In this document: in pieces, positions 1 through 64,000 of the stretch
How the letters are laid out: the number at the start of each line of letters is the position of its first letter
Position numbering within the stretch: position 1 is the first letter of the stretch
Assembly (NCBI GenBank): GCA_963719225.1
Contig: CAVRAY010000001.1
Coordinates: forward strand, 1,056,001-1,120,000
Length of the DNA stretch: 64,000 nucleotides
Direction of reading: 5' to 3'
DNA from: Thermoanaerobaculia bacterium
GTDB taxonomy: Bacteria; Acidobacteriota; Thermoanaerobaculia; UBA5066
Translations under genes and position numbers: made by a program
The notes under the pieces: model-generated
What the model saw: only the letters and a program-made list of their open reading frames with translations
What the model was told of the DNA's origin: nothing
Databases searched by the model: none

Positions 1-473
1 AGGATCCGCCCGCTCGCGGGCGAGGTCCGGGCCACGAGGACCGAGCCATGGGCGTGCCGGACGACCTTCTCGGCGACCTCGCCGAGCCGCTGCGTCCTGA
101 GGCCCGACGCGCCGCTCCCCCCGACGACGACGAGGTCCGCACCCGTCTCCTGCGCGCGGGAGACGATCGAGGCGTAGGGCACGCCCTCGGCGATGTGCAC
201 CCCGGCTTCGGGAGGGGCGCCCTTCGTGATCGAGGCGACCCTCGCCGCCAGCTCGTCGCGCGCCTTCTCGCGTGCGGCGTCGAGAGCCGCGCGGGCGTCG
301 TCGCGATCGGCGAGATGGGCGAGACCAGGATTCCCGGCAAGGAGGTTGGAGACGACGTGGAGAACCTCGAGCGCCGCCTTGCGGCCTCGGGTGAACGCGG
401 CGGCCTGGCGGATCGCATAGTCGGCGCCCTCGCTCAGGTCGCTCGCGCACAGGACGCGGCGGATGGGGCTCAT
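1..473 (-). CDS. Universal stress protein (UspA family), 3' end outside window
   Basis: Hand translation from ATG at 473: MSPIRRVLCASDLSEGADYAIRQA...LEVLHVV...GVPYASIV...ADLVVVG...LGEVAEKVVRHAHGSVLVAR, matching Usp motifs. Confidence 0.85.
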   Translation of the reverse strand, partial: MSPIRRVLCASDLSEGADYAIRQAAAFTRGRKAALEVLHVVSNLLAGNPGLAHLADRDDARAALDAAREKARDELAARVASITKGAPPEAGVHIAEGVPYASIVSRAQETGADLVVVGGSGASGLRTQRLGEVAEKVVRHAHGSVLVARTSPASGRI

Positions 474-530
474 TTCTCTCCAGCCTACCATCCGCGCGGC
501 GAACGTTGCGCTTTGCGGAAGTCAGACACG

Positions 531-558
531 AAAAAAAGGGAGGCCGTCGGGCCTCCCC
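531..558 (-). terminator. Rho-independent terminator
   Basis: GGGAGGCC/GGCCTCCC hairpin plus A7 on + strand (U-tract on minus), downstream of 586-882. Confidence 0.75.
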
Positions 559-585
559 TCGGAATCGCCCCGGAGGGCGACCGTC

Positions 586-882
586 TCAGGCGACGAGCGT
601 CGTCGCGCTGATGTCGTAGGTCTCGACGCGCGGGATTCCCTCGAGGACGGGGTTGAGCTTCTCGACGACCTTCGGGTACGTCGAGGTCTGGTAGGCGTCC
701 GCGTGCTTGCGGTCATCCCAAAGGCTGATCCCGACGGCCGCGTTGCGGTTCACGAGCATCAGCTCCTGCTCGAAGCCTTCCTGCTTCTTGAGCATCGGGA
801 GGATTTCGTTCGCGAAGAGCGTGTTGAAATCCTTCTCACGGCCGTTCTTGATCTGGAAATGGACGTTGCGGGCAAACTTCAT
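586..882 (-). CDS. Small ABM-like (dimeric alpha-beta barrel) protein, copy 1
   Basis: MKFARNVHFQIKNGREKDF...LKKQEGF...GISLWDDRKHADAY, 98 aa; paralogue at 6803-7099. Confidence 0.75.
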   Translation of the reverse strand: MKFARNVHFQIKNGREKDFNTLFANEILPMLKKQEGFEQELMLVNRNAAVGISLWDDRKHADAYQTSTYPKVVEKLNPVLEGIPRVETYDISATTLVA

Positions 883-984
883 CTGGAAACCTGGTCCTGA
901 CTCCCTTGCCGGGGTTGACGAAACAGCAGACCTGCTGGACAGAAGGGGCCGGGCGCCGCAAGGGGAGGAACTCGACCCGAATTC

Positions 985-1013
985 AGTATGCCAGAAGGGA
1001 GATCGTTTGTCCA
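985..1013 (-). promoter_or_regulatory. Putative sigma70 promoter of ABM copy 1
   Basis: TGGACA-N17-CATACT on minus strand; same geometry in copy 2. Confidence 0.55.
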
Positions 1014-1017
1014 GCAA

Positions 1018-1737
1018 CTAATTCCGCGTGGACGGCCGCACACGAGCCGATCCGGCCTTGCCGGGAGCGACGCGCACGACCTCGGCGAGCTGCTCCTCGA
1101 GGACTCTCCGGAGCGTCGCGAAAGGAAGAGGCATCGTGAGGTAGTCGTCGACGCCGAAGTGCCGGAACGCCTCGTAGCGGTAGCCCGGCGCCGTGTAGAG
1201 CGGCGTCATGATCACGACGCGGATCGCCGAGGTCGCGGGATCGTTCTTGAGCATGCGGCAGAGCGCGCGCCCGTCGCCCTTCCGCAGAAGAGCGCGGGAA
1301 AGCACGAGGTTCGGCGTGTAGATGCGGGCGCTTGCGAGGGCCTCGTCACCCCGGGAGGCTTCGATGACGCCGTAACCGAGGGCGGAGACGGCGCGGACGG
1401 CGAAGCCTCGGACGTGCTTCTCGCTCTCCGCGACGAGCACGAGCGGCCGGGCGAGCGCGAGCGGGTCCGGATTCCGGATCGGGACGTCCTCGACGAAGTG
1501 CTCGGTTCGACGTCGCGCCCAAAGGCGCGCCGGAGCCGCGAGCCAGAAACCCTGTTTGTAGGACCGCGGCGCCAGGCAGAAGCATTTGAGACAGGCCGGG
1601 CAGCAAAGCGACTTCACGCGTGCGATGCAGCTGCACCACGCGGCTTCGAGGACGTCGAACGGGACCCGGCAGCTGTAGCAGATCGGCCGCCGGAGGTTTC
1701 CTCGCCCCCTTCGAATCCCCGGCGGATGCGCGCTCAT
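1018..1737 (-). CDS. Cys-rich N-terminal domain plus atypical receiver domain protein
   Basis: CYSC...WCSC...CCPACLKCFC followed by receiver-like sequence (LVLVAES, PNLVLSR, VVIMT, GVDDYLTMP); ATGA overlap with mscS stop. Confidence 0.7.
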   Translation of the reverse strand: MSAHPPGIRRGRGNLRRPICYSCRVPFDVLEAAWCSCIARVKSLCCPACLKCFCLAPRSYKQGFWLAAPARLWARRRTEHFVEDVPIRNPDPLALARPLVLVAESEKHVRGFAVRAVSALGYGVIEASRGDEALASARIYTPNLVLSRALLRKGDGRALCRMLKNDPATSAIRVVIMTPLYTAPGYRYEAFRHFGVDDYLTMPLPFATLRRVLEEQLAEVVRVAPGKAGSARVRPSTRN

Positions 1738-3491
1738 CGACACCCGTCGTTCTCCGGCCGCGGCGGGGACGCCTGCCGTTCCAGGGAGAAAAATCGGAAC
1801 GGCGGCGCCTCGTAGGCCTTCGGCCGCGAGGCCGGCGGGATCGTCACCTCGTTGCCGTCGCGCAGGCTGGAGTAGTGGGGCGACATGATCTCGATGCCCG
1901 CCTCGTTGAACTTGTCCTGGATGTTCGTGTGGAGGTCGGAGTACGTCGCGGCCATCCGGCTCGCCTCGTCCGTGTAGGCGTTTATCTCGTACGCGACGTA
2001 GAAATCGTCGAGACTCGTCTGGAAGACGAATGGCGGCGGTGTCTCGAGGACGTGCTCCGTCGCGCGGGCCGCCGCGAGGAGGGCCGCGTGCACGTCGCGC
2101 CAGGGGGCGTCGTAGCCGATCGTGACCGACGTGTTCAGGATCAGGCCCTTGTCGCGCGCCGACGTCGAGTAGTTGAGGATGTGGCTGCCGAGCACCATGC
2201 CGTTCGGAATCGTGATGTCGACGTTCTTGATCGTGCGCACGCGCGTCACGAGCAGGCTCTTCTCGACGACGTCGCCGACCGTGTCCGCGATCTTCACGCG
2301 GTCGCCGATCCGGAACGCCTTCGTGTACGTCAGGATCACGCCGGCGACGATGTTCGAGATGGCCGAGCTGGACGAGAGCGAGAAAAGGACGCCGAGGAAG
2401 AGGGACACCCCCTTGAACGCCGCGGACTGCGAGCCCGGGATGTAGGGAAACGCCACGACCACGGCGAAGGCGATGATCAGGAACCGGACGATGTCGTACG
2501 TCGGCGTCGCCCATTCGGGCTCGAACCTGGAGAGAGCGATCCGCCCGCTCTCGATTCCCATGAAGAAGAGCCGCACGAGCTTGAGGCCCCACCGCGTCAG
2601 GACGACGATCACGGCAAGGAAGAAAAGGTCCGGGAGGTACGCCACGAACGCGCTCCAGATCGACCGGAGCGGAGTCGTGACGTAGCCGAAGAGCGAGCCC
2701 ACCATCCCGCGCGTCCAGGGGAAGAAGCTCAGCACGAGCGGGAGGTACAGGAGGACAGCCGTCAGCGAAACGGCGAACCGCAGCACGCGCACGAAGAGCT
2801 TGAGCACCGCGGTCATGCGAGCCGCGCCGACGAGCTCCAGCTTCTGGACCCGAATCGCGGGGATCCGCGTCTCCCGCCAGGACTCCAGCCTTTCGAGCAC
2901 CGCCGGCGTGATCCTCGCGAGAGCGTAGAAGAGGAGCACGAGAACGGTCGTGGCCAGAAGCGCCCACAGCCCGTCGACGACGAGGGCCCGGGCGCCGGTC
3001 TCGGTGCGGGCTGCGTTGACCGCACGCTCGATGGCCCGGGCGCGATTCTCGGCGAGAACGTGTCGATCGGTCCCGGCCGCCGCCGCGTCCGAGTCGGAGA
3101 TCGTGGCGAGGACATGGTCTCCCGCGAGGATGTCGGTCGTCGTCTCGTTGTCGGCCAGGATCAACGCGAGGTCGCCGGCGTGCGGATCGTGCGCGAGCTT
3201 CTCGATGCGCCCGGCCGCCGCGGTAGCCCGCTCCCGCGCGCTGAACGGGCCGAGCCGTTCGGTGACGAGAAAGAGCGTCTTACCGTCGAAGACGACGGGC
3301 GCTCCCCCGGGTCCGGGCGCCGGCGCCGTGGACGTCGAGGCCGCGGGGACGCCGCCGCCGGGCGTCGGGGTCCCCTGAGGGTCCGCGCGTCCGGGACAGG
3401 GAAGGGCGAGGGCGACGGCCGTCAGGATGCTCGCGCGGAGGAAGTCCGCGGCCCGCCCGGAGCGCGAAGACGCCGTCGGGGGCGGGTTCAT
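1734..3491 (-). CDS. Mechanosensitive ion channel, MscS family
   Basis: SNIVAGVIL...FRIGDRVKIADTVGDV...TRVRT...ITIPNGMV...NYS; N-terminal signal-like segment. Confidence 0.9.
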   Translation of the reverse strand: MNPPPTASSRSGRAADFLRASILTAVALALPCPGRADPQGTPTPGGGVPAASTSTAPAPGPGGAPVVFDGKTLFLVTERLGPFSARERATAAAGRIEKLAHDPHAGDLALILADNETTTDILAGDHVLATISDSDAAAAGTDRHVLAENRARAIERAVNAARTETGARALVVDGLWALLATTVLVLLFYALARITPAVLERLESWRETRIPAIRVQKLELVGAARMTAVLKLFVRVLRFAVSLTAVLLYLPLVLSFFPWTRGMVGSLFGYVTTPLRSIWSAFVAYLPDLFFLAVIVVLTRWGLKLVRLFFMGIESGRIALSRFEPEWATPTYDIVRFLIIAFAVVVAFPYIPGSQSAAFKGVSLFLGVLFSLSSSSAISNIVAGVILTYTKAFRIGDRVKIADTVGDVVEKSLLVTRVRTIKNVDITIPNGMVLGSHILNYSTSARDKGLILNTSVTIGYDAPWRDVHAALLAAARATEHVLETPPPFVFQTSLDDFYVAYEINAYTDEASRMAATYSDLHTNIQDKFNEAGIEIMSPHYSSLRDGNEVTIPPASRPKAYEAPPFRFFSLERQASPPRPENDGCR

Positions 3492-3594
3492 GGCGAAAAA
3501 GATATCACGTGCGGGCCGGAGAACTTCCGTTCCGGACGTGCAGGTCCCTCCGGGGAAACGGGATCTGGCCCGGCACACACGATAGGATGGTTTC

Positions 3595-4476
3595 GTGAAA
3601 CGGATCCGCGTCGCGACGCTCCAGTACTTCATCCGGCCCGTCGCGACGTTCGACCAGTTCCGCGACCAGGTCGCCGGGCTCGTCGACACCGCGAAGGACT
3701 ACCGCTGCGACCTCCTCGTGTTCCCGGAATACTTCACGCTGCAGCTCCTGACCCTCGGCGACGTCCGCCGCCCGATCCGGGAGCAGGTCCGGGGGCTCTC
3801 CGGCCAGGCGCCGCGGTTCCTGGAGCTCATGGAGAGCCTCGCCCGGAGCTCCGCGATGCACATCGTGGCCGGCACGATCCCGATGGAGCGCGACGGCCGC
3901 ATCCGGAACGTCTCGCACGTCTTCAGCCCGGGCGGCGGGCACGGAGAGCAGGGCAAGCTCCACATGACGCGTTTCGAGTCCGAGGAATGGGGTGTCGTTC
4001 CGGACGTCAACCTCCGGGTGTTCGAGACCTCCTTCGGCCCTCTCGCGATCGCCGTCTGCTACGACGTGGAGTTTCCGGAGGTCGCCCGCGTCGCCGCGCG
4101 AAGCGGAGTCCACATCCTCGTGGTGCCGAGCTGTACGGACGACCGCCAGGGCTATCTGCGCGTGCGGTACTGCGCGCACGCCCGCGCGATCGAGAACCAG
4201 ATGTACGTCGTCCAGTCCTCGACCGTCGGGTCGCTTCCGATGGTGCCCGCGGTGTCGCTGAACTACGGACAGGCCGTGATCGTGACGCCGAGCGACTTCG
4301 CGTTCGCGCGCGACGGCATCCTCGCCGAGGGCATTCCGAACCAGGAGACGATGGTCATCGGAGAGCTGAACCTCGAGACGATCGCGGAGAGCCGCAAGAC
4401 GGGGACCGTCCTGCCTCTCCGGGACAGTCAGGAGACGGCCGAGGTCGTGTCCCGTCTGGAGCGGGTGGTGCTTTGA
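3595..4476 (+). CDS. Carbon-nitrogen hydrolase family protein
   Basis: VFPEY, KLH and VCYDVEFPE triad motifs. Confidence 0.9.
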   Translation: MKRIRVATLQYFIRPVATFDQFRDQVAGLVDTAKDYRCDLLVFPEYFTLQLLTLGDVRRPIREQVRGLSGQAPRFLELMESLARSSAMHIVAGTIPMERDGRIRNVSHVFSPGGGHGEQGKLHMTRFESEEWGVVPDVNLRVFETSFGPLAIAVCYDVEFPEVARVAARSGVHILVVPSCTDDRQGYLRVRYCAHARAIENQMYVVQSSTVGSLPMVPAVSLNYGQAVIVTPSDFAFARDGILAEGIPNQETMVIGELNLETIAESRKTGTVLPLRDSQETAEVVSRLERVVL

Positions 4477-5129
4477 CCGCCGGAGTCGACGTTCGCCGGA
4501 TGCGCGCCGAGGACATCCCCGGGATCATCGCGCTCTGCCAGCGGGTCTACCCGCACTCCGCGCCGTGGACGCCCGAGCAGCTCGAGTCGCATCTGAGGGT
4601 CTTTCCCGAGGGCCAGCTCGTCGCCGTGGATCCGGTCTCGGGCGCCGTCGTCGGGATGGCGGCGAGCCTCGTCGTCTACTGGGACGACTACGACCTCTCG
4701 GCGTCGTGGCGGGACTTCACGGACCACGGCATGTTCACGAACCACGATCCCGAGCGGGGGCGGACGCTCTACGGGGCGGAAGTGATGGTGGACCCGGACC
4801 AGCGCGGCCGCGGAATCGGCAGCGCCCTCTACGGGGAGCGGCGCCGTCTGACCGTTCATCTCGGCCTCCTCCGCATCCGGGCGGGCGCGCGGCTGCGCGG
4901 CTACGGCCGCCACGCGTCGTCGCTTATGCCGGAGCAATACGTCCGGAAGGTCGAGTCCGGGGAGCTCTACGACGCGACGCTCTCGTTCCAGCTCGAGCAC
5001 GGGTTCTCCGCTCTCGCCGTCGTGCGGAACTACCTCCTGAACGACCCGGAGAGTCTCGGCTGGGCCGCCGTGATCGAGTGGCTGAATCCGAAAGCGACCC
5101 CGGAGGCCGGCCGCATCCCCCTGCGCTAA
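4473..5129 (+). CDS. GNAT family N-acetyltransferase
   Basis: FPEGQLVA...VMVDPDQRGRGIGSALY...YDATLSFQL; TTG start overlaps upstream stop. Confidence 0.85.
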   Translation: MTAGVDVRRMRAEDIPGIIALCQRVYPHSAPWTPEQLESHLRVFPEGQLVAVDPVSGAVVGMAASLVVYWDDYDLSASWRDFTDHGMFTNHDPERGRTLYGAEVMVDPDQRGRGIGSALYGERRRLTVHLGLLRIRAGARLRGYGRHASSLMPEQYVRKVESGELYDATLSFQLEHGFSALAVVRNYLLNDPESLGWAAVIEWLNPKATPEAGRIPLR

Positions 5130-5139
5130 TCTGCGCGGC

Positions 5140-6699
5140 GTGCGTCCGGAGCTCGTCGTCCTCCTCCTGTTCACGCTCGCGACCGCCGTCGCGCTCCTCG
5201 CGCGCCAGATCCGCCTCCCGTACACGGTCGCCCTCGTCGTCGCGGGTCTCGTCTTCGGGTCTCTCCGGCTCGTCGAGCCCCCGCACCTCACGCAGGAGCT
5301 CCTCTACGCCCTGATCCTCCCGGGTCTCCTGTTCGAGGCCGCGTTCCACCTGCGGTCCTCCGAGGCGTGGCGGAACCGCCTCGCGATCAACGCGCTCGCG
5401 GTGCCCGGCGTCGTGGCCGGGATCGTCGTCACGGCGGGGATCCTGCTCGCCTTCTCCCGCGCAGGAGGCCTCCTCGGCCCGATAACGGTCGGGCAGGCAG
5501 TCGTCTTCGGCGCTCTGATCGCCGCGACCGACCCGATCGCTGTCGTGGGCCTGTTCCGCTCGCTCGGCGCTCCCGCGCGGCTTCGTGCCATCGTCGAGGG
5601 AGAGAGTCTTCTCAACGACGGGACGTCGCTCGTGCTCTTCACGCTCGCCCTCGGCTACGCGGCCGGGCGCCCGGTGTCCATCGCCGGAATCGCGGTCGAC
5701 TTCGTCCGTGTCGCCGGGACGGGCCTCGGCGTGGGCATCCTCGTCGGCCTCGCGGCCTCGAAGATCATCCAGCAGGTGGACGACCCGATGATCGAGATCA
5801 CGCTCACGACGATCGCCGCCTACGGCTCGTTCGTCGCGAGCGAGGCCGTCCACGGCTCGGGGGTCCTCGCGACGGTCGCCGCCGGCATGCTCTGCGGGAG
5901 CTATGGCGCGCGCACCGGGATGAGCCCGACGACGCGCGTCGCGACCGAGACCTTCTGGGAGTACGTCGCGTTCGCGCTCAACTCCGTCGTGTTTCTCCTG
6001 ATCGGTTTCGAGATTCACGTCCGGGACCTGCTCGGCTCATGGAAGGTGATTCTCGCGGCGTGGGCGTCGGTCCTCGCCGCCCGCGGCCTCGTCGTCGCCG
6101 TGGTCTCCGCCGGCCTGCGCGGGACACGCGAGAGACTCCCGTGGCGCTGGAGCGTCGTGATCGGATGGGCCGGCCTGAGGGGCGCGCTCTCCATGGTGCT
6201 CGTCGTCGGCCTCGCGCGCTCCTTTCCGGGGCGCGATCTCCTCGTCACGATGACGTTCGGCGTCGTCCTCCTGACGCTGCTCGTACAGGGCCTCACGATG
6301 TCCGCGCTCCTGAGGGCCCTCGGGCTCGCGCGCGAGTCCGGCGGGCGCGCCGCCTACGAGCTCGAGCGGGGCCGGCTTTCGGCCGTACACGCCGCACTCG
6401 CCCAGCTCGAGGAGATCCGGCACGCGCGCGAGGCGCACTCGAAGACGCTTGACGCCCTCCGGAGCGAGTACGCCGCGCGGTCCGGCGAGATCGAGGAGAG
6501 GATGACGAGGCTCTTCCAGGGGAGGGAAGCTCTGCAGCTCGAGGAGCAGAACGCCGTCGCGCGCCACCTCGTGCAGGTCGAGAAAGATGCCGCCATGGAG
6601 GCCCTGCGGAAGAACGCCATTGGGCACGACGCCTACCGGAAGCTTCTCGCGGAACTCGACGCAAGGCTCCTGAAGCTCGACGAGCGGTTCGAGGACTAG
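5140..6699 (+). CDS. Na+/H+ antiporter (CPA1 family)
   Basis: ATDPIAV, EGESLLNDG, GLRGALS motifs; many TM segments. Confidence 0.92.
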   Translation: MRPELVVLLLFTLATAVALLARQIRLPYTVALVVAGLVFGSLRLVEPPHLTQELLYALILPGLLFEAAFHLRSSEAWRNRLAINALAVPGVVAGIVVTAGILLAFSRAGGLLGPITVGQAVVFGALIAATDPIAVVGLFRSLGAPARLRAIVEGESLLNDGTSLVLFTLALGYAAGRPVSIAGIAVDFVRVAGTGLGVGILVGLAASKIIQQVDDPMIEITLTTIAAYGSFVASEAVHGSGVLATVAAGMLCGSYGARTGMSPTTRVATETFWEYVAFALNSVVFLLIGFEIHVRDLLGSWKVILAAWASVLAARGLVVAVVSAGLRGTRERLPWRWSVVIGWAGLRGALSMVLVVGLARSFPGRDLLVTMTFGVVLLTLLVQGLTMSALLRALGLARESGGRAAYELERGRLSAVHAALAQLEEIRHAREAHSKTLDALRSEYAARSGEIEERMTRLFQGREALQLEEQNAVARHLVQVEKDAAMEALRKNAIGHDAYRKLLAELDARLLKLDERFED

Positions 6700-6745
6700 A
6701 GCTCTTGACGGTCGGAAAGAAGGCGGACGGTTCCGGGACCCCGGG

Positions 6746-6779
6746 AAAATGCGGGAGGCCCAGGGGCCCCCCGCATTTC
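6746..6779. terminator. Hairpin terminator between convergent genes
   Basis: AAATGCGGGAGGCCC...GGGCCCCCCGCATTT inverted repeat. Confidence 0.6.
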
Positions 6780-6802
6780 GTCACGACCCGCCTCGCGTAC
6801 GG

Positions 6803-7099
6803 TCAGGCCGGGAGGGTCGACATGCCCACGTCGTACGTTTCGACGCGCGGGCTCCCCTCGAGCAGCGGAGTGAGCTTCTCGACGATCTTCGGGAACGTCG
6901 CGGTCTGGTAGGTGTCCGCGTACTTGCGGTCGTCCCAGAGGCTGATCCCGACGGCGACGTTGCGGTTCACAAGCATCAGCTCCTGCTTGAAGCCTTCCTG
7001 CTTCTTGAGGAGAGGGAGAACTTCGTTCGCGAAGAGCGTGTTGAAGTCCTTCTCGCGGCCGCTCTTGATCTGGAAATGGACATTGCGGGCAAACTTCAT
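6803..7099 (-). CDS. Small ABM-like protein, copy 2
   Basis: MKFARNVHFQIKSGREKDF..., 98 aa, highly similar to 586-882. Confidence 0.75.
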   Translation of the reverse strand: MKFARNVHFQIKSGREKDFNTLFANEVLPLLKKQEGFKQELMLVNRNVAVGISLWDDRKYADTYQTATFPKIVEKLTPLLEGSPRVETYDVGMSTLPA

Positions 7100-7199
7100 C
7101 TTGAAATGGTCCTGACTCCCTTGCACCTGGTTGACGAAATCGCAGGCCTGCGCGACGAGGGACCGCGCACCGCAAGGGGAAGGCGCTCGGTCCGAGGTC

Positions 7200-7228
7200 A
7201 ACGTATCAAAGGAGAGATCGTATGTCCA
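7200..7228 (-). promoter_or_regulatory. Putative sigma70 promoter of ABM copy 2
   Basis: TGGACA-N17-TACGTT on minus strand. Confidence 0.55.
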
Positions 7229-7559
7229 GCAACGGATTTTGGGCGCTTCGAGCCTCGCGCTCGACGCCCTCGCAGACGATCGAGCAGATCCGCAGGAGCG
7301 TCGGGTCGGCGATTCTGTAGACGGCGCGCGTGCCGTCCTTGCGGCGGCCGACGAGCGACGAGCGGTGGAGGACGGCGAGGTGCTTGCTCACGTTCGCCTG
7401 CGTCCCGCCGACCTCGTCCACGATCTCGCCCACCGAAGATTCGCCGCGCGCGAGACGGCGCAGGATCTTGAGCCGCATCGGCTCCGAGAGCGCGCGGAAC
7501 CGCGACGCGACCTCCTCGCAGCCGGCGTCCGTCAGGGGAAGGTGCGCCTTCATCGCCAT
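7206..7559 (-). CDS. ArsR/SmtB family transcriptional regulator
   Basis: FRALSEPMRLKIL...SVGEI...TQANVSKHLAVL...RKDG..VYRI. Confidence 0.9.
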   Translation of the reverse strand: MAMKAHLPLTDAGCEEVASRFRALSEPMRLKILRRLARGESSVGEIVDEVGGTQANVSKHLAVLHRSSLVGRRKDGTRAVYRIADPTLLRICSIVCEGVEREARSAQNPLLDIRSLL

Positions 7560-7567
7560 ATGGCGAC

Positions 7568-7845
7568 TCAGGCGTCCCAGGACTCGAGGGTCCAGGTGAT
7601 GACGTGGGGACAGGGCCCGGCGCCCGGCAGCGCCTTGAGAGCCGCGCGCAGTTTCGGGACCTCCTCGTCCGCGACGAAGGACATGATGATCGTCGACGTC
7701 TTCGGGAACGCCGCCGAGCCGAGGTGCCGGCCCGACGACCCGACGCCCCGGGCGTCGACTTCGGTGTAGCCGGTCGCCCCGGCGCGCTCGAGGGCGATCT
7801 CGACGTCCTCGCGGCAGGCGGTGCCGGCGACGACCATGAGCATCT

Positions 7846-7849
<4 letters not shown>
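7568..7849 (-). CDS. PII-like (GlnB-fold) small protein
   Basis: MKMLMVV...GATGYTEVDARGVGSSG...; GTG start overlaps RND stop. Confidence 0.65.
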
Positions 7850-11114
<3,265 letters not shown>

Positions 11115-11118
<4 letters not shown>

Positions 11119-12305
11119 CGGGCGGTTCCCTTCGCCCCGGCGTCTTTCGGTTCTGCGACGGGCGCACCGTCCGCGGGCGGCGCCGTGAGGCCGACGAGAA
11201 CCGTCTCGCCGCCGGAGAGGCCGGAGAGAATCTCGATCTTCCCGCCCTGCGAGGCGCCGGTTGTGACGATGCGGGTACGCGCCTTGCCTGCGTCGTCCTT
11301 CACGGCGACGAGGGTGACTCCGCCGCTCGCGAGAACGGCGCTCTCGGGAACGAGAACCGAGGAGCGGACGGCGGTCTCGAGCGTCGCGCGGCCCGTGAGG
11401 CCGGTCGCAGCGGGCGAGCCGGACAGCTCGAGCGTCACCGTGTAGGTGTGGGTGGCGGAGTCGGCGCCGGGCGACATCTCGACGACCGTGCCCGTCATGC
11501 CGGCGGCCACGCCGTCGATCCGGACGGGCAGCTTCTGCCCTGCCTTGAGGCCGGACGCGGCGACGGTCCCGGCCGGGACCTGCACGACGAGGCGGCGGCC
11601 CGTCGCGGATTCGATCGTGACGAGCGGGCGGCCCGGAGCGGCGAGGTCGCCGGCCTCGACGAGGCGAGAGGCCACGCGGCCGGCGAACGGCGCCGTGACG
11701 CGGGACTCCCGTGCGACGGAGGAGGCTGCGTCAACCGCTCCTTCGCCCTGCTGGACGGCGCCCTTCGCCTGCTCGTACTGCATCCGGTTCATGTCGAGCT
11801 CGAGCGGCGAGGCGGAACCCGAGGCCGCGAGGGCCTTGTAGCGTTCGTAGTTGCGCTCGGCGAGGGAGAGCGCCGCGCGAGCCTGCGCGAGCGCGCCCCT
11901 CGCCTGAGCCTCCTGGCCCTTCGCCGTCTGCGGGTCGATCTCCACGAGGACGTCGCCGGCGGCGACGGACTGGCCGACGCGCGCCCGCACCGCCACGACG
12001 TTCGCCGTGACGCGCGATGAGACGGCGGCGGAGCGGTCGGCCGTGACGGTGCCGTAGAGAGTCAGGCGGTCCGGCTGCGAGGCCCTCTCCACTGTTGTTG
12101 TGGCAGCGGATACGGGAGGAAGAGGAGGATTTTTCTTAGAAGGTGAATGCGGGGAGCCGCAGGCGCCCAGCGAAGCCGCGCCCGCGGTGACGAGGCCCAA
12201 TACCACCGTCAAAGGAACTCCGGGTCTTCCGGTCTTCACCTTCGAAGAAAATCCGAATCCGAATCCGATCTTGGTCCCGATCTTTCTCAATCCGATCACC
12301 CTCAC
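11115..12305 (-). CDS. RND periplasmic adaptor (membrane fusion) subunit
   Basis: GQSVAAGDVLVEID, VTAPFAGRV, VEAGDLAAPG motifs; start codon uncertain. Confidence 0.88.
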
Positions 12306-13681
12306 TCCGTTCCTCCGTTCAAGACACTCTCGGGGCGGCGTCCCGCCTTGACGGCGAGCTTCAGCGCCGCCGTGTGCGCATCGGCGCGGGTGACGAGCTC
12401 CCGCGTTTCCGCCTCGCGGCGGGCCGTCGTGACGTCCAGGAGATCGAGCGTCTTGACGACACCCGCCCGGAAACGGTCGTCCGTGATGCGCTCGGCCTCG
12501 CGCGCAGACTCGAGCGCCCTCTTCGCGGTCTCGTGCCGGGCCTCGGCGGTCCTCGCCTCCTCGAAGGCCTGCCGGACCTCGAGGCGCACGCCTTCCGTGA
12601 ACCGGGCGAGGTCTTCGCGGCCGGCCCGGGCGTCCTCGCGCGCCGCGATTGCGGCGGCTCGGTCCGCGCCCCCCTGAAACACGTTCCAGGTGGCGACCGC
12701 CATGATCGAGCCCGACGTGCCCGTCGAGCCGAACGGCTTGTCTCCGTAGAGCTCGCCCTTGGCGACGAGCGCGAGCTTCGGCCAGAAGGGCGCCCGCTTC
12801 ACCTTCTCCTCGAGCTGGCCCGCCGCGAGGAGCTTCTTCGCCGAGCCGAGGTCGGGGCGTTCGGCGGCGGTCGCGAGCCAGCCGTCGACCGGCGTCGCGA
12901 CGGGGCGCGGGTCGGGCAGCGGGGCCAGGTCCCACGAGGACCCGCCTGCGGCGCCGAGCCGGAACGCGAGGTTCGCGTTCGCGACCCGCACGCGGCCGTC
13001 GGCCTCGGTCACGAGGTCGTCCATCCGGGCGAGCTCGACCTCGGCCCTCAGGAGCTCCGACCGGACGAGCATGCCCTGCGTGACGAAGTCGCCGGCGAGC
13101 TTGACGTGCGCCGCGACCGTGTCGCGCGACTTGTGGAGGAGCGCCGCGTGCTCCTCGGCCTGTGCGACCATAACGTACGCCTCGGCGGCCGAAAGGGCTG
13201 CGTTGTCGGCCACCCACGCGGACGTGCCGGAGGCGGCCCCGGCCGCGAGGCGGGCCTGGTCGATACGCCCCGAGAGCTCGCCGCCCGTGAAGAGGGGGAA
13301 GACGATCTCGGCGCGCGTGATGCCGGTGTTCAGGGGCGCCGCGTCGTTCGGGTCGCTCGCGACGAACTCCGGGAACGAGAACGTGCCCTGGTTGAGCTTC
13401 AGGGCGAACGCCTCGGCCGGGTTGTTCGTGCGCATGAAGAGCGCCGTCAGGTTGAGCGACGGGAGGCGCATGGCCTTCGCCTGGGAGGCCCTGGCCTCGG
13501 CGGCACCCTGGCGGGCCTGTGCAGCCGTCACTTCCCGGGCGCTTTCCCGAGCCTTTTGCATCGCGCTCGCCAGAGTGAGAGGCGAAGGGGCCGGCTCGGC
13601 GGCCCGGACGGACCCCGCCAGGGCCCACGCGAGAAAGAGGAGAACGAGGGGGTTGCGTTTTTCCTTCACGGCTGCTACCAT
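12302..13681 (-). CDS. TolC family outer membrane protein
   Basis: Signal peptide, PSLNL, PLFTGG, RFRAG..TLDLL; start may be GTG at 13669. Confidence 0.88.
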   Translation of the reverse strand: MVAAVKEKRNPLVLLFLAWALAGSVRAAEPAPSPLTLASAMQKARESAREVTAAQARQGAAEARASQAKAMRLPSLNLTALFMRTNNPAEAFALKLNQGTFSFPEFVASDPNDAAPLNTGITRAEIVFPLFTGGELSGRIDQARLAAGAASGTSAWVADNAALSAAEAYVMVAQAEEHAALLHKSRDTVAAHVKLAGDFVTQGMLVRSELLRAEVELARMDDLVTEADGRVRVANANLAFRLGAAGGSSWDLAPLPDPRPVATPVDGWLATAAERPDLGSAKKLLAAGQLEEKVKRAPFWPKLALVAKGELYGDKPFGSTGTSGSIMAVATWNVFQGGADRAAAIAAREDARAGREDLARFTEGVRLEVRQAFEEARTAEARHETAKRALESAREAERITDDRFRAGVVKTLDLLDVTTARREAETRELVTRADAHTAALKLAVKAGRRPESVLNGGTE

Positions 13682-13693
13682 ATAGCTATATGG
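13678..13693. promoter_or_regulatory. Perfect 16-bp palindrome, putative ArsR operator
   Basis: CCATATAGCTATATGG between divergent tolC and DUF2892 genes. Confidence 0.55.
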
Positions 13694-13740
13694 TTATAGA
13701 AGTCAATGGCCCCGTTACGGTCGATCCAAAGGAGACACCG

Positions 13741-13974
13741 ATGACCATCAACGACGCCCTCCGCAGCATCGCCGGATTCTTCGTCCTCGCCTCGGTCGCC
13801 CTCGGATACTTCGTCCACCCGGCCTTCTTGATCTTCACGGCCTTCGTGGGGGTCAACCTGCTTCAGAGCGGATTCACGAAGTGGTGCCCGATGATGTTCA
13901 TCCTCGGCAAGACAGGGCTGAAGGACGCGGTCGACCAGCCCAAGGCGCCCTGCTGCGCCGGGGAGGCCGCGTGA
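13741..13974 (+). CDS. DUF2892 (YgaP-like) membrane protein
   Basis: LRSIAG...FTAFVGVNLLQSGFTKWCPMM; AAGGAG RBS. Confidence 0.85.
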   Translation: MTINDALRSIAGFFVLASVALGYFVHPAFLIFTAFVGVNLLQSGFTKWCPMMFILGKTGLKDAVDQPKAPCCAGEAA

Positions 13975-14357
13975 ACGTCGCCGTCTCGTTCCCCGGCGGA
14001 GTGGCCGTCGAGGCCGACGTGAAGGGCCACCGGGTGCGGACCGACCAGCCGCGCCCCTACGGGGAAGACTCCGCGGCCGCGCCCTTCGACCTCTTCATCG
14101 CCTCGATCGCGACGTGCATGGGCTTCTACGCCCTGCGCTTCTGCCAGGAGCGCGGGATCGCGACGGAGGGACTCGGCCTCTCGGTCGAGACCGTCCGCGA
14201 CGAGGTGAAGAAGCGCCTCGCGACGATCCGGGTCGCGCTCACGCTCCCTCCCGGCTTCCCGGAGAAATACCAGGGCGCCATCCAGCGCGCCGTCGACCAG
14301 TGCGCGGTCAAGAAGCACATGGTCGAGCCGCCGGCGTTCGAGCTGACGGTCCACTAG
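13971..14357 (+). CDS. OsmC family protein
   Basis: TDQP...APFDLFIASIATC...CAVKKH. Confidence 0.88.
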   Translation: MNVAVSFPGGVAVEADVKGHRVRTDQPRPYGEDSAAAPFDLFIASIATCMGFYALRFCQERGIATEGLGLSVETVRDEVKKRLATIRVALTLPPGFPEKYQGAIQRAVDQCAVKKHMVEPPAFELTVH

Positions 14358-14363
14358 CGCCGG

Positions 14364-14741
14364 TCAGACCGCGCCGAAGAAGCCCCAGGAAAGGGCGAGA
14401 AGCACGGCGAGCGTGACGCCGACGTAGAGTCGGTCGCGCTCGCGCGCGAACTCGACGAGGCACAGGGCGACGCGCGCGAACGGCGTCGCGATGAGGAGCA
14501 GGACACCGAGCTGCATGATTCCGCGGGGGTGGGCCCATCCCGCGTACGCGAGCAGGTCCGGGATGGCGCGAAAGACCGCCGGCTCGCCGCGAAACATGTG
14601 GTAGTCGACGTGCCGGGCGCCGTCGCGCACGAGAAACGGAACGAGGCCGAGGACGATCACGGCGCTCGAGACGAGCACGCCGAGGCGCAGGATCGCCCCG
14701 ACCTCCCGCCCGAGGCGGCGCACCCTCCATCCGTCCGTCAC
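14364..14741 (-). CDS. DUF1634 family membrane protein
   Basis: LRLGVLVS...IMQLGVLLLIATPFARV...ERDRLY; follows TauE gene. Confidence 0.8.
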   Translation of the reverse strand: MTDGWRVRRLGREVGAILRLGVLVSSAVIVLGLVPFLVRDGARHVDYHMFRGEPAVFRAIPDLLAYAGWAHPRGIMQLGVLLLIATPFARVALCLVEFARERDRLYVGVTLAVLLALSWGFFGAV

Positions 14742-15574
14742 GCCGCACCCCGAAGGCCATGGACGATCATCTGGACGGCCATCACGAGGACGACGGCCGT
14801 GAAGACGAGGCGGAGGACGTTCGAGCGCGCCCGGGTGAGAATGCGCGCGCCGAGCGCCGAGCCCGCGAGGACACCGAGGACGACGGGCGCGGCGAGCGCC
14901 GGGTCGACGTATCCGCGGCTCAAGTAGACGCCGGCGCTCGCGGCCGCAGTCACACCGATCATGAAGTTGCTCGTCGTCGTCGAGACTTTGTAGGGGAGCC
15001 CGAGCACGTTGTCCATCGAGAGCACCTTGAGCGCGCCCGAACCGATCCCGAGGAGGCCGGAGGCCGCGCCCGCGACGACCATCAGAGACCACGCGAATGG
15101 GACGCGCCGCGGGTAGTACTCATGCTCGCCGGCGAGGGAGGGGTACGAGCCATTGAGGCCGAGACGCGTCGCGAGCGGATCGGGTGACCCGCTTGCCCCG
15201 GTCACGCGGTGCTCCTTCCACGAGAACGCCACCGAGGTGACGAGGACGACGCCGAAAATCACGGCGATCGCGGACGTCGGGACCCGCGATGCGAGGAACG
15301 CGCCCAGGAGAGCGCCGAGGGTCGTCGCGATCTCGAAAAAGAGGCCGATCCGCACGTTCGAGAATCCCTCGCGGACGTAGGCCGCCGCGGCGCCGCTCGA
15401 CGTCGCGATCACGGCGACGAGGGCCGTCCCGATCGCGTACTTGATGTCGACGCCGAGACCGAGCGTCAGGAGCGGGACGAGGACGACGCCGCCACCGAGT
15501 CCCGTGAGCGCGCCGACGAAGCCCGCGGCGGCGGCGCCGGAAAGAAGGAGCGCGCTGAAGGCGAGGACGTTCAC
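14738..15574 (-). CDS. Sulfite exporter TauE/SafE family protein
   Basis: GALTGLGGGVVLVP, SGLLGIGSG, KVSTTTSNFMIGVT. Confidence 0.9.
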   Translation of the reverse strand: MNVLAFSALLLSGAAAAGFVGALTGLGGGVVLVPLLTLGLGVDIKYAIGTALVAVIATSSGAAAAYVREGFSNVRIGLFFEIATTLGALLGAFLASRVPTSAIAVIFGVVLVTSVAFSWKEHRVTGASGSPDPLATRLGLNGSYPSLAGEHEYYPRRVPFAWSLMVVAGAASGLLGIGSGALKVLSMDNVLGLPYKVSTTTSNFMIGVTAAASAGVYLSRGYVDPALAAPVVLGVLAGSALGARILTRARSNVLRLVFTAVVLVMAVQMIVHGLRGAA

Positions 15575-15625
15575 GGCCTCACTTTACCGGGGTGCCGGTC
15601 CGGACCCCTGCGCTAAGCTGGGCTC

Positions 15626-16414
15626 GTGGGAGGGTCGGCTCTCCGCGCGGTCGCCTTTCTCGTCGGGCTGCTCGGTTTCAAGGCGGTCGAAGCGCTGGAG
15701 CCGCATCATGCGCCCACCGCCCCTCTCCGGCTGCGTTGGATCACGAATCTCGGCCTCGGGCTCGTCAACGGCGTTCTCGTCTCGCTCCTCTGCGCCTCGT
15801 GCTTCATTCTGACGGCACAGGGCCGACTCCCCGCGGCCTTCGCCCCGCTGCCACGGCTCACATCGAACCTCTGGGTCCAGATCGTCGTCGCCGTCGTGTT
15901 CCTCGACCTCCTCACGTACGCGCTTCATCGCGCCTACCACCGCGTCCCGTTCTTCTGGCGCTTCCACCTGGTGCACCACACCGATCTCGATCTCGACGTC
16001 TCCTCGGCGTCGCGTTTCCACACGGGCGAGGTGCTCTTCTCCTCCGTCGTGAAGCTCGGCGCGATCACCCTGGCCGGCATCCCGCCTCTGGGACTCGTCG
16101 TCTTCGAGGTCGTGATGCTCGCCTGCGCCCAGTTCCAGCACGCGAACATCAAGGTTCCGGCGCGGCTGGAGCCGATTCTCTGGCGGACGCTCGTGCCCCC
16201 GGCGATGCACCGGCTCCATCATGCCCCGAACCGCAAGGACACCGACTCGAATTACGGGACGATCCTGACCACCTGGGATTACCTGCTGGGGACGTTCAAT
16301 CGCCGGGCGGCCGAAGACCAGCCGTCGTTCGGCGTTCCCCGGATGCGCGATCCGAAATTGCTCTCCCTGGGCTCGCTCGCGACGCTGCCGTTCCGGCGCT
16401 CCGCCGAAGGCTGA
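15626..16414 (+). CDS. Sterol desaturase / fatty acid hydroxylase family protein
   Basis: His boxes HRAYH, HLVHH, HRLHH; SNYG...WDYLLGTF. Confidence 0.88.
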   Translation: MGGSALRAVAFLVGLLGFKAVEALEPHHAPTAPLRLRWITNLGLGLVNGVLVSLLCASCFILTAQGRLPAAFAPLPRLTSNLWVQIVVAVVFLDLLTYALHRAYHRVPFFWRFHLVHHTDLDLDVSSASRFHTGEVLFSSVVKLGAITLAGIPPLGLVVFEVVMLACAQFQHANIKVPARLEPILWRTLVPPAMHRLHHAPNRKDTDSNYGTILTTWDYLLGTFNRRAAEDQPSFGVPRMRDPKLLSLGSLATLPFRRSAEG

Positions 16415-16417
16415 CGC

Positions 16418-17119
16418 TCAATCCGCGAGAATCGCCGACAGCCGTTCCACGATCGCGTGTCCGGCTTCCTTGTCGTAGGGAGCCGCGTAGAACTGAGCGA
16501 GATCGAGGGGAGCGTGCATGGCGACGCGGCAGGTCTTCAGGATCTTTCCCGGGAGCTGCTTGTGGAGGAGAAGCCTGCGGAAGCCGTCCACGCGCACGGG
16601 GACGGCCACGGCCTTCGTGCGATGAAGGAGCTGGGCGACGCCCGGCCTCAGCGGCGCGCCCTTCTGCGTCGTGCCGGCGGGAAAGTGGAGGAGCCACCCG
16701 TTCGTGATGGCCTCCTCCACTTTCGCGACGCCCTCGAAGTCGACGGTCCTCTTCACCTCTTTCCCGCCTTCGCGAAAGCTGCGTCGGAACGTGACGCCGC
16801 CCGCCTTCGTGAAGAGCTGCGTCAGGGGGTTCTGCTTCATCGTCTCCGTCGCCGCCGAGAAGCGCATGAACGGGTTCTCGAGGGGGAGGTGGTGCTTCAC
16901 GTACACGATGTCGAAGATCGCCATCGCCTCCATGAAATACGTCTGGTGGTTCGACAGAAAGACGACGTTCTTCCGCGGTAATCTGTCGATGATCGAGTCG
17001 CCGGTGACTTTCACGCGGTTCAGCAGCCTGAAATAGGGCACCGTGAATCCGAGCCCGAGGCTCGTGATGATTCCGCGGCGAAGCCAGCGGTCGAGAAACG
17101 TCTGCTTGAGCGAGGCCAA
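16418..17119 (-). CDS. Lysophospholipid acyltransferase family protein
   Basis: SNHQTYF and HFPAGTT motifs. Confidence 0.8.
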   Translation of the reverse strand: MASLKQTFLDRWLRRGIITSLGLGFTVPYFRLLNRVKVTGDSIIDRLPRKNVVFLSNHQTYFMEAMAIFDIVYVKHHLPLENPFMRFSAATETMKQNPLTQLFTKAGGVTFRRSFREGGKEVKRTVDFEGVAKVEEAITNGWLLHFPAGTTQKGAPLRPGVAQLLHRTKAVAVPVRVDGFRRLLLHKQLPGKILKTCRVAMHAPLDLAQFYAAPYDKEAGHAIVERLSAILAD

Positions 17120-17148
17120 CCTGGGCGGATTCTAGGACGAGGACGCGG

Positions 17149-17658
17149 TCAGGGGCGGGCGGCCTGCTCGATTCCCCAGACGACCATGTCGGTCGATCTC
17201 GGAGCGTGGCCGAGGCGCCGCACCATCGAGGAAATCTGGCCCCGATGGTACGTCTGATGGTTCACGACGTGCCGGACGGCCACCCAGAAGGGGACCGTCC
17301 TCTCCTCGCCCTTCAGGTTCTTCCAGACGAACGGTCCCTGGAGGCGTTCTTGCGTGTAGGTCGCGAGGAGAGCCCGGTGCTTCTCCTGCGCCGCGAGCAG
17401 CACCCGCGCCGCGTCCTCGAGGCCGGGAAGCTCGTCGACCGCCGGAAGGCGCGTCGCGTCGCGGCCGGAGAAGCGCACGGCCCAGGCGTCCGTCGCGCCC
17501 GCGAGATGGACGAAGACGGCTCGCAGCGAGGGCCAGCCGCCCCCCTGATCCTTCGCGTAATCCTCCCCGGGCAGCACGCTCAGCGTCTCGAGGACGCGCG
17601 CGTTCGCCCACTCGTTGAAGGAGTAGAGGGAAGGGAGGTCGTCCGGCGGAAAGCTCAT
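17149..17658 (-). CDS. DinB family protein
   Basis: FNEWANAR...HLAG...HVVNHQTYHRGQ. Confidence 0.88.
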   Translation of the reverse strand: MSFPPDDLPSLYSFNEWANARVLETLSVLPGEDYAKDQGGGWPSLRAVFVHLAGATDAWAVRFSGRDATRLPAVDELPGLEDAARVLLAAQEKHRALLATYTQERLQGPFVWKNLKGEERTVPFWVAVRHVVNHQTYHRGQISSMVRRLGHAPRSTDMVVWGIEQAARP

Positions 17659-18647
17659 TTGGTCGGGTCCTCGACGATCGTGTTCGTGAGAGTCCCGAGC
17701 CCGTCGATCGTGAGGCTCACGACGTCGCCCGGCTTCAGCCACTGATCGTGCGTGATCTTGGAGCCGTTCAGCTCCAGGAAGCAGCCGGTCCCGACGGTGC
17801 CCGAACCGATCACCTCTCCGGGTTCGAGCGTCACGCCGTCGGCGGCGCGCCGGATGATCTCGGCGAAGGTCCAGTTCATCTCGGAGACGTCGCCGTTCGA
17901 GACGGGAACGTGGTTCACCGTCGCCGACATGCGCGCGTGAAGCACGTTGCCCTTCGATGAAGGCTTCAGCCGGTCCTCGAGCTCGTCCTTCGTGACGAGC
18001 CACGGGCCGAGCCCCGTCGCAAAGTCCTTGCCCTTCGCCGGTCCCAGATTCAGCTTCATCTCCGCCGTCTGGAGCGCGCGCGCCGAAAAGTCGTTCAGGA
18101 CGCCGTAGCCGAAGATCGCGTCGTCGGCCTCGGCGAGCGTGGGGTTCGTGATCCTCTTTCCGATGACGCAGAACGCCTCCAGCTCGAAATCCAGCTTCTC
18201 GAGCCGGCTCCGGCCCACGCGCAGCTCGCCGGGACCGGTGACCGCGAGCGCGTTCGTGAAGTAGAAGACGGGGAACGCGTCGAACTCCGGGATCATCTCG
18301 AGGCCGCGGTTCCGGCGCGCCGTCTCGACGTGCTGGCGAAACGCGTATCCGTCGCGGATCGAAACCGGTCGCGGCAGCGGGGCGAGAAGGGTGACCGCCT
18401 GCTCCGAATGAAAGGCCTCGCGCGGCAGCTCGGAAGCCATCCCGAGGAGGGACCTCGCTTTCGGCACGAGCTCTTCGGCGCGCTCGACGAGGTCGAGCAT
18501 CCCGACCTTCGCGAACCGCGCGTCGGCGCGGGCGAACTCGAGGATCCGATCCTCTCCGACGAACGCGCCCAGACGCGGGCGCGGGAACGTGAAGACCCCC
18601 GAAGCCCCGGAATCGCCTTCCGAGGGAAGGAACGAAACCAGTCTCAT
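17655..18647 (-). CDS. Fumarylacetoacetate hydrolase family protein
   Basis: LDFELE, NDFSAR, KGKDF, GSGTVGTG. Confidence 0.9.
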   Translation of the reverse strand: MRLVSFLPSEGDSGASGVFTFPRPRLGAFVGEDRILEFARADARFAKVGMLDLVERAEELVPKARSLLGMASELPREAFHSEQAVTLLAPLPRPVSIRDGYAFRQHVETARRNRGLEMIPEFDAFPVFYFTNALAVTGPGELRVGRSRLEKLDFELEAFCVIGKRITNPTLAEADDAIFGYGVLNDFSARALQTAEMKLNLGPAKGKDFATGLGPWLVTKDELEDRLKPSSKGNVLHARMSATVNHVPVSNGDVSEMNWTFAEIIRRAADGVTLEPGEVIGSGTVGTGCFLELNGSKITHDQWLKPGDVVSLTIDGLGTLTNTIVEDPTK

Positions 18648-18698
18648 TTGACGGGAGTCTATCGCCGCGGAGCCCGGGCCGCCGTAAGCTCGCGGGTC

Positions 18699-19394
18699 AT
18701 GCCCCGGCCCTTCGGTCGCGATCGCCTCGGCGGTGTCCGGGACGGGAAGCTGCTTCTTCTCTGCGAGAGATCGAAGGGGTGGCGCGCCCGGTCGGGCGCC
18801 ACGGCGACGTCCCCCGAGCATCCGGGCACCTGCGTGCGGTGGGAAGACGAGCTCTTCGAGGTCGAGGACCTCGAGGCTTGCGCGGACGGGAGCGTGACGT
18901 ACGCGCTGCGCCCCTGGGACGTGCGCCACGCGATCCGCGTCGTCGACGCCTACAGCCCCGAGTCCGAGGCCGCGCGATCGGCCCGGGCGCGCGACGCGCG
19001 CCGCCGGGTCGAAGGACACACGGGGATTCTGCTCCTCGCGCCCCTGCTCGGTTGCCTTCCGGCCCTCGTCCAGGAGCGGCTCGAGAACGAATACAACGTC
19101 CGGGCGTCGTGGATGTCGCTCGCCTCGGCGCTGCCGCTCTTCATGTTCGGTGCGTTCTGCTTCATCGTGGCACTTGCTTCCGCTTTTGGAGGGCCGCCAA
19201 TCCTGCCGGACCGGGTCCTCTTCGTTGGGCAGTACCTCTGGATTGAATCTGCCGTGCGTATCACGGTCGCCTCCAGGCAGAACCGCGGTATCGGCAACGT
19301 CGCCGGAACGCTGCTCTACGAGATCTGGCATCTCGCGCGCAGGGGCCTTGACCGCGCCCGCCGCACGTCGCCTCCTCGAAAGGACACCGCTTGA
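18699..19394 (+). CDS. Hypothetical membrane protein
   Basis: Open frame from MPRPFGRDRL with C-terminal TM segments. Confidence 0.55.
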   Translation: MPRPFGRDRLGGVRDGKLLLLCERSKGWRARSGATATSPEHPGTCVRWEDELFEVEDLEACADGSVTYALRPWDVRHAIRVVDAYSPESEAARSARARDARRRVEGHTGILLLAPLLGCLPALVQERLENEYNVRASWMSLASALPLFMFGAFCFIVALASAFGGPPILPDRVLFVGQYLWIESAVRITVASRQNRGIGNVAGTLLYEIWHLARRGLDRARRTSPPRKDTA

Positions 19395-19431
19395 ATGATT
19401 ATCCGGTCCGCTTCTTGCGTCGGCCCGGCGC

Positions 19432-19920
19432 GTGAGCATCACGGAGAAGCGCCTTCGCAAGCCCTTCGCGGCCATCGTGGCCGGGGGCTGGCTCGGGATC
19501 GTCGGCCTTCTCACGTTCGTTTTTCCGGCGTCCAACCGCTATACGGGCCGGGTCGTGTCGATCTCGGAAAGCGCGCGGATCTTCGTTCTCAAGGACGGCC
19601 GTCCCCGGAGCCTTCGCGTCGCCGAGATCGATTTCCCCGAAAAGGGACATCCGCGTGCCAGAGAGGCACGCGAGCTCGCGAATCGTCTCGCCCTGGGCCG
19701 CGACGTGAAGGTCGAGGAGGCCCGGCTCGCGGACGGAAGCCGGGAAGCCTACGTGACGCTGCCGAGCGGCCGGAACCTCAGCGCCGAGCTCGTGAGGGCG
19801 GGCCTTGCCTGGCCGAGCACGCGCCGCGCGGGCCGGCTGTCGTCACATCTCGCGGCTCTCGAGACGCGTGCGATGTCGGACCGGCGAGGCGTCTGGGCAG
19901 CCCCGCTCGCCGAGAACTAG
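19432..19920 (+). CDS. Thermonuclease (SNase)-like protein
   Basis: LRVAEIDFPE...AYVTL...NLSAELVRAGLAW...RRGVWA. Confidence 0.7.
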   Translation: MSITEKRLRKPFAAIVAGGWLGIVGLLTFVFPASNRYTGRVVSISESARIFVLKDGRPRSLRVAEIDFPEKGHPRAREARELANRLALGRDVKVEEARLADGSREAYVTLPSGRNLSAELVRAGLAWPSTRRAGRLSSHLAALETRAMSDRRGVWAAPLAEN

Positions 19921-19932
19921 CCGAGCGCCGGC

Positions 19933-20676
19933 TCAGCTCTTCGGCTTGCGGGCCGTGACGATGCGCATCGGCGGATACGTCTCGAAGAGTCCGAGGCCGG
20001 ACCTTTCGACGCTGAAATCCGCCTCGCGAAAAGCCGTCGCGTAAAGCGATGTGTCGCGGAAGTCCGAGATGAGGGCCAAACCTCCGGGCCGCAGCACCCG
20101 CCCGATCTCGCGGCAGGCCTCCGCGCGGCCCTTCGCGTTCGGGATGTTGTGGAGACAGACGTTCGAGAGCACGACGTCGAACGAGGCGTCGGGAAAAGGC
20201 ATCTTGCGGGCGTCCGCGGTGCGCACTTCGATGCGCTCGGCGACGCCCTCGGCTTCCGCGTTTGCGAGGAAAGAGTCCGCGGTGTTCCCGGTGAGGTCCG
20301 CCGCGTTCCAGATGTCGATCCCGACGACGCGGCCGGTCGTGAGCTTTCCGGCCGCGCCGATCGCGAGAAGCCCGCGCCCGGTTCCCACGTCGAGGACGTT
20401 TTCCGCTCCCGTCCATGGGATCATCGCGAGCATCCGGTCGCGATGGCGGAACTTGCCGACCTCGGAATAGAGGATCATGAGAGCGCCGCCGAGCAGGCAC
20501 GCCACGGCCCCTCCCGTGAACATGCCCCGGACCTCCAGCGTCACGCTCGTGCCGGCCACCGCGAAGGGTCCGACACGCGACGGCCCGAACAGCGCCGCCG
20601 CGAGCAGGACCCCTCCGATGACGAAGAGATTCCGGATGACGCCCGGGGCGTCGATCCCGTAGTCCGCTTTGCGCAT
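19933..20676 (-). CDS. Class I SAM-dependent methyltransferase
   Basis: VLDVGTGRG, PFPDASFDVV, RVLRPGG. Confidence 0.92.
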   Translation of the reverse strand: MRKADYGIDAPGVIRNLFVIGGVLLAAALFGPSRVGPFAVAGTSVTLEVRGMFTGGAVACLLGGALMILYSEVGKFRHRDRMLAMIPWTGAENVLDVGTGRGLLAIGAAGKLTTGRVVGIDIWNAADLTGNTADSFLANAEAEGVAERIEVRTADARKMPFPDASFDVVLSNVCLHNIPNAKGRAEACREIGRVLRPGGLALISDFRDTSLYATAFREADFSVERSGLGLFETYPPMRIVTARKPKS

Positions 20677-20693
20677 GGTGAGATGCTACGACG

Positions 20694-22991
20694 ATGCCAA
20701 ACCGGCTCGGAGCCGAATCATCCCCCTACCTCCTCCAGCACGCGCACAACCCCGTGGACTGGTACCCGTGGGGCGACGAGGCGTTCGAGAAGGCGCGGCG
20801 CGAGGAGAAGCCCGTCTTTCTCTCGATCGGATACTCGTCCTGCCATTGGTGCCACGTGATGGAGCGCGAGTCGTTCGAGAGCGAGGAGATCGCGCGCTTC
20901 CTGAACGAGCACTGGGTCAGCATCAAGGTCGACCGCGAGGAGAGGCCCGACGTCGACGACGTCTACATGACGGCCGTCCAGCTCATGTCGGGGCGCGGAG
21001 GCTGGCCCCTGTCCGCATTCCTCCTTCCCGACAGGAGGCCGTTCTTCGCGGGAACGTACTTCCCGCCCGACGACCGCCATGGCCGGCCGGGCTTCCTCAC
21101 GGTCCTGAAGCGCCTCGAGGCCGCATGGCGCGAAAAGCGCGCCGACCTCGAGAGCGGCGCCGCCGAGCTCGCCGAGGAAATCGCCTCCGCGTCCGGTCTC
21201 GCGGCCCGCGGCGCGGCGGAGCCCCTTTCGGCCTCCCTGCTCGGCCTCCTGGGAGGGGCCTTGACGCGACTCTTCGACACCTCTCACGGGGGTTTCGGCG
21301 GCGCTCCGAAATTCCCCCCGCACCTCGCGCTCGCGTGGCTCCTCCGCCGGGGGGCGGGAGGCGACGCGGCCGCGCTCGGAATGGCGCAGGCCACGCTCGA
21401 CGCCATGGCGTTCGGCGGAATCCGCGACCATCTCGGCGGCGGCTTTCACCGGTATTCCACCGATGCCGAATGGCTCCTCCCGCACTTCGAGAAGATGCTC
21501 ACCGACAACGCGCAGCTCCTCGGGCTTTACGCGCGCGCATACGCCCTCAGGGGCGACGAGGCGTACGCGCAGGTCGCACGCGAGACGGGCGATTACCTGC
21601 TTCGTGAGATGCGTGGAGAAGAAGGCGGGTTCTACGCGGGGACGGACGCGGACTCGGAGGGGGAAGAGGGGAAATTTTTTGTTTGGGACCCGAGCCAGAT
21701 CCGCGAGGTCCTCGGGAAGGAAGAAGCCGAATACTTCTTAGAATGGTATTCGGTCAAAGAGGGAGGAAACTTCCTCGAAGAATCGACGGGGCGTCCCACG
21801 GGCCTCAGCGTTCTTCACCTTTCTAAGAGAATCTCCTCTTCGCCGGGCGCGGAAGCTCGGCTCGGGCCGCTTCGGCAACGACTTCTCGAGGCGCGCAGCA
21901 AACGAGTCCCCCCCGCGCTCGACGACAAGCGCGTCGCGGGGTGGAACGCCCTCGCCGTTTCTGGTTTCGCCGTCGCCGCGTCCGCGCTCTCCGAGCCGCG
22001 CTACCTCGAGGCGGCGCGCAGAGGGGCCCGCTTCCTTCTCGAGGACTGCCGCGGCGCCGAGGGACGGCTCCAGCGCACCTGGAAGGACGGCGTCGCGAAG
22101 ATCCCTTCCTTCCTCGAGGACGACGCTTTTCTCGCGCACGCTCTCCTCGACCTCGAGGAGGAGGACGAAGAGGGCGCCCAGAACTGGCGGCGCGAAGCGG
22201 CGGCCGTGATCGCGGGAATGCGCGCGCGATTCGGCAGGAGGGACGGCCCTGGCTTCACGTTTTCCGGAGACGGAAACGAGACTCTTCTCGTGAGCGGGCG
22301 GGACCTCTTCGACAAGGCCACGCCCTCGGCCTCCGGCGCCGCCGCATGGGCCCTCGCGCGCCTCGCGCTGAAGACGGGCGACCGCGCGCTCGCGCGCGAA
22401 GCGCGCGAAGCGGTCGAGGAAGTGTCGTGGCTCATGACGCGTTCGCCGCACGGCACGGAATCGTGGTTCTTCGCGCTGGAGACTCTGCTCGAGTTCGAGG
22501 AGAAATACGGTTTGCTCCCTCTCGCGGACACCGGCGGAGCGCGGCGACCTACAGTGGGGCAGGGCCTGGGTGGTTTTTCTTCGAAGGTGAATAGGGCTGA
22601 AACATGGGAAGCGCCCGTGCGCGTCGAAGGAGTGGCCGTCGAGACCCGAGTGCCGCGCGGTGAAAAGGGTGTCATCCGCATGCGGATCTCGGTCGCTCCC
22701 GACTGGCATCTGCAGGGGCCTGACGGTTTTCGCATCGAAGCATGGGCCGGGTCCGATTTCACCTTCGAAGAAATCCTCCTTCCGCCGCCCTCGCGCATCG
22801 AAGACACGAGTGGCGAGGCGGTCTCCGGGTGGCACGGGACCCTCGAAGCAAATCTCTCTTTCTCCGCATCCCGAAAGGCATCGAAAGGGATGAAGGAAGT
22901 GAGCGTCCGTGTGATCTATCGCGCCTGCGGCGAGGGCGCCTGCCGGCCCGAGGAAGTTCTCTCTCTGTCGGTGCCGGTCGAAGTCGTCTGA
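20694..22991 (+). CDS. Thioredoxin-domain protein (YyaL/SPATA20 family) with C-terminal extension
   Basis: [38 protein letters not shown]. Confidence 0.92.
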
Positions 22992-22998
22992 GCGGCGC

Positions 22999-23469
22999 TC
23001 ACTTCCCGAGCATCTTCCCCGCCATGACGAGCTGGCCGACGTGATACGCGTTGTGGTCGAGGACGAGAAGGACCGACCTGAGGTACGACTTTCCTTTCGC
23101 GTGCGGGATCGCCGCCGTCAGGTCGGGCACGCGCGCGAGGAATTCCTCGAGAGCCTTCCGGTCCTGGGCCACCGCCTCGACGCTTTTTTTCCAGCTCGAC
23201 GCCGAAGGCGGCGCCGGCCCCTTCGGCCAGTAGTCGTCCGGCCACGCCCCGGCCTCGTAGTCGGGCTGCGTGCAGAACTCGAGGAGATCGCGCTGCGCGA
23301 GCCGGATGTGCTCGAGGAGCTCCCACGGCGAGTGCTGGAAGCCGTGCGGCCTCTTGCCGCGGGCCTTCGCCGGGATCCTGGCGACCGCATCCTCGAACGT
23401 CAGATGGGCCTCGCCCCAGCCGAGGGCACGGGAGACGTGCTGCCGGAACGCGTCGTCGCTTGGCGTCAT
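22999..23469 (-). CDS. DinB family protein
   Basis: SPWELLEHIR...DHNAYHVGQ. Confidence 0.85.
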   Translation of the reverse strand: MTPSDDAFRQHVSRALGWGEAHLTFEDAVARIPAKARGKRPHGFQHSPWELLEHIRLAQRDLLEFCTQPDYEAGAWPDDYWPKGPAPPSASSWKKSVEAVAQDRKALEEFLARVPDLTAAIPHAKGKSYLRSVLLVLDHNAYHVGQLVMAGKMLGK

Positions 23470-23479
23470 CGGACCTCCC

Positions 23480-24124
23480 TCACTTCCGGAGCATCTTGAA
23501 CGCGTGATCCCAGCTCCCCGCGACGGCGCCGTACTGAACCCAGAGGATGCACATCGGCTCGAGGAGGCGCGCGCCCTCGATGCCGCCGAGGTCGACCGTC
23601 TCCCAGCCGAATGCCTTGCACACGTCGGCGGCAGCGGCGCGGGCGGAGGGATCGTTCCCGCAGAGGAACATCGTCGGCGGGCCTCCGGGGAATTTCGGGT
23701 CGACCATGTGCTTGTTGCCCACGATGTTGAAGACCTTCACGACGCGCGCGCCCGGCAGCCAGCGCTGGACCTGCTCGCCGCCGGAGTCCGTGTGGCCCAG
23801 GGCGAGCTTCGGGGCCTGGTTCTGCTCGAAGAGGAGCGGGTTCGTCACGTCGAAGACGACCTTGCCCTTGAAGTTCTCGATTCCCGCGAGACGGAGCGCA
23901 CCTTCGGTCCCGCTCCAGAGCGTCGCGACGACCACGATCTCGCCGAAGGCCGCCGCGTCGTGGAACGTTCCGGGAGAGCCTTTCGCCCCGTGCTTCGCGG
24001 CCCACTTCGTGATCTTTTCGTTCGTGGCCTCCCGCGCGCCGAGCTTCACGTCGTGTCCGCGCGAGACGAAGCCGTCTCCGAGGGCCTGGCCGACTTCACC
24101 GCTGCCGAGGATTCCAACCTTCAT
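23480..24124 (-). CDS. NADPH-dependent F420 reductase-like oxidoreductase
   Basis: GILGSGEVG, DVTNP, VVKVFN, DLGGIEGARLLEP. Confidence 0.85.
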   Translation of the reverse strand: MKVGILGSGEVGQALGDGFVSRGHDVKLGAREATNEKITKWAAKHGAKGSPGTFHDAAAFGEIVVVATLWSGTEGALRLAGIENFKGKVVFDVTNPLLFEQNQAPKLALGHTDSGGEQVQRWLPGARVVKVFNIVGNKHMVDPKFPGGPPTMFLCGNDPSARAAAADVCKAFGWETVDLGGIEGARLLEPMCILWVQYGAVAGSWDHAFKMLRK

Positions 24125-24211
24125 GACGAGACCTCCGCCCGCCGCAAACGCGCGAAGCGGCACCGAAAATTCCAGGGCGTGAAAGAAAGGCACGTCCTAG
24201 AATAGTGATGG

Positions 24212-24664
24212 GTGTTCGAAGACATTTCGGATCCGTCCCGGAACGCCATTCCGAACTGGGGGGATACGCCTCCCATCGACTCCGACGAGGCGTCCCGCGC
24301 CGCGAGATTCTGGGCGGGCGCCGCGTTCGTTCTGGTCGCGCTGGATTCGTGGGTGGACTACAAGAGGCTCGCGAGCGCCGACCTCCTCCGGAATCTCGTG
24401 TTTCTAGGCTTCCTCGCCCTCGTCTGGCTCTTCCGGAGCGAGATCGCGGCCGCGCTGGCGTGCCTCATGACGCCTCTCTTCTGGTTCGGGGGAATGACCC
24501 GCTGGCGGGGCGTCCCCGTGGACAACTACTATCGGACCCGAGGCGCCCTCATTCTTCTCGGCGCGTGCGTAATCGCCGCGTGGTCGTGTCACCGCTACCA
24601 TCGGTTCAAGATGGAAGAGTCGGCGCTTCCCCCGGATTCGAACGACGGCGTAGGGCCTGCCTGA
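24212..24664 (+). CDS. Hypothetical membrane protein
   Basis: Several hydrophobic segments; start uncertain. Confidence 0.5.
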   Translation: MFEDISDPSRNAIPNWGDTPPIDSDEASRAARFWAGAAFVLVALDSWVDYKRLASADLLRNLVFLGFLALVWLFRSEIAAALACLMTPLFWFGGMTRWRGVPVDNYYRTRGALILLGACVIAAWSCHRYHRFKMEESALPPDSNDGVGPA

Positions 24665-24675
24665 CGCGCCGGGAG

Positions 24676-25113
24676 TCAGCCCGCGACGCCGTCGTAGCCG
24701 AGATAGGCTTCGAGGACGTTCACCTCGTGCTCGAGGTCGGCGATTCGCTCCTCCATGATTCCGCGCAGAGAGACCATCCCGACGACCTTCTTCTCGTCGT
24801 CGAGGATCGGGAGGTGGCGGATGTGGTGCTCCGTCATGCGTTCGGCGGCTTCCGCGTCGTCGGCGTTCCCGGGCACCGCCAGAACCGGCGACGTCATGAC
24901 CGCGAAGACGCGTGTCTTCGCCGGATCCTCGTGCGCGAGGATGATCTTGTCGAGGATGTCGCGCTCCGAGAAGATCCCGACAAGCTCTTTTCCTTTGAGG
25001 ACGACCACCGCCCCGATGCGGTGCTTCACCATGACCTTCACGGCCTCTTCGACGGTCGCGTCGTGCGGAACGCTCACGGCGGGTCGGGATGAATTCCTGA
25101 GAAGCTTCGCCAT
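24676..25113 (-). CDS. CBS domain protein
   Basis: VGIFSERD, VMTSPV, IRHLPI, VGMVSL. Confidence 0.9.
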   Translation of the reverse strand: MAKLLRNSSRPAVSVPHDATVEEAVKVMVKHRIGAVVVLKGKELVGIFSERDILDKIILAHEDPAKTRVFAVMTSPVLAVPGNADDAEAAERMTEHHIRHLPILDDEKKVVGMVSLRGIMEERIADLEHEVNVLEAYLGYDGVAG

Positions 25114-25190
25114 GATGGACTCCTCTCGCAGGTTCGCGCCTGGAGTCAATCTGGGAGCCGCTCCTCAGTGCGCTCCATGATGCAGGTGTC

Positions 25191-25985
25191 TCATCGGGCG
25201 CGTGCGTAGCCCGGTTTTCGGTCTCCGAGCACCGGGAACTTCGCCCGCGCGTCGGCGACCTGCGCGGGATCCACGTCCACGAGGAGGACCGTCTCGATCT
25301 CGGCGGCGCTCGCGAGCGTCTCTCCCCACGGCGAGATCACGGCCGAGTCACCCGCGTGATGGAACCCCTTGCCGTCGTCTCCCACGCGGTTGACGCCGGC
25401 GACGTAGCAGAGATTCTCGATGGCACGCGCCTTCAGGAGGAGCTGCCAGTGCGCGCGCCTCCGTTCGGGCCAGTTCGCGACGACCGCGAAGAGATCGGTC
25501 CCGTCCGCGGCGAGGCGGAAGGGCTCCGGGAAGCGCAGGTCGTAGCAGACCTGCGGCGTCACGCGCGCGCCTTCGATCGTCCACGTCACGACGCTGTCGC
25601 CGGCTCCGAACGCCTCGTGCTCGCCCGCGAAGGAGAAGGGGTGGAGCTTCGTGTAGCGCGAGACGTCGCCCTCCGGCGTGACCCAGAGCGCGTTGTTCCG
25701 CGGCAGCTCCGACGGCGCCCCGGCGGCGTCGCACGTCTCCGCGAGGCCCGCGATGAGGTGCAGCCCGAGGCCGCGCGCCATTCCGCGAAGCCACTGCTCG
25801 CTCGGGCCGCCCGGCGGCTGGGCGATCTTCACTCCGTCCAGAGAGAAGCCCGTCGCGAACATCTCCGGCAGGAGGGCGAGGTTCGCGCCGCCGTCGGCCG
25901 CGCGCTTGAGCAGCTTCGCGGCGCGGGCGTGGTTCGCCTGCCAGTCTTCCCAGGCGAGGTCCATCTGCAGGAGCGCGACGCGCAC
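25191..25985 (-). CDS. Carbon-nitrogen hydrolase (omega-amidase-like)
   Basis: LPEMF, YTKLH, VCYDLRFPE, ARAIEN. Confidence 0.9.
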   Translation of the reverse strand: MRVALLQMDLAWEDWQANHARAAKLLKRAADGGANLALLPEMFATGFSLDGVKIAQPPGGPSEQWLRGMARGLGLHLIAGLAETCDAAGAPSELPRNNALWVTPEGDVSRYTKLHPFSFAGEHEAFGAGDSVVTWTIEGARVTPQVCYDLRFPEPFRLAADGTDLFAVVANWPERRRAHWQLLLKARAIENLCYVAGVNRVGDDGKGFHHAGDSAVISPWGETLASAAEIETVLLVDVDPAQVADARAKFPVLGDRKPGYARAR

Positions 25986-26047
25986 GGCGGGATTATGGAC
26001 GCGCCCGCGGGGACGCGCCGGTATGATTCCGCCCGAACGGAGATCGC

Positions 26048-26329
26048 ATGGCCACGAAAAAAGGCTCATCCGCCGCGGAAAAGTTCAACGACGCGAAGGC
26101 GCGCGTCGAAAAACTCTCGAAGCGGCCGTCCAACGACCAGCTCCTCGACCTCTACGCGTTCTACAAGCAGGCCACTGAGGGGGACGTTTCCGGCTCGCGG
26201 CCGGGCATGCTCGATCTGAAGGGCCGCGCGAAGTACGACGCCTGGGCCGCGCGGAAAGGACTGTCCAAGGACGACGCGATGAAGAAGTACGCCGCGCTCG
26301 TCGACAAGCTCGCGGCCGAGCTGGGCTGA
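26048..26329 (+). CDS. Acyl-CoA-binding protein
   Basis: LYAFYKQATEGD...KYDAW...AMKKY. Confidence 0.92.
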   Translation: MATKKGSSAAEKFNDAKARVEKLSKRPSNDQLLDLYAFYKQATEGDVSGSRPGMLDLKGRAKYDAWAARKGLSKDDAMKKYAALVDKLAAELG

Positions 26330-26378
26330 ATCCCGGGGTCGCCGGCGAACGGCCCCGCCTTTGCTAGCGTTTTCCGAC

Positions 26379-27188
26379 ATGAAAACTCTGCAAGGGCTCG
26401 TCGCCACGGCCGTCGCCTTCCTTGCCGCGAACGCGGCCTTCGCGAAAGTCGTCACGAAACCCGTCGTCTACGAACACGCGGGCACGAAGCTGGAAGGCCT
26501 CCTCGCGTACGACGACGCCAAGACCTCGAAGGGAAGGCTCCCGGGCGTCCTCGTGATTCCCGAGTGGTGGGGGCTCAACGCGTACGTGAAAAGGCGCGCC
26601 GAGCAGATCGCCGCGATGGGCTACGTCGCCTTCGCCGTGGACATGTACGGGCAGGGCGTCGTCACGGAAGATCCGAAGAAGGCGGCGGAGCTCGCGGGTC
26701 AGTTCCACGGGAAGCCGCTCATGGCCGAGCGTGCGAACGCCGGCCTCGAGCAGCTCCTGAAGATGGACCGCGTCGATCCGAAAAAAATCGCCGCGATCGG
26801 CTTCTGCTTCGGCGGCTCCACGGCGCAGGCGCTCGCCTACAGCGGCGCGCCGCTCGCGGGCATCGTCAGCTTCCACGGCGGGCCGGTGAACGCTCCCGCG
26901 TCGGCGGCGGGCAACGTCAAGGCGAAATTCCTGCTCCTCAACGGCGCAGACGACCCGATGGCGAAAGCGGACGCGCGGGCGGCGCTCGAGAAGTCTCTCG
27001 AGGAGGCGAAGGTCGACTATCAGTCCGTCGACTACTCGGACGCCGTCCACGCGTTCACGAACCCCGATGCGGACAGGCTCGCGGCGGCCGGCGGAATGAA
27101 GGGCGTGATCGGCTACAACGAGACCGCCGCCCGGCGCTCCTGGAAGGCCATGCAGGTCTTCTTCGAGGAGATCTTCGGCGCACGCTGA
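26379..27188 (+). CDS. Dienelactone hydrolase family protein, secreted
   Basis: Signal peptide; PEWWGLN, GFCFGG, HAFTNP. Confidence 0.9.
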   Translation: MKTLQGLVATAVAFLAANAAFAKVVTKPVVYEHAGTKLEGLLAYDDAKTSKGRLPGVLVIPEWWGLNAYVKRRAEQIAAMGYVAFAVDMYGQGVVTEDPKKAAELAGQFHGKPLMAERANAGLEQLLKMDRVDPKKIAAIGFCFGGSTAQALAYSGAPLAGIVSFHGGPVNAPASAAGNVKAKFLLLNGADDPMAKADARAALEKSLEEAKVDYQSVDYSDAVHAFTNPDADRLAAAGGMKGVIGYNETAARRSWKAMQVFFEEIFGAR

Positions 27189-27212
27189 GCGGCGGCCCGT
27201 CTCTTCACGACT

Positions 27213-27458
27213 TCAATCGAGCTGCAGGTCCAGGCAATCCCGGTCCGCGATCGCTTCGCGGGGCGAAATGGTTCCCGGCAGCGCGGTGGAGGCCGTCTCG
27301 GCCCGGGCGCCCCCGACGGACGAGGCGGCGGTCTTCGTGGAAGTTCCTCCCGCCGCGAGCAGAGTCCCGGCCGCCAGCGCCAGAACCGCCATGGCTCCCG
27401 CCAACCCCGCTCTCGACCTCATCTTCACCGTCTTCGCCTTCGCGCGTTCGATTCTCAT
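27213..27458 (-). CDS. Small hypothetical exported protein
   Basis: Basic N-terminus plus hydrophobic stretch; AAGGAGG RBS upstream. Confidence 0.55.
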   Translation of the reverse strand: MRIERAKAKTVKMRSRAGLAGAMAVLALAAGTLLAAGGTSTKTAASSVGGARAETASTALPGTISPREAIADRDCLDLQLD

Positions 27459-27494
27459 GGTGCCCTCCTTGGTTCTGATCCCGAAGGGCGTAGA

Positions 27495-27509
27495 GCAAGG
27501 GCGAGGCCA
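27495..27509 (-). promoter_or_regulatory. Putative sigma54 (-24/-12) promoter
   Basis: TGGCCTCGCCCTTGC, correct GG-N10-GC spacing. Confidence 0.6.
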
Positions 27510-27581
27510 CCTCATCGCGCCAACGCAACTCTCTGATTTTCAGCGGGGTTTTCTTTCGCGCGTGCCTGGCGTCACATCCGA

Positions 27582-27600
27582 TCGTCCGCATTGCGGACGA
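27582..27600. promoter_or_regulatory. Palindromic putative enhancer (UAS) for the adjacent bEBP
   Basis: TCGTCCGCA-T-TGCGGACGA about 75-90 bp upstream of the sigma54 element; could also act as terminator hairpin. Confidence 0.45.
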
Positions 27601-27606
27601 CAGTTT

Positions 27607-28956
27607 CTAGTTCCTGGACACGACGATCCCGTACCTGCGGATCTTCTGGTAGAGCGAGCTGCGCGAGACGCCGAGCGACTCCGCCGCGCGGCTGATCCGC
27701 CCGCGCTCCTTCTCGAGCGTGATACGGATCAGGTCTTTCTCCGTCTCGCGGAGACTGCCGTCCCCGGCAGGCTGTGGAAGGGCCGACGGCGCGGGCTCGA
27801 ACGAAAAATCCTCGGGTCCGACCTCCTGGCCGTGCGAAAGCAGGACGGCGCGCTCGAGCGCGTTGCGCAGCTCGCGGACGTTCCCCGGCCAGCGATGGAG
27901 ATGGAGCTTCTCGAGAGCCGCGGGTGCGAGTCGCATCGGCTCGCGATCGAGCTCGAGGGCGATCTGCCCGAGGAGCAATTCCACGAGCGTGTCGAGATCG
28001 TCGGGCCTCTCCCGAAGCGGCGGAATCTCCAGGAGGACCGTGTTGATCCGGAAATAGAGGTCGGCCCGGAATTCCTTCCTCTCGACCAGGGCGTCGAGGT
28101 GCTCGTGCGAGGCGGCGATCAGGCGGATGTCGACCTGGCGCTCGCGCACGTCGCCGAGGCGCCTGAATTTCTTCTCCTCGAGGACCTTCAGGAGCTTCGG
28201 CTGGACGGAGAGCGGGACGTCCCCGATCTCGTCCAGGAAGAGCGTCCCCTTGTGCGCGACCTCGAGGAGCCCGAGCTTCGTGGCGACCGCGCTCGTGAAG
28301 GCGCCCTTCTCGTGGCCGAAGAGCTCGCTTTCCAGGAACTCCGGAGAGAGCCCGGCGCAGTTCAGGTCCAGGAAACATTCCTCGGCGCGAGGCCCGTTGC
28401 GGTGGATCCAGGCGGCGAGGACGCCCTTGCCCGTGCCCGTCTCTCCGCGGATGAGAACCGGGACGTTCGCGCCGGCGACACGCTGCGCCCGGTCGTGGAG
28501 CAGGCGGATCGCCGGACTCGAGCCGCGGAAAGGGTCGATCTCTCCCCGCGCCCCGCGCGCTTCGTCGCGAAGGCGGCGGCGGCGGTTGCGCTGGTTCTCG
28601 AGCACACGGTCGACGACGAGAAGGAAGGCCGCGAGCTGCACGGGCTTCGTCAGGAACTGCTCCGCTCCTTCCTGGAGGGCCTGAACCGCGACGTCGAGCT
28701 CCTCGTAACGGGCGAGAACGACGCAGCCGACGCCCGCGTCGGCCCGCTTCGCGTGCGCGAGGATCTCGAGAGCGCTCCCATCCGGCAGGCGCGCGGCGAC
28801 GACGAGAGCGTCCGGTCTCGAGGTCTCGAAGGACTGGAGGGCGACCCGGCAGGAAGCCGCCTCCTGCACGTCGTACCCGTCGATTCGGAGCATGTTCCGC
28901 ACGTTCTCGCGGATCGCGTCATCCGCCTCGACGACCAGGATCCGTCCCTTCGTCAT
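27607..28956 (-). CDS. Sigma54-dependent transcriptional activator (NtrC-like, atypical receiver)
   Basis: [37 protein letters not shown], Fis-type HTH. Confidence 0.92.
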
Positions 28957-29017
28957 GCGCCGCCCCCCACGAACATCGGCGGCATTCTCCACCCACCGCT
29001 CTGCTAGGCTGAAAGGG

Positions 29018-30430
29018 ATGCGCGCGACCCTCTTCTCGAAGGTCTGGGACCTTCACGCCGTCCGCAAGCTCCCGACCGGGCAGACGCAGCTCTTCGTGGG
29101 TCTCCACCTCGTCCACGAGGTCACGAGCCCGCAGGCCTTCGAGATGCTGCGCGTGCGCGGCTGGAGAGTGCCGTTCCCGTCTCGCACGGTCGCGACGGTG
29201 GACCACATCGTCCCGACGAAGAGCATCGCGCGGCCCTTCGCCGACGCCCAGGCCGAGGAGATGCTCACGTCGCTCCAGCAGAACTGCCGCGAACACGGCG
29301 TCCCGTTGCACGACCTCGGCTCGTACGAGCAGGGCATCGTGCACGTGATCGGCCCCGAGCTGGGGCTCACGCAGCCCGGCATGACGATCGCGTGCGGCGA
29401 CAGCCACACTTCCACGCACGGCGCTTTCGGCGCGCTCGCGTTCGGCATCGGAACCTCGCAGGTCCGCGACGTCCTCGCGTCGCAGAGCCTCGCCCTCGAC
29501 CCGCTCAAGGTGCGGCGCCTCGACGTCGGGGGCACGCTCCATCCCGGGGTCTACGCCAAGGACGTCATTCTCGCGATCATCCGCCGGCTCGGCGTGAAAG
29601 GCGGCGTCGGGTACGCATACGAATACGGCGGCGAAGCCGTGTCGCGGATGTCGATGGAAGAGCGCATGACGCTTTGCAACATGTCCGTGGAGGGCGGCGC
29701 GCGCGCGGGCTACGTGAATCCCGACGCGACGACGTTCGCGTACCTGAAGGGGCGGCCCGCGGCGCCGTCCGGCGACGCCTGGGATCGCGCCGTGACCTGG
29801 TGGACATCGATGGCGTCCGACCCGGACGCGCGCTACGACGACCGCGTCGCGCTCGACGCCGGCGCCCTCGAGCCGCACGTGACGTGGGGAATCAACCCGG
29901 GCCAGAGCGTGAGCGTTTCGGGCCGAGTCCCGAAGGCTTCCGACGAGGCGCCCGAGGCGCGCGCGCAGGTCGCCGAGGCGCTCGACTACATGGGCTTCTC
30001 CGGCGGCGAGACGATTTCCGGCACGAGGATCGACGTCGCCTTCATCGGGTCCTGCACGAACGGCCGGCTGTCGGATCTCCGCGAGGCGAGCCGCGTCGTC
30101 AAGGGCCGGAAGGTCGCGTCGCACGTGAAGGCCCTCGTCGTTCCCGGCTCGAATGCGGTCAAGGCCGCCGCCGAGAAGGAAGGCCTCGATTCGGTCTTCC
30201 GCGACGCGGGCTTCGAGTGGCGCGGAGCGGGGTGCTCCATGTGCCTCGCGATGAACCCGGATCGGCTCGAGGGGCGGCAGGTGTGCGCGTCCTCGTCGAA
30301 CCGCAACTTCAAGGGCCGGCAGGGGAGCCCGACCGGCCGCACGCTCCTCATGAGCCCCGCGATGGTCGCGGCGGCGGCGCTGGCGGGCGAGGTGGCCGAC
30401 GTGCGGCCGATGCTCGGAGGCGGCCGATGA
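29018..30430 (+). CDS. leuC: 3-isopropylmalate dehydratase large subunit
   Basis: [47 protein letters not shown]. Confidence 0.96.
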
Positions 30431-31035
30431 CGCTTCCCGCGATCCGCCGTGTCTCGGGCACGGCGCTCCCGCTGCGCGGCGACGACATCGACACGGACCG
30501 CATCATTCCGGCGCGTTTCCTGGTCTCGATCACGTTCGACGGGCTCGGGGCGCACGCGTTCGAGGACGACCGCCAGGCCGCGAAGGCGAAGAGGACACCG
30601 CACCCGTTCGACGATCCGCGCTTCTGGGGCGCGCGGATTCTCCTCGTGAACCGCAACTTCGGCTGCGGCTCGTCGCGCGAGCACGCGCCGCAGGCGATCG
30701 CCCGGGGCGGCATCCGCGCCGTCGTGGGCGAGTCCTTCTCGGAGATCTTCTTCGGGAACGCCGTCGCGATCGGCCTGCCGTGCGTCACGCTCCCGCGCGA
30801 AGACCTTGCCGATCTCCAGAGTCTCGTGGAGCGCGACCCGAAAGCCGCTCTCTCGCTGGACCTCGAGGCGAGGACGCTGATCGCCGAGGGGAAGGAGCTG
30901 CCGGTCTCGATTCCCGGGAACGCGCGCGAGGCGTTTCTCTCGGGCAACTGGGACGGGACGTCGATGCTCCTCGAGCGCTTCGAGGACGTGGAAGCGGTGG
31001 CCGCCCGCCTGCCTTACGTGGCGGGCTTCCCGTAA
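30427..31035 (+). CDS. leuD: 3-isopropylmalate dehydratase small subunit
   Basis: [27 protein letters not shown]. Confidence 0.96.
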
Positions 31036-31949
31036 TGATGCGGCGAGCCCTTCTTCTCGCGAGCGTGGCGCTCGCGACGGTGTGCCGCGCCGAGGAGGAA
31101 CCGGGGATTTCTCTGCAGAAGAAGGCCTTCGCGGCCAAGGAGGCCAAGGATTACGCGGCGTGCGCGGCGACAATGGACCGGATCTTCGAGCGCGGCGAGA
31201 AGTCGATCGGCGCTCTCTACTACGGCGCGGGCTGCTACGCCCTCACGGGGCAAAGAGACAAAGCCTTCGCCGTTCTCGAGAAGGCCCTCGACCAGCCCGT
31301 CGACCGGAACTCGTACTTCAACTTCGAGCGGCTCGAACGCGATTCACGCCTCGATCTCGACGGACTGCGCGCCGACCCGCGTTGGAAACCGTTGGCCGCG
31401 CGGACGTCCGAGCGAAGAAAAGCCTTCCTCGCCTCGGAGGCGAGCGAGATGTTCCGGATCTACGTCGAGGATCAGGCGGACCGCTGGAGGCTGCCGCTCG
31501 ACCGTGCGTGGATCGCATCTCGCGACCGGGAACGCCGCGAAAGGACGAAGGCTCTGATCGGGGGCGGGCGGCTCCGGAACGCCGAGGACTACAACGAGGC
31601 TGCCTTCATCTTCCAGCACGGCAACGACTACGTGGACATAGGGCTCGCTCACGAGCTCGCCCGGAAAGCGTACGCGATGGAGCCCGACGGACTCGGCGTA
31701 CGCTGGACGGTGGCTGCCACTCTCGATCGCTATCTCTGGCTCGTCTGCCGCCCCCAGATCTACGGGACCCAATTCCAGATCACGGACGGCCGCTACACGA
31801 TCGAGCCCATCGATGCCGACCTGATCGACGATGCCGAGCGGGAACGCTGGGGCGTGCCGCCCCTTTCCGCCGCGCACGAGCGCGAGAAACGGCTCAACGC
31901 GGACCTCGCAAAGCAGGCAGCGGAAACGGAAAAGGCCGGGAAGAAATGA
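31035..31949 (+). CDS. Hypothetical exported protein with TPR-like helices
   Basis: Signal peptide; YYGAGCYALTG..DKAF; DQADR, IFQHG, PQIYGTQF. Confidence 0.65.
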   Translation: MMRRALLLASVALATVCRAEEEPGISLQKKAFAAKEAKDYAACAATMDRIFERGEKSIGALYYGAGCYALTGQRDKAFAVLEKALDQPVDRNSYFNFERLERDSRLDLDGLRADPRWKPLAARTSERRKAFLASEASEMFRIYVEDQADRWRLPLDRAWIASRDRERRERTKALIGGGRLRNAEDYNEAAFIFQHGNDYVDIGLAHELARKAYAMEPDGLGVRWTVAATLDRYLWLVCRPQIYGTQFQITDGRYTIEPIDADLIDDAERERWGVPPLSAAHEREKRLNADLAKQAAETEKAGKK

Positions 31950-31953
31950 AAAG

Positions 31954-31983
31954 AAAGGAGGGGGCAGGCCGCCCCCTCCCTTT
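31954..31983. terminator. Bidirectional terminator
   Basis: AAAGGAGGGGGC...GCCCCCTCCCTTT between convergent genes. Confidence 0.7.
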
Positions 31984-32010
31984 CGGTCGAGTTCGGGAAT
32001 CAGCGAATCG

Positions 32011-33090
32011 TCACGGACGGAAGACCGCGATCACTCCGGCGTGGTCGGAGGCGAAGGGCGGGGACACCCCGTCCGGGGGCAGCGCGGAGACCACCTGGTC
32101 GGAGCTGATCGCCTCCATGCCCTTCGAGAAGAAGAGGTCGATGCGTTCGAACGGTGCGAACGGAACGAAGAAGGGCGGCGCGGGGTACAGGTCCTCGAGG
32201 TAGAAGGGCCAGGTGAGCCCGGGATCACCGCTGCCGTGCGTCATCGGCCACGTCTCCGCGTAGCCGGCGGCCTGGATGAGACCGGCCGTCGGCGTGGCAT
32301 CCACGCCGGACCCGCCGTTCGCGTCGGAGTTGAAGTCGCCGCAGATCACGACGGGAATCGTCAGGTTGCGCAGCTCGTGGATCAGCTCCTCGGCCTGCGC
32401 GACCTGCACGTCCGTCGCTTCCGGAACGCCGGCAACGGGGCTCTCCAGGTGGGTCGTGACGAAGCGGAACTGCCTGTTTCCCATGTGGACGTCGGCCGAG
32501 ATCCAGCCCGCCGTGACCGTCAGCCCCGCGAACGGAAGGGCCGTGTCGAAGGTGCGCGCGTGGACGTTGGAGAGGTGGAGCTGGGGCGGGCGCAAGTCGG
32601 ACCTCACGAGGACGGCGTTCCGGTCCGTGAAGCGGAGCGCGCCGCCGATCAGGTTCCCGGGCGCGGCCAGGTCGGTCAGGCGGTTCACGGCGACGACGTC
32701 ATAGGGGACGCCGGCCGCGTTGAGCGCCGAGACGAGCAGGCTGACCTGGTCGAAGAGGACCACCGTCGCGGTATCGGGAGCGGGTCCGAACCGCCAGAGC
32801 GCCGCTTCCTGGAGAGCGACGATCTCCGGCTTCCGGGCGGCGATCTCGGTCGCCATCTGCGTCGCGCGCCCCTGGAAGTTGGACGCCTGGAGCTCGGCGA
32901 AGGTGAGGTCCACGGCGTCCGGCAAGTCGAATTGCCCCAGGAGCGCCCCGATGATGTACGTCTGATCCGTGCCGTCATCCATGTTCTGGGTCATGATCGT
33001 GACCGGCGCGCTTGCTCCCGGGTGAGCAGCCAGCGCCCCGCCGGCCAGGGCCAGGCTGAGAGCCACAAGAACCGTGAATTTTCGAAGCAT
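32011..33090 (-). CDS. Endonuclease/exonuclease/phosphatase family protein, secreted
   Basis: MTQN, ALQEA, TTHLES, GDFNS, RID, SDHAGV. Confidence 0.88.
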   Translation of the reverse strand: MLRKFTVLVALSLALAGGALAAHPGASAPVTIMTQNMDDGTDQTYIIGALLGQFDLPDAVDLTFAELQASNFQGRATQMATEIAARKPEIVALQEAALWRFGPAPDTATVVLFDQVSLLVSALNAAGVPYDVVAVNRLTDLAAPGNLIGGALRFTDRNAVLVRSDLRPPQLHLSNVHARTFDTALPFAGLTVTAGWISADVHMGNRQFRFVTTHLESPVAGVPEATDVQVAQAEELIHELRNLTIPVVICGDFNSDANGGSGVDATPTAGLIQAAGYAETWPMTHGSGDPGLTWPFYLEDLYPAPPFFVPFAPFERIDLFFSKGMEAISSDQVVSALPPDGVSPPFASDHAGVIAVFRP

Positions 33091-33190
33091 GAGCTTCCTC
33101 CTCAAGGACTTGACGAGATCCATTCGTTGGCTTGCGTCCGACTGTCGGGCGGCATTTCGATGATGAATATGGTTCCCGCCGGGCGGAGAA

Positions 33191-33293
33191 GTCCTCAGGG
33201 ATTCTCAGGATTCTTCTGGCGTTCGGGTTGATCCCTCGCGCCCTTCAACACCTCGAGGAAGTCACCAGAAAGATCCTGAAGAACCCTGAAGAC
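33191..33293. repeat. Imperfect long inverted repeat in intergenic region
   Basis: TCAGGGATTCTCAGGATTCTTCTGG ... CCAGAAAGATCCTGAAGAACCCTGA. Confidence 0.5.
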
Positions 33294-33340
33294 TCTCGGG
33301 AGCGGCTGAACCCATGTTCGCTGTCGGAAAGGAGCCACAC

Positions 33341-33802
33341 ATGAAGCGAACGCTCGCTCCCTCGCGAAACGCACTTCGCATCGGCCTCGCCGTCCTGGTC
33401 GCATTTCTTCTTCCCGCGTGCAACAAGAGCCTCGGAACGATCGATTTCTCCGGCCCGTTCGACATGCAATGGACCATGCTTCGGGTCTACGTTCAGAATT
33501 CAGCTTCTTCGGAGATTCTCATTTCGCATCAGGGAAGTACCGCGCAGTCCGCCCCTGCGGGCCAGACCGTCTATTTGACGCCGTACAGTTCCTTGACCGC
33601 CCTTCCAACCTCGGACTGGTTCTTCATTCAGCGTCAGTCCGGGACGCTTGCCCGCGTTTCCTTCCAGCCGTTGCACTATCCGGAAAAGAAGGGTGACGTG
33701 AAGGACACGACGATCGTGATCGCGGAACCCTCCCCGGGTCAGTTCACCGCGACGGCCGAGCCGGGCTGGATTCGAATCGTCTCCGTGACCCCGATGCCGT
33801 GA
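33341..33802 (+). CDS. Hypothetical lipoprotein
   Basis: AAGGAG RBS; lipobox-like LLPAC. Confidence 0.6.
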   Translation: MKRTLAPSRNALRIGLAVLVAFLLPACNKSLGTIDFSGPFDMQWTMLRVYVQNSASSEILISHQGSTAQSAPAGQTVYLTPYSSLTALPTSDWFFIQRQSGTLARVSFQPLHYPEKKGDVKDTTIVIAEPSPGQFTATAEPGWIRIVSVTPMP

Positions 33803-33835
33803 GGAGAATCGAAGGCAAGCGCGGCCTCGGATCCG

Positions 33836-34729
33836 TCAGCGCTCCGCGGCGGCGCGGGCCCCGCGCACCATGTCGAGGAACGCGTGTGCGGAGTTGCCGA
33901 AGTTTCCGGCGGCGCGGTAAACGAGGCGGAGGTCCCGCGGGCGGCGCAGCTCGGGAAGCGTCGAGGCGGCGAGCCGGCCGGCCTCGATCTCGGAGAGAGC
34001 GGTGCGCCGGGGAAGCAGGGCAACGCCCATGCCGCGCTCCACGGCACGCTTGACGCCGTCGAGGCTCGGGAGCGAGACCTTGATGTTCAGCGGCACGCCG
34101 CGCTCGGCGTACTTGCGAAGCACGCGCTCGCGGGCGGGCGACGGGTCGCTGTGGGCGATGACCGTCGCCCGGCCGAACTCCTCGAGGGTCACGCGGGCCT
34201 GCTTCGCGAAGGGATGCTTCGGGTGCGAGAGGACGACGAGCTCGTCGGACGCGAGGACGACCGTCCTCAGGCCTTTCTCCGAGGGGACGAAGGTCACGAC
34301 GCCGAAGTCGAGCGCGGCCCCGAGCACTTCGACGCCGAGCAGGCGCGAAGGCGACCGCCGCACGTCGAACTCGACCCCGGGGTGCGCGTCACGAAAACGC
34401 GCGATGAGCGGGATGAGGACCTCGACGCCCGACTCGTTCGCGCCGATCACGACGCGGCCGCGCTTCATGTCCTTCAGGTCCCTCACGGCCCGCTCGGCTT
34501 CTTCGGCCACGTTCAGGACGCGCTCGGCGTAGTCCTTCAGTGTGCGTCCCGCCTCCGTGAGACGGGCCTCGCGCGTCGTGCGGTCGAAAAGTGCTTCGCC
34601 GAGAACGACTTCGAGGCGGTGCACGGCCTGGCTCACGGCGGACTGCGTGCGGAAGAGCCGGACGGCGGCGCGCGAGAAGCTGCGCTCCTCGGAAACCGTC
34701 AGAAAGACCCGCAGGGAGAAGATATCCAT
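33836..34729 (-). CDS. LysR family transcriptional regulator
   Basis: SFSRAAVRLFRTQSAVSQAVHRLE...LFDR...LTEAG. Confidence 0.94.
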   Translation of the reverse strand: MDIFSLRVFLTVSEERSFSRAAVRLFRTQSAVSQAVHRLEVVLGEALFDRTTREARLTEAGRTLKDYAERVLNVAEEAERAVRDLKDMKRGRVVIGANESGVEVLIPLIARFRDAHPGVEFDVRRSPSRLLGVEVLGAALDFGVVTFVPSEKGLRTVVLASDELVVLSHPKHPFAKQARVTLEEFGRATVIAHSDPSPARERVLRKYAERGVPLNIKVSLPSLDGVKRAVERGMGVALLPRRTALSEIEAGRLAASTLPELRRPRDLRLVYRAAGNFGNSAHAFLDMVRGARAAAER

Positions 34730-34792
34730 TAGCAGATCTAATATTAGCAGCAGAAAAATTAGTTTGACTGAAATCTTCTTTCAAGGTGCAAT
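34728..34792 (+). promoter_or_regulatory. LysR box and ilv promoter
   Basis: ATTAG-N5-CTAAT (T-N11-A) at 34728-34742; TTGACT-N17-TGCAAT at 34764-34792. Confidence 0.6.
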
Positions 34793-34798
34793 GCGCCC

Positions 34799-34873
34799 GT
34801 GAACAGCCGCGTCCTCGGTCTCCTCCGCATTAACGTCCTCGTCCTTACGGCGAGCGGGGTGCAGGCCGGCTAA
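34799..34873 (+). CDS. ilv operon leader peptide (24 aa)
   Basis: GTG-initiated MNSRVLGLLRINVLVLTASGVQAG, rich in Val/Leu/Ile, directly before attenuator hairpin. Confidence 0.75.
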   Translation: MNSRVLGLLRINVLVLTASGVQAG

Positions 34874-34894
34874 GCGAGAAAACATCGAACAGCC

Positions 34895-34929
34895 GCCCCG
34901 CACCCCGAAAGGGGGCGGGGCTTTTTTTT
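34895..34929 (+). terminator. Attenuator terminator of ilv-leu operon
   Basis: GCCCCGCACCCC-GAAA-GGGGGCGGGGC-T8; alternative pairing with CGGGGTGC in the leader. Confidence 0.85.
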
Positions 34930-34958
34930 GACTCGACGGGAAGGAGATCGAAAAAGCC

Positions 34959-36671
34959 ATGAGGAGCGACGCGATGAAGAAAGGGCCGGCGCGGGCGCCC
35001 GCGCGCGCGATGCTGCGCGCCACGGGTCTCACGCCCGAGGAGATCGCCCGCCCGCTCGTGGCCGTCGTTCACTCGTGGACGGACCTCGGCCCCTGCAACG
35101 CGTCCCTCCGCGCCCTCGCCGAGGAGGTCAAGGCCGGCGTCCGCGAGGCCGGCGGCACGCCCTTCGAGTTCGGGACGATCGCGATCTCGGACGGCATCAC
35201 GATGGGGACCGACGGCATGCGGGCATCCCTCGTCTCGCGCGAGATCATCGCCGACTCCATCGAGCTCGCCGTCATGGGTCACGCTCTGGACGCCGTCGTC
35301 GTCCTTTCGGGCTGCGACAAGACGATCCCCGGCTCCGCCATGGCGCTCGCGCGCCTCGACCTTCCTTCCGTCGCGCTCTACGGCGGGTCGATCGAGCCGG
35401 GACGCGTGAACGGAAAGGACGTCACGATCCAGGACGTCTTCGAGGCCGTGGGCGCGCACTCGGCGGGAAAGCTCTCCGACGCGGGGCTGTGCGACGTCGA
35501 GGCGGGGGCCTGCCCGGGTGCGGGCGCGTGCGGCGGCCAGTTCACCGCGAACACGATGGCGACGGCTCTCACCTTTCTCGGGATCTCGCCGATGGGCGCG
35601 AACGACGTCCCCGCGACGGATCCCGCAAAGGCCGAAGTCGCGCGCGCCGCGGGCCGGCTGGTCATGCAGCGCCTCGCGGACGGCCTCACGCCTTCGAAGA
35701 TCCTCACGCGCGCGGCCTTCGAGAACGCGATCACGTCCGTCGCCGCCACGGGCGGGTCGACGAACGCGGTCCTGCATCTCCTCGCGATCGCCCGCGAGGC
35801 CGGCGTGCCGCTCGTCCTCGACGATTTCGACGCGATCGCGTCCCGGACGCCTATCTTCGTCGACCTGAAGCCGGGCGGGCGTTTCACGGCGCCCGACCTC
35901 TCGCGCGCGGGCGGCTCGCGCCTGATCGCGAAGCGGCTTTCGGACGCGGGGCTGCTGAAGAGCGCGATGACGGTCACGGGCCGGTCCATCCAGGAAGAGG
36001 CCGCAGAGGCACGGGAGACTCCGGGGCAGGAGGTCGTGCGCGACCTCGCCCGGCCGCTCAAGAAGACGGGCGGGCTCGCGATCTTGCGCGGTTCGCTCGC
36101 GCCCGAAGGCTGCGTCGTGAAGCTCGCGGGGCACGAGCGCCTGAAGCACACCGGAGAGGCGCGCGTTTTCGACGGTGAGCTCGCCGCGTTCGCGGCGGTC
36201 GACCGACGGCAGATCCACGCGGGCGACGTCGTCGTGATCCGCTACGAAGGTCCGAAAGGAGCACCAGGCATGCCGGAAATGCTCGCCGTCACGGCGGCAC
36301 TCGTGGGACAGGGCCTCGGCGAGACGGTCGCCCTCGTCACGGACGGCCGCTTCTCCGGCGCGACGCACGGGCTCATGGTCGGACACGTCTCCCCGGAGGC
36401 GGCGGCCGGAGGCCCGATCGGGCTCCTCAAGGACGGAGACCGGGTGACGCTCGACGTCACGGCCCGCCGTCTGGACTTCGAGGTCGGCGACGAAGAGATG
36501 GCCGCACGCCGGCGCGCGTACCGCGCTCCCGCGCCGCGCGCGACGACGGGTGTCCTTGCGAAGTACGCGCGCCTCGTTTCCTCGGCTTCCGAGGGAGCGG
36601 TGACGAGCCCGGTTGCGCCCTCTCCCCGCCCCATCGCAACGGCGCGCGAGCAAGCGGAGGTGACCGCGTGA
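34959..36671 (+). CDS. ilvD: Dihydroxy-acid dehydratase
   Basis: [36 protein letters not shown]. Confidence 0.95.
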
Positions 36672-38416
36672 GCGCCCAGTTCCAGCCGACGGCCCAGTTC
36701 CAGCCCCGCGAGAAGACGCGCGTGCGCGCCGCGAACGCGATGGCCGCCGAGCTCGTCGCGCAGGGCGTGACGCACATCTTCGGCCATCCCGGAGGCGCCT
36801 CGCTCCCGCTGTACGACGCGCTCCTCTCGGCGCCCATCTCGCACCTCCTCATGCGCCACGAGCAGTGCGCGGCGCATGCCGCCCAGGGCTACGCGCGGGC
36901 GACGGGCCGGCCCGGCGTGTGCCTCGCGACGTCCGGGCCGGGCGCCACGAACCTCATCACGGGCCTCGCCGACGCGATGCTCGACTCCACGCCGGTCGTC
37001 GCGCTCACGGCCCAGGTCGCGACGCCGCTCCTCGGCCGCGACGGCTTCCAGGAGGCCGACATCCTCGGAATGACGGCGCCCGTCACGAAGCACAACTGGC
37101 TCGTCCTCGAGCCGCAGGACCTTCCCGGAACCGTGCGCGAGGCCTTCCGTCTCGCCGCCTCCGGGCGGCCGGGTCCCGTCCTCGTGGACGTGCCGCGCGA
37201 CGTGCTGCAGGCCGAGATCGAGTGGGAGGCCGGCATCCCGACCGCGTCGATTCCGCCGCGGCGCGCGGATCCCGTGGGCCTCCGGCGCGCGGCGTTCGCG
37301 ATCTCGAACGCCAAGCGCCCGATCCTCTACGTGGGGGGCGGCGTCATCTCGTCCGGAGCGTCCGCCGAGGTGCGGCGCCTCGCGAAGAAGACGCGCATCC
37401 CCGTCACGACGACGCTCATGGGAAAGGGCGCGTACCCCGAGACGGATCCTCTGTCCGTCGGCATGCTCGGCATGCACGGCACGGCCTACGCGAACTGGGC
37501 GATGAACGGCAGCGACCTCATCATCGCCGTGGGCGCGCGCTTCGACGACCGCATCACGGGCAAGCTCGCCACCTTCGCGCCGTACGCGAAGGTCGTCCAC
37601 ATCGACATCGACGAGGTCGAGATCGGCAAGAACCGCAAGGCCGATTACCCCCTCCACGGCGACGCCCGCGCGGTCCTGCAGCAGCTCCTGCCGCTCGTGG
37701 GCGCCCCCGACACGGCCGCCTGGTGGAAGGAGATCGAGGCCTGGAAGTCGAAGGCGCCCCTGAGATACCGGCAGGACGGCGACGCCATCCTGCCGCAGTT
37801 CGCGATCGAGCGGCTCTGGAAGCTCACGCGCGACCGGCGCCCGATCCTCACGACCGACGTCGGCCAGCACCAGATGTGGGCCGCGCAGTTCTGGAAGTGC
37901 GACGAGCCCGGCGTGTTCATCACGTCCGGCGGCCTCGGCACGATGGGCTTCGGCCTGCCCGCCGCGCTCGGCGCGCAGTGCGGGCGGCCGGACCGGCTCG
38001 TCATCAATCTCAACGGCGACGGCAGCTTCCAGCAGACGATGCAGACGCTCGCCACGGCCGTGGAAGCCCACCTGCCGCTGAAGGTCGTCGTCATCGACAA
38101 CCAGGGCCTCGGCATGGTTCGGCAGTGGCAGGACCTGTTCTACGACCGGCGGTTCTTCTCGGTGGCGCTGAAGAACCCGGACTTCGCGAAGCTCGCGGAC
38201 GCTTTCGGCGCCGTGGGCTTCACCGCGCGGCGGCCGGACGAGCTCGACGCCGTGTACGAGAAGGCGCTCGCCGTCACGGGCGGGCCCGCGCTCGTCCACG
38301 TCATCACCGACCCCGCCGAGAACTGCTTCCCCATGTGGCCCGCCGGCCAGTCCATCGACACGATGGTCGTCGAGGACCCGAAGTACGCGGCGAAAAGCGC
38401 GAAAAAGACGAGCTGA
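36668..38416 (+). CDS. ilvB: Acetolactate synthase large subunit
   Basis: [35 protein letters not shown]. Confidence 0.95.
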
Positions 38417-38444
38417 GAAGAAAGAGCGACGAAGAGGAGACGCG

Positions 38445-38732
38445 ATGAGGCATCAATTCGAGATCACAGCGACGGACACTCCCGGTCTTCTCGCCAGGGT
38501 GGAGTCGATCTTCCGCCGGCAGCGCACCCCCATTCGCAGTTTTTTCTTCGAAAAGGGTGACGGGGCGTCGGCAGTCCTTGCGATCGAGGCCGACGCGGAG
38601 GCCGAGAAGGCCGACCTTCTAAGAAAGCAATTAATCCGCCTTCTCGACGTGACCGAAGTGCGGGAGGCCGCCGGGACGCGCGCCTTCGCTCCGCCCGAAT
38701 CCCAATTCACCTTCAAAGAAAAAACAGCCTGA
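38445..38732 (+). CDS. Acetolactate synthase small regulatory subunit (ACT domain)
   Basis: [13 protein letters not shown]...KQLIRLLDV; between ilvB and ilvC. Confidence 0.8.
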
Positions 38733-38763
38733 CGAGAAGCGAGAAGAAGGCAGGAGTAGATCA

Positions 38764-39777
38764 ATGGCCACGATCTGGTACGACAAGGACGCCGACATCT
38801 CCCGCCTCAAGGGGCGGACGGTGGCGATCATCGGGTACGGCAGCCAGGGGCACGCGCATGCGCTGAACCTCAGGGACAGCGGCATCTCCGTGGTCGTCGG
38901 GCTGCACGCGACGTCGAAGTCCGCCGGGAAGGCGAAGGCGGACGGGTTGACCGTGCTGAGCGTGGACGAGGCCGCGAGGCGCGCGGACGTCATCATGATC
39001 CTGACGCCCGACACCGGCCAGAAGAACCTCTACGACTCGTCCATCATGCCGTACCTGAAGGCCGGCAAGACGCTCATGTTCGCGCACGGATTCAACATCC
39101 GGTTCGGGCAGATCGTGCCGCCCGCGGACGTGGACGTCTCGATGGTCGCCCCGAAAGCTCCGGGCCACCGCGTGCGCGAGCTCTTCCAGGAAGGCGAGGG
39201 CACGCCCGCGCTCCTCGCGGTCGAGCAGAACGCGAGCGGCCACGCCCGCGAGGACGCGCTCGCCTACGCGCGCGCCCTCGGCGCGACGCGCGCGGGAGTC
39301 CTGGAGACGACCTTCGCCGAGGAGACCGAGACGGACCTCTTCGGCGAGCAGGCGGTCCTGTGCGGCGGCACGTCCGCGCTCGTGAAGGCCGGTTTCCAGA
39401 CGCTCGTCGACGCGGGCTACCAGCCCGAGGTCGCGTACTTCGAGTGCCTGCACGAGCTGAAGCTCATCGTGGACCTCATGTACCGCGGCGGCCTCAACTA
39501 CATGCGCTATTCGATCAGCGACACGGCCGAGCACGGCGACTACACGGCCGGCCCGCGCATCGTCACCGAGGCGACGCGCGGCGAGATGAGGAAGATCCTC
39601 CAGGAGATCCAGGACGGCGTCTACGCCGAGAAGTGGATCGACGAGAACCGGAACGGGCGTCCCGAGTTCGAGGCGACTCGCGAAAAGGAGAAGAGCCAGC
39701 TCATCGAGAAGGTCGGCGTGGAGCTCCGCGCGAAGATGCCGTTCCTCAATCCCGTCGTCGTGGACAAGGTGGCCTGA
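38764..39777 (+). CDS. ilvC: Ketol-acid reductoisomerase
   Basis: [40 protein letters not shown]. Confidence 0.97.
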
Positions 39778-39778
39778 A

Positions 39779-41014
39779 ATGAGAATTACGATCTTCGACA
39801 CCACGCTCCGCGACGGCGAGCAGGCGCCGGGCTTCTCGATGCGCGAGGCCGAGAAGGTGCGCCTCGCCCGGAAGCTCGACGCCCTCGGCGTGGACGTCAT
39901 GGAGGCTGGCTTCCCGATCGCCTCCGAGGACGACTTCAACTCGGTCCGCGCCGTCGCGCGCGAGGTGCGGCGCCCGATCGTCGCGGCCCTCGCGCGCTCC
40001 GTGGACGCCGACATCGACCGCGCCGCGGCGGCGCTCGAAGGCGCCGCGCGCCCGCGCATCCACACGTTCATCGCGACGTCCGACCTCCACCTCGAGCACA
40101 AGCTCCGGATGTCGCGCGCCGAGTGCCTCGACGGCGCCGCGGCCGCGGTGCGCCGGGCGCGCCGTCTGGTGGACGACGTGGAGTTCTCGGCCGAGGACGC
40201 GACGCGCAGCGATCCCGACTTCCTCGCCGCGGTCGTCGACGCCGTCGTCGAGGCGGGTGCCACCACCGTGAACCTCCCCGACACGGTCGGCTATTCGACG
40301 CCGGACGAGATCACACGATTCTTCCGCGCCGTGCGCGCCCGCGTGAAGGGCGCGGATCGCGTCGTCTTCTCGGCGCACTGCCACAACGACCTCGGCCTCG
40401 CGGTGGCCAACTCGCTCGCGGCGCTCGAGGGCGGGGTCCGGCAGCTCGAGTGCACCGTGAACGGCATCGGGGAGCGCGCGGGGAACGCGTCCCTCGAGGA
40501 GATCGTCATGGCGCTCCGCGTGCGGCCCGACAAGCTGCCGTTCACGACCGGCATCGTGACGCCGGAGCTCTTCTCGTCGAGCCAGCTCCTCGCCGAGATC
40601 ACGGGCGAGAGCGTCCAGTCGAACAAGGCCATCGTGGGCCGGAACGCGTTCGCGCACGAGGCCGGCATCCACCAGGACGGCATTCTCAAGGACCGACGGA
40701 CGTACGAGATCATGCGTCCCGAGGACGTCGGAGTCCCGCAGACGACGCTCGTTCTGGGCAAGCACTCGGGGCGCCACGCGCTCAAGAACCGCTGCGCGGA
40801 CCTCAAGATCGAGCCCACGCGCCTCGAGCTGGACGAGCTCTACAAGCGGATGATCGCGCTCGCGGACCGGAAGAAGGTCGTCCGCGACAACGACCTCTTC
40901 GACCTTTGGAGCGCCATGAACCGCTTCCAACCGCGTGCGAAGGCGCCCGCCTTGCGCCTCATTCGCGAGGAGACCGCGCTCGCCGAGGAAGCGGGCTACG
41001 GGCACGGGGTCTGA
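39779..41014 (+). CDS. leuA: 2-isopropylmalate synthase, short form
   Basis: [38 protein letters not shown]. Confidence 0.92.
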
Positions 41015-41015
41015 C

Positions 41016-42101
41016 GTGGGGCGACGCGCGCGCATCGCGGTCCTCCCCGGGGACGGCATCGGCCCCGAGGTGACGGCTGCGGCGTTGACGGTCCTCAAGG
41101 CCGTCGCCGCGCGTTTCTCTCACGACTTCGTCCTGTCGGAGTGGCCGATCGGCGCGATCGCGATGCGCACGATGGGCGTGCCGCTTCCCGAGGAGACGAT
41201 GGCGGCCTGCCGCGACGCGGACGCGGTGCTCATGGGCGCCGTCGGGGATCCCGCGTACGACCTGGCACCGCGTGACAAGCGCCCGGAGGCGGGCCTTCTC
41301 GAGATCCGCAAGGCCCTCGGCCTCTACGCGAACATCCGCCCGGCACGTATCTACAAGGGCCTCGAAGCCGCCGGTCCGCTCAGGCCGGAGATCGCCCGCG
41401 GCATGGATCTCGTCGTCGTGCGCGAGCTCACGGGCGGGCTGTATTTCGGGTCTCCGCGCTCGCTCGATCTCGCGGCGGGAACGGCCGTGAATACCCTCCC
41501 CTACACGCGGCCCGAGGTGGAGCGCATCGCCGAGGTGGCGTTCCGCCTCGCGAGGGACCGGCGGAAGAAAGTCACGTCCGTCGACAAGTCCAACGTCCTC
41601 GAGACTTCGCAGCTCTGGCGCGCGGTGACGACGGAAGTCGGCAATCGGCACCCGGACATCGTCCTCGAGCACCAGCTCGTCGACTCCTGCGCGATGAACC
41701 TCGTCCTCTACCCCTCGGCCTTCGACGTCGTCGTCACGGAGAACCTCTTCGGCGACATCCTGTCGGATGAGGTGGGCGCGCTCGTAGGCTCCCTCGGGCT
41801 CCTGCCCTCGGCGAGCCTCGGCGACGGGCCAGGTCTCTTCGAGCCGGTGCACGGCTCGGCGCCCGCGCTCGCGGGGCGCGACATCGCGAATCCGATCGGG
41901 GCGATCGCGACGGTCGCGATGCTCCTCGCGGACGGGCTCGGGCTCTTCGAGGAGGCCGCCGCGGTTCACGCGGCGATCGAAGGAGTTCTCGAAAAAGGCG
42001 CGCGCACGGCCGATCTCGCGCCGCGCGGCGCCCGTGCGCTCGGGACACGCGACATGGCGCGGGCGGTGGCCGAGGCTATCCCGGCCCGCGTGCCGGCCTG
42101 A
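41016..42101 (+). CDS. leuB: 3-isopropylmalate dehydrogenase
   Basis: GDGIGPEV, RELTGGLYFG, DKSNVL, NLFGDILSD, EPVHGSAP. Confidence 0.95.
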   Translation: MGRRARIAVLPGDGIGPEVTAAALTVLKAVAARFSHDFVLSEWPIGAIAMRTMGVPLPEETMAACRDADAVLMGAVGDPAYDLAPRDKRPEAGLLEIRKALGLYANIRPARIYKGLEAAGPLRPEIARGMDLVVVRELTGGLYFGSPRSLDLAAGTAVNTLPYTRPEVERIAEVAFRLARDRRKKVTSVDKSNVLETSQLWRAVTTEVGNRHPDIVLEHQLVDSCAMNLVLYPSAFDVVVTENLFGDILSDEVGALVGSLGLLPSASLGDGPGLFEPVHGSAPALAGRDIANPIGAIATVAMLLADGLGLFEEAAAVHAAIEGVLEKGARTADLAPRGARALGTRDMARAVAEAIPARVPA

Positions 42102-42113
42102 GCGGAGGAAATC

Positions 42114-43097
42114 ATGGGGATGGAATCGAAAACGATCTGGCTGAACGGGGAATTCGTCGACTTCGAAAAGGCGACGCTCCACTTCCTCACGCCGGGGCTG
42201 CATTACGGGATCGGAGTCTTCGAGGGGATCCGCTGCTACGAGACGTCCGGCGGGCCCGCGGTCTTCCGCTTGAAGGAGCACATCGCGCGCTTCTTCCATT
42301 CCGCCTTCTGTCTGGGCTTCCGCGAGCTTCCGTTCACCGAGGAGCAGATCGTCGAGGCCTGCGTCGAGCTCGTCGTGCGCAACGAGTTCGGCGACTGCTA
42401 CATCCGCCCGCTCCTCTATCTCGCGAGCGGCGGCTCCGGCGGCGGCTGGAACCTGAACCTCGACGGCGGCTCACCGGCCATCGGCATCGCCGCCTGGGAG
42501 TGGAAGAACTACCTCGGAGCCGAGGCCCTCGAGAAGGGCGTGCGCGCGAACGTCTCGTCCTTCACGCGCCACCACCCGAACGTCACGATGACGAAGGCGA
42601 AGATCAGCGGCAGCTACGCGAACAGCTTCCTCGCGAAGACCGAGTCGGTGCGGCTGGGCTTCGACGAGGCCATCATGCTCGACCCGCAGGGCTACGTGGC
42701 CGAGTGCACGGGCGAGAACCTCTTCCTCGTGAAGAACGGCACGATCGTCACCTCGCCGTCGGCGCCCATCCTCGAGGGCATCACGCGTGACGCGCTCGTC
42801 ACGCTCGCGGCCGACCTCGGCATCCCGGCCATCGAGCGGCCCGTCTCGCGCGACCAGCTCTACACCGCGGACGAGGTCTTCGTGTGCGGCACGGCGGCCG
42901 AGTGCATCGCTCTTCGCGAGATCGACTTCCGCAAGATCGGCCTCGGCACGGCGGGACCCGTCACGCGGAAGCTCCAGAAGGTCTTCCACGCCGCCGTGCG
43001 GGGCGAGCATCCGCGCTCGAACGAATGGTGCACCTGGGTCCGCGAGGAGGCGGCGCTGCCCGCCCCCGCGCGGTTCGTCCGCGGACGGCACCGCTGA
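42114..43097 (+). CDS. ilvE: Branched-chain amino acid aminotransferase
   Basis: LHYG..VFEGIR, YIRP, AKISG.Y, EC.GENLF, LEGITR, GTAAE. Confidence 0.95.
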   Translation: MGMESKTIWLNGEFVDFEKATLHFLTPGLHYGIGVFEGIRCYETSGGPAVFRLKEHIARFFHSAFCLGFRELPFTEEQIVEACVELVVRNEFGDCYIRPLLYLASGGSGGGWNLNLDGGSPAIGIAAWEWKNYLGAEALEKGVRANVSSFTRHHPNVTMTKAKISGSYANSFLAKTESVRLGFDEAIMLDPQGYVAECTGENLFLVKNGTIVTSPSAPILEGITRDALVTLAADLGIPAIERPVSRDQLYTADEVFVCGTAAECIALREIDFRKIGLGTAGPVTRKLQKVFHAAVRGEHPRSNEWCTWVREEAALPAPARFVRGRHR

Positions 43098-43129
43098 GCC
43101 GTTCGGCCGCGCCGGCGCGAGCGGCCGCC

Positions 43130-44647
43130 GTGAAGACGGGCGAGGAATATCTCGGGCGGATTCTCTCGGCGCGCGTCTACGACGTCGCGGTGGAAACGCC
43201 GCTCGAGGCCGCCCCTCTCCTGAGCAGGAGGACGGGCAACACGGTCCTGCTCAAGCGCGAGGACCTCCAGCCCGTCTTCTCCTTCAAGCTGCGCGGCGCC
43301 TACAACAGGATGTGCCGGCTGCCGCGCGCCGCGCTGAAGCGGGGCGTCATCGCGGCTTCGGCGGGCAACCACGCGCAGGGAGTGGCGCTCGCGGCGGAGA
43401 AGCTCGGCTGCTCGGCCACGATCGTCATGCCGGTCACGACGCCGCGCATCAAGGTGGACGCCGTGGCCGCGCGCGGCGCGGAGGTCGTCCTGACGGGCGA
43501 CTCGTACGACGAGGCGTACGCCGAGGCGCGGCGCCTCGCCCGAAAAGGGCGCAAGACGTTCGTCCACCCGTACGACGATCCCGACGTCATCGCCGGGCAG
43601 GGCACGGTCGGCATGGAGATCCTCAGGCAGCGGCCGGCCGGAATCGACGCCGTGTTCGTGGCCGTGGGCGGCGGCGGCCTGATCGCGGGCGTCGCGGCCT
43701 GGGTGAAGACGATCAGCCCGAAGACCCGCGTGATCGGCGTCGAGCCCGCGGACGCCGACGCCATGAGGCGTTCGCTGAAGGCGGGCCGGAGGGTCCGGCT
43801 GGAGAAGGTGGGTCTCTTCGCGGACGGGGTCGCCGTCCGGCAGGTCGGCCGCGAGACGTTCCGCCTCTGCCGCGATCTCGTGGACGAGATCGTCCTCGTG
43901 GACACGGACGCGATCTGCGCGGCCATCAAGGACGTCTTCGAGGACACGCGCTCCATCCTCGAGCCGGCCGGCGCGCTCTCCGTGGCGGGGCTGAAAGCCT
44001 GGACCGAGCGCCACCGGACGAAAGGCAAGACGCTCGTCGCGATCGCCTGCGGCGCGAACATGAACTTCGACCGCCTTCGCCACGTGGCCGAGCGGGCCGA
44101 GCTCGGCGAGCGCCGCGAAGCGATCCTCGCCGTGACGATCCCGGAGCGGCCCGGCAGCTTTCGCGAGTTCTGCGCCGTCGTGGGGCCGCGCAACATCACC
44201 GAGTTCAACTACCGCTATGCGGACCCGAAGCGCGCTCACGTCTTCGTGGGAGTCGAGGTCGAGAACCTGGGACAGACACGCTCGCTGCTCGCGGCGCTTC
44301 GGCGTCACCGCCTGCCGGCACGCGATCTCTCCGACAACGAGATGGCCAAGCTCCACGTCCGGCACCTCGTCGGAGGGCGCGCGCCGCTCGCGCACGACGA
44401 ACGGCTCTTCCGCTTCGAGTTCCCGGAGCGTCCCGGCGCCCTGCTCCGGTTCCTGAACAGCATGCGGGGCGGATGGAACATCAGCCTCTTCCACTACCGC
44501 AATCACGGGGCCGATTACGGCCGCGTGCTCGCGGGGATCCAGGTCCCCCGCAAGGACGACGCGAAGTTCCGGCGATTCCTGAAGGAGCTCGGCTACCGGC
44601 ACTGGGACGAAAGCGCCAATCCCGCGTACCGTCTCTTTCTGGCCTGA
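43130..44647 (+). CDS. ilvA: Threonine ammonia-lyase, biosynthetic
   Basis: KREDLQPVFSFKLRGAYN, SAGNHAQG, PERPG, ISLFHYRNHG. Confidence 0.96.
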   Translation: MKTGEEYLGRILSARVYDVAVETPLEAAPLLSRRTGNTVLLKREDLQPVFSFKLRGAYNRMCRLPRAALKRGVIAASAGNHAQGVALAAEKLGCSATIVMPVTTPRIKVDAVAARGAEVVLTGDSYDEAYAEARRLARKGRKTFVHPYDDPDVIAGQGTVGMEILRQRPAGIDAVFVAVGGGGLIAGVAAWVKTISPKTRVIGVEPADADAMRRSLKAGRRVRLEKVGLFADGVAVRQVGRETFRLCRDLVDEIVLVDTDAICAAIKDVFEDTRSILEPAGALSVAGLKAWTERHRTKGKTLVAIACGANMNFDRLRHVAERAELGERREAILAVTIPERPGSFREFCAVVGPRNITEFNYRYADPKRAHVFVGVEVENLGQTRSLLAALRRHRLPARDLSDNEMAKLHVRHLVGGRAPLAHDERLFRFEFPERPGALLRFLNSMRGGWNISLFHYRNHGADYGRVLAGIQVPRKDDAKFRRFLKELGYRHWDESANPAYRLFLA

Positions 44648-44668
44648 CGACGGCGTATTCTCGCCGCC

Positions 44669-44932
44669 ATGTGGTTGCTCGTCCTGGCCGGCGTCGTGGT
44701 CCTCGTGGTCTTCGCCGAGAGGTTTCGGCAGACGAAAAAGTACGGGCGCGCTTCGGGGAGGCCGAACCTCGCCGGCGTCGGGATGCTCGAGCTCCAGCGC
44801 CATCTGCAGCCGGATCGCCGGGTGGAGGTGATGGAGACGCAGCTCAAGAATCAGGACGCGGCCGACGCGGAGCAGGACCCGTCAGGCGCCGGCCGAGGCG
44901 GCAGGAAAGAACCTCCTCTTCGGCCTCAGTGA
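44669..44932 (+). CDS. Small hypothetical membrane protein
   Basis: N-terminal TM helix, 87 aa. Confidence 0.5.
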   Translation: MWLLVLAGVVVLVVFAERFRQTKKYGRASGRPNLAGVGMLELQRHLQPDRRVEVMETQLKNQDAADAEQDPSGAGRGGRKEPPLRPQ

Positions 44933-45345
44933 GCGTTCTTGATCTCGGCGAGGGTCGCGAGGGCGGAGACCTCGCGGATGTGCCGGACCTCGAGCCTCAG
45001 TCCCCGGCCCTCGGCATATCGCGACGCGGCTTCGATCGCGTTCAGAAGAGACGCCGGAAGCTTCCGGGCGTGCGCCGCGGCCACGGCCTTCTCGCCCAGG
45101 GCGAACGACACGAGGAAGTGCCCCTTCCGAGGAGTCATGTAGAGGATGACGCGACCCTTGCGCTTCAGTCGGAGGCCCCATCCGGTGACTCCGCTCGTGA
45201 AGCCCCAGACCGGCAGGATCTGGTCGACACGCGCGGCGACCAGCTCGATGAGGCGAGCCCAGGCATCGTGCGACTTGCCGAGGACGAACCGAAGGTCGTC
45301 GTCGGTGGGCTGATGGACCTTGTCGGAGAACGCGCTGAGTGCCAT
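44926..45345 (-). CDS. DUF3788-like protein
   Basis: GWGLRLKRKGRVILYMTP...YAEGRGLRLEV. Confidence 0.7.
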   Translation of the reverse strand: MALSAFSDKVHQPTDDDLRFVLGKSHDAWARLIELVAARVDQILPVWGFTSGVTGWGLRLKRKGRVILYMTPRKGHFLVSFALGEKAVAAAHARKLPASLLNAIEAASRYAEGRGLRLEVRHIREVSALATLAEIKNAH

Positions 45346-45352
45346 GGCGACC

Positions 45353-45709
45353 TCAACCTTCGTGGCCGACGCCGTCGTCGGCCGGCGGAAGCGGCGTGGC
45401 GAAGAACCTGTAGATTAGCGCCAGGAGCACGGAGATGACGGCGACCGTGAAGGCCAGGGATCTACCGTGCCACAAGCCGTCGAACCAGCGCCTGAATTCC
45501 GTCGCGAGGACGTTCGCCTTACCCCCATATACCTCCAGCTCCCGAAGGTATTTCTTCGAGTTCTCGAACTCGAAGCCGGCCTCGTCGGGCGTCGTGGCGT
45601 TGACGAAATAGATCACGGCCGCGCTCGCGAGCCCGACCGCCAGGATCACGCGGGTCACGAGGCGGACACGAGCTTCGGGCCGCGAAGCTTCGTCCGTCTC
45701 TCTGTGCAT
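45353..45709 (-). CDS. Hypothetical membrane protein
   Basis: SKKYLRELEVYGGKANVLA...WHGRSLAFT. Confidence 0.6.
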   Translation of the reverse strand: MHRETDEASRPEARVRLVTRVILAVGLASAAVIYFVNATTPDEAGFEFENSKKYLRELEVYGGKANVLATEFRRWFDGLWHGRSLAFTVAVISVLLALIYRFFATPLPPADDGVGHEG

Positions 45710-45734
45710 CGCGCCCACGACCTCGACCCTCGGG

Positions 45735-46217
45735 CTACCGCGGCGTCCGGGAAAGCGCTGCCGCAAGCGCGGGAGGCGTGAGCGTCATGGCCTGGGCGAA
45801 CCCCGCGATGAACCGAATCGAGATGGGACGTATCTCGAAAAGAAGAAAATCGGGCAATTCGAACGTGCTGGCAGCCTGAGGAAAGCGCGAAAGATAGGCT
45901 TTCGCGGCGGCAGAGGAGGCCGCCGTCGAGGCCTCGTGCTTCTCCGCGCGCCCCTGGATCGTGGCTCGGGCCAGCGCCTGCGCCGGTGTGCCTCCAGTGT
46001 CGGGCGCGACGACGAGGAGGCTGACCGGAGGACTCTCGAGCATGTCCCTGGTGTGAGCGGAGAGCTGGCTGACGTGAATGACGAAGGCCGAGCCATCCGG
46101 GAGCAGCGCGAAGGGAACCATGGAGACATAGGGCTGCCCCTCGTGAAGCGTCCCCAGAGAGGCGATGCGCTGCCCTTCGAAAAGCCGGCAGAGCGATTCA
46201 GTCTGCTCGGCGTTCAT
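45735..46217 (-). CDS. Pyridoxamine 5'-phosphate oxidase-like (HugZ-like) protein
   Basis: LGTL...PYVSMVPF...SQLSAHT...LPDF...FIAGFAQA. Confidence 0.8.
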   Translation of the reverse strand: MNAEQTESLCRLFEGQRIASLGTLHEGQPYVSMVPFALLPDGSAFVIHVSQLSAHTRDMLESPPVSLLVVAPDTGGTPAQALARATIQGRAEKHEASTAASSAAAKAYLSRFPQAASTFELPDFLLFEIRPISIRFIAGFAQAMTLTPPALAAALSRTPR

Positions 46218-46252
46218 GACACTCGTCGCAGCCGCTCTCGAAGGTCAGGAGA

Positions 46253-46525
46253 TCATTCATCCCGCCGGTTCCCCGTCCGATGGGGTTTCATGAAGGGGAT
46301 GTCGTTCTCGAACCGCATCCACTCGACACCGTAAGGGCTGGTGCTGAAGCCGGAGACGTGGAGACCAAACGGTTTCAGATGCGTCTCGGGGTCGTGCACG
46401 ACGCTGGTGGGGATTCCGATGTGGTGGAAACGCCATCCGAGTTGTGCGACCACGGGCGGTAGTTCGTAGTCGAGCCGCCGAGTGAAGCGAAGGCCCCTGG
46501 GGTATTGGGTGAGGTTGTGGCGCAT
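46253..46525 (-). pseudogene. Short or truncated cassette-borne ORF (VOC-like fragment)
   Basis: WRFHHIGIPT...PYGVEWMRF then early stop; preceded on minus strand by GTTAGGC at 46570-46564. Confidence 0.45.
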
Positions 46526-46573
46526 GGGGTCCTCGGTGTGTGTTCAAGTATGAGAGTCAGATCGCCTAACGAC

Positions 46574-46960
46574 TCATTGGCCTTGAAGCGGCTCCCATAG
46601 CTCGACCTTGTTTCCCTCCGGATCAATGACCCAGGCAAACTTCCCATACTCGGAATCGTCGATCTTCTCGAGCACGTTGCAGCCTTCTTCCTTCAAGACC
46701 TTGACCAAGGCGTGGAGGTCTTCCACTCGGTAGTTGACCATGAAGCGAGCAGTGCTCGGAGCATAGTGATCACTCTCTTCCGGATCGATAGACCAGGCAG
46801 TTGTGCCCGCGAGTGGCTTGCCCTCGGCGTCGGTCCAAGTGAAGGCAGCTCCGCCCCAGACCTGGACATCGATTCCCAGGTGCCGCTTGTACCAGGCCTG
46901 CAGTGATGGAGCGTCTTTCGCCTTGAAGAAAATGCCGCCGATGCCAGTGACTCGCCTCAT
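46574..46960 (-). CDS. VOC/glyoxalase family protein (gene cassette)
   Basis: RVTGIGGIFFK...WY..HLG...YGKFAWVIDPEGNKVELWEP. Confidence 0.9.
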   Translation of the reverse strand: MRRVTGIGGIFFKAKDAPSLQAWYKRHLGIDVQVWGGAAFTWTDAEGKPLAGTTAWSIDPEESDHYAPSTARFMVNYRVEDLHALVKVLKEEGCNVLEKIDDSEYGKFAWVIDPEGNKVELWEPLQGQ

Positions 46961-47006
46961 GTGACCTCCGGTGCGTGGTGCTCGTAAGAGGAATGTTCCT
47001 TCTGCG

Positions 47007-47064
47007 GCCTAACGATATCAAGCTCAGCGGCGAGCGCAGCGAGTCCGCTCCAGCGTTGTTAGGG
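47007..47064 (-). other. attC site, slightly degenerate
   Basis: + strand GCCTAAC-GATATCAA-GCTCAGCGG...AGTCCGCTCCAGC-GTT-GTTAGGG. Confidence 0.85.
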
Positions 47065-47086
47065 ATCGTCGCGCGTGTGCCGGCAT

Positions 47087-47554
47087 CTATCTTCCCGGCA
47101 CAGGTCCAATCTCGAAACGTCCAGAAGACATCAGGGCGAACACGCACTCGGCTCCGCTCGCACACTTCGCCGAGTGCGGCGTGTTGGCGGGAATCTCCGA
47201 GTAGGAGCCGGGACCGAGCCTCTTCTCGGTAGATCCCGCGTAGCTCACCAGGACCACTCCTGAAATGACGACCAGCCGCTCCACCGAAGGGTGGGTGTGA
47301 AGCGGAGGCGCGAAGCCGGCCGGAAACTTCCGAAGCATTCCGTGCGCTCCAGTCTGCGGATCGCCCCACAGCAGGACGCTCTTCACACCCGGTAGCCGCT
47401 TGTCTTCCTCCCACCTCATGTCGTTAGCGGCCCAGAGCTTGGGTGTTTTGGATGGCTCCTCAGCTGCAGCCGTGGCGCTCGCCAATGCCCACACACACCA
47501 GGCGAAAAGCCCGACGCAACGTGCGATTCGACGAACGGTACGGACGCTACTCAT
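47087..47554 (-). CDS. Secreted cupin-domain protein (DUF4437-like, gene cassette)
   Basis: LWGDP, PLHTH, VISG, GSY..IPANTPH. Confidence 0.8.
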   Translation of the reverse strand: MSSVRTVRRIARCVGLFAWCVWALASATAAAEEPSKTPKLWAANDMRWEEDKRLPGVKSVLLWGDPQTGAHGMLRKFPAGFAPPLHTHPSVERLVVISGVVLVSYAGSTEKRLGPGSYSEIPANTPHSAKCASGAECVFALMSSGRFEIGPVPGR

Positions 47555-47607
47555 AAACTACTCCGTTTCCCAGGCGGCTAACGATGTCCGCGATCATTAC
47601 ACGGTGG

Positions 47608-47639
<32 letters not shown>

Positions 47640-47669
47640 TACCGAAGGGGTCGAATTACGTAAGACCGC

Positions 47670-48245
47670 CTATGGTGATAGGGCCGGGTCGCTGCCCGAA
47701 AGTAGGGCGTAGACGTGGAAGTCTCGAGCGATACCTCTGGCAATGCGAAACTGGACGAGGGTGCCCTCGCGCGAGAAGCCGAGCTTCTCGAGCAGACGAA
47801 TCGATGGCGCGTTGCTGGTCATGACGAAGGCATGAACCCTGTTGAACCCGGCCGTGTGAAACGCCCACGATAGGACCTGCTGGACAGCGGCGCGCATGAG
47901 GCCGCGACCCCAGAATGACGGGCTGAGGTCATACACCAGTTCGGCGTGCGAGTGAGGCAACGACCAGTTGGAAAAGCCGCAGGTGCCGATGAGGCCATCG
48001 CTGGCGTCGACCAAGGCCCAGCGGCAGGACGCCCCGTGTAAATAGCCGTCGAGCGCGTGAGAGACCATGGCCTCGACGGCCGCGCCGCTCAGCAGAGGGA
48101 AGCTCGTGTGTTCGATGACGAGCGGATCGGAGAGATATGCATGCCATGCAGGCGCATCCGACGACCGCAACGGTCGGAGGCGGAACTGGCCGAGCGACCA
48201 CGTTGGTGGCACGACGACTCCTCCTGGAGCTGGAGGGGTAAGCAT
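47670..48245 (-). CDS. GNAT N-acetyltransferase, RimJ/RimL-like (gene cassette)
   Basis: LRPL..SD, LIGTCGF, FWGRGLM, N.PSIRLLEKLGF.REG. Confidence 0.88.
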   Translation of the reverse strand: MLTPPAPGGVVVPPTWSLGQFRLRPLRSSDAPAWHAYLSDPLVIEHTSFPLLSGAAVEAMVSHALDGYLHGASCRWALVDASDGLIGTCGFSNWSLPHSHAELVYDLSPSFWGRGLMRAAVQQVLSWAFHTAGFNRVHAFVMTSNAPSIRLLEKLGFSREGTLVQFRIARGIARDFHVYALLSGSDPALSP

Positions 48246-48274
48246 GATCGTTCCCTGCGCCGCCTAACGATATC

Positions 48275-48314
48275 GTTTCAATGAAGAGGAGAAAAGGGCT
48301 GTCCTCGCCGACGT
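48275..48314 (+). mobile_element. Isolated left end of IS-C (IS1111-like) joined to an attC R' half
   Basis: Near-identical to 49064-49103; follows GCCTAACGATATC. Confidence 0.6.
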
Positions 48315-48479
48315 CTCAGGACGGCACAGATCAACGCAGCGAAAAAGATGCTTCGGAGCGCGGGACTCTCGGAAGTCAGCCGCCAGTACCTCGGGACCCC
48401 TCGCGCCTGGCGTCGTGGCGCCGACGGCCTAGCCAAAGACCAAACTTCAGCGGAATTACCTTCCCTGAGAGTTGCGAGA

Positions 48480-49010
<531 letters not shown>

Positions 49011-49063
49011 GCGCTCTTCCTTTTCTTGCGCGCTGGAAGTGCTTCCTGTGTTCTAACGATATC

Positions 49064-49440
49064 GTTTCAATGAAGACGAGAAAAGGGCTGTCCTCGCCGA
49101 CGTGGTCACCGAAAAATCGGGCCACAAACTTTAACGGGGTCAGCCTCCGAGAAGGTGCCCCAAGCACGGGAGGACAGCCCGATGAAATCTTATGTGGAAC
49201 TGGACGTTCACAGCAAGTCGAGCGTATTCGTGATCCAGAACGAGCGGGAAGAGGAGCTGGGACGAGGTGAGGTGCCGACGTCTGTGGAGGGGTTCTCCTC
49301 GCTTCGGGGGCGTTTCAGGCTTCGCGCCTCGACGACCGTTCCAGGAGTGGGAGAGATCGTGGCGCTGACGGCAATCGCGGTCTTCTCTGACGCCACACGC
49401 TTTCCGAACGCCAAGCGTGCTTCCAGTTACGCAGGGTGTA
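49064..49440 (+). pseudogene. IS-C: internally deleted IS110/IS1111-family element remnant
   Basis: ATG 49182 MKSYVELDVHSKSS (N-terminal DEDD start) joined to TVPGVGEIVA...RFPNAKRASSYAG (C-terminal domain); IR GGGCTGTCCTC 49085-49095 with inverted copy 49170-49180 over the RBS. Confidence 0.75.
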
Positions 49441-49560
49441 CAAGTCCCGTAATTCCCCGACACCGGCCCTGGCATCGCGGCGCCCGCGCTGGACGCGCCC
49501 AAGAGGGTTCAACGCACGAAGATTTCCTCGATTTCCACTGCGCGACGACTACGAGGTAAC

Positions 49561-49620
49561 TGTTGATAAGAGTTACCCATGTGCCTGGACTAATGTGTTA
49601 CCTATGTGCCCGACCGTTCA
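49561..49620. mobile_element. IS481-like terminal remnant
   Basis: Tandem GTTACCCATGTGCC / GTTACCTATGTGCC repeats ending ...GTTCA, where the hicAB attC is expected. Confidence 0.5.
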
Positions 49621-49636
49621 GCCGCCGACTCGATGG

Positions 49637-49849
49637 CTACGCGGCGACGGTTACGTACGAGGCTCGCGTTTTCGGTTCGGGGACAGGAAGCCCCTCGGCG
49701 CGCATGCCTTCGATATGGAATTCGATAGCCTCATGCATAACGCGCTCGACCTCTTCCTGTGTGGTACCGGTTGCAACGCAGCCGTCAAGGTCAGGCGAAA
49801 ACGCCGAGAAGCCGGTCTCTGTGGGCTCGATAACGATGAGGTATTTCAT
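49637..49849 (-). CDS. hicB: HicB family antitoxin (gene cassette)
   Basis: Y.IVIE...FSAFSPDLDGCVATGTT.EE...EAIEFHIEG. Confidence 0.9.
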   Translation of the reverse strand: MKYLIVIEPTETGFSAFSPDLDGCVATGTTQEEVERVMHEAIEFHIEGMRAEGLPVPEPKTRASYVTVAA

Positions 49850-50034
49850 TTCTTGAGACCCGCCTGCTTGAGTACGCTGTTAAGAGTGCCGGGTGCGAGA
49901 TCCTGGCCGCCCTGACCGGCCAGTGTGACGAGACCCTTCTTGACCGGGTGCTTGAACTGGCGATGACTACCTTTCGTTCTCACGTGCTGGCACCCGACGG
50001 CTTCGAGAAGCTTCTCGACTTCCCGTACCTTCAC
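49846..50034 (-). CDS. hicA: HicA family toxin (gene cassette)
   Basis: VRTKGSHRQFKHP...DLAPGTLNSVLKQAGL. Confidence 0.9.
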   Translation of the reverse strand: MKVREVEKLLEAVGCQHVRTKGSHRQFKHPVKKGLVTLAGQGGQDLAPGTLNSVLKQAGLKK

Positions 50035-50070
50035 GACGTCAGGATATCAGGACGAGGCCACCACTCGCGG

Positions 50071-50130
50071 GCCTAACGATATCAAGATCAGCGGCGAGCG
50101 TAGCGAGTCCGCTGCAGCGCGGTGTTAGAC
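50071..50130 (-). other. attC site, intact, 60 bp
   Basis: GCCTAAC...TCAGCGGCGAGCGTAGCGAGTCCGCTGCAGC-GCGGT-GTTAGAC; R'' complementary to its cassette start GTTAGACGCCG. Confidence 0.9.
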
Positions 50131-50216
50131 GCCGTGGTGCTCCGCGAAGATAGGTGCGAGCCGAGCCCAGATCGGACGAGCGAGTCTCAGGGGGAGTGAG
50201 GGCAGTTCAATCCACG

Positions 50217-50543
50217 CTATACGCCCGGCGCTCGGTACGCGACTCCCTTTGCCTTGCGCAGTGCTTCCAGAGTGTCGTCGACGCTCACGAGCACCGTGGT
50301 GTCGAATGCACTGAGTGCACCCCCGGCGCCAATGGCCAGTGCAACCGCCGCCATGGAGACGTTGTCGGGCGCCTCCCACAGATTGTAGCCGTCGTGCGTG
50401 CCGAAGGCGTACCAGAATCCGTGGAGTTTGCCTCCGACCGACTCGATATACGACTGTGCGGCCTTGCGACGGTCCTCTGGGTTTGCGATGAGCTTGGCCC
50501 AGGTGGCAGGTGTATAGCTGAACCTCGTTAGGTAGAGCGGCAT
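50217..50543 (-). CDS. GYD domain protein (gene cassette)
   Basis: PEDRR.AA...GGKL.GFWYAFGTHDG; AAGGAGG RBS. Confidence 0.85.
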   Translation of the reverse strand: MPLYLTRFSYTPATWAKLIANPEDRRKAAQSYIESVGGKLHGFWYAFGTHDGYNLWEAPDNVSMAAVALAIGAGGALSAFDTTVLVSVDDTLEALRKAKGVAYRAPGV

Positions 50544-50595
50544 CGGTTCTCCTCCTTCGTAGAATTTCAGCCGGAGTCGTCCAGAGAGGGACGGC

Positions 50596-50632
50596 GTCTA
50601 ACGATATCAAGCTCAGCGGCGAGCGAAGCGAG
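50596..50632 (-). other. attC half-site, interrupted
   Basis: GTCTAACGATATCAAGCTCAGCGGCGAGCGAAGCGAG followed by the IS3 end. Confidence 0.75.
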
Positions 50633-50635
50633 GGA

Positions 50636-51275
50636 TGTTGACCCGGTCTCGTTGACACGCTGTTAGGCGGCGTTTCGTTCGTAGTTGATCGGCGAAAGAT
50701 AACCCAGGGACGAGTGGAGGCGTTTTCCGTTGTAGCGGCGGACGTAGCGACATACGGCGAGGCTGAGCGAGCGATCGTCTTCGAAGGTGCGGCCGTGGAA
50801 GACGTCGGATTTCATCGAGTGGAAGAAGGACTCGATGAAGGCGTTGTCACAGATCTCTCGGGGGCGCTTCATGCTCTGCGTGATGCCGAGGGCAGCCAGG
50901 CGCGCGCGAAAGGCGTAGGCCGAGTACTCGACGCCGCGGTCGGAGTGAAAGATCAGGCCGGGTCGTGGCTGCTGGTGGCGAATCGCGCGATTGAGAGCCA
51001 TGCGGGTGAGAGTCAGGTCACGCCTGGAGCGAAGACTCCAGCCCAAGACTCGCCGGGAGTGGCGATCCAGCACGACGGCCAGGTAGCGCCAGCGGCCGGC
51101 GCTGCTGAGGTACGTCACGTCGCCGACCCAGATCTCTCCGGGCGCCTTCGTACTCAGGCCGAGTACGCGATTGGGGATCGCGGCATAGAAACGGCGGGTG
51201 CCCGGCGTGCGCCGGTAGAGGCGAGCCGAGCGCGCCTTAAGGGCCGCAGAGCGCATCAGGCGGGCCACTCTCGCC
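50636..51275 (-). pseudogene. Truncated IS3-family element (orfB rve domain plus one terminal IR)
   Basis: WVGDVTY, FHSDRGVEY, DNAFIESFF, YN.KRLHSSLGYLSP; TG-initiated end at 50636; orfA absent. Confidence 0.85.
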
Positions 51276-51526
51276 AGCGAGCCGCAACGCGGCATGAACG
51301 CGTGGGCTGCCATAGGTGCCCTCGCTCGCTTCGAAGACGGCGCGAATACGCCCGAGCAGCCGCTCGTCCTCTCGGGCTCGAGCACTCGGCTCGCGGCGGC
51401 GAAAGGAGTAGTACGGCTCTGTCGGGAGAGCCGATATTTAGGTATTCGTGCACGAGCCTGGCCGCTAACGAGCGTCATTACGATCTCGGTCCGGGGATGT
51501 TGGCTTTGGCCCTTCGGTGTTCGCCT

Positions 51527-51751
51527 TCAGGTTAAGGATGGGCCGCGCCGAGCGACGACGAAGAGCGAGAATGCGGATTCCCCCAGCCGCGAGGCCTGCG
51601 GCGATAGGTGCGAGAACCACCACCCTACAAGTCTGGCGCCCATAAACAGGAGGTAGGCGGCCAAGAGTACGAGTGGGATAACTCCTGGCGAAGGGACACG
51701 TGACGCCGTGTTCCGATACTCGACCTGGGGAAGAACCTCGGGCTTCTTCAT
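51527..51751 (-). CDS. Small hypothetical membrane protein (gene cassette, possibly frameshifted)
   Basis: ORF follows GTTAGAC cassette start at 51805; hydrophobic segment. Confidence 0.4.
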   Translation of the reverse strand: MKKPEVLPQVEYRNTASRVPSPGVIPLVLLAAYLLFMGARLVGWWFSHLSPQASRLGESAFSLFVVARRGPSLT

Positions 51752-51923
51752 GACGACGTGGAGGTTGACATTAATGCTTCGGGTCTCTCGTTCCGGGGGT
51801 CTAACGATATCAAGCTCAGCGGCGAGCGTAGCGAGATGGGATGAGAAGGCCGGTCTCCCCAACGCAGTCGGAGAATCCGCTGCAAGGGAAAAGCGGGCTC
51901 GAGGCCCAGAAGGGAGACCGGCC

Positions 51924-53018
51924 GTGAAGAAGCGTAGCACTGGGAACGGGGCCGAGGTGACGGGGGCGTGGACGCTGGGAATGGACTTGGGGGATCGGAC
52001 GAGTCACATCTGCGTGCTTGACGAGGGAGGGACGGTCGTCGAGCGGGGCAAGGTCCAGACGACGCAGGAAGGGATGCGGAAGCGGTTCGAAGGAGCGCCC
52101 CGAATGCGAGTTGCCATGGAGGTGGGGACACATTCGCCGTGGGTGAGCCGGCTTCTAAAAGGGTTTGGGCACGAGGTCCTGGTGGCCAACCCGCGAAAGA
52201 CGCGGCTGATCTACCAGAACCGCGGGAAGCAGGATCCTGTGGATGCCGAGGCGCTGGCGAGGATCGCGCGGCTGGACCCGAAGCTTCTCTATCCCGTGGC
52301 GCACCGGGCCGAGAGCGTCGCGCAGGATCTGGCCGTGGTTCGGGCGCGCGATGCGCTGGTGAGGACACGGTCGCTGCTCATCAATCACGTCCGCGGCGCG
52401 GTCAAGGCGACGGGCCACCGCGTCAAGAAATGCTCGACCCGGACGTTCTCGAAAAGAGCGGTGGGTGAAATCCCCGAGCAAGTGCGCGAGGCGTTGTCGA
52501 GTGTCGTGACGACCATCGAGGTCGTGTCGAAACAGATTCTCGTGCTGGACAAGCGAATCCGAGAGCTGGGGAAAGAGAAATACCCCGAGACAGCGTTGCT
52601 CAGGCAGGTAGGCGGAGTGGGCCCGATCGTGGCGCTGGCCTACATCCTGACGCTCGAGCATCCGGGTCGCTTCCTGAAGAGCCGGGCCGTGGGGCCCTGG
52701 CTCGGGCTTGTGCCGGCGCGAAGCCAGAGCGGAAACTCCGACCCGCAGCTGCGCATCACGAAGGAAGGAGACACCTTGCTGCGCCGGCTTCTTGTTCAGG
52801 CGGCGCAGTACATCCTCGGGCCATTCGGAGAGGACTGCGATCTCAGGCGATTCGGTCAGGCTCTTTCGGCCCGAGGGGAACGCAACGCCAAGAAACGAGC
52901 CGTCATCGCCGTCGCAAGAAAGCTGGCCGTGCTGCTGCATCGGCTGTGGAAGAGCGCAGAGGTCTATGAGCCGCTACGCAGGGCCGGAACGCTCCAGGAC
53001 GCGACCGTGGCGGCCTAA
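51924..53018 (+). CDS. IS110-family transposase/recombinase (IS-A)
   Basis: GMDLG, AMEVG, KQDPVDA (DEDD); GLVPARSQSG serine motif. Confidence 0.95.
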   Translation: MKKRSTGNGAEVTGAWTLGMDLGDRTSHICVLDEGGTVVERGKVQTTQEGMRKRFEGAPRMRVAMEVGTHSPWVSRLLKGFGHEVLVANPRKTRLIYQNRGKQDPVDAEALARIARLDPKLLYPVAHRAESVAQDLAVVRARDALVRTRSLLINHVRGAVKATGHRVKKCSTRTFSKRAVGEIPEQVREALSSVVTTIEVVSKQILVLDKRIRELGKEKYPETALLRQVGGVGPIVALAYILTLEHPGRFLKSRAVGPWLGLVPARSQSGNSDPQLRITKEGDTLLRRLLVQAAQYILGPFGEDCDLRRFGQALSARGERNAKKRAVIAVARKLAVLLHRLWKSAEVYEPLRRAGTLQDATVAA

Positions 53019-53094
53019 GAAATCAGCCAAGGGAAACAGCGAAAGGAAATAGCGAGAGGTCTCGATCAATCGTGGCCATCCCAATTCGAGCTAA

Positions 53095-53260
53095 CGCCCC
53101 GTCAGGGCGACTGCGCAGCGGACTCCGGTCCCCACGGGTTTCGGCCCGTGAAGGAAAACCGGCGCCGAGATTGCAGCGCCCCTACGGATTGGACCCCCTC
53201 ATGCACCGGGCCAAAAGAACATGGCCTACACGAGTGCGAATGGAAGCTCGGCGAACAACT
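53095..53260 (+). ncRNA. Putative bridge/seek RNA of IS-A copy 1 (boundaries approximate)
   Basis: Internal-loop hairpin carrying GCAGCGGACT (target match) and downstream ATGGAAG (donor match). Confidence 0.75.
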
Positions 53261-53354
53261 CGAACCCGGGGATTCCCAAAGGAGATCTCAGCCCTCTCTT
53301 GACTACGACCGGCCTTCTCATGGAAGTCCGCTGCAACGAGTTGTTGGGCGGCGA

Positions 53355-53624
53355 CTAACGCTGGCCGATGAGACGCTCGTACTCGTCGTGCGAGCCGACC
53401 CAGAACCAGACGATGTCCTCGCCCTCCCGCACGCCGAGAGCGCGATAGTGGATGCCGATGCGAACCGAGTAAATCGGACGCGAAGGGTGCACCGGCTTGA
53501 AGCGCAGACCTGGATGATTGGGATCGGACCGAAAGAGGGTGTAGGCGCGCTGAGCCTGCGCACGAACCTGAAGAGGAAGCGCCTCGAGTGCCTTACGGAA
53601 GGCGGCGGTAGTACGCGACCTCAC
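53355..53624 (-). CDS. RelE/ParE-like toxin (gene cassette)
   Basis: FRKAL..LP...DPNHPGLRFK...SVRIG.HYRALG...WFWVGSHDEY. Confidence 0.8.
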   Translation of the reverse strand: MRSRTTAAFRKALEALPLQVRAQAQRAYTLFRSDPNHPGLRFKPVHPSRPIYSVRIGIHYRALGVREGEDIVWFWVGSHDEYERLIGQR

Positions 53625-53839
53625 CGAGGCTTCGGGTCGAGATCCCGAGTGTTGCCCGAGCGATGCTCCGCGAGCGCCGCATCAGCGAGACGCTCGAGCG
53701 TGGAGCCGGAACGAGAGAAGGACTCGGCCCAACGCGCCTCATCCTCAAGCTCGGCCAGCAGCCACGAAGCTACTTCCTCCTGCTGGGGAGGAGGGAGCTT
53801 TGAGATTTCTGCGAGAGCCTTTTCGAGAAGCGCTGTCAT
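53621..53839 (-). CDS. Putative antitoxin (gene cassette)
   Basis: 72-aa MTALLEKALAEISKLP..QQEEVA.WLLAELEDEARW; 4-bp overlap with toxin. Confidence 0.75.
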   Translation of the reverse strand: MTALLEKALAEISKLPPPQQEEVASWLLAELEDEARWAESFSRSGSTLERLADAALAEHRSGNTRDLDPKPR

Positions 53840-54019
53840 GACTTTACCGCGGGAGATTCTACTCTCCCTGAGCCGCCTAACGATACCGAGTTCAGCGGCG
53901 AAGAGGAAGGAGCGAAGCGACTGACGATGAGATGGGATGAGAAGGCCGGTCTCCCCAACGCAGTCGGAGAATCCGCTGCAAGGGAAAAGCGGGCTCGAGG
54001 CCCAGAAGGGAGACCGGCC

Positions 54020-55114
54020 GTGAAGAAGCGTAGCACTGGGAACGGGGCCGAGGTGACGGGGGCGTGGACGCTGGGAATGGACTTGGGGGATCGGACGAGT
54101 CACATCTGCGTGCTTGACGAGGGAGGGACGGTCGTCGAGCGGGGCAAGGTCCAGACGACGCAGGAAGGGATGCGGAAGCGGTTCGAAGGAGCGCCCCGAA
54201 TGCGAGTTGCCATGGAGGTGGGGACACATTCGCCGTGGGTGAGCCGGCTTCTAAAAGGGTTTGGGCACGAGGTCCTGGTGGCCAACCCGCGAAAGACGCG
54301 GCTGATCTACCAGAACCGCGGGAAGCAGGATCCTGTGGATGCCGAGGCGCTGGCGAGGATCGCGCGGCTGGACCCGAAGCTTCTCTATCCCGTGGCGCAC
54401 CGGGCCGAGAGCGTCGCGCAGGATCTGGCCGTGGTTCGGGCGCGCGATGCGCTGGTGAGGACACGGTCGCTGCTCATCAATCACGTCCGCGGCGCGGTCA
54501 AGGCGACGGGCCACCGCGTCAAGAAATGCTCGACCCGGACGTTCTCGAAAAGAGCGGTGGGTGAAATCCCCGAGCAAGTGCGCGAGGCGTTGTCGAGTGT
54601 CGTGACGACCATCGAGGTCGTGTCGAAACAGATTCTCGTGCTGGACAAGCGAATCCGAGAGCTGGGGAAAGAGAAATACCCCGAGACAGCGTTGCTCAGG
54701 CAGGTAGGCGGAGTGGGCCCGATCGTGGCGCTGGCCTACATCCTGACGCTCGAGCATCCGGGTCGCTTCCTGAAGAGCCGGGCCGTGGGGCCCTGGCTCG
54801 GGCTTGTGCCGGCGCGAAGCCAGAGCGGAAACTCCGACCCGCAGCTGCGCATCACGAAGGAAGGAGACACCTTGCTGCGCCGGCTTCTTGTTCAGGCGGC
54901 GCAGTACATCCTCGGGCCATTCGGAGAGGACTGCGATCTCAGGCGATTCGGTCAGGCTCTTTCGGCCCGAGGGGAACGCAACGCCAAGAAACGAGCCGTC
55001 ATCGCCGTCGCAAGAAAGCTGGCCGTGCTGCTGCATCGGCTGTGGAAGAGCGCAGAGGTCTATGAGCCGCTACGCAGGGCCGGAACGCTCCAGGACGCGA
55101 CCGTGGCGGCCTAA
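54020..55114 (+). CDS. IS110-family transposase/recombinase (IS-A)
   Basis: Same translation as 51924-53018. Confidence 0.95.
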   Translation: MKKRSTGNGAEVTGAWTLGMDLGDRTSHICVLDEGGTVVERGKVQTTQEGMRKRFEGAPRMRVAMEVGTHSPWVSRLLKGFGHEVLVANPRKTRLIYQNRGKQDPVDAEALARIARLDPKLLYPVAHRAESVAQDLAVVRARDALVRTRSLLINHVRGAVKATGHRVKKCSTRTFSKRAVGEIPEQVREALSSVVTTIEVVSKQILVLDKRIRELGKEKYPETALLRQVGGVGPIVALAYILTLEHPGRFLKSRAVGPWLGLVPARSQSGNSDPQLRITKEGDTLLRRLLVQAAQYILGPFGEDCDLRRFGQALSARGERNAKKRAVIAVARKLAVLLHRLWKSAEVYEPLRRAGTLQDATVAA

Positions 55115-55190
55115 GAAATCAGCCAAGGGAAACAGCGAAAGGAAATAACGAGAGGTCTCGATCAATCGTGGCCATCCCAATTCGAGCTAA

Positions 55191-55356
55191 CGCCCCGTCA
55201 GGGCGACTGCGCAGCGGACTCCGGTCCCCACGGGTTTCGGCCCGTGAAGGAAAACCGGCGCCGAGATTGCAGCGCCCCTACGGATTGGACCCCCTCATGC
55301 ACCGGGCCAAAAGAACATGGCCTACACGAGTGCGAATGGAAGCTCGGCGAACAACT
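55191..55356 (+). ncRNA. Putative bridge/seek RNA of IS-A copy 2
   Basis: Same sequence as 53095-53260 (offset 2096). Confidence 0.75.
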
Positions 55357-55522
55357 CGAACCCGGGGATTCCCAAAGGAGATCTCAGCCCTCTCTTGACT
55401 ACGACCGGCCTTCTCATGGAAGTCCGCTGCAAGGATGGAGTGGACTCCTCCTTCATGACGTGAAACGGCATCTGTGTGCCAACGTCATCGAGTCGGAGAG
55501 TGAAGCCGAAAAGGAGGAGTCC

Positions 55523-56578
55523 ATGGAGAATCCTACGACGATCGCGATCGACCTGTCCAAGAGCGTTTTCGAGATCGCCGTCGAGCGCGGGGGGCGGATC
55601 TGCCAGAGGAAGCGGCTGAGCCGAGGGCAGATGATCACGTTTCTTTCGCAGTGCCCCAGGGCCACGATCCTCATGGAGACGTGTGGCACCTCGCACTACT
55701 GGGGCCGCAAGGCGCAGGAGCTCGGGCACGACGTGCGGCTGCTTCCGGCACAGCACGTCAGGCCGTACCGCATCGGCCAGAAGATCGACCGCAGGGACGC
55801 CGAAGCGATCCTGAGCGCGCGGCACCGAGAAACGATCGTCGCCGTGCCCGTCAAGACGGTCGAGCAGCAGACCATCTGCGCGCTTCACCGGGTGCGCGCG
55901 GCGCTGATGAAGACCCGGACCGCCCGGCTGAACACCGTGAGAGGTCTGCTGAGGGAATTCGGGGTTGTGATTGCCGAGGGAGCCGAGAGAGTCCAGCCGG
56001 CGCTTTTCGAAGCCCTCTCGCAGTCTTCCTCGCCCGTGCCCGAGCCCCTTCACGCGGCGCTCATGGCGATGATGGCCGAGGCCCGAGAGCTCGAGGAAAG
56101 AAGCGGGCAGGTCGAAAAGCAGCTGAAGGCCCTGGCCCGGACGGCTCCTCTCGTCGAGAGGCTCGAGACGATTCCGGGTGTAGGTCTCCTGAACGCCACG
56201 GCGTTTTCTGCGATGGTCGGAGACTTTCGGCGCTTCAAGTCGGGACGGAAGTTTGCGAGCTCGCTCGGGCTGACGCCGAAGGAAAGCTCGAGCGGAAAGA
56301 GAAGGTGGCTCGGGTCGATCAGCAAGGCCGGAGACCCGTACCTCAGGACGCTTTTGATCGGCGGGGCCCGCTCGATGCTGCTCTCGGCCCACCGCAGGAA
56401 AAGGCCGCATGACCTGCAGCGATGGGCGCTCGAGGTCGAGAACAGGCGCGGGCGAAACCGCGCCGCAGTCGCCGTCGCAAACAAGCTCGCCCGGATCATC
56501 TGGGCCGTCGCGACGCGGGGCGAGCCGTTCAAGGCCAGGTTCGCCGCTCAGAACCCTCCAGCAACCGCTTCTGCCTGA
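55523..56578 (+). CDS. IS110-family transposase/recombinase (IS-B)
   Basis: AIDLSK, LMETC, KIDRRDA (DEDD); GLTPKESSSG. Confidence 0.95.
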   Translation: MENPTTIAIDLSKSVFEIAVERGGRICQRKRLSRGQMITFLSQCPRATILMETCGTSHYWGRKAQELGHDVRLLPAQHVRPYRIGQKIDRRDAEAILSARHRETIVAVPVKTVEQQTICALHRVRAALMKTRTARLNTVRGLLREFGVVIAEGAERVQPALFEALSQSSSPVPEPLHAALMAMMAEARELEERSGQVEKQLKALARTAPLVERLETIPGVGLLNATAFSAMVGDFRRFKSGRKFASSLGLTPKESSSGKRRWLGSISKAGDPYLRTLLIGGARSMLLSAHRRKRPHDLQRWALEVENRRGRNRAAVAVANKLARIIWAVATRGEPFKARFAAQNPPATASA

Positions 56579-56654
56579 AACGAGAAAGTGGGAGAGAAAC
56601 CCGTCAGCCCTTCCCGCCGACGAACGCGAAAGATGCGACAGATGAGCTCGGTCC

Positions 56655-56795
56655 GACCGACACGGGGCAAAGCCGATAACACCTCTGGCTCCAAGAAGCC
56701 GTTGCACAACGATTGGCCCCCCGTGTGCGGATTTCATCCTGGCCCGGAGCCCACGAAGGCTCCAACAGAAGAGGCCGTAGATACGAGTGCCGTCG
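56655..56795 (+). ncRNA. Putative bridge/seek RNA of IS-B (boundaries approximate)
   Basis: Two internal-loop hairpins with target-like (TAACACCTC, GTTGCA) and donor-like (TTTCATCCT, AGATA) segments. Confidence 0.75.
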
Positions 56796-56976
56796 CGACC
56801 TTCTCCGCTCATCACCATCGATCGCGTTCCCACGCAGGAATCGCCCCCGACGACCCAGGATCGCCTGATTTCTTAGAAGGAGAAAAACCACAGACCGCCC
56901 GCACTTGATCCCAAGGAGGAGTCCAGATACGAGGGGTTAGGCCTCGTACGATGCGTGAATAATGGACGACCGAGGC

Positions 56977-57393
56977 TTAAGGAGCGACGGGCCTGAGCCT
57001 GCGCCAGATGAAGAGCGCAAAACTGGCAACCGCGACTGCGGGGACCAGAAGGGTAAGTAGGAAAGGCGGCATACGGTCCGCGCGGACGAGACTCAGTGTG
57101 AGCCGATACGCGAGGCCGGCCGAGACAAGGCCCATGAACGCGAACGCCGAGAAAAGCGTAGGACGGAGCAAGCGAACGGCCTGCGCGCTATGGAAAGTGC
57201 TGGCAGCGACAAGGATTAGCCCGCTAACCCCGAGGTAGAGCTTGGTGACGAGTTGAACCGTAGTGAAGGGAGGATGAGCGACGAAGAAGTCGATGGCGCC
57301 AAGGATGAGAAACGCGAGGCCCACGAGAAAGGCCCCGAGACGAAGATGGCTGGGTATCGACGACCCGGCAGAACTCCGTAGGGATGAGGTCAT
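56977..57393 (-). CDS. Hypothetical membrane protein (gene cassette 2)
   Basis: Four hydrophobic segments; bounded by GTTAGGCCTCG and CGAGGCCTAAC. Confidence 0.7.
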   Translation of the reverse strand: MTSSLRSSAGSSIPSHLRLGAFLVGLAFLILGAIDFFVAHPPFTTVQLVTKLYLGVSGLILVAASTFHSAQAVRLLRPTLFSAFAFMGLVSAGLAYRLTLSLVRADRMPPFLLTLLVPAVAVASFALFIWRRLRPVAP

Positions 57394-57409
57394 GCGATTT
57401 CCTTTCGAG

Positions 57410-57489
57410 GCCTAACGATATCGAGTTCAGCGGCGAAGAGGAAGGAGCGAAGCGACTGACGATGAGTCCGCTGCAATGAGTTGTTCGGC
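57410..57489 (-). other. attC site, intact, 80 bp (cassette 1)
   Basis: Minus strand GCCGAAC-AACTC-ATTGCAGC...GCTGAAC-TCGATATC-GTTAGGC. Confidence 0.92.
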
Positions 57490-57495
57490 GGCGGC

Positions 57496-57951
57496 CTACG
57501 GCCACTTGAAGAAGCTGAAGACGGCCGCAGCGCCTTGAGCCTCCGTGACGAGTTGAAAACCGTGGCTTAGCAGCTGGCACGGGCCGTTTGAGGAAGGTGA
57601 CAGGCCTTGCCCCATGACCCCGAATTGGACCGGGATACCGGCCTCCTTTGCATTGCTGAGGGTGCGGAGAGCTTTCGCGTGCTGCTCTGGTGTGCTTGGC
57701 GTACCGGTAGAGCGCCACCAGTGCGAGCGCCGATAAGAGACGCTGACGGTTACCTCGGTGCATGAGCCCGGCAGGATGGCAGGATCGTGAGCGAGGGGCA
57801 GGAGCCGAATGACTTGGTGTTCGCGAGACGAGACGTCGACTGCTACGACGCGAACGGGGAGGCTTGCGCCGCCCGCCAACACGCCCCGAGCGGCACCGAG
57901 GCCAGCGGCTAGCGCGAGGAGCGGACAGAGGAGCCGGCGAAGGGTGACCAT
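57496..57951 (-). CDS. Hypothetical exported protein (gene cassette 1)
   Basis: Signal peptide; ORF fills the interval between attI and first attC. Confidence 0.7.
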   Translation of the reverse strand: MVTLRRLLCPLLALAAGLGAARGVLAGGASLPVRVVAVDVSSREHQVIRLLPLAHDPAILPGSCTEVTVSVSYRRSHWWRSTGTPSTPEQHAKALRTLSNAKEAGIPVQFGVMGQGLSPSSNGPCQLLSHGFQLVTEAQGAAAVFSFFKWP

Positions 57952-57962
57952 GAGATTTAGCC

Positions 57963-57981
57963 GCCGAACTAGTATTAGACG
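57963..57981 (-). other. Putative attI core (crossover G57969/T57968)
   Basis: Minus strand CGTCTAATACTA-GTTCGGC; GTTCGGCGG complements R'' of first attC; no attC arm upstream. Confidence 0.7.
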
Positions 57982-58000
57982 TCTGGTGGGGTGGGTACAT

Positions 58001-58549
58001 CTAGGAACTTCTGCCCGAATTGTGGCCCAGGTTCCTATTAGTAGTCACCTGGCGGTGAGCATATCTAGGAACCGCAGGGCGGGTGGGGTCGGGGTGGCGG
58101 GAGGGGGTTTCGAGGGTCCCGGGGGTTCCGGGGGTTCCGGGGGTCCCGAGGGGCCCGTGAGTCCCGAGGGGGGTTCGAGTTGGCGCCACGATCCGGCTCC
58201 TCAGCCTGAGCCTCTCGGCGACGTCGTACCGCGTCCGCCAGAGCATCCTTTCCCTGTCCCACCACGCCCTCGCGTCGCGGAGCCGCTGAATCGCCTTCCA
58301 GTCGTTCGGGTCGATCCTGAGGTAGACCAGCGCACCCGGCGTCGGGCGCCTTGGCGGGTTCCAGGGCCGCAGCTCCGAGGTCACGATCTCGACGGTCGTG
58401 TATCGGATCCGCTCTTTTGCGTCGAACCGGTACCTTACGGATACGAGCCGTTCGCCCCAGTCCCGGACGAACCGGGCTGTACCTTTCTCGCCCGGTCGCA
58501 TCGTCTTGCGGACGACTCCCTGCATGGCGCCGTTCGCGTGCGTAATCAC
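58001..58549 (-). CDS. Hypothetical basic protein between intI and attI (orfX)
   Basis: RPGEKGT.RF...WGERLVSVRYRFD...RYTTVEIV; GTGA overlap with upstream stop (alternative ATG 58525). Confidence 0.7.
   Translation of the reverse strand: MITHANGAMQGVVRKTMRPGEKGTARFVRDWGERLVSVRYRFDAKERIRYTTVEIVTSELRPWNPPRRPTPGALVYLRIDPNDWKAIQRLRDARAWWDRERMLWRTRYDVAERLRLRSRIVAPTRTPLGTHGPLGTPGTPGTPGTLETPSRHPDPTRPAVPRYAHRQVTTNRNLGHNSGRSS
58104..58178. repeat. Imperfect 9-bp tandem repeat encoding (GTP)n in orfX
   Basis: GGGTTTCGA GGGTCCCGG GGGTTCCGG GGGTTCCGG GGGTCCCGA... Confidence 0.7.
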
Positions 58550-59040
58550 GGCGCCTTCTTCTCCGGCCGCGCGAGGATCCCGATCCGGCGTCCGGCGTCG
58601 GAGTCGGCGATCAGCTGCGCGAGGCGACGCGCGCGGGTCTCGGGCTTCTTCGCGCTCGCGACCCAGAACGTCGAGACTCTCGTGTAGCCCGGCGGCTGGG
58701 CCTGGAAGAACCGCCACGCGCCCCGGTGTGCCCGGAACGTCCGCGCCGCCTCGCGGTCGAACGTCAGGGTGCTCCTCTGCTCGAAGGAGTAGACGCCCGT
58801 GCGCTTCGCCTCGATGTACCAGCGGCCTGAGTCGAGGCTGCGCCTGACGCCGTCGATCCACCCGAAGCAGAGCGCCTCGTCCAGCGCCTCGAAGTACGTG
58901 AGGCTCGTGCGCCCGGGCGCCTTCTTGAGGAACCCGACGAGGAGCTCGGTCACCTTCGCGTGGTTCTTCTGGAGCCAGCGGCGGAAGGCGGGGGCATCGT
59001 CGAAGAAGATCGGAGGCGGTGAGCGAGGTGCGTCTCTCAC
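58546..59040 (-). CDS. YdeI/OmpD-associated family protein (possibly internally deleted)
   Basis: FRRWLQKNH...[13 protein letters not shown]...FF.AQPPGY...[13 protein letters not shown]. Confidence 0.8.
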
Positions 59041-59990
59041 GGCCCGTCCAGCGGGCTCCTGACGCCGCGGCCTCCGGAGTTGAGAACGTGGGTGTAGATC
59101 ATCGTCGTCGCGACGTCGCGGTGGCCGAGGAGCTCCTGGATGGTGCGGATGTCGTAGCCGCTCTCGAGAAGGTGGGTCGCGAAGCTGTGGCGCAGGGTGT
59201 GGCAGGTCGCGAGCCTCGTGATGCCGGCGTCCGCGACGGCCCTCTGGACGGCCCGCTGGACGACGGATTCGGGGAGGTGGTGACGGCGGATTTCACCGCT
59301 CCGCGGGTCGACGCTCTCGCGCCCCGCGGGGAAGACGTACTGCCACGGCCAGCTCTTTGCGGCGCCGGGGTACTTGATGCGAATGGCGTCGGGAAGGTGG
59401 ACGTCGCCGCCGCCGCGCGCGCGGTCCGCGTCGTGCCGGGCGCGGACCTCCTCGAGATGCGCCGCGAGGTCCGGCCTGAGAACGGCGGAAAGCATCGTGA
59501 CGCGGTCCTTCTGGCCCTTGCCGTCGCGGACGAGGATCTCGTTGCGGGAGAGGTCGAGATCCTTGACGCGCAGGCGCAGCGCTTCCATGAGCCTGAGTCC
59601 GGAGCCGTAGAGAAGGGTCGCGACGAGGCGCGGCTCGCCGCGGAGGCGGGCGAGGATCCGGCGGACCTCCTCGCGCGTGAGGACGACGGGAAGGCGTGCC
59701 GGACGCCGGGCGCGGATGAGAGTCGACATCTCGGGGAACGGCTTGTCGAGGACGTTGCGATAGAGGAAGAGAAGCGCCGAGAGCGCCTGGTTCTGGGTGG
59801 AGGCCGCGACGCGGCCCTGCGTCGCGAGGGAGGAGAGAAAGGCGCCGATCTCGGCTTCGCCCATCTCGTCGGGATGGCGTTTGTCGTGAAAGACGACGAA
59901 CCGCCGGATCCATCCGACGTAGGCTTCCTCGGTCCGGAGGCTGTAATGGCGCGTGCGGAGCGCGGCACGCACGCGTTCGAGGAGCTTCAT
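59037..59990 (-). CDS. intI: Integron integrase
   Basis: [25 protein letters not shown], integron-specific [10 protein letters not shown]...[24 protein letters not shown]...TTMIYTHV. Confidence 0.97.
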
Positions 59991-60006
59991 GTTTCCTGCC
60001 GCGCAA

Positions 60007-60035
60007 AAGGTAGATCCGCGGTGCTCGCAAGTCAA
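60007..60035 (-). promoter_or_regulatory. Putative intI promoter
   Basis: TTGACT-N17-TACCTT on minus strand. Confidence 0.6.
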
Positions 60036-60117
60036 GCGTAAGTTTAGGCCTAGAATGAGCCACGATTCATTTTTTCCATGACGCGCCTCGAAAGGCATGC
60101 TACGTTCCCGGGTTGCC

Positions 60118-60906
60118 ATGAATCAGATCGTCTGCATCGCCTACGTCCCCGACACGGAAACCAGGATCCGCATCGCCCCGGGCGGCGTCTCGATCGACGA
60201 AGCCGACGTGAAGTGGATCGTGTCCCCCTACGACGAGTACGCGCTCGAGGGCGCGCTCAAGACGAAGGAAGCGAAAGGCGGGACCGTCACGGCCCTGACG
60301 TTCGGCCCCGCGCGCGCCGACACGGGCCTGCGCGAGAGCCTCGCCCGCGGCGCCGACGACGCGATCCGCATCGCGTCCGAGGGCCTCGGCGACGTGGATT
60401 CGCTCGGCGTGGCGCGCCTCCTCGCCGGCGTCATCGAGACCCTGCCCTACGACGTCGTGTGGATGGGCAACAAGGGCGTCGGCACGGACGCGCAGCTCCT
60501 CGTGCCCATGCTCGCCGAGCTCCTCGACCTGCCGCACGTGAATCTCGTGACGCAGCTCGAGTGGAAGGACGGCACGGTCGTCGCGCACCGCGAGATCGAG
60601 GGCGCGCAGGAAGTCGTCGAGATGCCGCTTCCCGGCATCATCGGTGCCACGAAGGGGCTGAACGAGCCGCGCTACGCGTCGCTGAAGGGGATCATGGCCG
60701 CGAAGAAGAAGGCGATCGCCGTGAAGACGCCCGCCGACGCCGGCGTCGATCCGGCGTCGATCTCCGGAGACGCCGTGCACGTGCGCTGGACGAAGCTCGA
60801 GCTGCCGCCCCCGCGGCAGGCCGTGAAGCTCGTCCCGGCGGATGACCCGGCGAAGGCCGCGACGGAGCTGCTGCGGCTGCTGCGGGAAGAGGCGAAGGTC
60901 CTTTGA
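60118..60906 (+). CDS. etfB: Electron transfer flavoprotein beta subunit
   Basis: [40 protein letters not shown]. Confidence 0.93.
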
Positions 60907-60962
60907 GTAAGAAGGAAAAGAGAAAGAGAAGATTTTCTTAGAAGGTAAGAGGGAAAGATCGC

Positions 60963-61937
60963 ATGTCGAACGTCCTCGTTTTCATCGAGCAGCGGGACGG
61001 CAAGCTGCGGAAGTCCTCGCTGGAGGCCTTGAGTCTCGGTCATTCACTTTCTAAGAAAAGCGGCGGTGCACTTGCCGCTGTGATTGCCGGATCCGGCATC
61101 GGGTCTTTGGCCTCAGAGCTCGCTGCGTACGGCGCCGCGAAGGTGTTCGTCGCCGACAAGCCGGAGCTCGCGTTGTTCTCGTCCGAGGGCTACACCGCGG
61201 CCCTCGATGCCGCGGCGACGGCCTTCAAGCCGTCCATCGTCCTCGTCTCGGCCACCGCCATGGGTCGCGACGTCGCCCCGCGCTTCGCCGCGCGCCGCGG
61301 CGTCTCGGTGCTGTCGGACGTGATGACGCTCGACGTCGAGGGCGGCCGCCTCGCGGGCGAACGGCCGGTCTATTCGGGAAAGGCGCGCGTGCGCGTCACG
61401 CCAGCGGCGAACGCCGAGATCCAGGTCGCGACGCCGCGCCCGAACGTGTTTCCGGCGTCGAAGAGCCCGGGCGCGGGCGAGGTCGTGAACCTCGACCTTC
61501 CGGCTCTGAAAATCCGCGCGAAGGTCGTGAAGGTGGAGGCGGCCGAGGCCGGCGAGATCGACGTGGCCGAGGCGGACAAGATCGTCAGCGGGGGTCGCGG
61601 CATCAAGGGGCCCGAGAACTGGCCCATCCTGCGGGCGCTGTGCCACGAGCTGGGCGCCGCGCTGGGCGCCTCGCGTGCCGCGGTGGATGCCGGCTGGATC
61701 GGGCACGAGCACCAGGTGGGGCAGACCGGGAAAGTCGTCTCGCCGTCGCTCTACATCGCGTGCGGCGTCTCCGGCGCGATCCAGCATCTCGCGGGGATGG
61801 GCTCGTCGAAGGTCATCGTGGCCATCAACAAGGACCCCGAGGCGCCGATCTTCAAGGTCGCCACGTACGGCATCGTGGGCGACCTCTTCCAGATCGTGCC
61901 TGCGATGACGGAAGCGGCGAAAAAGCTGAAGGCCTAG
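60963..61937 (+). CDS. etfA: Electron transfer flavoprotein alpha subunit
   Basis: [44 protein letters not shown]. Confidence 0.95.
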
Positions 61938-62146
61938 CGGCCGCGCTGTCCCCTGACCGCCTCCTACCGCGAACGCTCGGGCCCCTATTTCCGATGCCCT
62001 CTTGCCCTCGCTCTCGAGCTCCGCGCGCGGCGATCTTCTCTGAGGCTTCGGCCGTCGGACGCGCGTCGCTCGACGTCGCGCACGAAGGCAGTCAGGCGCC
62101 TTCGCGCCGCTGCCTCTTCACCTTCTAAGAATTCTCTTCTTGATCC

Positions 62147-63949
62147 CTAGTTGACGATCGCGCGGAACTCCGCGTAGGACGGGCCGCAGCCGTTCGTGTA
62201 GAAGACCCGGATGATGTCCTGTCCGGGGAAAGGCCCGGGGAGGTAAGCGAAGACTCCCGGGCTCGATTCCGAGAAGTGCATCGCGCTCTGGTTCTGCACG
62301 ATGACGAAGCGGAGGAGCGTCGGGTCCGCGACCCCCGTCACGTTGATGAACACGTAGCCCGAGCTCGCGGGCACGGTGACCATGTTCGGGTTCAGGATCG
62401 GCGTGAAGGGCTGCAGGTCGACAGGGACGGTGAGCGTCGCCGTCGCGGTCGGTCCTCCGACGAGGATCGGAAACGCGGTCAGCGTGAACGTGGTGTCGCC
62501 GGTGATCGTCGTCCCGACCGATCCGTTCGGCGCGAGTCCGAAGGGCGAGACCACGGGGTCGATGTTCACGCTGCGGGCGTTCTCGGTCTCCCACGACAGG
62601 ATGATGTTCGACGACGAGCCGCAGCCGCGCGCCGGATCGGCCGTGAAGAAGTTGACCGCGGGCGAGCCGGGCGTGATGACCGTCGCCGTGAACGTGGCGG
62701 TGCCGGCGCCGCAGGAGCCGCCGGGCACGGTGAGGCGGACGATGTCGGTGCCGGGGATCGAACCGGCGGTGTACGTGAAGCTGTTGCCGTTCACGACGAA
62801 CGTCGAGCCGGTCGATTCGTGCTTGTCGAAGGTGATCGTGACGAGGGTCCCCGTGTAGACCACGGGGATCGAGCCGATCACGACCTGGCTGGTGCCGACC
62901 GTCATCGATGCGGGCGTCGGCGTGGGCGGCGTCGTGGGCGGCGTGAGCGTGATTTTGCGCGACGACGTGGAGGTGGCGCCCGAAAGCGCGACGGCCGTGA
63001 GCGTGATGTCGCCCGCCGAGACGACCTGGAGGTTCGCCGTACCCGAGGCCGCGAGGTCGCCCGCGGCGCCCGTGATGTTCACGTGGTCCGCCCCCGTCGT
63101 CGTCCACGTCGCGGTGACCGACAGCGGCGGGCAGCCCGAGGAGGGCGAGATCGTGAAGGAGGTGATGACGGGCGCCGTCGAGAAGGCGCCACGCGCGACG
63201 GAGAGCGACAGCGCGCTGCCGTCGCTCGTCAGGTTGTCGTTCTTGATCGCGTACGGGAGCCCCGCCCCGGTGAGCATCCGGAAGCGCAGCGCGAGCTGCG
63301 CGCGCTCCGCGGTTTCGGGCACGAGGACCGAGAGCGCCTGCTGCCCGGCCGAGCCGGGCACGGCGAAGATCTGGCCGGTGCCGAGCGGATTGCCGCCTTC
63401 GAAGGCCGTCACCTCGACCGTGCAGCCCTGCGCGGAGAGAGGGCTGCACAGGACGCCCACGTTCGTGCGCGAGTGGCCGGGGTCGAGCGAGGACGACGCC
63501 TCGGCGCCGCCGCCCCAGGACTCGTCGCCGGCCGCGAGGAAGTCGGAGATCGGGAAGGCCGTCGTCACCGTGCCGAAGCGTCCGCCCGGCGTGTCGTTGA
63601 ACGTCTCGGACCAGGCGTTGACGGGGGAGTCGCTCCTGAGGTGATAGAGGAATGTCCCTCTCCCGTCGACGGCCGCGGGCGCGGGGATGACGGCGACGCC
63701 GCGGGTGGAGAGCGTGAACGGCAGGCTCGCGAGGGTGGCGCCGCCCACGAAGAAATCGATGGATCCCGTCGCCGCGCCGACGCTCGAGACGTAGATGTTC
63801 GTGTCGAAGCGCGCGTTCGCGCCCACACCCTTCGCGGCCGGGCCGCCCCAGAGATCCGTGCCGGCGGGCGCGGCGGCTTGAAGGGCGCCGGCCGCGGCCA
63901 GCGCGAACACGATCGAAGCGGTCCGGAAGGACCTTCGGAGATGCGTCAT
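62147..63949 (-). CDS. Secreted Thr/Gly-rich protein with probable Ig-like repeats
   Basis: Signal peptide; RTNVG, PVITSFT, FTADP, LSWET.NA, TTFTLTA beta-rich repeats. Confidence 0.65.
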   Translation of the reverse strand: MTHLRRSFRTASIVFALAAAGALQAAAPAGTDLWGGPAAKGVGANARFDTNIYVSSVGAATGSIDFFVGGATLASLPFTLSTRGVAVIPAPAAVDGRGTFLYHLRSDSPVNAWSETFNDTPGGRFGTVTTAFPISDFLAAGDESWGGGAEASSSLDPGHSRTNVGVLCSPLSAQGCTVEVTAFEGGNPLGTGQIFAVPGSAGQQALSVLVPETAERAQLALRFRMLTGAGLPYAIKNDNLTSDGSALSLSVARGAFSTAPVITSFTISPSSGCPPLSVTATWTTTGADHVNITGAAGDLAASGTANLQVVSAGDITLTAVALSGATSTSSRKITLTPPTTPPTPTPASMTVGTSQVVIGSIPVVYTGTLVTITFDKHESTGSTFVVNGNSFTYTAGSIPGTDIVRLTVPGGSCGAGTATFTATVITPGSPAVNFFTADPARGCGSSSNIILSWETENARSVNIDPVVSPFGLAPNGSVGTTITGDTTFTLTAFPILVGGPTATATLTVPVDLQPFTPILNPNMVTVPASSGYVFINVTGVADPTLLRFVIVQNQSAMHFSESSPGVFAYLPGPFPGQDIIRVFYTNGCGPSYAEFRAIVN

Positions 63950-64000
63950 CGGGCTTCTCCCGTGGCGGACGTCGCGTTGAAAGGACGGAGCTACCACGGC

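Follow-up and report, generated by a model that had tools for sequence, protein, structure and literature searches.

Two copies of an insertion sequence, here termed IS-A, lie in attC sites of a chromosomal integron in this Thermoanaerobaculia genome. The non-coding region downstream of the IS-A transposase gene carries a predicted bridge (seek) RNA that very probably guides the IS-A recombinase to the AG/CT dinucleotide just inside the attC L'' box. A natural RNA-guided recombinase aimed at attC had been proposed from inspection of the DNA (the original prediction), and it is now backed by covariation of guides across relatives, by compensation within the RNA stems and by the fixed attC position at which relatives insert. 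Coordinates refer to the window, the whole 64,000-nt stretch of DNA that was analyzed.

IS-A and its integron setting

The chromosomal integron occupies 46.5–60 kb of the window. The features of the array and of IS-A are as follows.

50071..50130, + strand: empty attC, 60 bp, with a perfect IS-A target at 50106
50633..51478, − strand: truncated IS3-family (DDE) element, its end abutting the same GAG of another attC
51799..51835, + strand: portion of the interrupted attC to the left of IS-A, with boxes R' and L' and the AG core (51834–51835) at its end
51836..53324, + strand: IS-A copy 1, 1489 bp, AG core on each side
51841..51855, + strand: perfect 15-bp subterminal repeat (inverted) on the left, set back 7 nt when AG is counted in the element
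51848..51923, + strand: predicted 5' leader, with a 12-bp stem (51848–51859/51912–51923) over the ribosome-binding site
51863..51884, + strand: leader hairpin inside the stem, one U bulging out after 4 bp
51924..53018, + strand: IS110-family DEDD recombinase, 364 aa, with D21, E66, D104, D107 and S269 present
53299..53304, + strand: outward −35-like hexamer TTGACT, predicted half of a circle-junction promoter
53307..53321, + strand: perfect 15-bp subterminal repeat (inverted) on the right, set back 3 nt
53325..53349, + strand: right half of the interrupted attC, with the AG core and intact L'' and R'' boxes
53932..55420, + strand: IS-A copy 2, its attC being of the long 80-bp type, target loop at 55201–55277
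55433..56930, + strand: IS-B, an IS1111-attC-group element in the attC of copy 2, 10 nt from the IS-A right core
55523..56578, + strand: IS-B transposase, 47% identical to ISPa25
57410..57489, + strand: empty attC, 80 bp, with a perfect IS-A target at 57465
59037..59990, − strand: intI integron integrase, 317 aa from the ATG at 59990, on the cassette-gene strand

The integrase matches TIGR02249 with 467 bits against a cut-off of 265 (profile run on the longer ORF 59037–60119), and no further close integrase match occurs in the 4.75-Mb genome (68% GC). It faces the array, and other ORFs take up the roughly 1 kb between it and an attI-like site near 57964–57990. Cassette genes lie on the minus strand throughout the array, so the plus strand is the attC sites' bottom strand. 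The boxes of these sites are termed R'', L'', L' and R'; names and spacing agree with PMC5371416. A left-arm pattern identifies 19 attC sites genome-wide, the majority in the window array and in a second cluster at C1:2.197–2.209 Mb. That cluster (C1:2197244–2208975, minus strand) and a solitary attC at C1:291420 are of the same type, and a genome search found no integron integrase match near either. In sites like that at 50071–50130 the R'-side spacer measures 8 nt and the bottom strand carries an additional C; the class 1 attC in loci L123 and L124 instead combine a 6-nt spacer with an extra G. Two attC-like left arms (48262–48314 and 49053–49103) have a 51-bp repeat in common, with no right half visible, and the second is followed by an IS110 transposase remnant (PF02371, 49155–49559). 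The cassette between the IS-A copies (53355–53839) contains a ParE-like toxin ORF (PF24732) and a small upstream ORF, probably a toxin–antitoxin pair.

By sequence, IS-A is an IS110-family insertion sequence of IS1111-type layout. Its two copies differ by one base, and the genome holds no others. Contigs of related organisms show the empty site: in 4/4 runs the counterpart of 51835 is followed at once by the right arm, which fixes the junction. Outside the inverted repeats the element has extensions of seven (AG-ATGGG, left) and three (GGA, right) nucleotides. The transposase contains domains PF01548 and PF02371 and matches NF033542 with 212 bits (cut-off 140). D21, E66, D104, D107, S269 and G270 are invariant among 65 homologs, and the predicted catalytic DEDD and SG residues are intact. 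Its close relatives come from records titled Acidobacteriota or Thermoanaerobaculia; one related copy, in locus L010, has a scrambled right end. The gene is followed by a long non-coding region (53019–53324).

The predicted 5' leader is a recurrent part of the element, its stem being found in 27 of 45 clusters (shuffled mean 4.0) and its bulged-U hairpin in 31 of 45 (shuffled mean 0.38), with varying sequence. In the modeled fold the stem over the ribosome-binding site would damp translation. In 17 of the 45 clusters the hairpin arms are the reverse complement of the invariant outer stem of the RNA target loop described below; an antisense copy of the hairpin would then resemble that stem; alternatively, leader and stem could base-pair. 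The IS-A hairpin contains TCCGCTGC at 51876–51883. It was considered as a second target or restored attC arm and rejected, as it has neither AG core nor GTT box and in relatives the hairpin does not follow the guide.

The predicted guide RNA and its attC target

The predicted RNA comprises the following elements.

53105..53181, + strand: predicted target-binding loop, outer stem with a bulged A, inner stem 53125–53129/53158–53162
53115..53124, + strand: 5' target guide, complementing the plus-strand right flank and core; 53115 is a scaffold base
53163..53169, + strand: 3' target guide CGCCG-AG, reading in the sense of left flank and core
53193..53201, + strand: left donor guide, weakly matching (6/9) the reverse-complemented left end
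53203..53237, + strand: donor-loop inner stem (GCAC 53203–53206/GTGC 53234–53237), enclosing a variable hairpin
53240..53246, + strand: right donor guide ATGGAAG, identical to the right end and core

Most of this architecture had been read correctly beforehand. The outer stem is formed by GGGCGACTGC (53105–53114) and GCAGCGCCC (53173–53181), and the inner stem by CCGGT (53125–53129) and ACCGG (53158–53162). The 5' strand between them, GCAGCGGACT (53115–53124), has its counterpart AGTCCGCTGC at both right junctions (53325 and 55421) and at the empty sites 50106 and 57465. ATGGAAG (53240–53246) in the second hairpin repeats the right end and core, and the other donor guide is weak, as had been noted. 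Three points needed refinement, the first being the role of G53115, treated below. The 3' guide is longer than the proposed CGAG, namely CGCCG-AG, with the five positions before AG covarying. Both stems of the proposed internal loop are present, and in the minimum-energy fold the loop is not fully open, as some pairing occurs between the 5' and 3' target guides. Keeping the four guides unpaired raises the folding energy by 10 kcal/mol (from −72.3 to −62.3), and the region folds only modestly better than shuffled sequences (z −2.2; 5/200 as good). Because the single-sequence fold is modest and the loop partly closed, the case rests on comparison with relatives. A search of the window at the Rfam gathering threshold returned no matches. 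Taken with the comparative data, 53105–53246 is read as a two-loop bridge-type RNA downstream of the IS-A transposase, with all four predicted guides readable.

Relatives were compared at 120 loci (sets of 10 and 30, plus 80 of 562 confirmed) in 63 groups at 75% protein identity. Ends and loops were parsed by fixed conserved motifs, so that relatives with other scaffolds were dropped, leaving 84/120 loci usable for the 5' guide and 70/120 for the 3' guide. The covariation of guide and flank called for by the original prediction is evident for both target guides. Between a 5' guide and the right flank of the same locus, 6.49 of 8 positions agree on average, against 3.45 when flanks are permuted (0/10,000; 43 clusters at under 75% identity, one locus each; four offsets allowed for real and permuted pairs alike), a permutation count that, like those below, overstates significance because the cluster representatives are still related. 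Leaving out the cluster of IS-A itself gives 6.45/8. For the 3' guide, anchored on the scaffold, the match is 4.21/5 against 1.43 (0/10,000; 38 clusters), with per-position agreement of 0.71–0.97 vs. 0.25–0.30 and a signal that ends sharply after position 5. G53115 is an invariant scaffold base across 38 aligned RNAs and the outermost flank position does not covary with the 5' guide (0.37 vs. 0.39), so the programmable stretch of this guide amounts to some 7 nt in addition to the CT core. Multi-copy distant relatives have a guide-matching flank at every copy examined. In the alignment of 38 RNAs, 97.9% of cells in the outer stems (two scaffold helices) are paired; double changes occur at 5/14 pairs, the covariation score was reached in 0/500 shuffles, and the 8/14 pairs that never vary are uninformative.

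The targets of the close relatives are nearly always attC sites. Of 29 genomes in the genus, 10 contain the RNA region, the genome studied here included (DNA search), and among relatives of at least 72% identity the 10-nt 5' guide is identical in every locus where it is readable. With identical flanks merged first, 15 of 16 distinct right junctions begin with TCCGCTGC, the full 8-nt attC arm, and the remaining one meets a contig end after seven matching bases; a GTT box follows 15–16 nt on in 13/16. The attC arm is likewise found in 11 of 14 distinct left flanks, the other three being 2 nt long, abutting an IS3 end, and a variant, respectively. Outside the close cluster, none of 96 loci has a guide matching the IS-A target at more than 5/8 positions. 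A simple attC pattern was met by 5/51 reconstructed targets, all in the cluster of IS-A, and by 3/3000 random sites; as it missed long or partial true attC, other attC-like loci were read by eye.

Four distant members read in this way (L061, L066, L095 and L086; 53–59% identity, a single locus each) have guide-matching flanks resembling other attC positions: inside L'' in opposite orientation, inside L', in the R'' spacer and beside an R box. Locus L037 was rejected as attC-specific: it lies beside attC-like sequence, but the other four copies of the element do not.

Unlike the 5' guide, the 3' guide varies among close relatives. GCCG-type guides are found at GCCG flanks in 3/5 insertions and AGCG/AACG-type guides in 0/7 (Fisher p 0.045, the insertions not being independent), which suggests a 3' guide tuned to long versus short attC subtypes. 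The window guide is of the long type and matches the copy 1 flank at 2/5 and the copy 2 flank at 3/5 positions; its type explains the poor fit to the short site of copy 1.

The perfect 10-mer occurs at 22 sites in the genome, 15 of them attC and 7 not, and 13 further attC with this 10-mer lack IS-A, including those at 50106 and 57465. The seven non-attC sites, all unoccupied, match the 3' guide at 1–4 of 5 positions and the occupied sites do no better, so guide sequence alone does not explain the strict use of attC. It is possible, though somewhat doubtful, that the guide is necessary and that strictness comes from attC adopting a hairpin or single-stranded form, or from selection removing insertions that hit genes. 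The empty non-attC sites would fit such an arrangement; all seven lie in stop-free frames of 381–877 codons, a weak point at 68% GC, and an IS3-family element uses the same GAG in 6/9 loci. On the other side, the genome holds only two insertions, 15 of the 22 10-mer sites are attC in any case, and relatives with other guides insert in non-attC DNA, none of the non-cluster loci among the 51 having passed the simple attC pattern (which missed some true attC).

The IS3-family loci were found in the 29 genomes, and the six at this position (the window element, L150, L151, L152, L156 and L157) are all at least 69% identical. The element begins with GG at either end, and its insertion is accompanied by an apparent 3-bp duplication. 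In L003, IS-A is inserted into the IS3-duplicated GAG, and in L151 an IS3 and an IS-B-like element are located in one attC. Use of the same three bases by an unrelated DDE enzyme hints that the GAG spot may be a structural hot spot. We found no description of an IS3-family element at this attC position in the literature covered, which lay outside subscription journals and ISfinder.

Predicted donor guides, proposed mechanism and probable effect on attC

The second loop appears to read the ends of the element. A G/A position in the right donor guide agrees with the element end in 45/45 clusters (34 G-G, 11 A-A) and in 86 of 87 loci. On a 43-row tree the guide base and the end base change five times each, always together; just three independent pairs fall on well-supported branches, all of them concordant (p 0.25). 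The left donor guide scores 5.32/9 vs. 4.75 (0/5,000; 34 clusters, best of five registers tried), and three of its positions covary (0.79–0.88 vs. 0.59–0.69). Conceivably, the target loop (about 53100–53185) acts alone, with the protein recognizing the ends through the 15-bp repeats and the second loop being an expendable portion of a longer precursor. In the case of ISEc11, transposition was better supported by an 82-nt RNA confined to the target part than by the long form (PMC11187229), and the left donor guide of IS-A is not only weak but also does not follow left-end changes in the close cluster. The five parallel changes of right guide and right end, the three covarying left positions and an invariant donor stem all speak for a functional second loop, and a target loop acting alone is considered unlikely. 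The donor-guide covariation bears on the difference between the bridge-RNA and seekRNA accounts of IS1111-type elements.

By analogy with IS621 and ISEc11/ISKpn4, as described in PMC11208160, PMC11187229 and PMC13626964, IS-A would excise as a circle whose joined ends complete a promoter, from which transposase and RNA would be transcribed. The first loop would open the double-stranded target, 53116–53124 pairing with the plus strand and 53163–53169 with the minus strand, the second loop would read the circle junction, and the DEDD/serine recombinase would exchange strands at the core. A TTGAC, TTGCC or TTGAT motif is positioned 26–28 nt from the element end in 39/47 clusters. The end-to-end circle joint was found in none of the contigs of four runs of relatives, in which its absence is not demonstrable.

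IS-A runs antisense to the cassette genes. Its insertion interrupts none of the boxes R'', L'', L' and R' but lengthens the attC terminal loop by 1.5 kb. Natural attC measure 57–141 bp and large loops disfavor the active fold (PMC5371416), which makes inactivation the likelier outcome; IS-A probably disables its attC in this way. A broader and distinctly improbable synthesis would view attC as an address onto which the IS110 recombinase family has been re-programmed several times at different positions (IS-A; L061, L066, L095 and L086), with a 12-bp stretch of this attC type contested by three unrelated elements. On this view the paired subterminal repeats of IS-A, the only one of these elements to spare all four integrase boxes, could close the 1.5-kb insert into a loop, so that the site would stay recombinogenic and the element would ride with cassettes rather than freeze them.

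The mechanism itself and RNA-guided attC targeting are already known (PMC11187229). IS-A would add a natural case of guide reprogramming, in which a second RNA-guided lineage uses the same target class beside the first in one attC. As filled and empty sites occur in one genome, the rules of targeting and the consequences for cassette shuffling are open to direct testing. With four readable guides on a compact scaffold unlike that of IS621 or ISKpn4, the IS-A family is a candidate for new bridge-recombinase tools.

Lineage and comparison with known systems

RNA-guided attC targeting has been published for ISKpn4 and ISPst6, whose seekRNAs co-purify with their transposases, and ISPa25 has guides in common with both (PMC11187229). 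The IS1111-attC group is defined as monophyletic with ISPa21/ISPst6 relatives, as cited in PMC3001079. The original prediction cited the known attC-targeting IS1111 elements as background; attC targeting by IS-A is supported, but IS-A falls outside the published group. Its transposase is 26–28% identical to those of ISPa25, ISPa21, ISPa62, a Klebsiella plasmid relative and IS-B. An AU test rejects a single clade of all attC-targeting proteins with p 4.9e-8, on a quick tree of 25 rows in which the group was represented by ISPa25, ISPa21, ISPa62 and one further relative, without the ISKpn4 and ISPst6 proteins, and from which 36 of 61 rows were left out, one as a long branch. The 61-row quick tree places IS-A among relatives with other guides, and IS-A lies outside a clade of 10 classical IS1111-like proteins (SH-aLRT 100, in a tree lacking an IS110 outgroup and IS1111 itself). 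At 364 aa, the protein is longer than the 330–350 aa of the tight IS1111 cluster (features of Siddiquee 2024). ISKpn4-group targets are cut 6 nt before GTT (PMC13604230, Table 1); group members and IS-B insert 6 nt before the GTT of R'', whereas the IS-A right junction lies 16 nt before it, on the inner side of L''.

That IS-A is an ordinary member of the published group is thus very improbable: the downstream non-coding region, 7 + 3 extensions, guide order, antisense orientation and attC target would agree with membership, but the low identity, the AU result, a different RNA scaffold and the displaced insertion point do not. From these comparisons IS-A is assigned to a separate lineage with another insertion point, and this lineage, nested among relatives with other guides and targets, likely reached its attC guide separately from the described group. 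Scarcely credible, finally, is a guide match that arose by accident or as a duplicated fragment of flank without any part in targeting: brief resemblances do occur in a GC-rich element, as the TCCGCTGC of the leader hairpin illustrates, but the 10-mer matches on either strand in just 19/20,000 dinucleotide shuffles of the non-coding region, and the covariation is position-specific over dozens of different targets.

The IS-A lineage is apparently undescribed, with a known mechanism. Three short protein motifs gave no match to a named ISfinder-type relative in seven supplement files of PMC11208160. The best plasmid matches to the transposase are at most 34% identical, with no element name among the best 60 of 1570. 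The literature covered, to which subscription journals and ISfinder do not belong and whose figures may list members, contained no description.

The neighboring IS-B does belong to the IS1111-attC group, judging from its protein, RNA and insertion point. It groups with ISPa25 (SH-aLRT 94) and has five copies, in the window and at C1:2198838–2210165; one of them is partial, and the known attC junction bounds each. Its RNA is ISKpn4-like, with a segment at 56675 retuned to the local attC spacer. IS-A copy 2 and IS-B occupy one attC, as do an IS-A and an IS-B-like element in L010.

Compared with the IS1111-attC group (ISKpn4, ISPst6, ISPa25 and ISPa21), IS-A is alike in its DEDD recombinase, its downstream RNA and its 7 + 3 extensions, which are characteristic of IS1111-type elements outside their subterminal repeats (PMC11187229). 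It is also alike in guide order, with the top-strand complement 5' of the bottom-strand match (53115–53124, then 53163–53169), and in an attC target entered in the orientation opposite to the cassette genes. It differs in its unrelated RNA scaffold, in its transposase branch and in the insertion point, the group inserting between L'' and R'' and IS-A 10 nt further in; unlike the account given for the group, IS-A has an evident donor-reading loop. Group IIC-attC introns are likewise RNA-based and insert into attC antisense to the cassette array, but they are retroelements that use reverse splicing, whereas IS-A encodes a DNA recombinase (PMC3001079). With IS621 and ISCro4, IS-A has in common two loops and four guides, each with a 2-nt core reading CT on one strand, and a RuvC-type DEDD domain with a C-terminal serine. 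Profile matches of the transposase to PDB entries 8wt6 and 9t56 (IS621/ISCro4) have E values of 8e-18 and 2e-17. The bridge RNA of IS621 lies upstream, at the left end of an element with short repeats, whereas that of IS-A is located in the right end of an element with 15-bp repeats. Unlike IS621 and ISCro4, IS-A is predicted to read its target on the strand opposite to the transposase, with guides of about 7 + 2 and 5 + 2 nt and with different targets.

Follow-up and report, generated by a model that had tools for sequence, protein, structure and literature searches.

Two elements in one attC

How did two insertion sequences come to lie about 10 bp apart within a single attC, and were they directed there by linear sequence or by the folded site? 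This question is raised by positions 53875-56942 of the window, by which we mean the whole 64,000-nt stretch that was analysed. The relevant features are listed below, with the attC parts named in window orientation.

51799..53349, minus strand: next attC, with IS-A alone in it (51836-53326)
53875..53931, minus strand: attC left half (R', L', and the long variable terminal structure), 56/57 identical to 57410-57466
53932..55422, plus strand: IS-A, IS1111-type element, 1491 bp
54020..55114, plus strand: IS-A transposase, 364 aa, DEDD and Transposase_20 (PF01548, PF02371; NF033542 211.8 bits, cut-off 140)
55423..55432, minus strand: attC remnant of 10 bp (L'' arm) between IS-A and IS-B, predicted address common to both guides
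55433..56929, plus strand: IS-B, element of the IS1111-attC group, 1497 bp, ends and guide scaffold matching ISPa25
55523..56578, plus strand: IS-B transposase, 351 aa (NF033542 292.7 bits; PF01548 and PF02371), 47.4% identical to ISPa25 transposase
56930..56942, minus strand: attC right end (R'' side)
56977..57393, minus strand: cassette gene, 138 aa, no Pfam match, owner of the doubly occupied attC
57410..57489, minus strand: empty reference attC, belonging to the first cassette
59037..60119, minus strand: integron integrase, frame open and catalytic motifs in place (TIGR02249 467 bits, cut-off 265)

Removing IS-A (53932-55422) and IS-B (55433-56929) joins 53875-53931, 55423-55432, and 56930-56942 into 80 nt that match attC 57410-57489 at 75 of 80 positions and, taken alone, fold into an attC-type stem; the original prediction of a restored 80-bp attC is exact in its coordinates. 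The setting is that of an integron, with an R''/L''/L'/R' palindrome, extrahelical bases, a cassette gene upstream, and an integron integrase nearby. The left half has the AG core of IS-A as its last bases, the spacer between the elements reads TCCGCTGCAA, and in the next attC (51799..53349) the IS-B target is still intact. The element ends are fixed because sibling copies were compared: a second IS-A copy (51836-53326) differs by one base, and a second array holds three full and one partial IS-B copies, all in attC and in the same register.

Both elements fall in the IS1111 group of IS110, each having a single DEDD plus Transposase_20 recombinase and subterminal inverted repeats within the 7-17 bp of that group (15 bp in IS-A, 53937-53951 and 55403-55417; 13 bp in IS-B, 55441-55453 and 56913-56925), and their clean reconstitution leaves no target duplication beyond a short core. 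Downstream of the transposase gene, which in IS-A presumably starts at GTG, lie 308 noncoding nt in IS-A and 351 in IS-B. The two had been described as unrelated IS1111-type elements about 10 bp apart, and indeed their transposases are only 27.9% identical and the 10-bp spacer is exact. By its related transposase, ends, position, and orientation, IS-B can be assigned to the IS1111-attC group (ISPa25, ISKpn4, ISPst6, ISPa21), with which it shares like terminal motifs, a guide hairpin scaffold, and the same register near R'', antisense to cassettes. Its cut lies 6 nt short of the R'' core, where ISKpn4/ISPa25 also cut, with no base common to target and donor at the junction, and the targets tabulated for ISKpn4, ISPst6, and ISPa25 have this register (table in PMC13604230). 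Unlike that group, IS-B resides in an Acidobacteriota-type lineage, and its guides appear fitted to the attC of that lineage. IS-A represents a distinct line within IS1111 and is not a member of the IS1111-attC group though it works like it, because its transposase is 26.5% identical to that of ISPa25 (best plasmid match, 34%), its cut, at the base of the attC terminal loop, lies 10 bp from that of IS-B, and its sisters target REP-like repeats. At the IS-A junction, AG is common to target and donor.

Predicted guides share the spacer

Linear guide pairing is the published mechanism of the IS110 family, and candidate guides were found in the noncoding right end of each element.

55173..55179, plus strand: IS-A predicted right donor guide (complementary to bases 2-8 of the element), a sequence match that is variable among relatives
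55211..55221, plus strand: IS-A predicted right target guide GCAGCGGACTC, 11/11 pairs, -3..+8 around the cut (spacer bases 1-8)
55257..55265, plus strand: IS-A predicted left target guide, 6/9 identical to the focal left target
55336..55342, plus strand: IS-A predicted left donor guide (the last 7 bases of IS-A), conserved in 10/10 aligned elements
56677..56685, plus strand: IS-B predicted right target guide TAACACCTC, pairing +2..+10, 8/9 pairs at the focal site
56699..56706, plus strand: IS-B predicted left target guide CCGTTGCA, 8 nt, spacer bases 2-9, one wobble

Both guides had been said to read the spacer, which holds as a sequence match (bases 1-8 for IS-A and 2-9 for IS-B), and in both noncoding ends the top-strand target match precedes the bottom-strand one, the order given in PMC11187229. 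A perfect complement of 11 nt, as in IS-A, was reached by 3 of 2,000 dinucleotide shuffles, and the 9-nt complement of IS-B to the right flank of a sibling site by 28 of 2,000. The right target guide of IS-A varies with the target in all three retargeted relatives aligned; its left target guide covaries with the left target in relatives and is imperfect at both IS-A sites in the window. In relatives with 59% amino acid identity (G102, G131, G080), the ends and RNA scaffold are kept and both target guides are altered in step with a different, REP-like target. Relatives of IS-B (L030, L104, L031/L033, ISPa25) are likewise retargeted in step with their targets, the left guide differing along with the target in ISPa25 and L030. 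The nine IS-B right guides form on average 6.8 of 8 pairs at their own sites versus 5.7 at the sites of other guides, and one sibling site (C1:2200824) is a poor right-guide match (6 of 8, shifted). Elsewhere in this genome, beyond attC, four sites match the 11-mer perfectly and all are empty, a count with little power given the few copies. Base pairing would likely be the necessary determinant of insertion.

We consider it probable that the tandem records two separate RNA-guided insertions, whose predicted footprints (about -9..+8 around its own cut for IS-A; -9..+10 for IS-B, which cuts 10 bp away) overlap on the spacer, yet neither quite reaches the cut of the other element; insertion of one would thus spare the address of the other. 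From what is known of the family, each element would form a circle and express a bridge/seek RNA from its right end, the guide RNA would pair with both strands of the duplex target, and insertion would be antisense to the cassettes. Such a tandem could have been foreseen from the known mechanism and is to that extent unsurprising.

Recurrence of the double

The double is carried by five metagenome contigs (5/5 matches to the exact A-spacer-B junction), and the junction recurs in a related genome (G036:C7) and in a 364-nt Logan contig that spans 55201-55566 and in which 27 letters differ. Its occurrence is thus not confined to this assembly, an artefact having been the stated worry. The IS-A parts of the doubles form four groups, 81-89% identical, and the IS-B parts also differ, indicating at least four separate origins. 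The pairing likely recurs because the predicted guides recognise one ten-base segment and neither element ruins the landing site of the other.

Doubles are uncommon. Among attC left arms found by pattern in this genome, 4/18 carry IS-B and 2/18 carry IS-A, so the chance of at least one A site also carrying B is about 0.4; co-occurrence within this genome is neither rarer nor commoner than chance. In a GTDB scan, none of 23 readable attC-located IS-A right junctions had IS-B, the 23 remaining from 29 matches after exclusion of two with short flanks and four not in attC (two chance matches in genes and two copies of one remnant). The exact junction occurs in one of 401 class genomes, its own, and in none of the viral contigs searched.

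Could the tandem instead have arisen by misassembly, by a crossover in the 12 bp common to an attC with A alone and one with B alone, or by movement of A-spacer-B as one composite? We regard this as highly improbable. Searches of read runs for the source strain gave no match (best share of words, 0.06), the four runs compared being of other strains, so the exact molecule at the focal locus is without read confirmation, and bin contamination is 6.2%; yet the junction is found in assemblies that are independent of one another and vary in A, B, spacer, and flanks, and the sites at the end of A and the start of B have just 12 nt in common, less than a k-mer assembler needs for a join. One-sided junction transfer is reported for IS110, each sibling of the focal IS-B shows 11-15 differences from it, two single-base indels among them, and the left spacer of the focal site recurs exactly in a single uninterrupted attC, which carries the other right-spacer type (1/1). 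However, the two halves of the focal attC match in subtype: in 23/23 uninterrupted sites the nearest left type is accompanied by the focal right type, against 0/15 for the other left type, and the same combination of left and right occurs at L067, an A-only site. Co-movement is excluded by L045 and L047, where A is identical and B only 91% identical.

Sequence, folding, and order of insertion

The original prediction held that the second element entered an already broken hairpin and that targeting is therefore linear. Its first half stands: whichever the order, the second insertion cannot have met the complete integrase-type attC fold, and insertion does not require that fold in full. The second half goes too far, since IS-B lands outside the upper L-box stem and, if B came first, that stem and the loop with the whole IS-A target would stay contiguous, leaving independence from folding unproven. 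In the ViennaRNA DNA model, the attC stem has a probability of 0.9 alone and about 0 once flanks of 10-20 nt are added. Full-length folding of A-only and B-only sites gives an L-box pair probability of 0, as also in the empty site with flanks, with the IS-A inverted repeats closed at a probability of about 0.3.

Sequence and structure might act together, the guides setting the address and the short upper attC stem (L' with L'') being needed or strongly helpful, in which case doubles would form mainly with the outer element first and the apex element second. We consider this unlikely, but a local effect of the upper stem may contribute. The analogy is ISPpu10, an IS110 element enhanced by a short target stem-loop, where removal of the stem brought integration down to 43.85% (preprint 10.64898/2026.03.19.712850). 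Like IS-A, ISPpu10 has a hairpin-repeat (REP) target, a rigid right guide, and a tolerant left guide, and the geometry of IS-B also resembles it, an upstream arm being complementary to the left target. However, the ISPpu10 stem (5 bp, 4-nt loop) only enhances and adjoins its target, whereas here the partner arm is 13-33 nt or 1.5 kb away. IS-A-lineage targets with both flanks readable are all hairpin repeats, with the cut close to the loop's 3' base, a position unchanged after retargeting; yet in G039 IS-A adjoins an IS3 end with the left arm damaged, and in a Dehalococcoidia genome an IS-A-like right end abuts a non-attC right flank (left flank lost). The upper stem itself is weak (-4.5 to -5.5 kcal/mol), in models reaching a pair probability of 0.9 only without flanks and losing to other folds (0-0.34) with native flanks or the IS-B end.

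As to order, all full-length doubles seen combine an apex with an outer element, so that an order keeping the upper stem is always possible, and no B+C or full apex+apex double was found in 15 array stretches. IS-A is more homogeneous than IS-B in three of three sets (99.9 vs 99.0-99.3%, 100 vs 91.4%, and 97.7 vs 86.1%), but homogeneity in short-read contigs may come from collapsed repeats. Sibling divergence thus favours B first, weakly, in all three comparisons, and B then A is weakly favoured at the focal locus.

Fate of the occupied site

Precise excision had also been proposed as a reversible lock that would restore the attC and free cassette shuffling. The attC is exactly restored by clean removal of IS-A and IS-B, the integron integrase is seemingly intact, engineered excision works in IS621, and IS492 reportedly excises precisely. 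Nevertheless, such a lock seems very unlikely, because the relatives that have been studied move by copy-out, with the target seldom restored: the rejoined target was undetected for ISEc11, CazIS110-1 retained the original without regenerating the target, and the empty target of IS621 was 34-fold rarer than the donor junction. The focal attC would moreover need two excisions, and occupied sites decay in place, as seen from truncated IS-B, IS3, and IS-C copies in this genome and from the G036 double, with its A end damaged and 121 nt of B left. Lasting inactivation of the focal attC is likely, with the cassette fixed to its neighbours and no switch, and the stacking of parasites is a route to frozen integron arrays.

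Relation to known systems and other attC occupants

IS-A and IS-B resemble the bridge RNA/seekRNA elements IS621, ISEc11, and CazIS110-1 in their DEDD plus Tnp20 enzyme, long right noncoding end, top-strand guide before the bottom-strand one, and target loop nested between donor guides; the guide RNAs of IS-A and IS-B are predicted from sequence. Expanded or tandem IS110 loci show repeated insertion into occupied regions, as here, implying no target immunity in IS110, but involve duplication of the same module or gain of cargo, whereas here unrelated elements hit their own targets; attC and integrons have no mention in the passages on those loci (10.64898/2026.08.14.744561). Group IIC-attC introns are also attC parasites antisense to cassettes (PMC3001079), but they are retroelements, and none is present at the focal locus. 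No report of two elements in one attC was found in the portion of the literature covered.

This attC family has further occupants in relatives: an IS3-family element, inserted at the bond used by IS-A (20/20 loci), and a third IS110 element, IS-C. A tentative and rather doubtful extension is that this family forms a four-slot landing pad contested by three independent RNA-guided IS1111 lineages and an IS3-family DDE element that converged on the bond of IS-A, with stacking following an order rule and apex elements reading the upper stem plus sequence. If true, the doubles record a natural test of sequence-plus-structure targeting. Whether hairpin-homing bridge/seek-RNA recombinases need the hairpin is a question newly raised by the ISPpu10 preprint, a paper with no mention of attC (10.64898/2026.03.19.712850). 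The present locus offers two orthogonal enzymes, mapped predicted guides, and natural substrates that are empty, A-only, B-only, and A+B, and with IS-A there is now another IS1111 lineage that targets attC, one whose sisters have been reprogrammed in nature.

Two minor observations concern the elements themselves. A copy of the spacer 10-mer in the left end of IS-A (53972-53981) was considered as a decoy or relic and rejected; it is an arm of a small hairpin and varies without target change in G055 and G102. Across the circle junction of IS-B, unlike that of IS-A, where none is clear, a pair resembling -35 and -10 elements was noticed by eye.

The doubly occupied attC and its elements

We found that a single attC in the window (C1:1056001-1120000 of a 4.75-Mb genome of 2 contigs) holds two IS1111-type elements, IS-A (53932-55422, 1491 bp) and IS-B (55433-56929, 1497 bp), separated by a 10-bp spacer (55423-55432). 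It lies in a minus-strand cassette array that comes after the integrase:

59037-60119, minus strand, integron integrase (TIGR02249, above cut-off)

Removal of both elements joins 53875-53931, 55423-55432 and 56930-56942 into 80 nt, 75 of which are identical to the empty attC 57410-57489, bearing out the original observation of double occupancy. A sister copy of IS-A, differing by 1 base, occupies the next attC along, and the cassette trapped between both IS-A-occupied sites (53355-53839) carries two genes, for a ParE-like toxin and a likely antitoxin (72 aa). A second array, at C1:2.198-2.210 Mb, holds 3 full copies and 1 partial copy of IS-B (99.0-99.3% identical), every one in an attC in identical register. 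This array (C1:2197245-2210165; its partial IS-B is truncated) has no integrase match nearby, and a lone attC lies at C1:291387-291418. A 300-bp repeat (586-885 and 6803-7102, 87% identical) is apparently paralogous coding sequence with no relation to the integron.

Both elements encode IS110-family transposases, with a mutual identity of 27.9%. The top plasmid match of IS-B is ISPa25 (47%), and terminal motifs, guide hairpin and cut position are common to IS-B and the ISPa25 locus. In the available text of the sources, the published targets of ISKpn4, ISPst6 and ISPa25 have the register of IS-B (Table 1, PMC13604230) and its orientation (PMC3001079). By these sequence features, IS-B is a new member of the IS1111-attC group. 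In contrast, IS-A is only 26.5% identical to ISPa25, is at most 34% identical to any plasmid record among the matches listed, and cuts 10 bp off, at the base of the terminal loop; judged by sequence, it is not a member of that group. Each element also has an internal inverted-repeat copy (53946-53957 and 54009-54020 in IS-A; 55443-55453 and 55511-55522 in IS-B) just 5' of the start codon, where it could mask the ribosome-binding site.

Guides and targets

The predicted right guide of IS-A (55211-55221) is an 11-nt perfect complement to target positions -3..+8 relative to the cut, a length reached by 3 of 2000 shuffles; its predicted left target guide (55257-55265) matches more weakly, and donor matches flank both. 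Ends and scaffold are conserved in IS-A relatives of 59% amino-acid identity (genomes G102, G131 and G080), and both target guides covary with a different, REP-like target in all 3 aligned. This target of the sisters (loci L149-L155, L161 and L163, respectively) is an imperfect palindrome in which the cut lies close to the 3' base of the loop, a natural reprogramming that in G102 comprises 7 dispersed copies. For IS-B, the predicted right guide (56677-56685) pairs with +2..+10, 8/9 at the focal site, and the predicted left guide (56699-56706) with -9..-2, including one wobble. Nine distinct IS-B-type guides average 6.8/8 pairs at their own sites versus 5.7/8 at sites of other guides (17 and 136 comparisons, kin not being independent). 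An IS-B relative with altered guides (L030 in G001, 52% aa) sits in a non-attC site.

Because of the pairings -3..+8 (IS-A) and -9..-2 (IS-B), spacer bases 1-8 match the IS-A guide and 2-9 the IS-B guide, so the claim that both guides read the spacer holds as complementarity. Either cut falls 1-2 bp beyond the guide footprint of the other element. The neighboring A-only attC retains an intact IS-B target, and B-only sites retain the IS-A target. The predicted footprints would thus overlap non-destructively, either insertion sparing the target of the other, which likely explains the double occupancy. The IS-A guide DNA at 55211-55220 is also complementary, over 10 nt, to the AG core and spacer that lie 200 nt further downstream; speculatively, an A-occupied site may hold it as a surrogate arm.

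Other elements in the same attC family

An IS3-family element (NF033516; 1263 bp in G033) also inserts in these attC sites. Among matches at E < 1e-60, from 10 of 175 genomes, an end lies at the apex GAG in 20/20 loci and both ends do so in 16, with a 3-bp duplication. It uses the same apex bond as IS-A, in a single orientation, and its ends are not TG...CA. The literature search, in the text available, returned no report of an attC-targeting IS3 element, and this one merits its own study. A third IS110/IS1111 element, IS-C (~1.44 kb, 27-29% identical to IS-A and IS-B), inserts into attC at a point between R' and L' in 11 of 63 genomes, with intact 1.44-kb copies in G036, G032 and G008 (L167-L185; 8 left ends in G036).

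Copies and remnants
50633-51414 in the window, IS3-family element, truncated
L028 135-1397 (G033), IS3-family element
G125:C1:3.91-3.95 Mb, IS3-family element
48270-48411 and 49059-49436 in the window, IS-C remnants

Other doubly occupied attC
L179 and L180 (G036), IS-C with IS-A, twice
L028 (G033), IS3 with IS-B
L007 (G039), IS3 remnant with IS-A

In G036, 3 of 4 IS-A copies have another element in their attC. Duplicated tips also occur: the IS-B right end is repeated in L038 (G039:C14), and an IS3-type end is present three times in L094 (G033:C15).

Recurrence of the double

The exact A-spacer-B junction pattern matched five metagenome contigs:

L045 and L047, IS-A and IS-B nearly whole
L048 and L049, IS-A partial, IS-B whole
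L046, IS-B of 9 nt only

A decayed double is found in G036:C7, and one Logan contig from another study aligns across the whole of 55201-55566, with 27 differing letters and 2 gaps; its distance from the window equals that of L045, and it may represent the L045 variant itself. The IS-A parts of the doubles form 4 groups (81-89% identical) and the IS-B parts are 77-92% identical; therefore, such doubles arose at least four times. Moreover, A-only and B-only sites share only 12 nt, too short for a k-mer assembler to join them. The recurrence makes an assembly artefact unlikely. A search for sequencing reads returned none of this strain, the focal junction itself being known from assembly, and on these sequence comparisons we regard the double as real and recurrent. 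It is not common: the GTDB scan found it in 0 of 23 readable attC junctions of IS-A, and the exact junction occurs in 1 of 401 genomes of the class, its own. There, 4 of 18 attC arms carry IS-B and 2 carry IS-A, so one double matches independence (chance ~0.4). For IS110 loci in general, growth in tandem with no target immunity has been reported (10.64898/2026.08.14.744561, available text). The novelty here is two elements in one attC, as far as the literature showed: the search of available full texts, including PMC12444791, PMC11023631 and PMC9229058, returned no such case, and a prior mention may exist.

Possible role of attC folding

The double had been taken to mean that targeting follows linear sequence independently of folding. 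This stands for the complete attC fold, which is not needed, and is unproven for the upper stem (L' paired with L''), since insertion of IS-B first would keep that stem. IS-B inserts outside the upper stem, in the stretch that separates L'' from R''; if it came first, L', loop and L'' would be contiguous with the whole IS-A target within, limiting independence to the complete fold. If IS-A came first, the partner arm of IS-B would be 1.5 kb distant, and attC folding is strongly lowered by long loops under replicative conditions (PMC8946536, available text). IS-A is more homogeneous than IS-B in 3 of 3 sets, weakly favoring IS-B before IS-A, although collapsed repeats may inflate IS-A identity. 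Folding models are equivocal, giving a stem probability of 0.9 when the site is folded alone, 0 once native flanks are added and 0-0.34 with the IS-B end attached, and an upper-stem energy of -4.5 to -5.5 kcal/mol.

That the short upper stem contributes to targeting besides guide pairing is a live alternative because, in ISPpu10, base pairing is required and the target stem-loop only enhances insertion (43.85% without it; 10.64898/2026.03.19.712850, available text). Targets of the IS-A lineage for which both flanks are readable form hairpins, with the cut close to the loop base on the 3' side, and every full-length double combines an apex element with an outer one, as a stem contribution would have it; however, IS-A in G039 adjoins an IS3 end with the left arm damaged, and elsewhere an A-like end that carries the same guide lies at a non-attC right flank.

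Fate of the occupied attC

Clean removal of IS-A and IS-B would reconstitute the attC, and precise excision had been proposed as a reversible lock on cassette shuffling. This was not borne out, since target regeneration is undetected or rare in studied relatives and truncated attC occupants are frequent here. The rejoined target was undetected for ISEc11. In the available text of the sources, it was also undetected for CazIS110-1 (10.1101/2025.10.25.684509), and in IS621 the donor junction outnumbered it ~34-fold (10.64898/2026.08.31.748434), whose programmed excision is functional (PMC11208160). Lasting inactivation of the attC, an effect of a kind for which experimental evidence is described as limited (PMC11616780), would be the likelier outcome, and on this analysis a reversible lock by precise excision is unlikely.

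Follow-up and report, generated by a model that had tools for sequence, protein, structure and literature searches.

Integron setting of the locus

Within the window analysed here, a 64,000-nt stretch of a Thermoanaerobaculia chromosome, two elements of the IS110 superfamily, IS-A and IS-B, interrupt a single integron attC site and divide it into three parts. The cassette array lies on the minus strand and both elements on the plus strand. IS-B (55433..56929) is a complete IS1111-type insertion sequence of 1497 bp, the ends of which were defined from five genome copies and from empty attC sites, while IS-A (53930..55420), a distant IS1111-type element, has a second copy at 51834-53324. The right flank of IS-B (56930..56942, minus strand) was assigned by sequence to the R'' core, the spacer and the first base of L''. 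The rest of L'', a 12-bp piece predicted to be read by the guides of both elements, lies between IS-A and IS-B (55421..55432, minus strand), and the remaining part with the L' and R' side (53875..53929, minus strand) matches an empty attC at 57410-57490. An integron integrase gene was identified at 59037-60119 (TIGR02249, 467 bits). Since single-strand folds of three empty attC sites were no better than those of shuffled sequences (z of 0.98, -0.56 and -0.60), the identity of the attC sites rests on the repeated cores found after genes and on the integrase, not on folding.

The integrase gene reads towards the cassette array on the cassette strand, an inverted arrangement. Small open reading frames, one of them (58546-59040) with a YdeI/OmpD-associated domain, are located between it and the likely attI (near 57960-57990). 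The second array of this genome (C1:2196770-2210600) carries four IS-B copies; the part of it that was examined contains no recognisable integrase gene, and the attI-like end is followed by a transposase gene. A solitary attC was found at C1:291383. The attC at 50595-50670 is interrupted near the IS-A insertion point by a remnant of about 30 bp with inverted-repeat-like ends and is adjoined by an IS3-type integrase-core fragment (50663-51478). The attC starts at 48255-48320 and 49050-49110 are both cut and followed by the same sequence of about 45 bp, which may be one end of a further element that targets attC. An IS110-like fragment comes next, at about 49180-49430. An unrelated, frameshifted third member of the IS110 family is present at C1:1316500-1318000.

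Structure and insertion sites of IS-B

The left end of IS-B (55433..55453) is composed of a 7-nt extension, one mismatched outer base and a 13-bp subterminal inverted repeat (55441-55453). An internal copy of the repeat (55511..55523, plus strand) overlaps the putative ribosome-binding site and the start codon, as judged from the sequence. The gene (55523..56578, plus strand) encodes a DEDD transposase/recombinase of 351 aa, in which PF01548 and PF02371 were detected above their cut-offs, and which scored 292.7 bits against NF033542 (cut-off 140); DEDD proteins of the IS1111 family (IS110-type) measure about 330-350 aa. The stop codon is separated from the right repeat by 334 bp of non-coding DNA, located downstream of the gene as in the IS1111 family. 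The right end (56905..56929) consists of a predicted -35 hexamer TTGATC (56905-10), the inverted repeat (56913-25) and terminal GATA. The repeat is perfect over its 13 bp (range for the family, 11-13 bp), and the 7+3 rule for end extensions holds if the mismatched outer pair is counted into the repeat, as in ISPa25 and ISKpn4.

Four further copies, one of them 5'-truncated, were located elsewhere in the 4.75-Mb genome, in the second cassette array (C1:2.199-2.210 Mb). All five copies are inserted in attC sites, near the 5' end of attC and antisense to the cassette genes, with each right end abutting the R'' arm. Six nucleotides separate the insertion from the GTT of R'' in four of the five, the spacer of the remaining copy being 2 nt shorter. 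The sequence-only reading had counted the A (55432) of AGGATGGAG as an element base. Among the four copies which keep the left end, the base before GGATG at the left junction is A in two and G in two, and therefore it is a target base and the insertion left no duplication. The idea that a single A of the core had been duplicated was thus ruled out, and IS-B starts at 55433. No target duplication was found, and the rejoined flanks match empty attC sites. The closest relatives of IS-B are from Acidobacteriota.

Predicted guide RNA

Based on an alignment of 50 relatives, a consensus fold and a covariance model, the core of a predicted bridge RNA (long seekRNA) with two hairpins and internal loops was placed at 56644..56797 on the plus strand. 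The target-binding hairpin (56660..56726) has an outer stem (ACACGGGG, 56660-67, with CCCCGTGT, 56719-26), a middle stem (GCCGA, 56672-76, with TTGGC, 56713-17) and an apical stem (56686-90 with 56697-701, including GGCT, 56687-90, and AGCC, 56697-700), all on the plus strand. The second hairpin is closed by GGCC (56741-44) and GGCC (56773-76). The stems and motifs that had been proposed from the sequence were each found at their coordinates. The target hairpin was recovered by folding the single sequence (z -2.46; equalled in 3 of 200 shuffles). Compensatory changes were observed in 12 of the 27 consensus pairs, including seven of seven in the outer target stem, with a mis-registered fifth helix lowering the whole-structure figures. 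No compensatory support for the GGCC/GGCC stem, which is nearly invariant, was found among the relatives.

A scan of 53800-58200 against Rfam gave no match at E values up to 1. In sequencing runs the best share of IS-B words was 0.13, and one RNA run held a contig from a related element covering 56548-56737, which is uninformative on strand, ends and transcription. By analogy with the published relatives, the RNA would be made, bound by the transposase and needed for movement.

Target guides

The right target guide TAACACCTC (56677..56685, plus strand) is predicted to pair with target positions +2 to +10, that is, with the attC spacer and the GTTA of R''. The match of eight out of nine to the minus-strand target, noticed earlier, is present at the window copy, and the other four copies gave 9, 9, 8 and 6 of 9. 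Fifteen attC-like sites without IS-B gave scores of 7 at twelve and of 8, 6 and 5 at one each. There is a tendency, but no clean separation, of occupied from empty sites by this score: a 6/9 site is occupied by one copy, and one empty site reaches 8/9.

The left target guide (56701..56711, plus strand) was resolved as GTTG, a CA bulge and CAA (guide proper, 56701-56709), predicted to read L'' from -7 to -1, followed by CG matching +1 and +2. Of the earlier description of this guide as GTTGCA (56701-56706), the sequence and the position stand, but the contiguous register does not; its fit at the window copy is due to a bulge that is CA by coincidence, and of the 22 guides with a length of at least 9 nt only 6 conform to it, the bulge being CA in every one of these six. 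The guide is anchored at its 3' end, where positions -3, -2 and -1 match in 66, 69 and 60 of 71 elements (expected 33, 48 and 28), and in its 5' block -5 and -4 match in 62 and 58 of 67 (expected 47 and 34). For guides longer than 7 nt, contiguous registers were rejected, as a bulge after the fourth base gave 6.19 of 7 against 4.13-4.72 (n=54), the bulge position having been chosen on the same data. A 9-nt identity between the RNA and the right junction (AGATACGAG) was also considered as an extended guide and discarded, since the CG that follows the donor guide does not change in elements whose target begins with GG.

Two anchors, TAAC and TGCA, had been proposed as conserved. TAAC is indeed shared with the known IS1111-attC elements; these read TGAA in place of TGCA, and the co-varying block is instead the last three bases before the junction.

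Taken singly, the four guide matches at the IS-B locus were reached at some position in 85, 1347, 832 and 264 of 2000 shuffles of the non-coding region, whereas all four jointly were reached in one of 2000. The strong case for the guides is comparative and does not lie in matches at a single locus.

Covariation of guides with flanks

A total of 122 loci were screened, of which 94 had an inverted-repeat pair. Two spurious calls, one unalignable outgroup, two unparsed loci and 16 loci that were duplicates or had missing or rearranged flanks were removed, leaving 73 elements; the ISPa25 locus is outside this shuffle set and is included in the per-position guide and donor counts. For the shuffle test one element was drawn from each of 24 clusters at 70% identity, in 20 draws, a procedure which reduces kinship and does not remove it. 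Left guides matched their own flanks at 2.79 of 3 positions (1.41 when shuffled), right guides at 7.36 of 9 (5.09 when shuffled, best of three registers) and donor guides matched their own ends at 6.97 (6.36 when shuffled). Shuffled pairings were as good as the own pairings in at most 1 of 1000 trials, and the picture was unchanged with 56 clusters at 90% identity.

It had been reasoned that the guides would be refuted by homologues with different flanks and the same loop sequence. Twelve elements have right flanks that are not attC-like by pattern, although one is really an attC variant and one is apparently rearranged. Their own left guide matched at all three positions in ten of the twelve, the left guide of IS-B in one, and their own right guide outperformed that of IS-B in nine and tied in three. 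The loops had been rewritten to the flanks of each element, which favours the guides. The covariation of guides with flanks and with ends thus upholds the proposal that the loops serve as guides for attC R''/spacer/L'' and for the element's own circle junction. That the matches are due to chance, with the protein selecting attC by its hairpin or sequence, would agree with every single match being common in shuffles. It is contradicted by the covariation; the rewriting of loops to non-attC flanks among close relatives and the folds of the three empty attC sites, no better than those of shuffles, also stand against it, and it is considered extremely improbable.

Two close relatives of attC-targeting elements, L101 (G260:C71) and L032, have near-identical right guides with different left guides and targets; the left flank of L101 looks tRNA-like. 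At two other loci (L114 and L123) a second copy of the right end follows the right end of the element.

Donor guides and circle junction

The right donor guide TTTCATCCT (56732..56740, plus strand) is predicted to pair with the last right-end base and the left end as joined in the circle. Among 42 donor sets, this guide matches left-end position 1 in 27 and position 6 in 32 (expected 17 and 17). GGATGAAG, the left end in three sibling copies, fits the donor guide better than GGATGGAG of the window copy. The pairing of this loop with AGGATGGAG had been proposed with A as a left-end base. The latter assignment fails; in the circle the A comes from the right end, and so the pairing itself still holds. 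The left donor guide AGATA (56779..56783, plus strand) is identical to the five terminal bases of the right end, as had been seen earlier. This identity is kept in 41 of 42 donor sets, with AGATA, ATATA and ATATG variants tracking the right end (ISKpn4, ATATG in both).

Joining of the ends would complete the -10 box of a predicted circle-junction promoter (TTGATC, 17-bp spacing, TAGGAT). Among 84 elements the -10 shape is generally present, while a -35 TTG at such spacing occurs in only 26. The end-to-end joint was absent from the contigs of four sequencing runs, which hold only relatives of IS-B.

The signal of covariation is weaker for the donor loop than for the target loop, and it is modest because the ends vary little. 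An alternative which concerns just the donor half of the mechanism is that only the target loop guides, as in a short seekRNA, the match of the second loop being a by-product and the protein using the inverted repeats to recognise the ends. An 82-nt seekRNA of ISEc11 alone supported movement, according to the accessible text of PMC11187229; moreover, the junction -10 box restricts the sequence of the ends and the first left-end position pairs in no more than the 27 sets given above. Against this stand the near-complete identity of the left donor guide with the right end through three variants and the change of the right donor guide with left-end position 6, so that a purely target-reading RNA is regarded as unlikely.

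Relationship to known IS1111-attC elements

The best match to IS-B among annotated plasmids was ISPa25 (47.5%), followed by ISPpu24, ISPa62 and ISPa21 at about 42%, mixed with unnamed IS110 matches. The insertion point is that of ISKpn4, ISPa25, ISPpu24 and ISPa62, and the register was kept in six of seven loci of plasmid elements from the known group, the seventh being rearranged. It also corresponds to the targets AA*CG of ISKpn4 and AG*CG of ISPa25, six bases before GTTAG, in the portion of PMC13604230 that includes Table 1.

In the accessible text of Siddiquee et al. (2024, PMC11187229), ISKpn4 and ISPst6 target attC, RNAs from their downstream region co-purify with the transposases, and ISPa25 has guide matches like those of both. 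The scaffold words around TAAC in Supplementary Table 1 of that paper, as far as available, are the same as in IS-B; no role is assigned to the second loop in the text accessible. In the part of PMC3001079 that was available the IS1111-attC subgroup is described as monophyletic, citing Tetu and Holmes (2008). The accessible portions of PMC13626964, PMC12444791 and bioRxiv 2025.10.25.684509 hold nothing bearing on attC targeting.

IS-B resembles ISKpn4, ISPst6, ISPa25, ISPa21, ISPpu24 and ISPa62 in the downstream non-coding region with a homologous RNA scaffold. It further shares with the known group the attC insertion point and orientation, the 7+3 end rule, the lack of a duplication, the order of a top-strand guide before a bottom-strand guide and a right guide starting with TAAC. 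It differs in a transposase only 40-47% identical, in guides which fit other spacer and L'' letters, in a left guide of 9 nt with a 2-nt bulge instead of 7 contiguous nt, and in its host, an acidobacterium with chromosomal arrays.

A covariance model built from the 50 relatives, with the known elements left out, gave 92 bits for ISPa25, 72-76 for six loci of the ISKpn4 group and 24-55 for twelve other IS1111 loci. As the scaffold is common, more weakly, to all IS1111 outgroups, RNA homology alone is no proof of shared targeting. A 42-row tree joined the IS-B clade with ISPa25 and the ISKpn4 group at 97/94, and an 81-row quick tree did so with an SH-aLRT of 98. In an AU test, forcing the IS-B clade among non-attC outgroups cost 5.8 log units and was not rejected (p-AU 0.06), so that separate origins are compatible with the protein data taken by themselves. 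When ranked by BLAST bit score, the ISKpn4 group came after four non-attC outgroups, and only ISPa25 was clearly closest.

The sequence-only reading had taken IS-B for a new lineage which evolved attC targeting independently, to be checked by phylogeny against the known elements. The free tree joins it with them; together with the best match to ISPa25, the common insertion point and the RNA ranking, this does not bear out a new lineage, although the separating tree is not rejected. An independent gain with real guides, converging on the insertion point of ISKpn4 and ISPa25, could draw on the p-AU value, the identity of only 40-47% and the ease with which guides are rewritten, several switches away from attC having taken place inside the IS-B clade. 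It would have to account for an identical insertion point, an identical TAAC at the same loop position, inverted repeats near-identical to those of ISPa25, the RNA-model ranking and the 97/94 support, and a single gain with later losses is simpler; such a gain is judged distinctly improbable. Based upon the insertion point, the ranking and the tree, the TAAC common to IS-B and the known group was most likely inherited. The region 56644-56797 is thus very probably the bridge/seekRNA of an IS1111-family element with guides matching the local attC, likely within the known IS1111-attC group (ISKpn4, ISPst6, ISPa21, ISPa25).

IS-A and convergence on attC

IS-A is like IS-B in its IS1111-type ends, its downstream guide RNA, the attC arm used and its orientation. 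The identity between the two is 27.9%, and the insertion point of IS-A lies 12 bp from that of IS-B, which is the known IS1111-attC point. IS-A differs in having an RNA in which the IS-B covariance model found no match and an AG core that is shared. Its more distant relatives, those under about 60% identity, occupy non-attC sites, where they target other repeats. The guide pair of IS-B was confirmed to be different from the guides of IS-A. No close plasmid relative of IS-A was found (best, 34%; nearest named plasmid match ISGdi15, 30.8%).

Thirty loci of IS-A relatives were examined, 25 of which had usable ends. The eight at 64-100% identity all have the right flank AGTCCGCTG of the attC arm, while the 17 at 47-59% identity occupy non-attC sites with guides mostly matching their own flanks, as read by eye. 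A single clade of all attC-targeting elements was rejected (p-AU 1.4e-50), which indicates that IS-A and IS-B reached attC separately. By this phylogenetic evidence the convergence on attC is real. The proposed independent targeting by a second lineage therefore stands as regards separate arrival, not as regards IS-B being the newcomer; the lineage with a separate origin of attC targeting is most likely IS-A. In 4 of 89 parsed loci, the window locus included, an IS-B-type target has an IS-A-type right end immediately on its left. In a literature collection with few subscription journals, no paper on an IS-A-like attC lineage was found, which does not establish its novelty.

Proposed mechanism

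The anatomy of IS-B, its use of sites, the covariation of guides with flanks and ends, and the RNA homology are shown by the present analysis, while transcription, protein binding, circle formation and catalysis would follow from the published relatives. Bridge RNAs that include donor-binding bases are predicted for 93% of IS1111 elements in the accessible text of Durrant et al. (2024, PMC11208160). The RNA of IS-B resembles the bridge RNAs of the IS110 family (IS621) in having a target loop and a donor-junction loop, each predicted to read both strands. Unlike IS621, it lies downstream of the gene, its guide order is reversed and donor and target do not share an identical 2-bp core. Immediately after the junction the donor of IS-B has G where the target has C or T, and the two agree only in the G that follows.

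In the proposed scheme, the ends of IS-B would be joined in an excised circle, creating the junction promoter for transposase and RNA. The first loop would open the target: TAACACCTC would pair with the strand which carries the spacer and R'', and GTTG-(bulge)-CAA with the other strand, along L''. The second loop would read the circle junction. The exchange would take place between the seventh and eighth base of L'' (plus-strand reading), placing the element opposite to the cassette genes with no duplication.

Significance

RNA-guided targeting of attC by the IS1111-attC group has already been published (2024), and IS-B itself adds little to it. What it contributes is a large environmental clade related to ISPa25 and ISKpn4 with natural reprogramming away from attC, the bulged left guide, and comparative support for the second loop of IS1111 long seekRNAs reading the circle junction. 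IS-A and IS-B together are a ready pair for tests of convergence and orthogonality.

The reading towards which the balance tips, if only slightly, is that two unrelated lineages of RNA-guided recombinases converged on one attC arm, at points separated by 12 bp, and can lie stacked in one site with the target of each left intact. IS-B would have come to it by inheritance from the known group, and IS-A by rewriting guides which had formerly read other repeats, and the IS-B clade would have a split left guide (0-3-nt bulge) and an exchange which proceeds without an identical first core base. If this is true, the split guide and the dispensable identity of the first core base would broaden the rules by which IS1111 bridge RNAs can be designed, and IS-A and IS-B would be a natural orthogonal pair.
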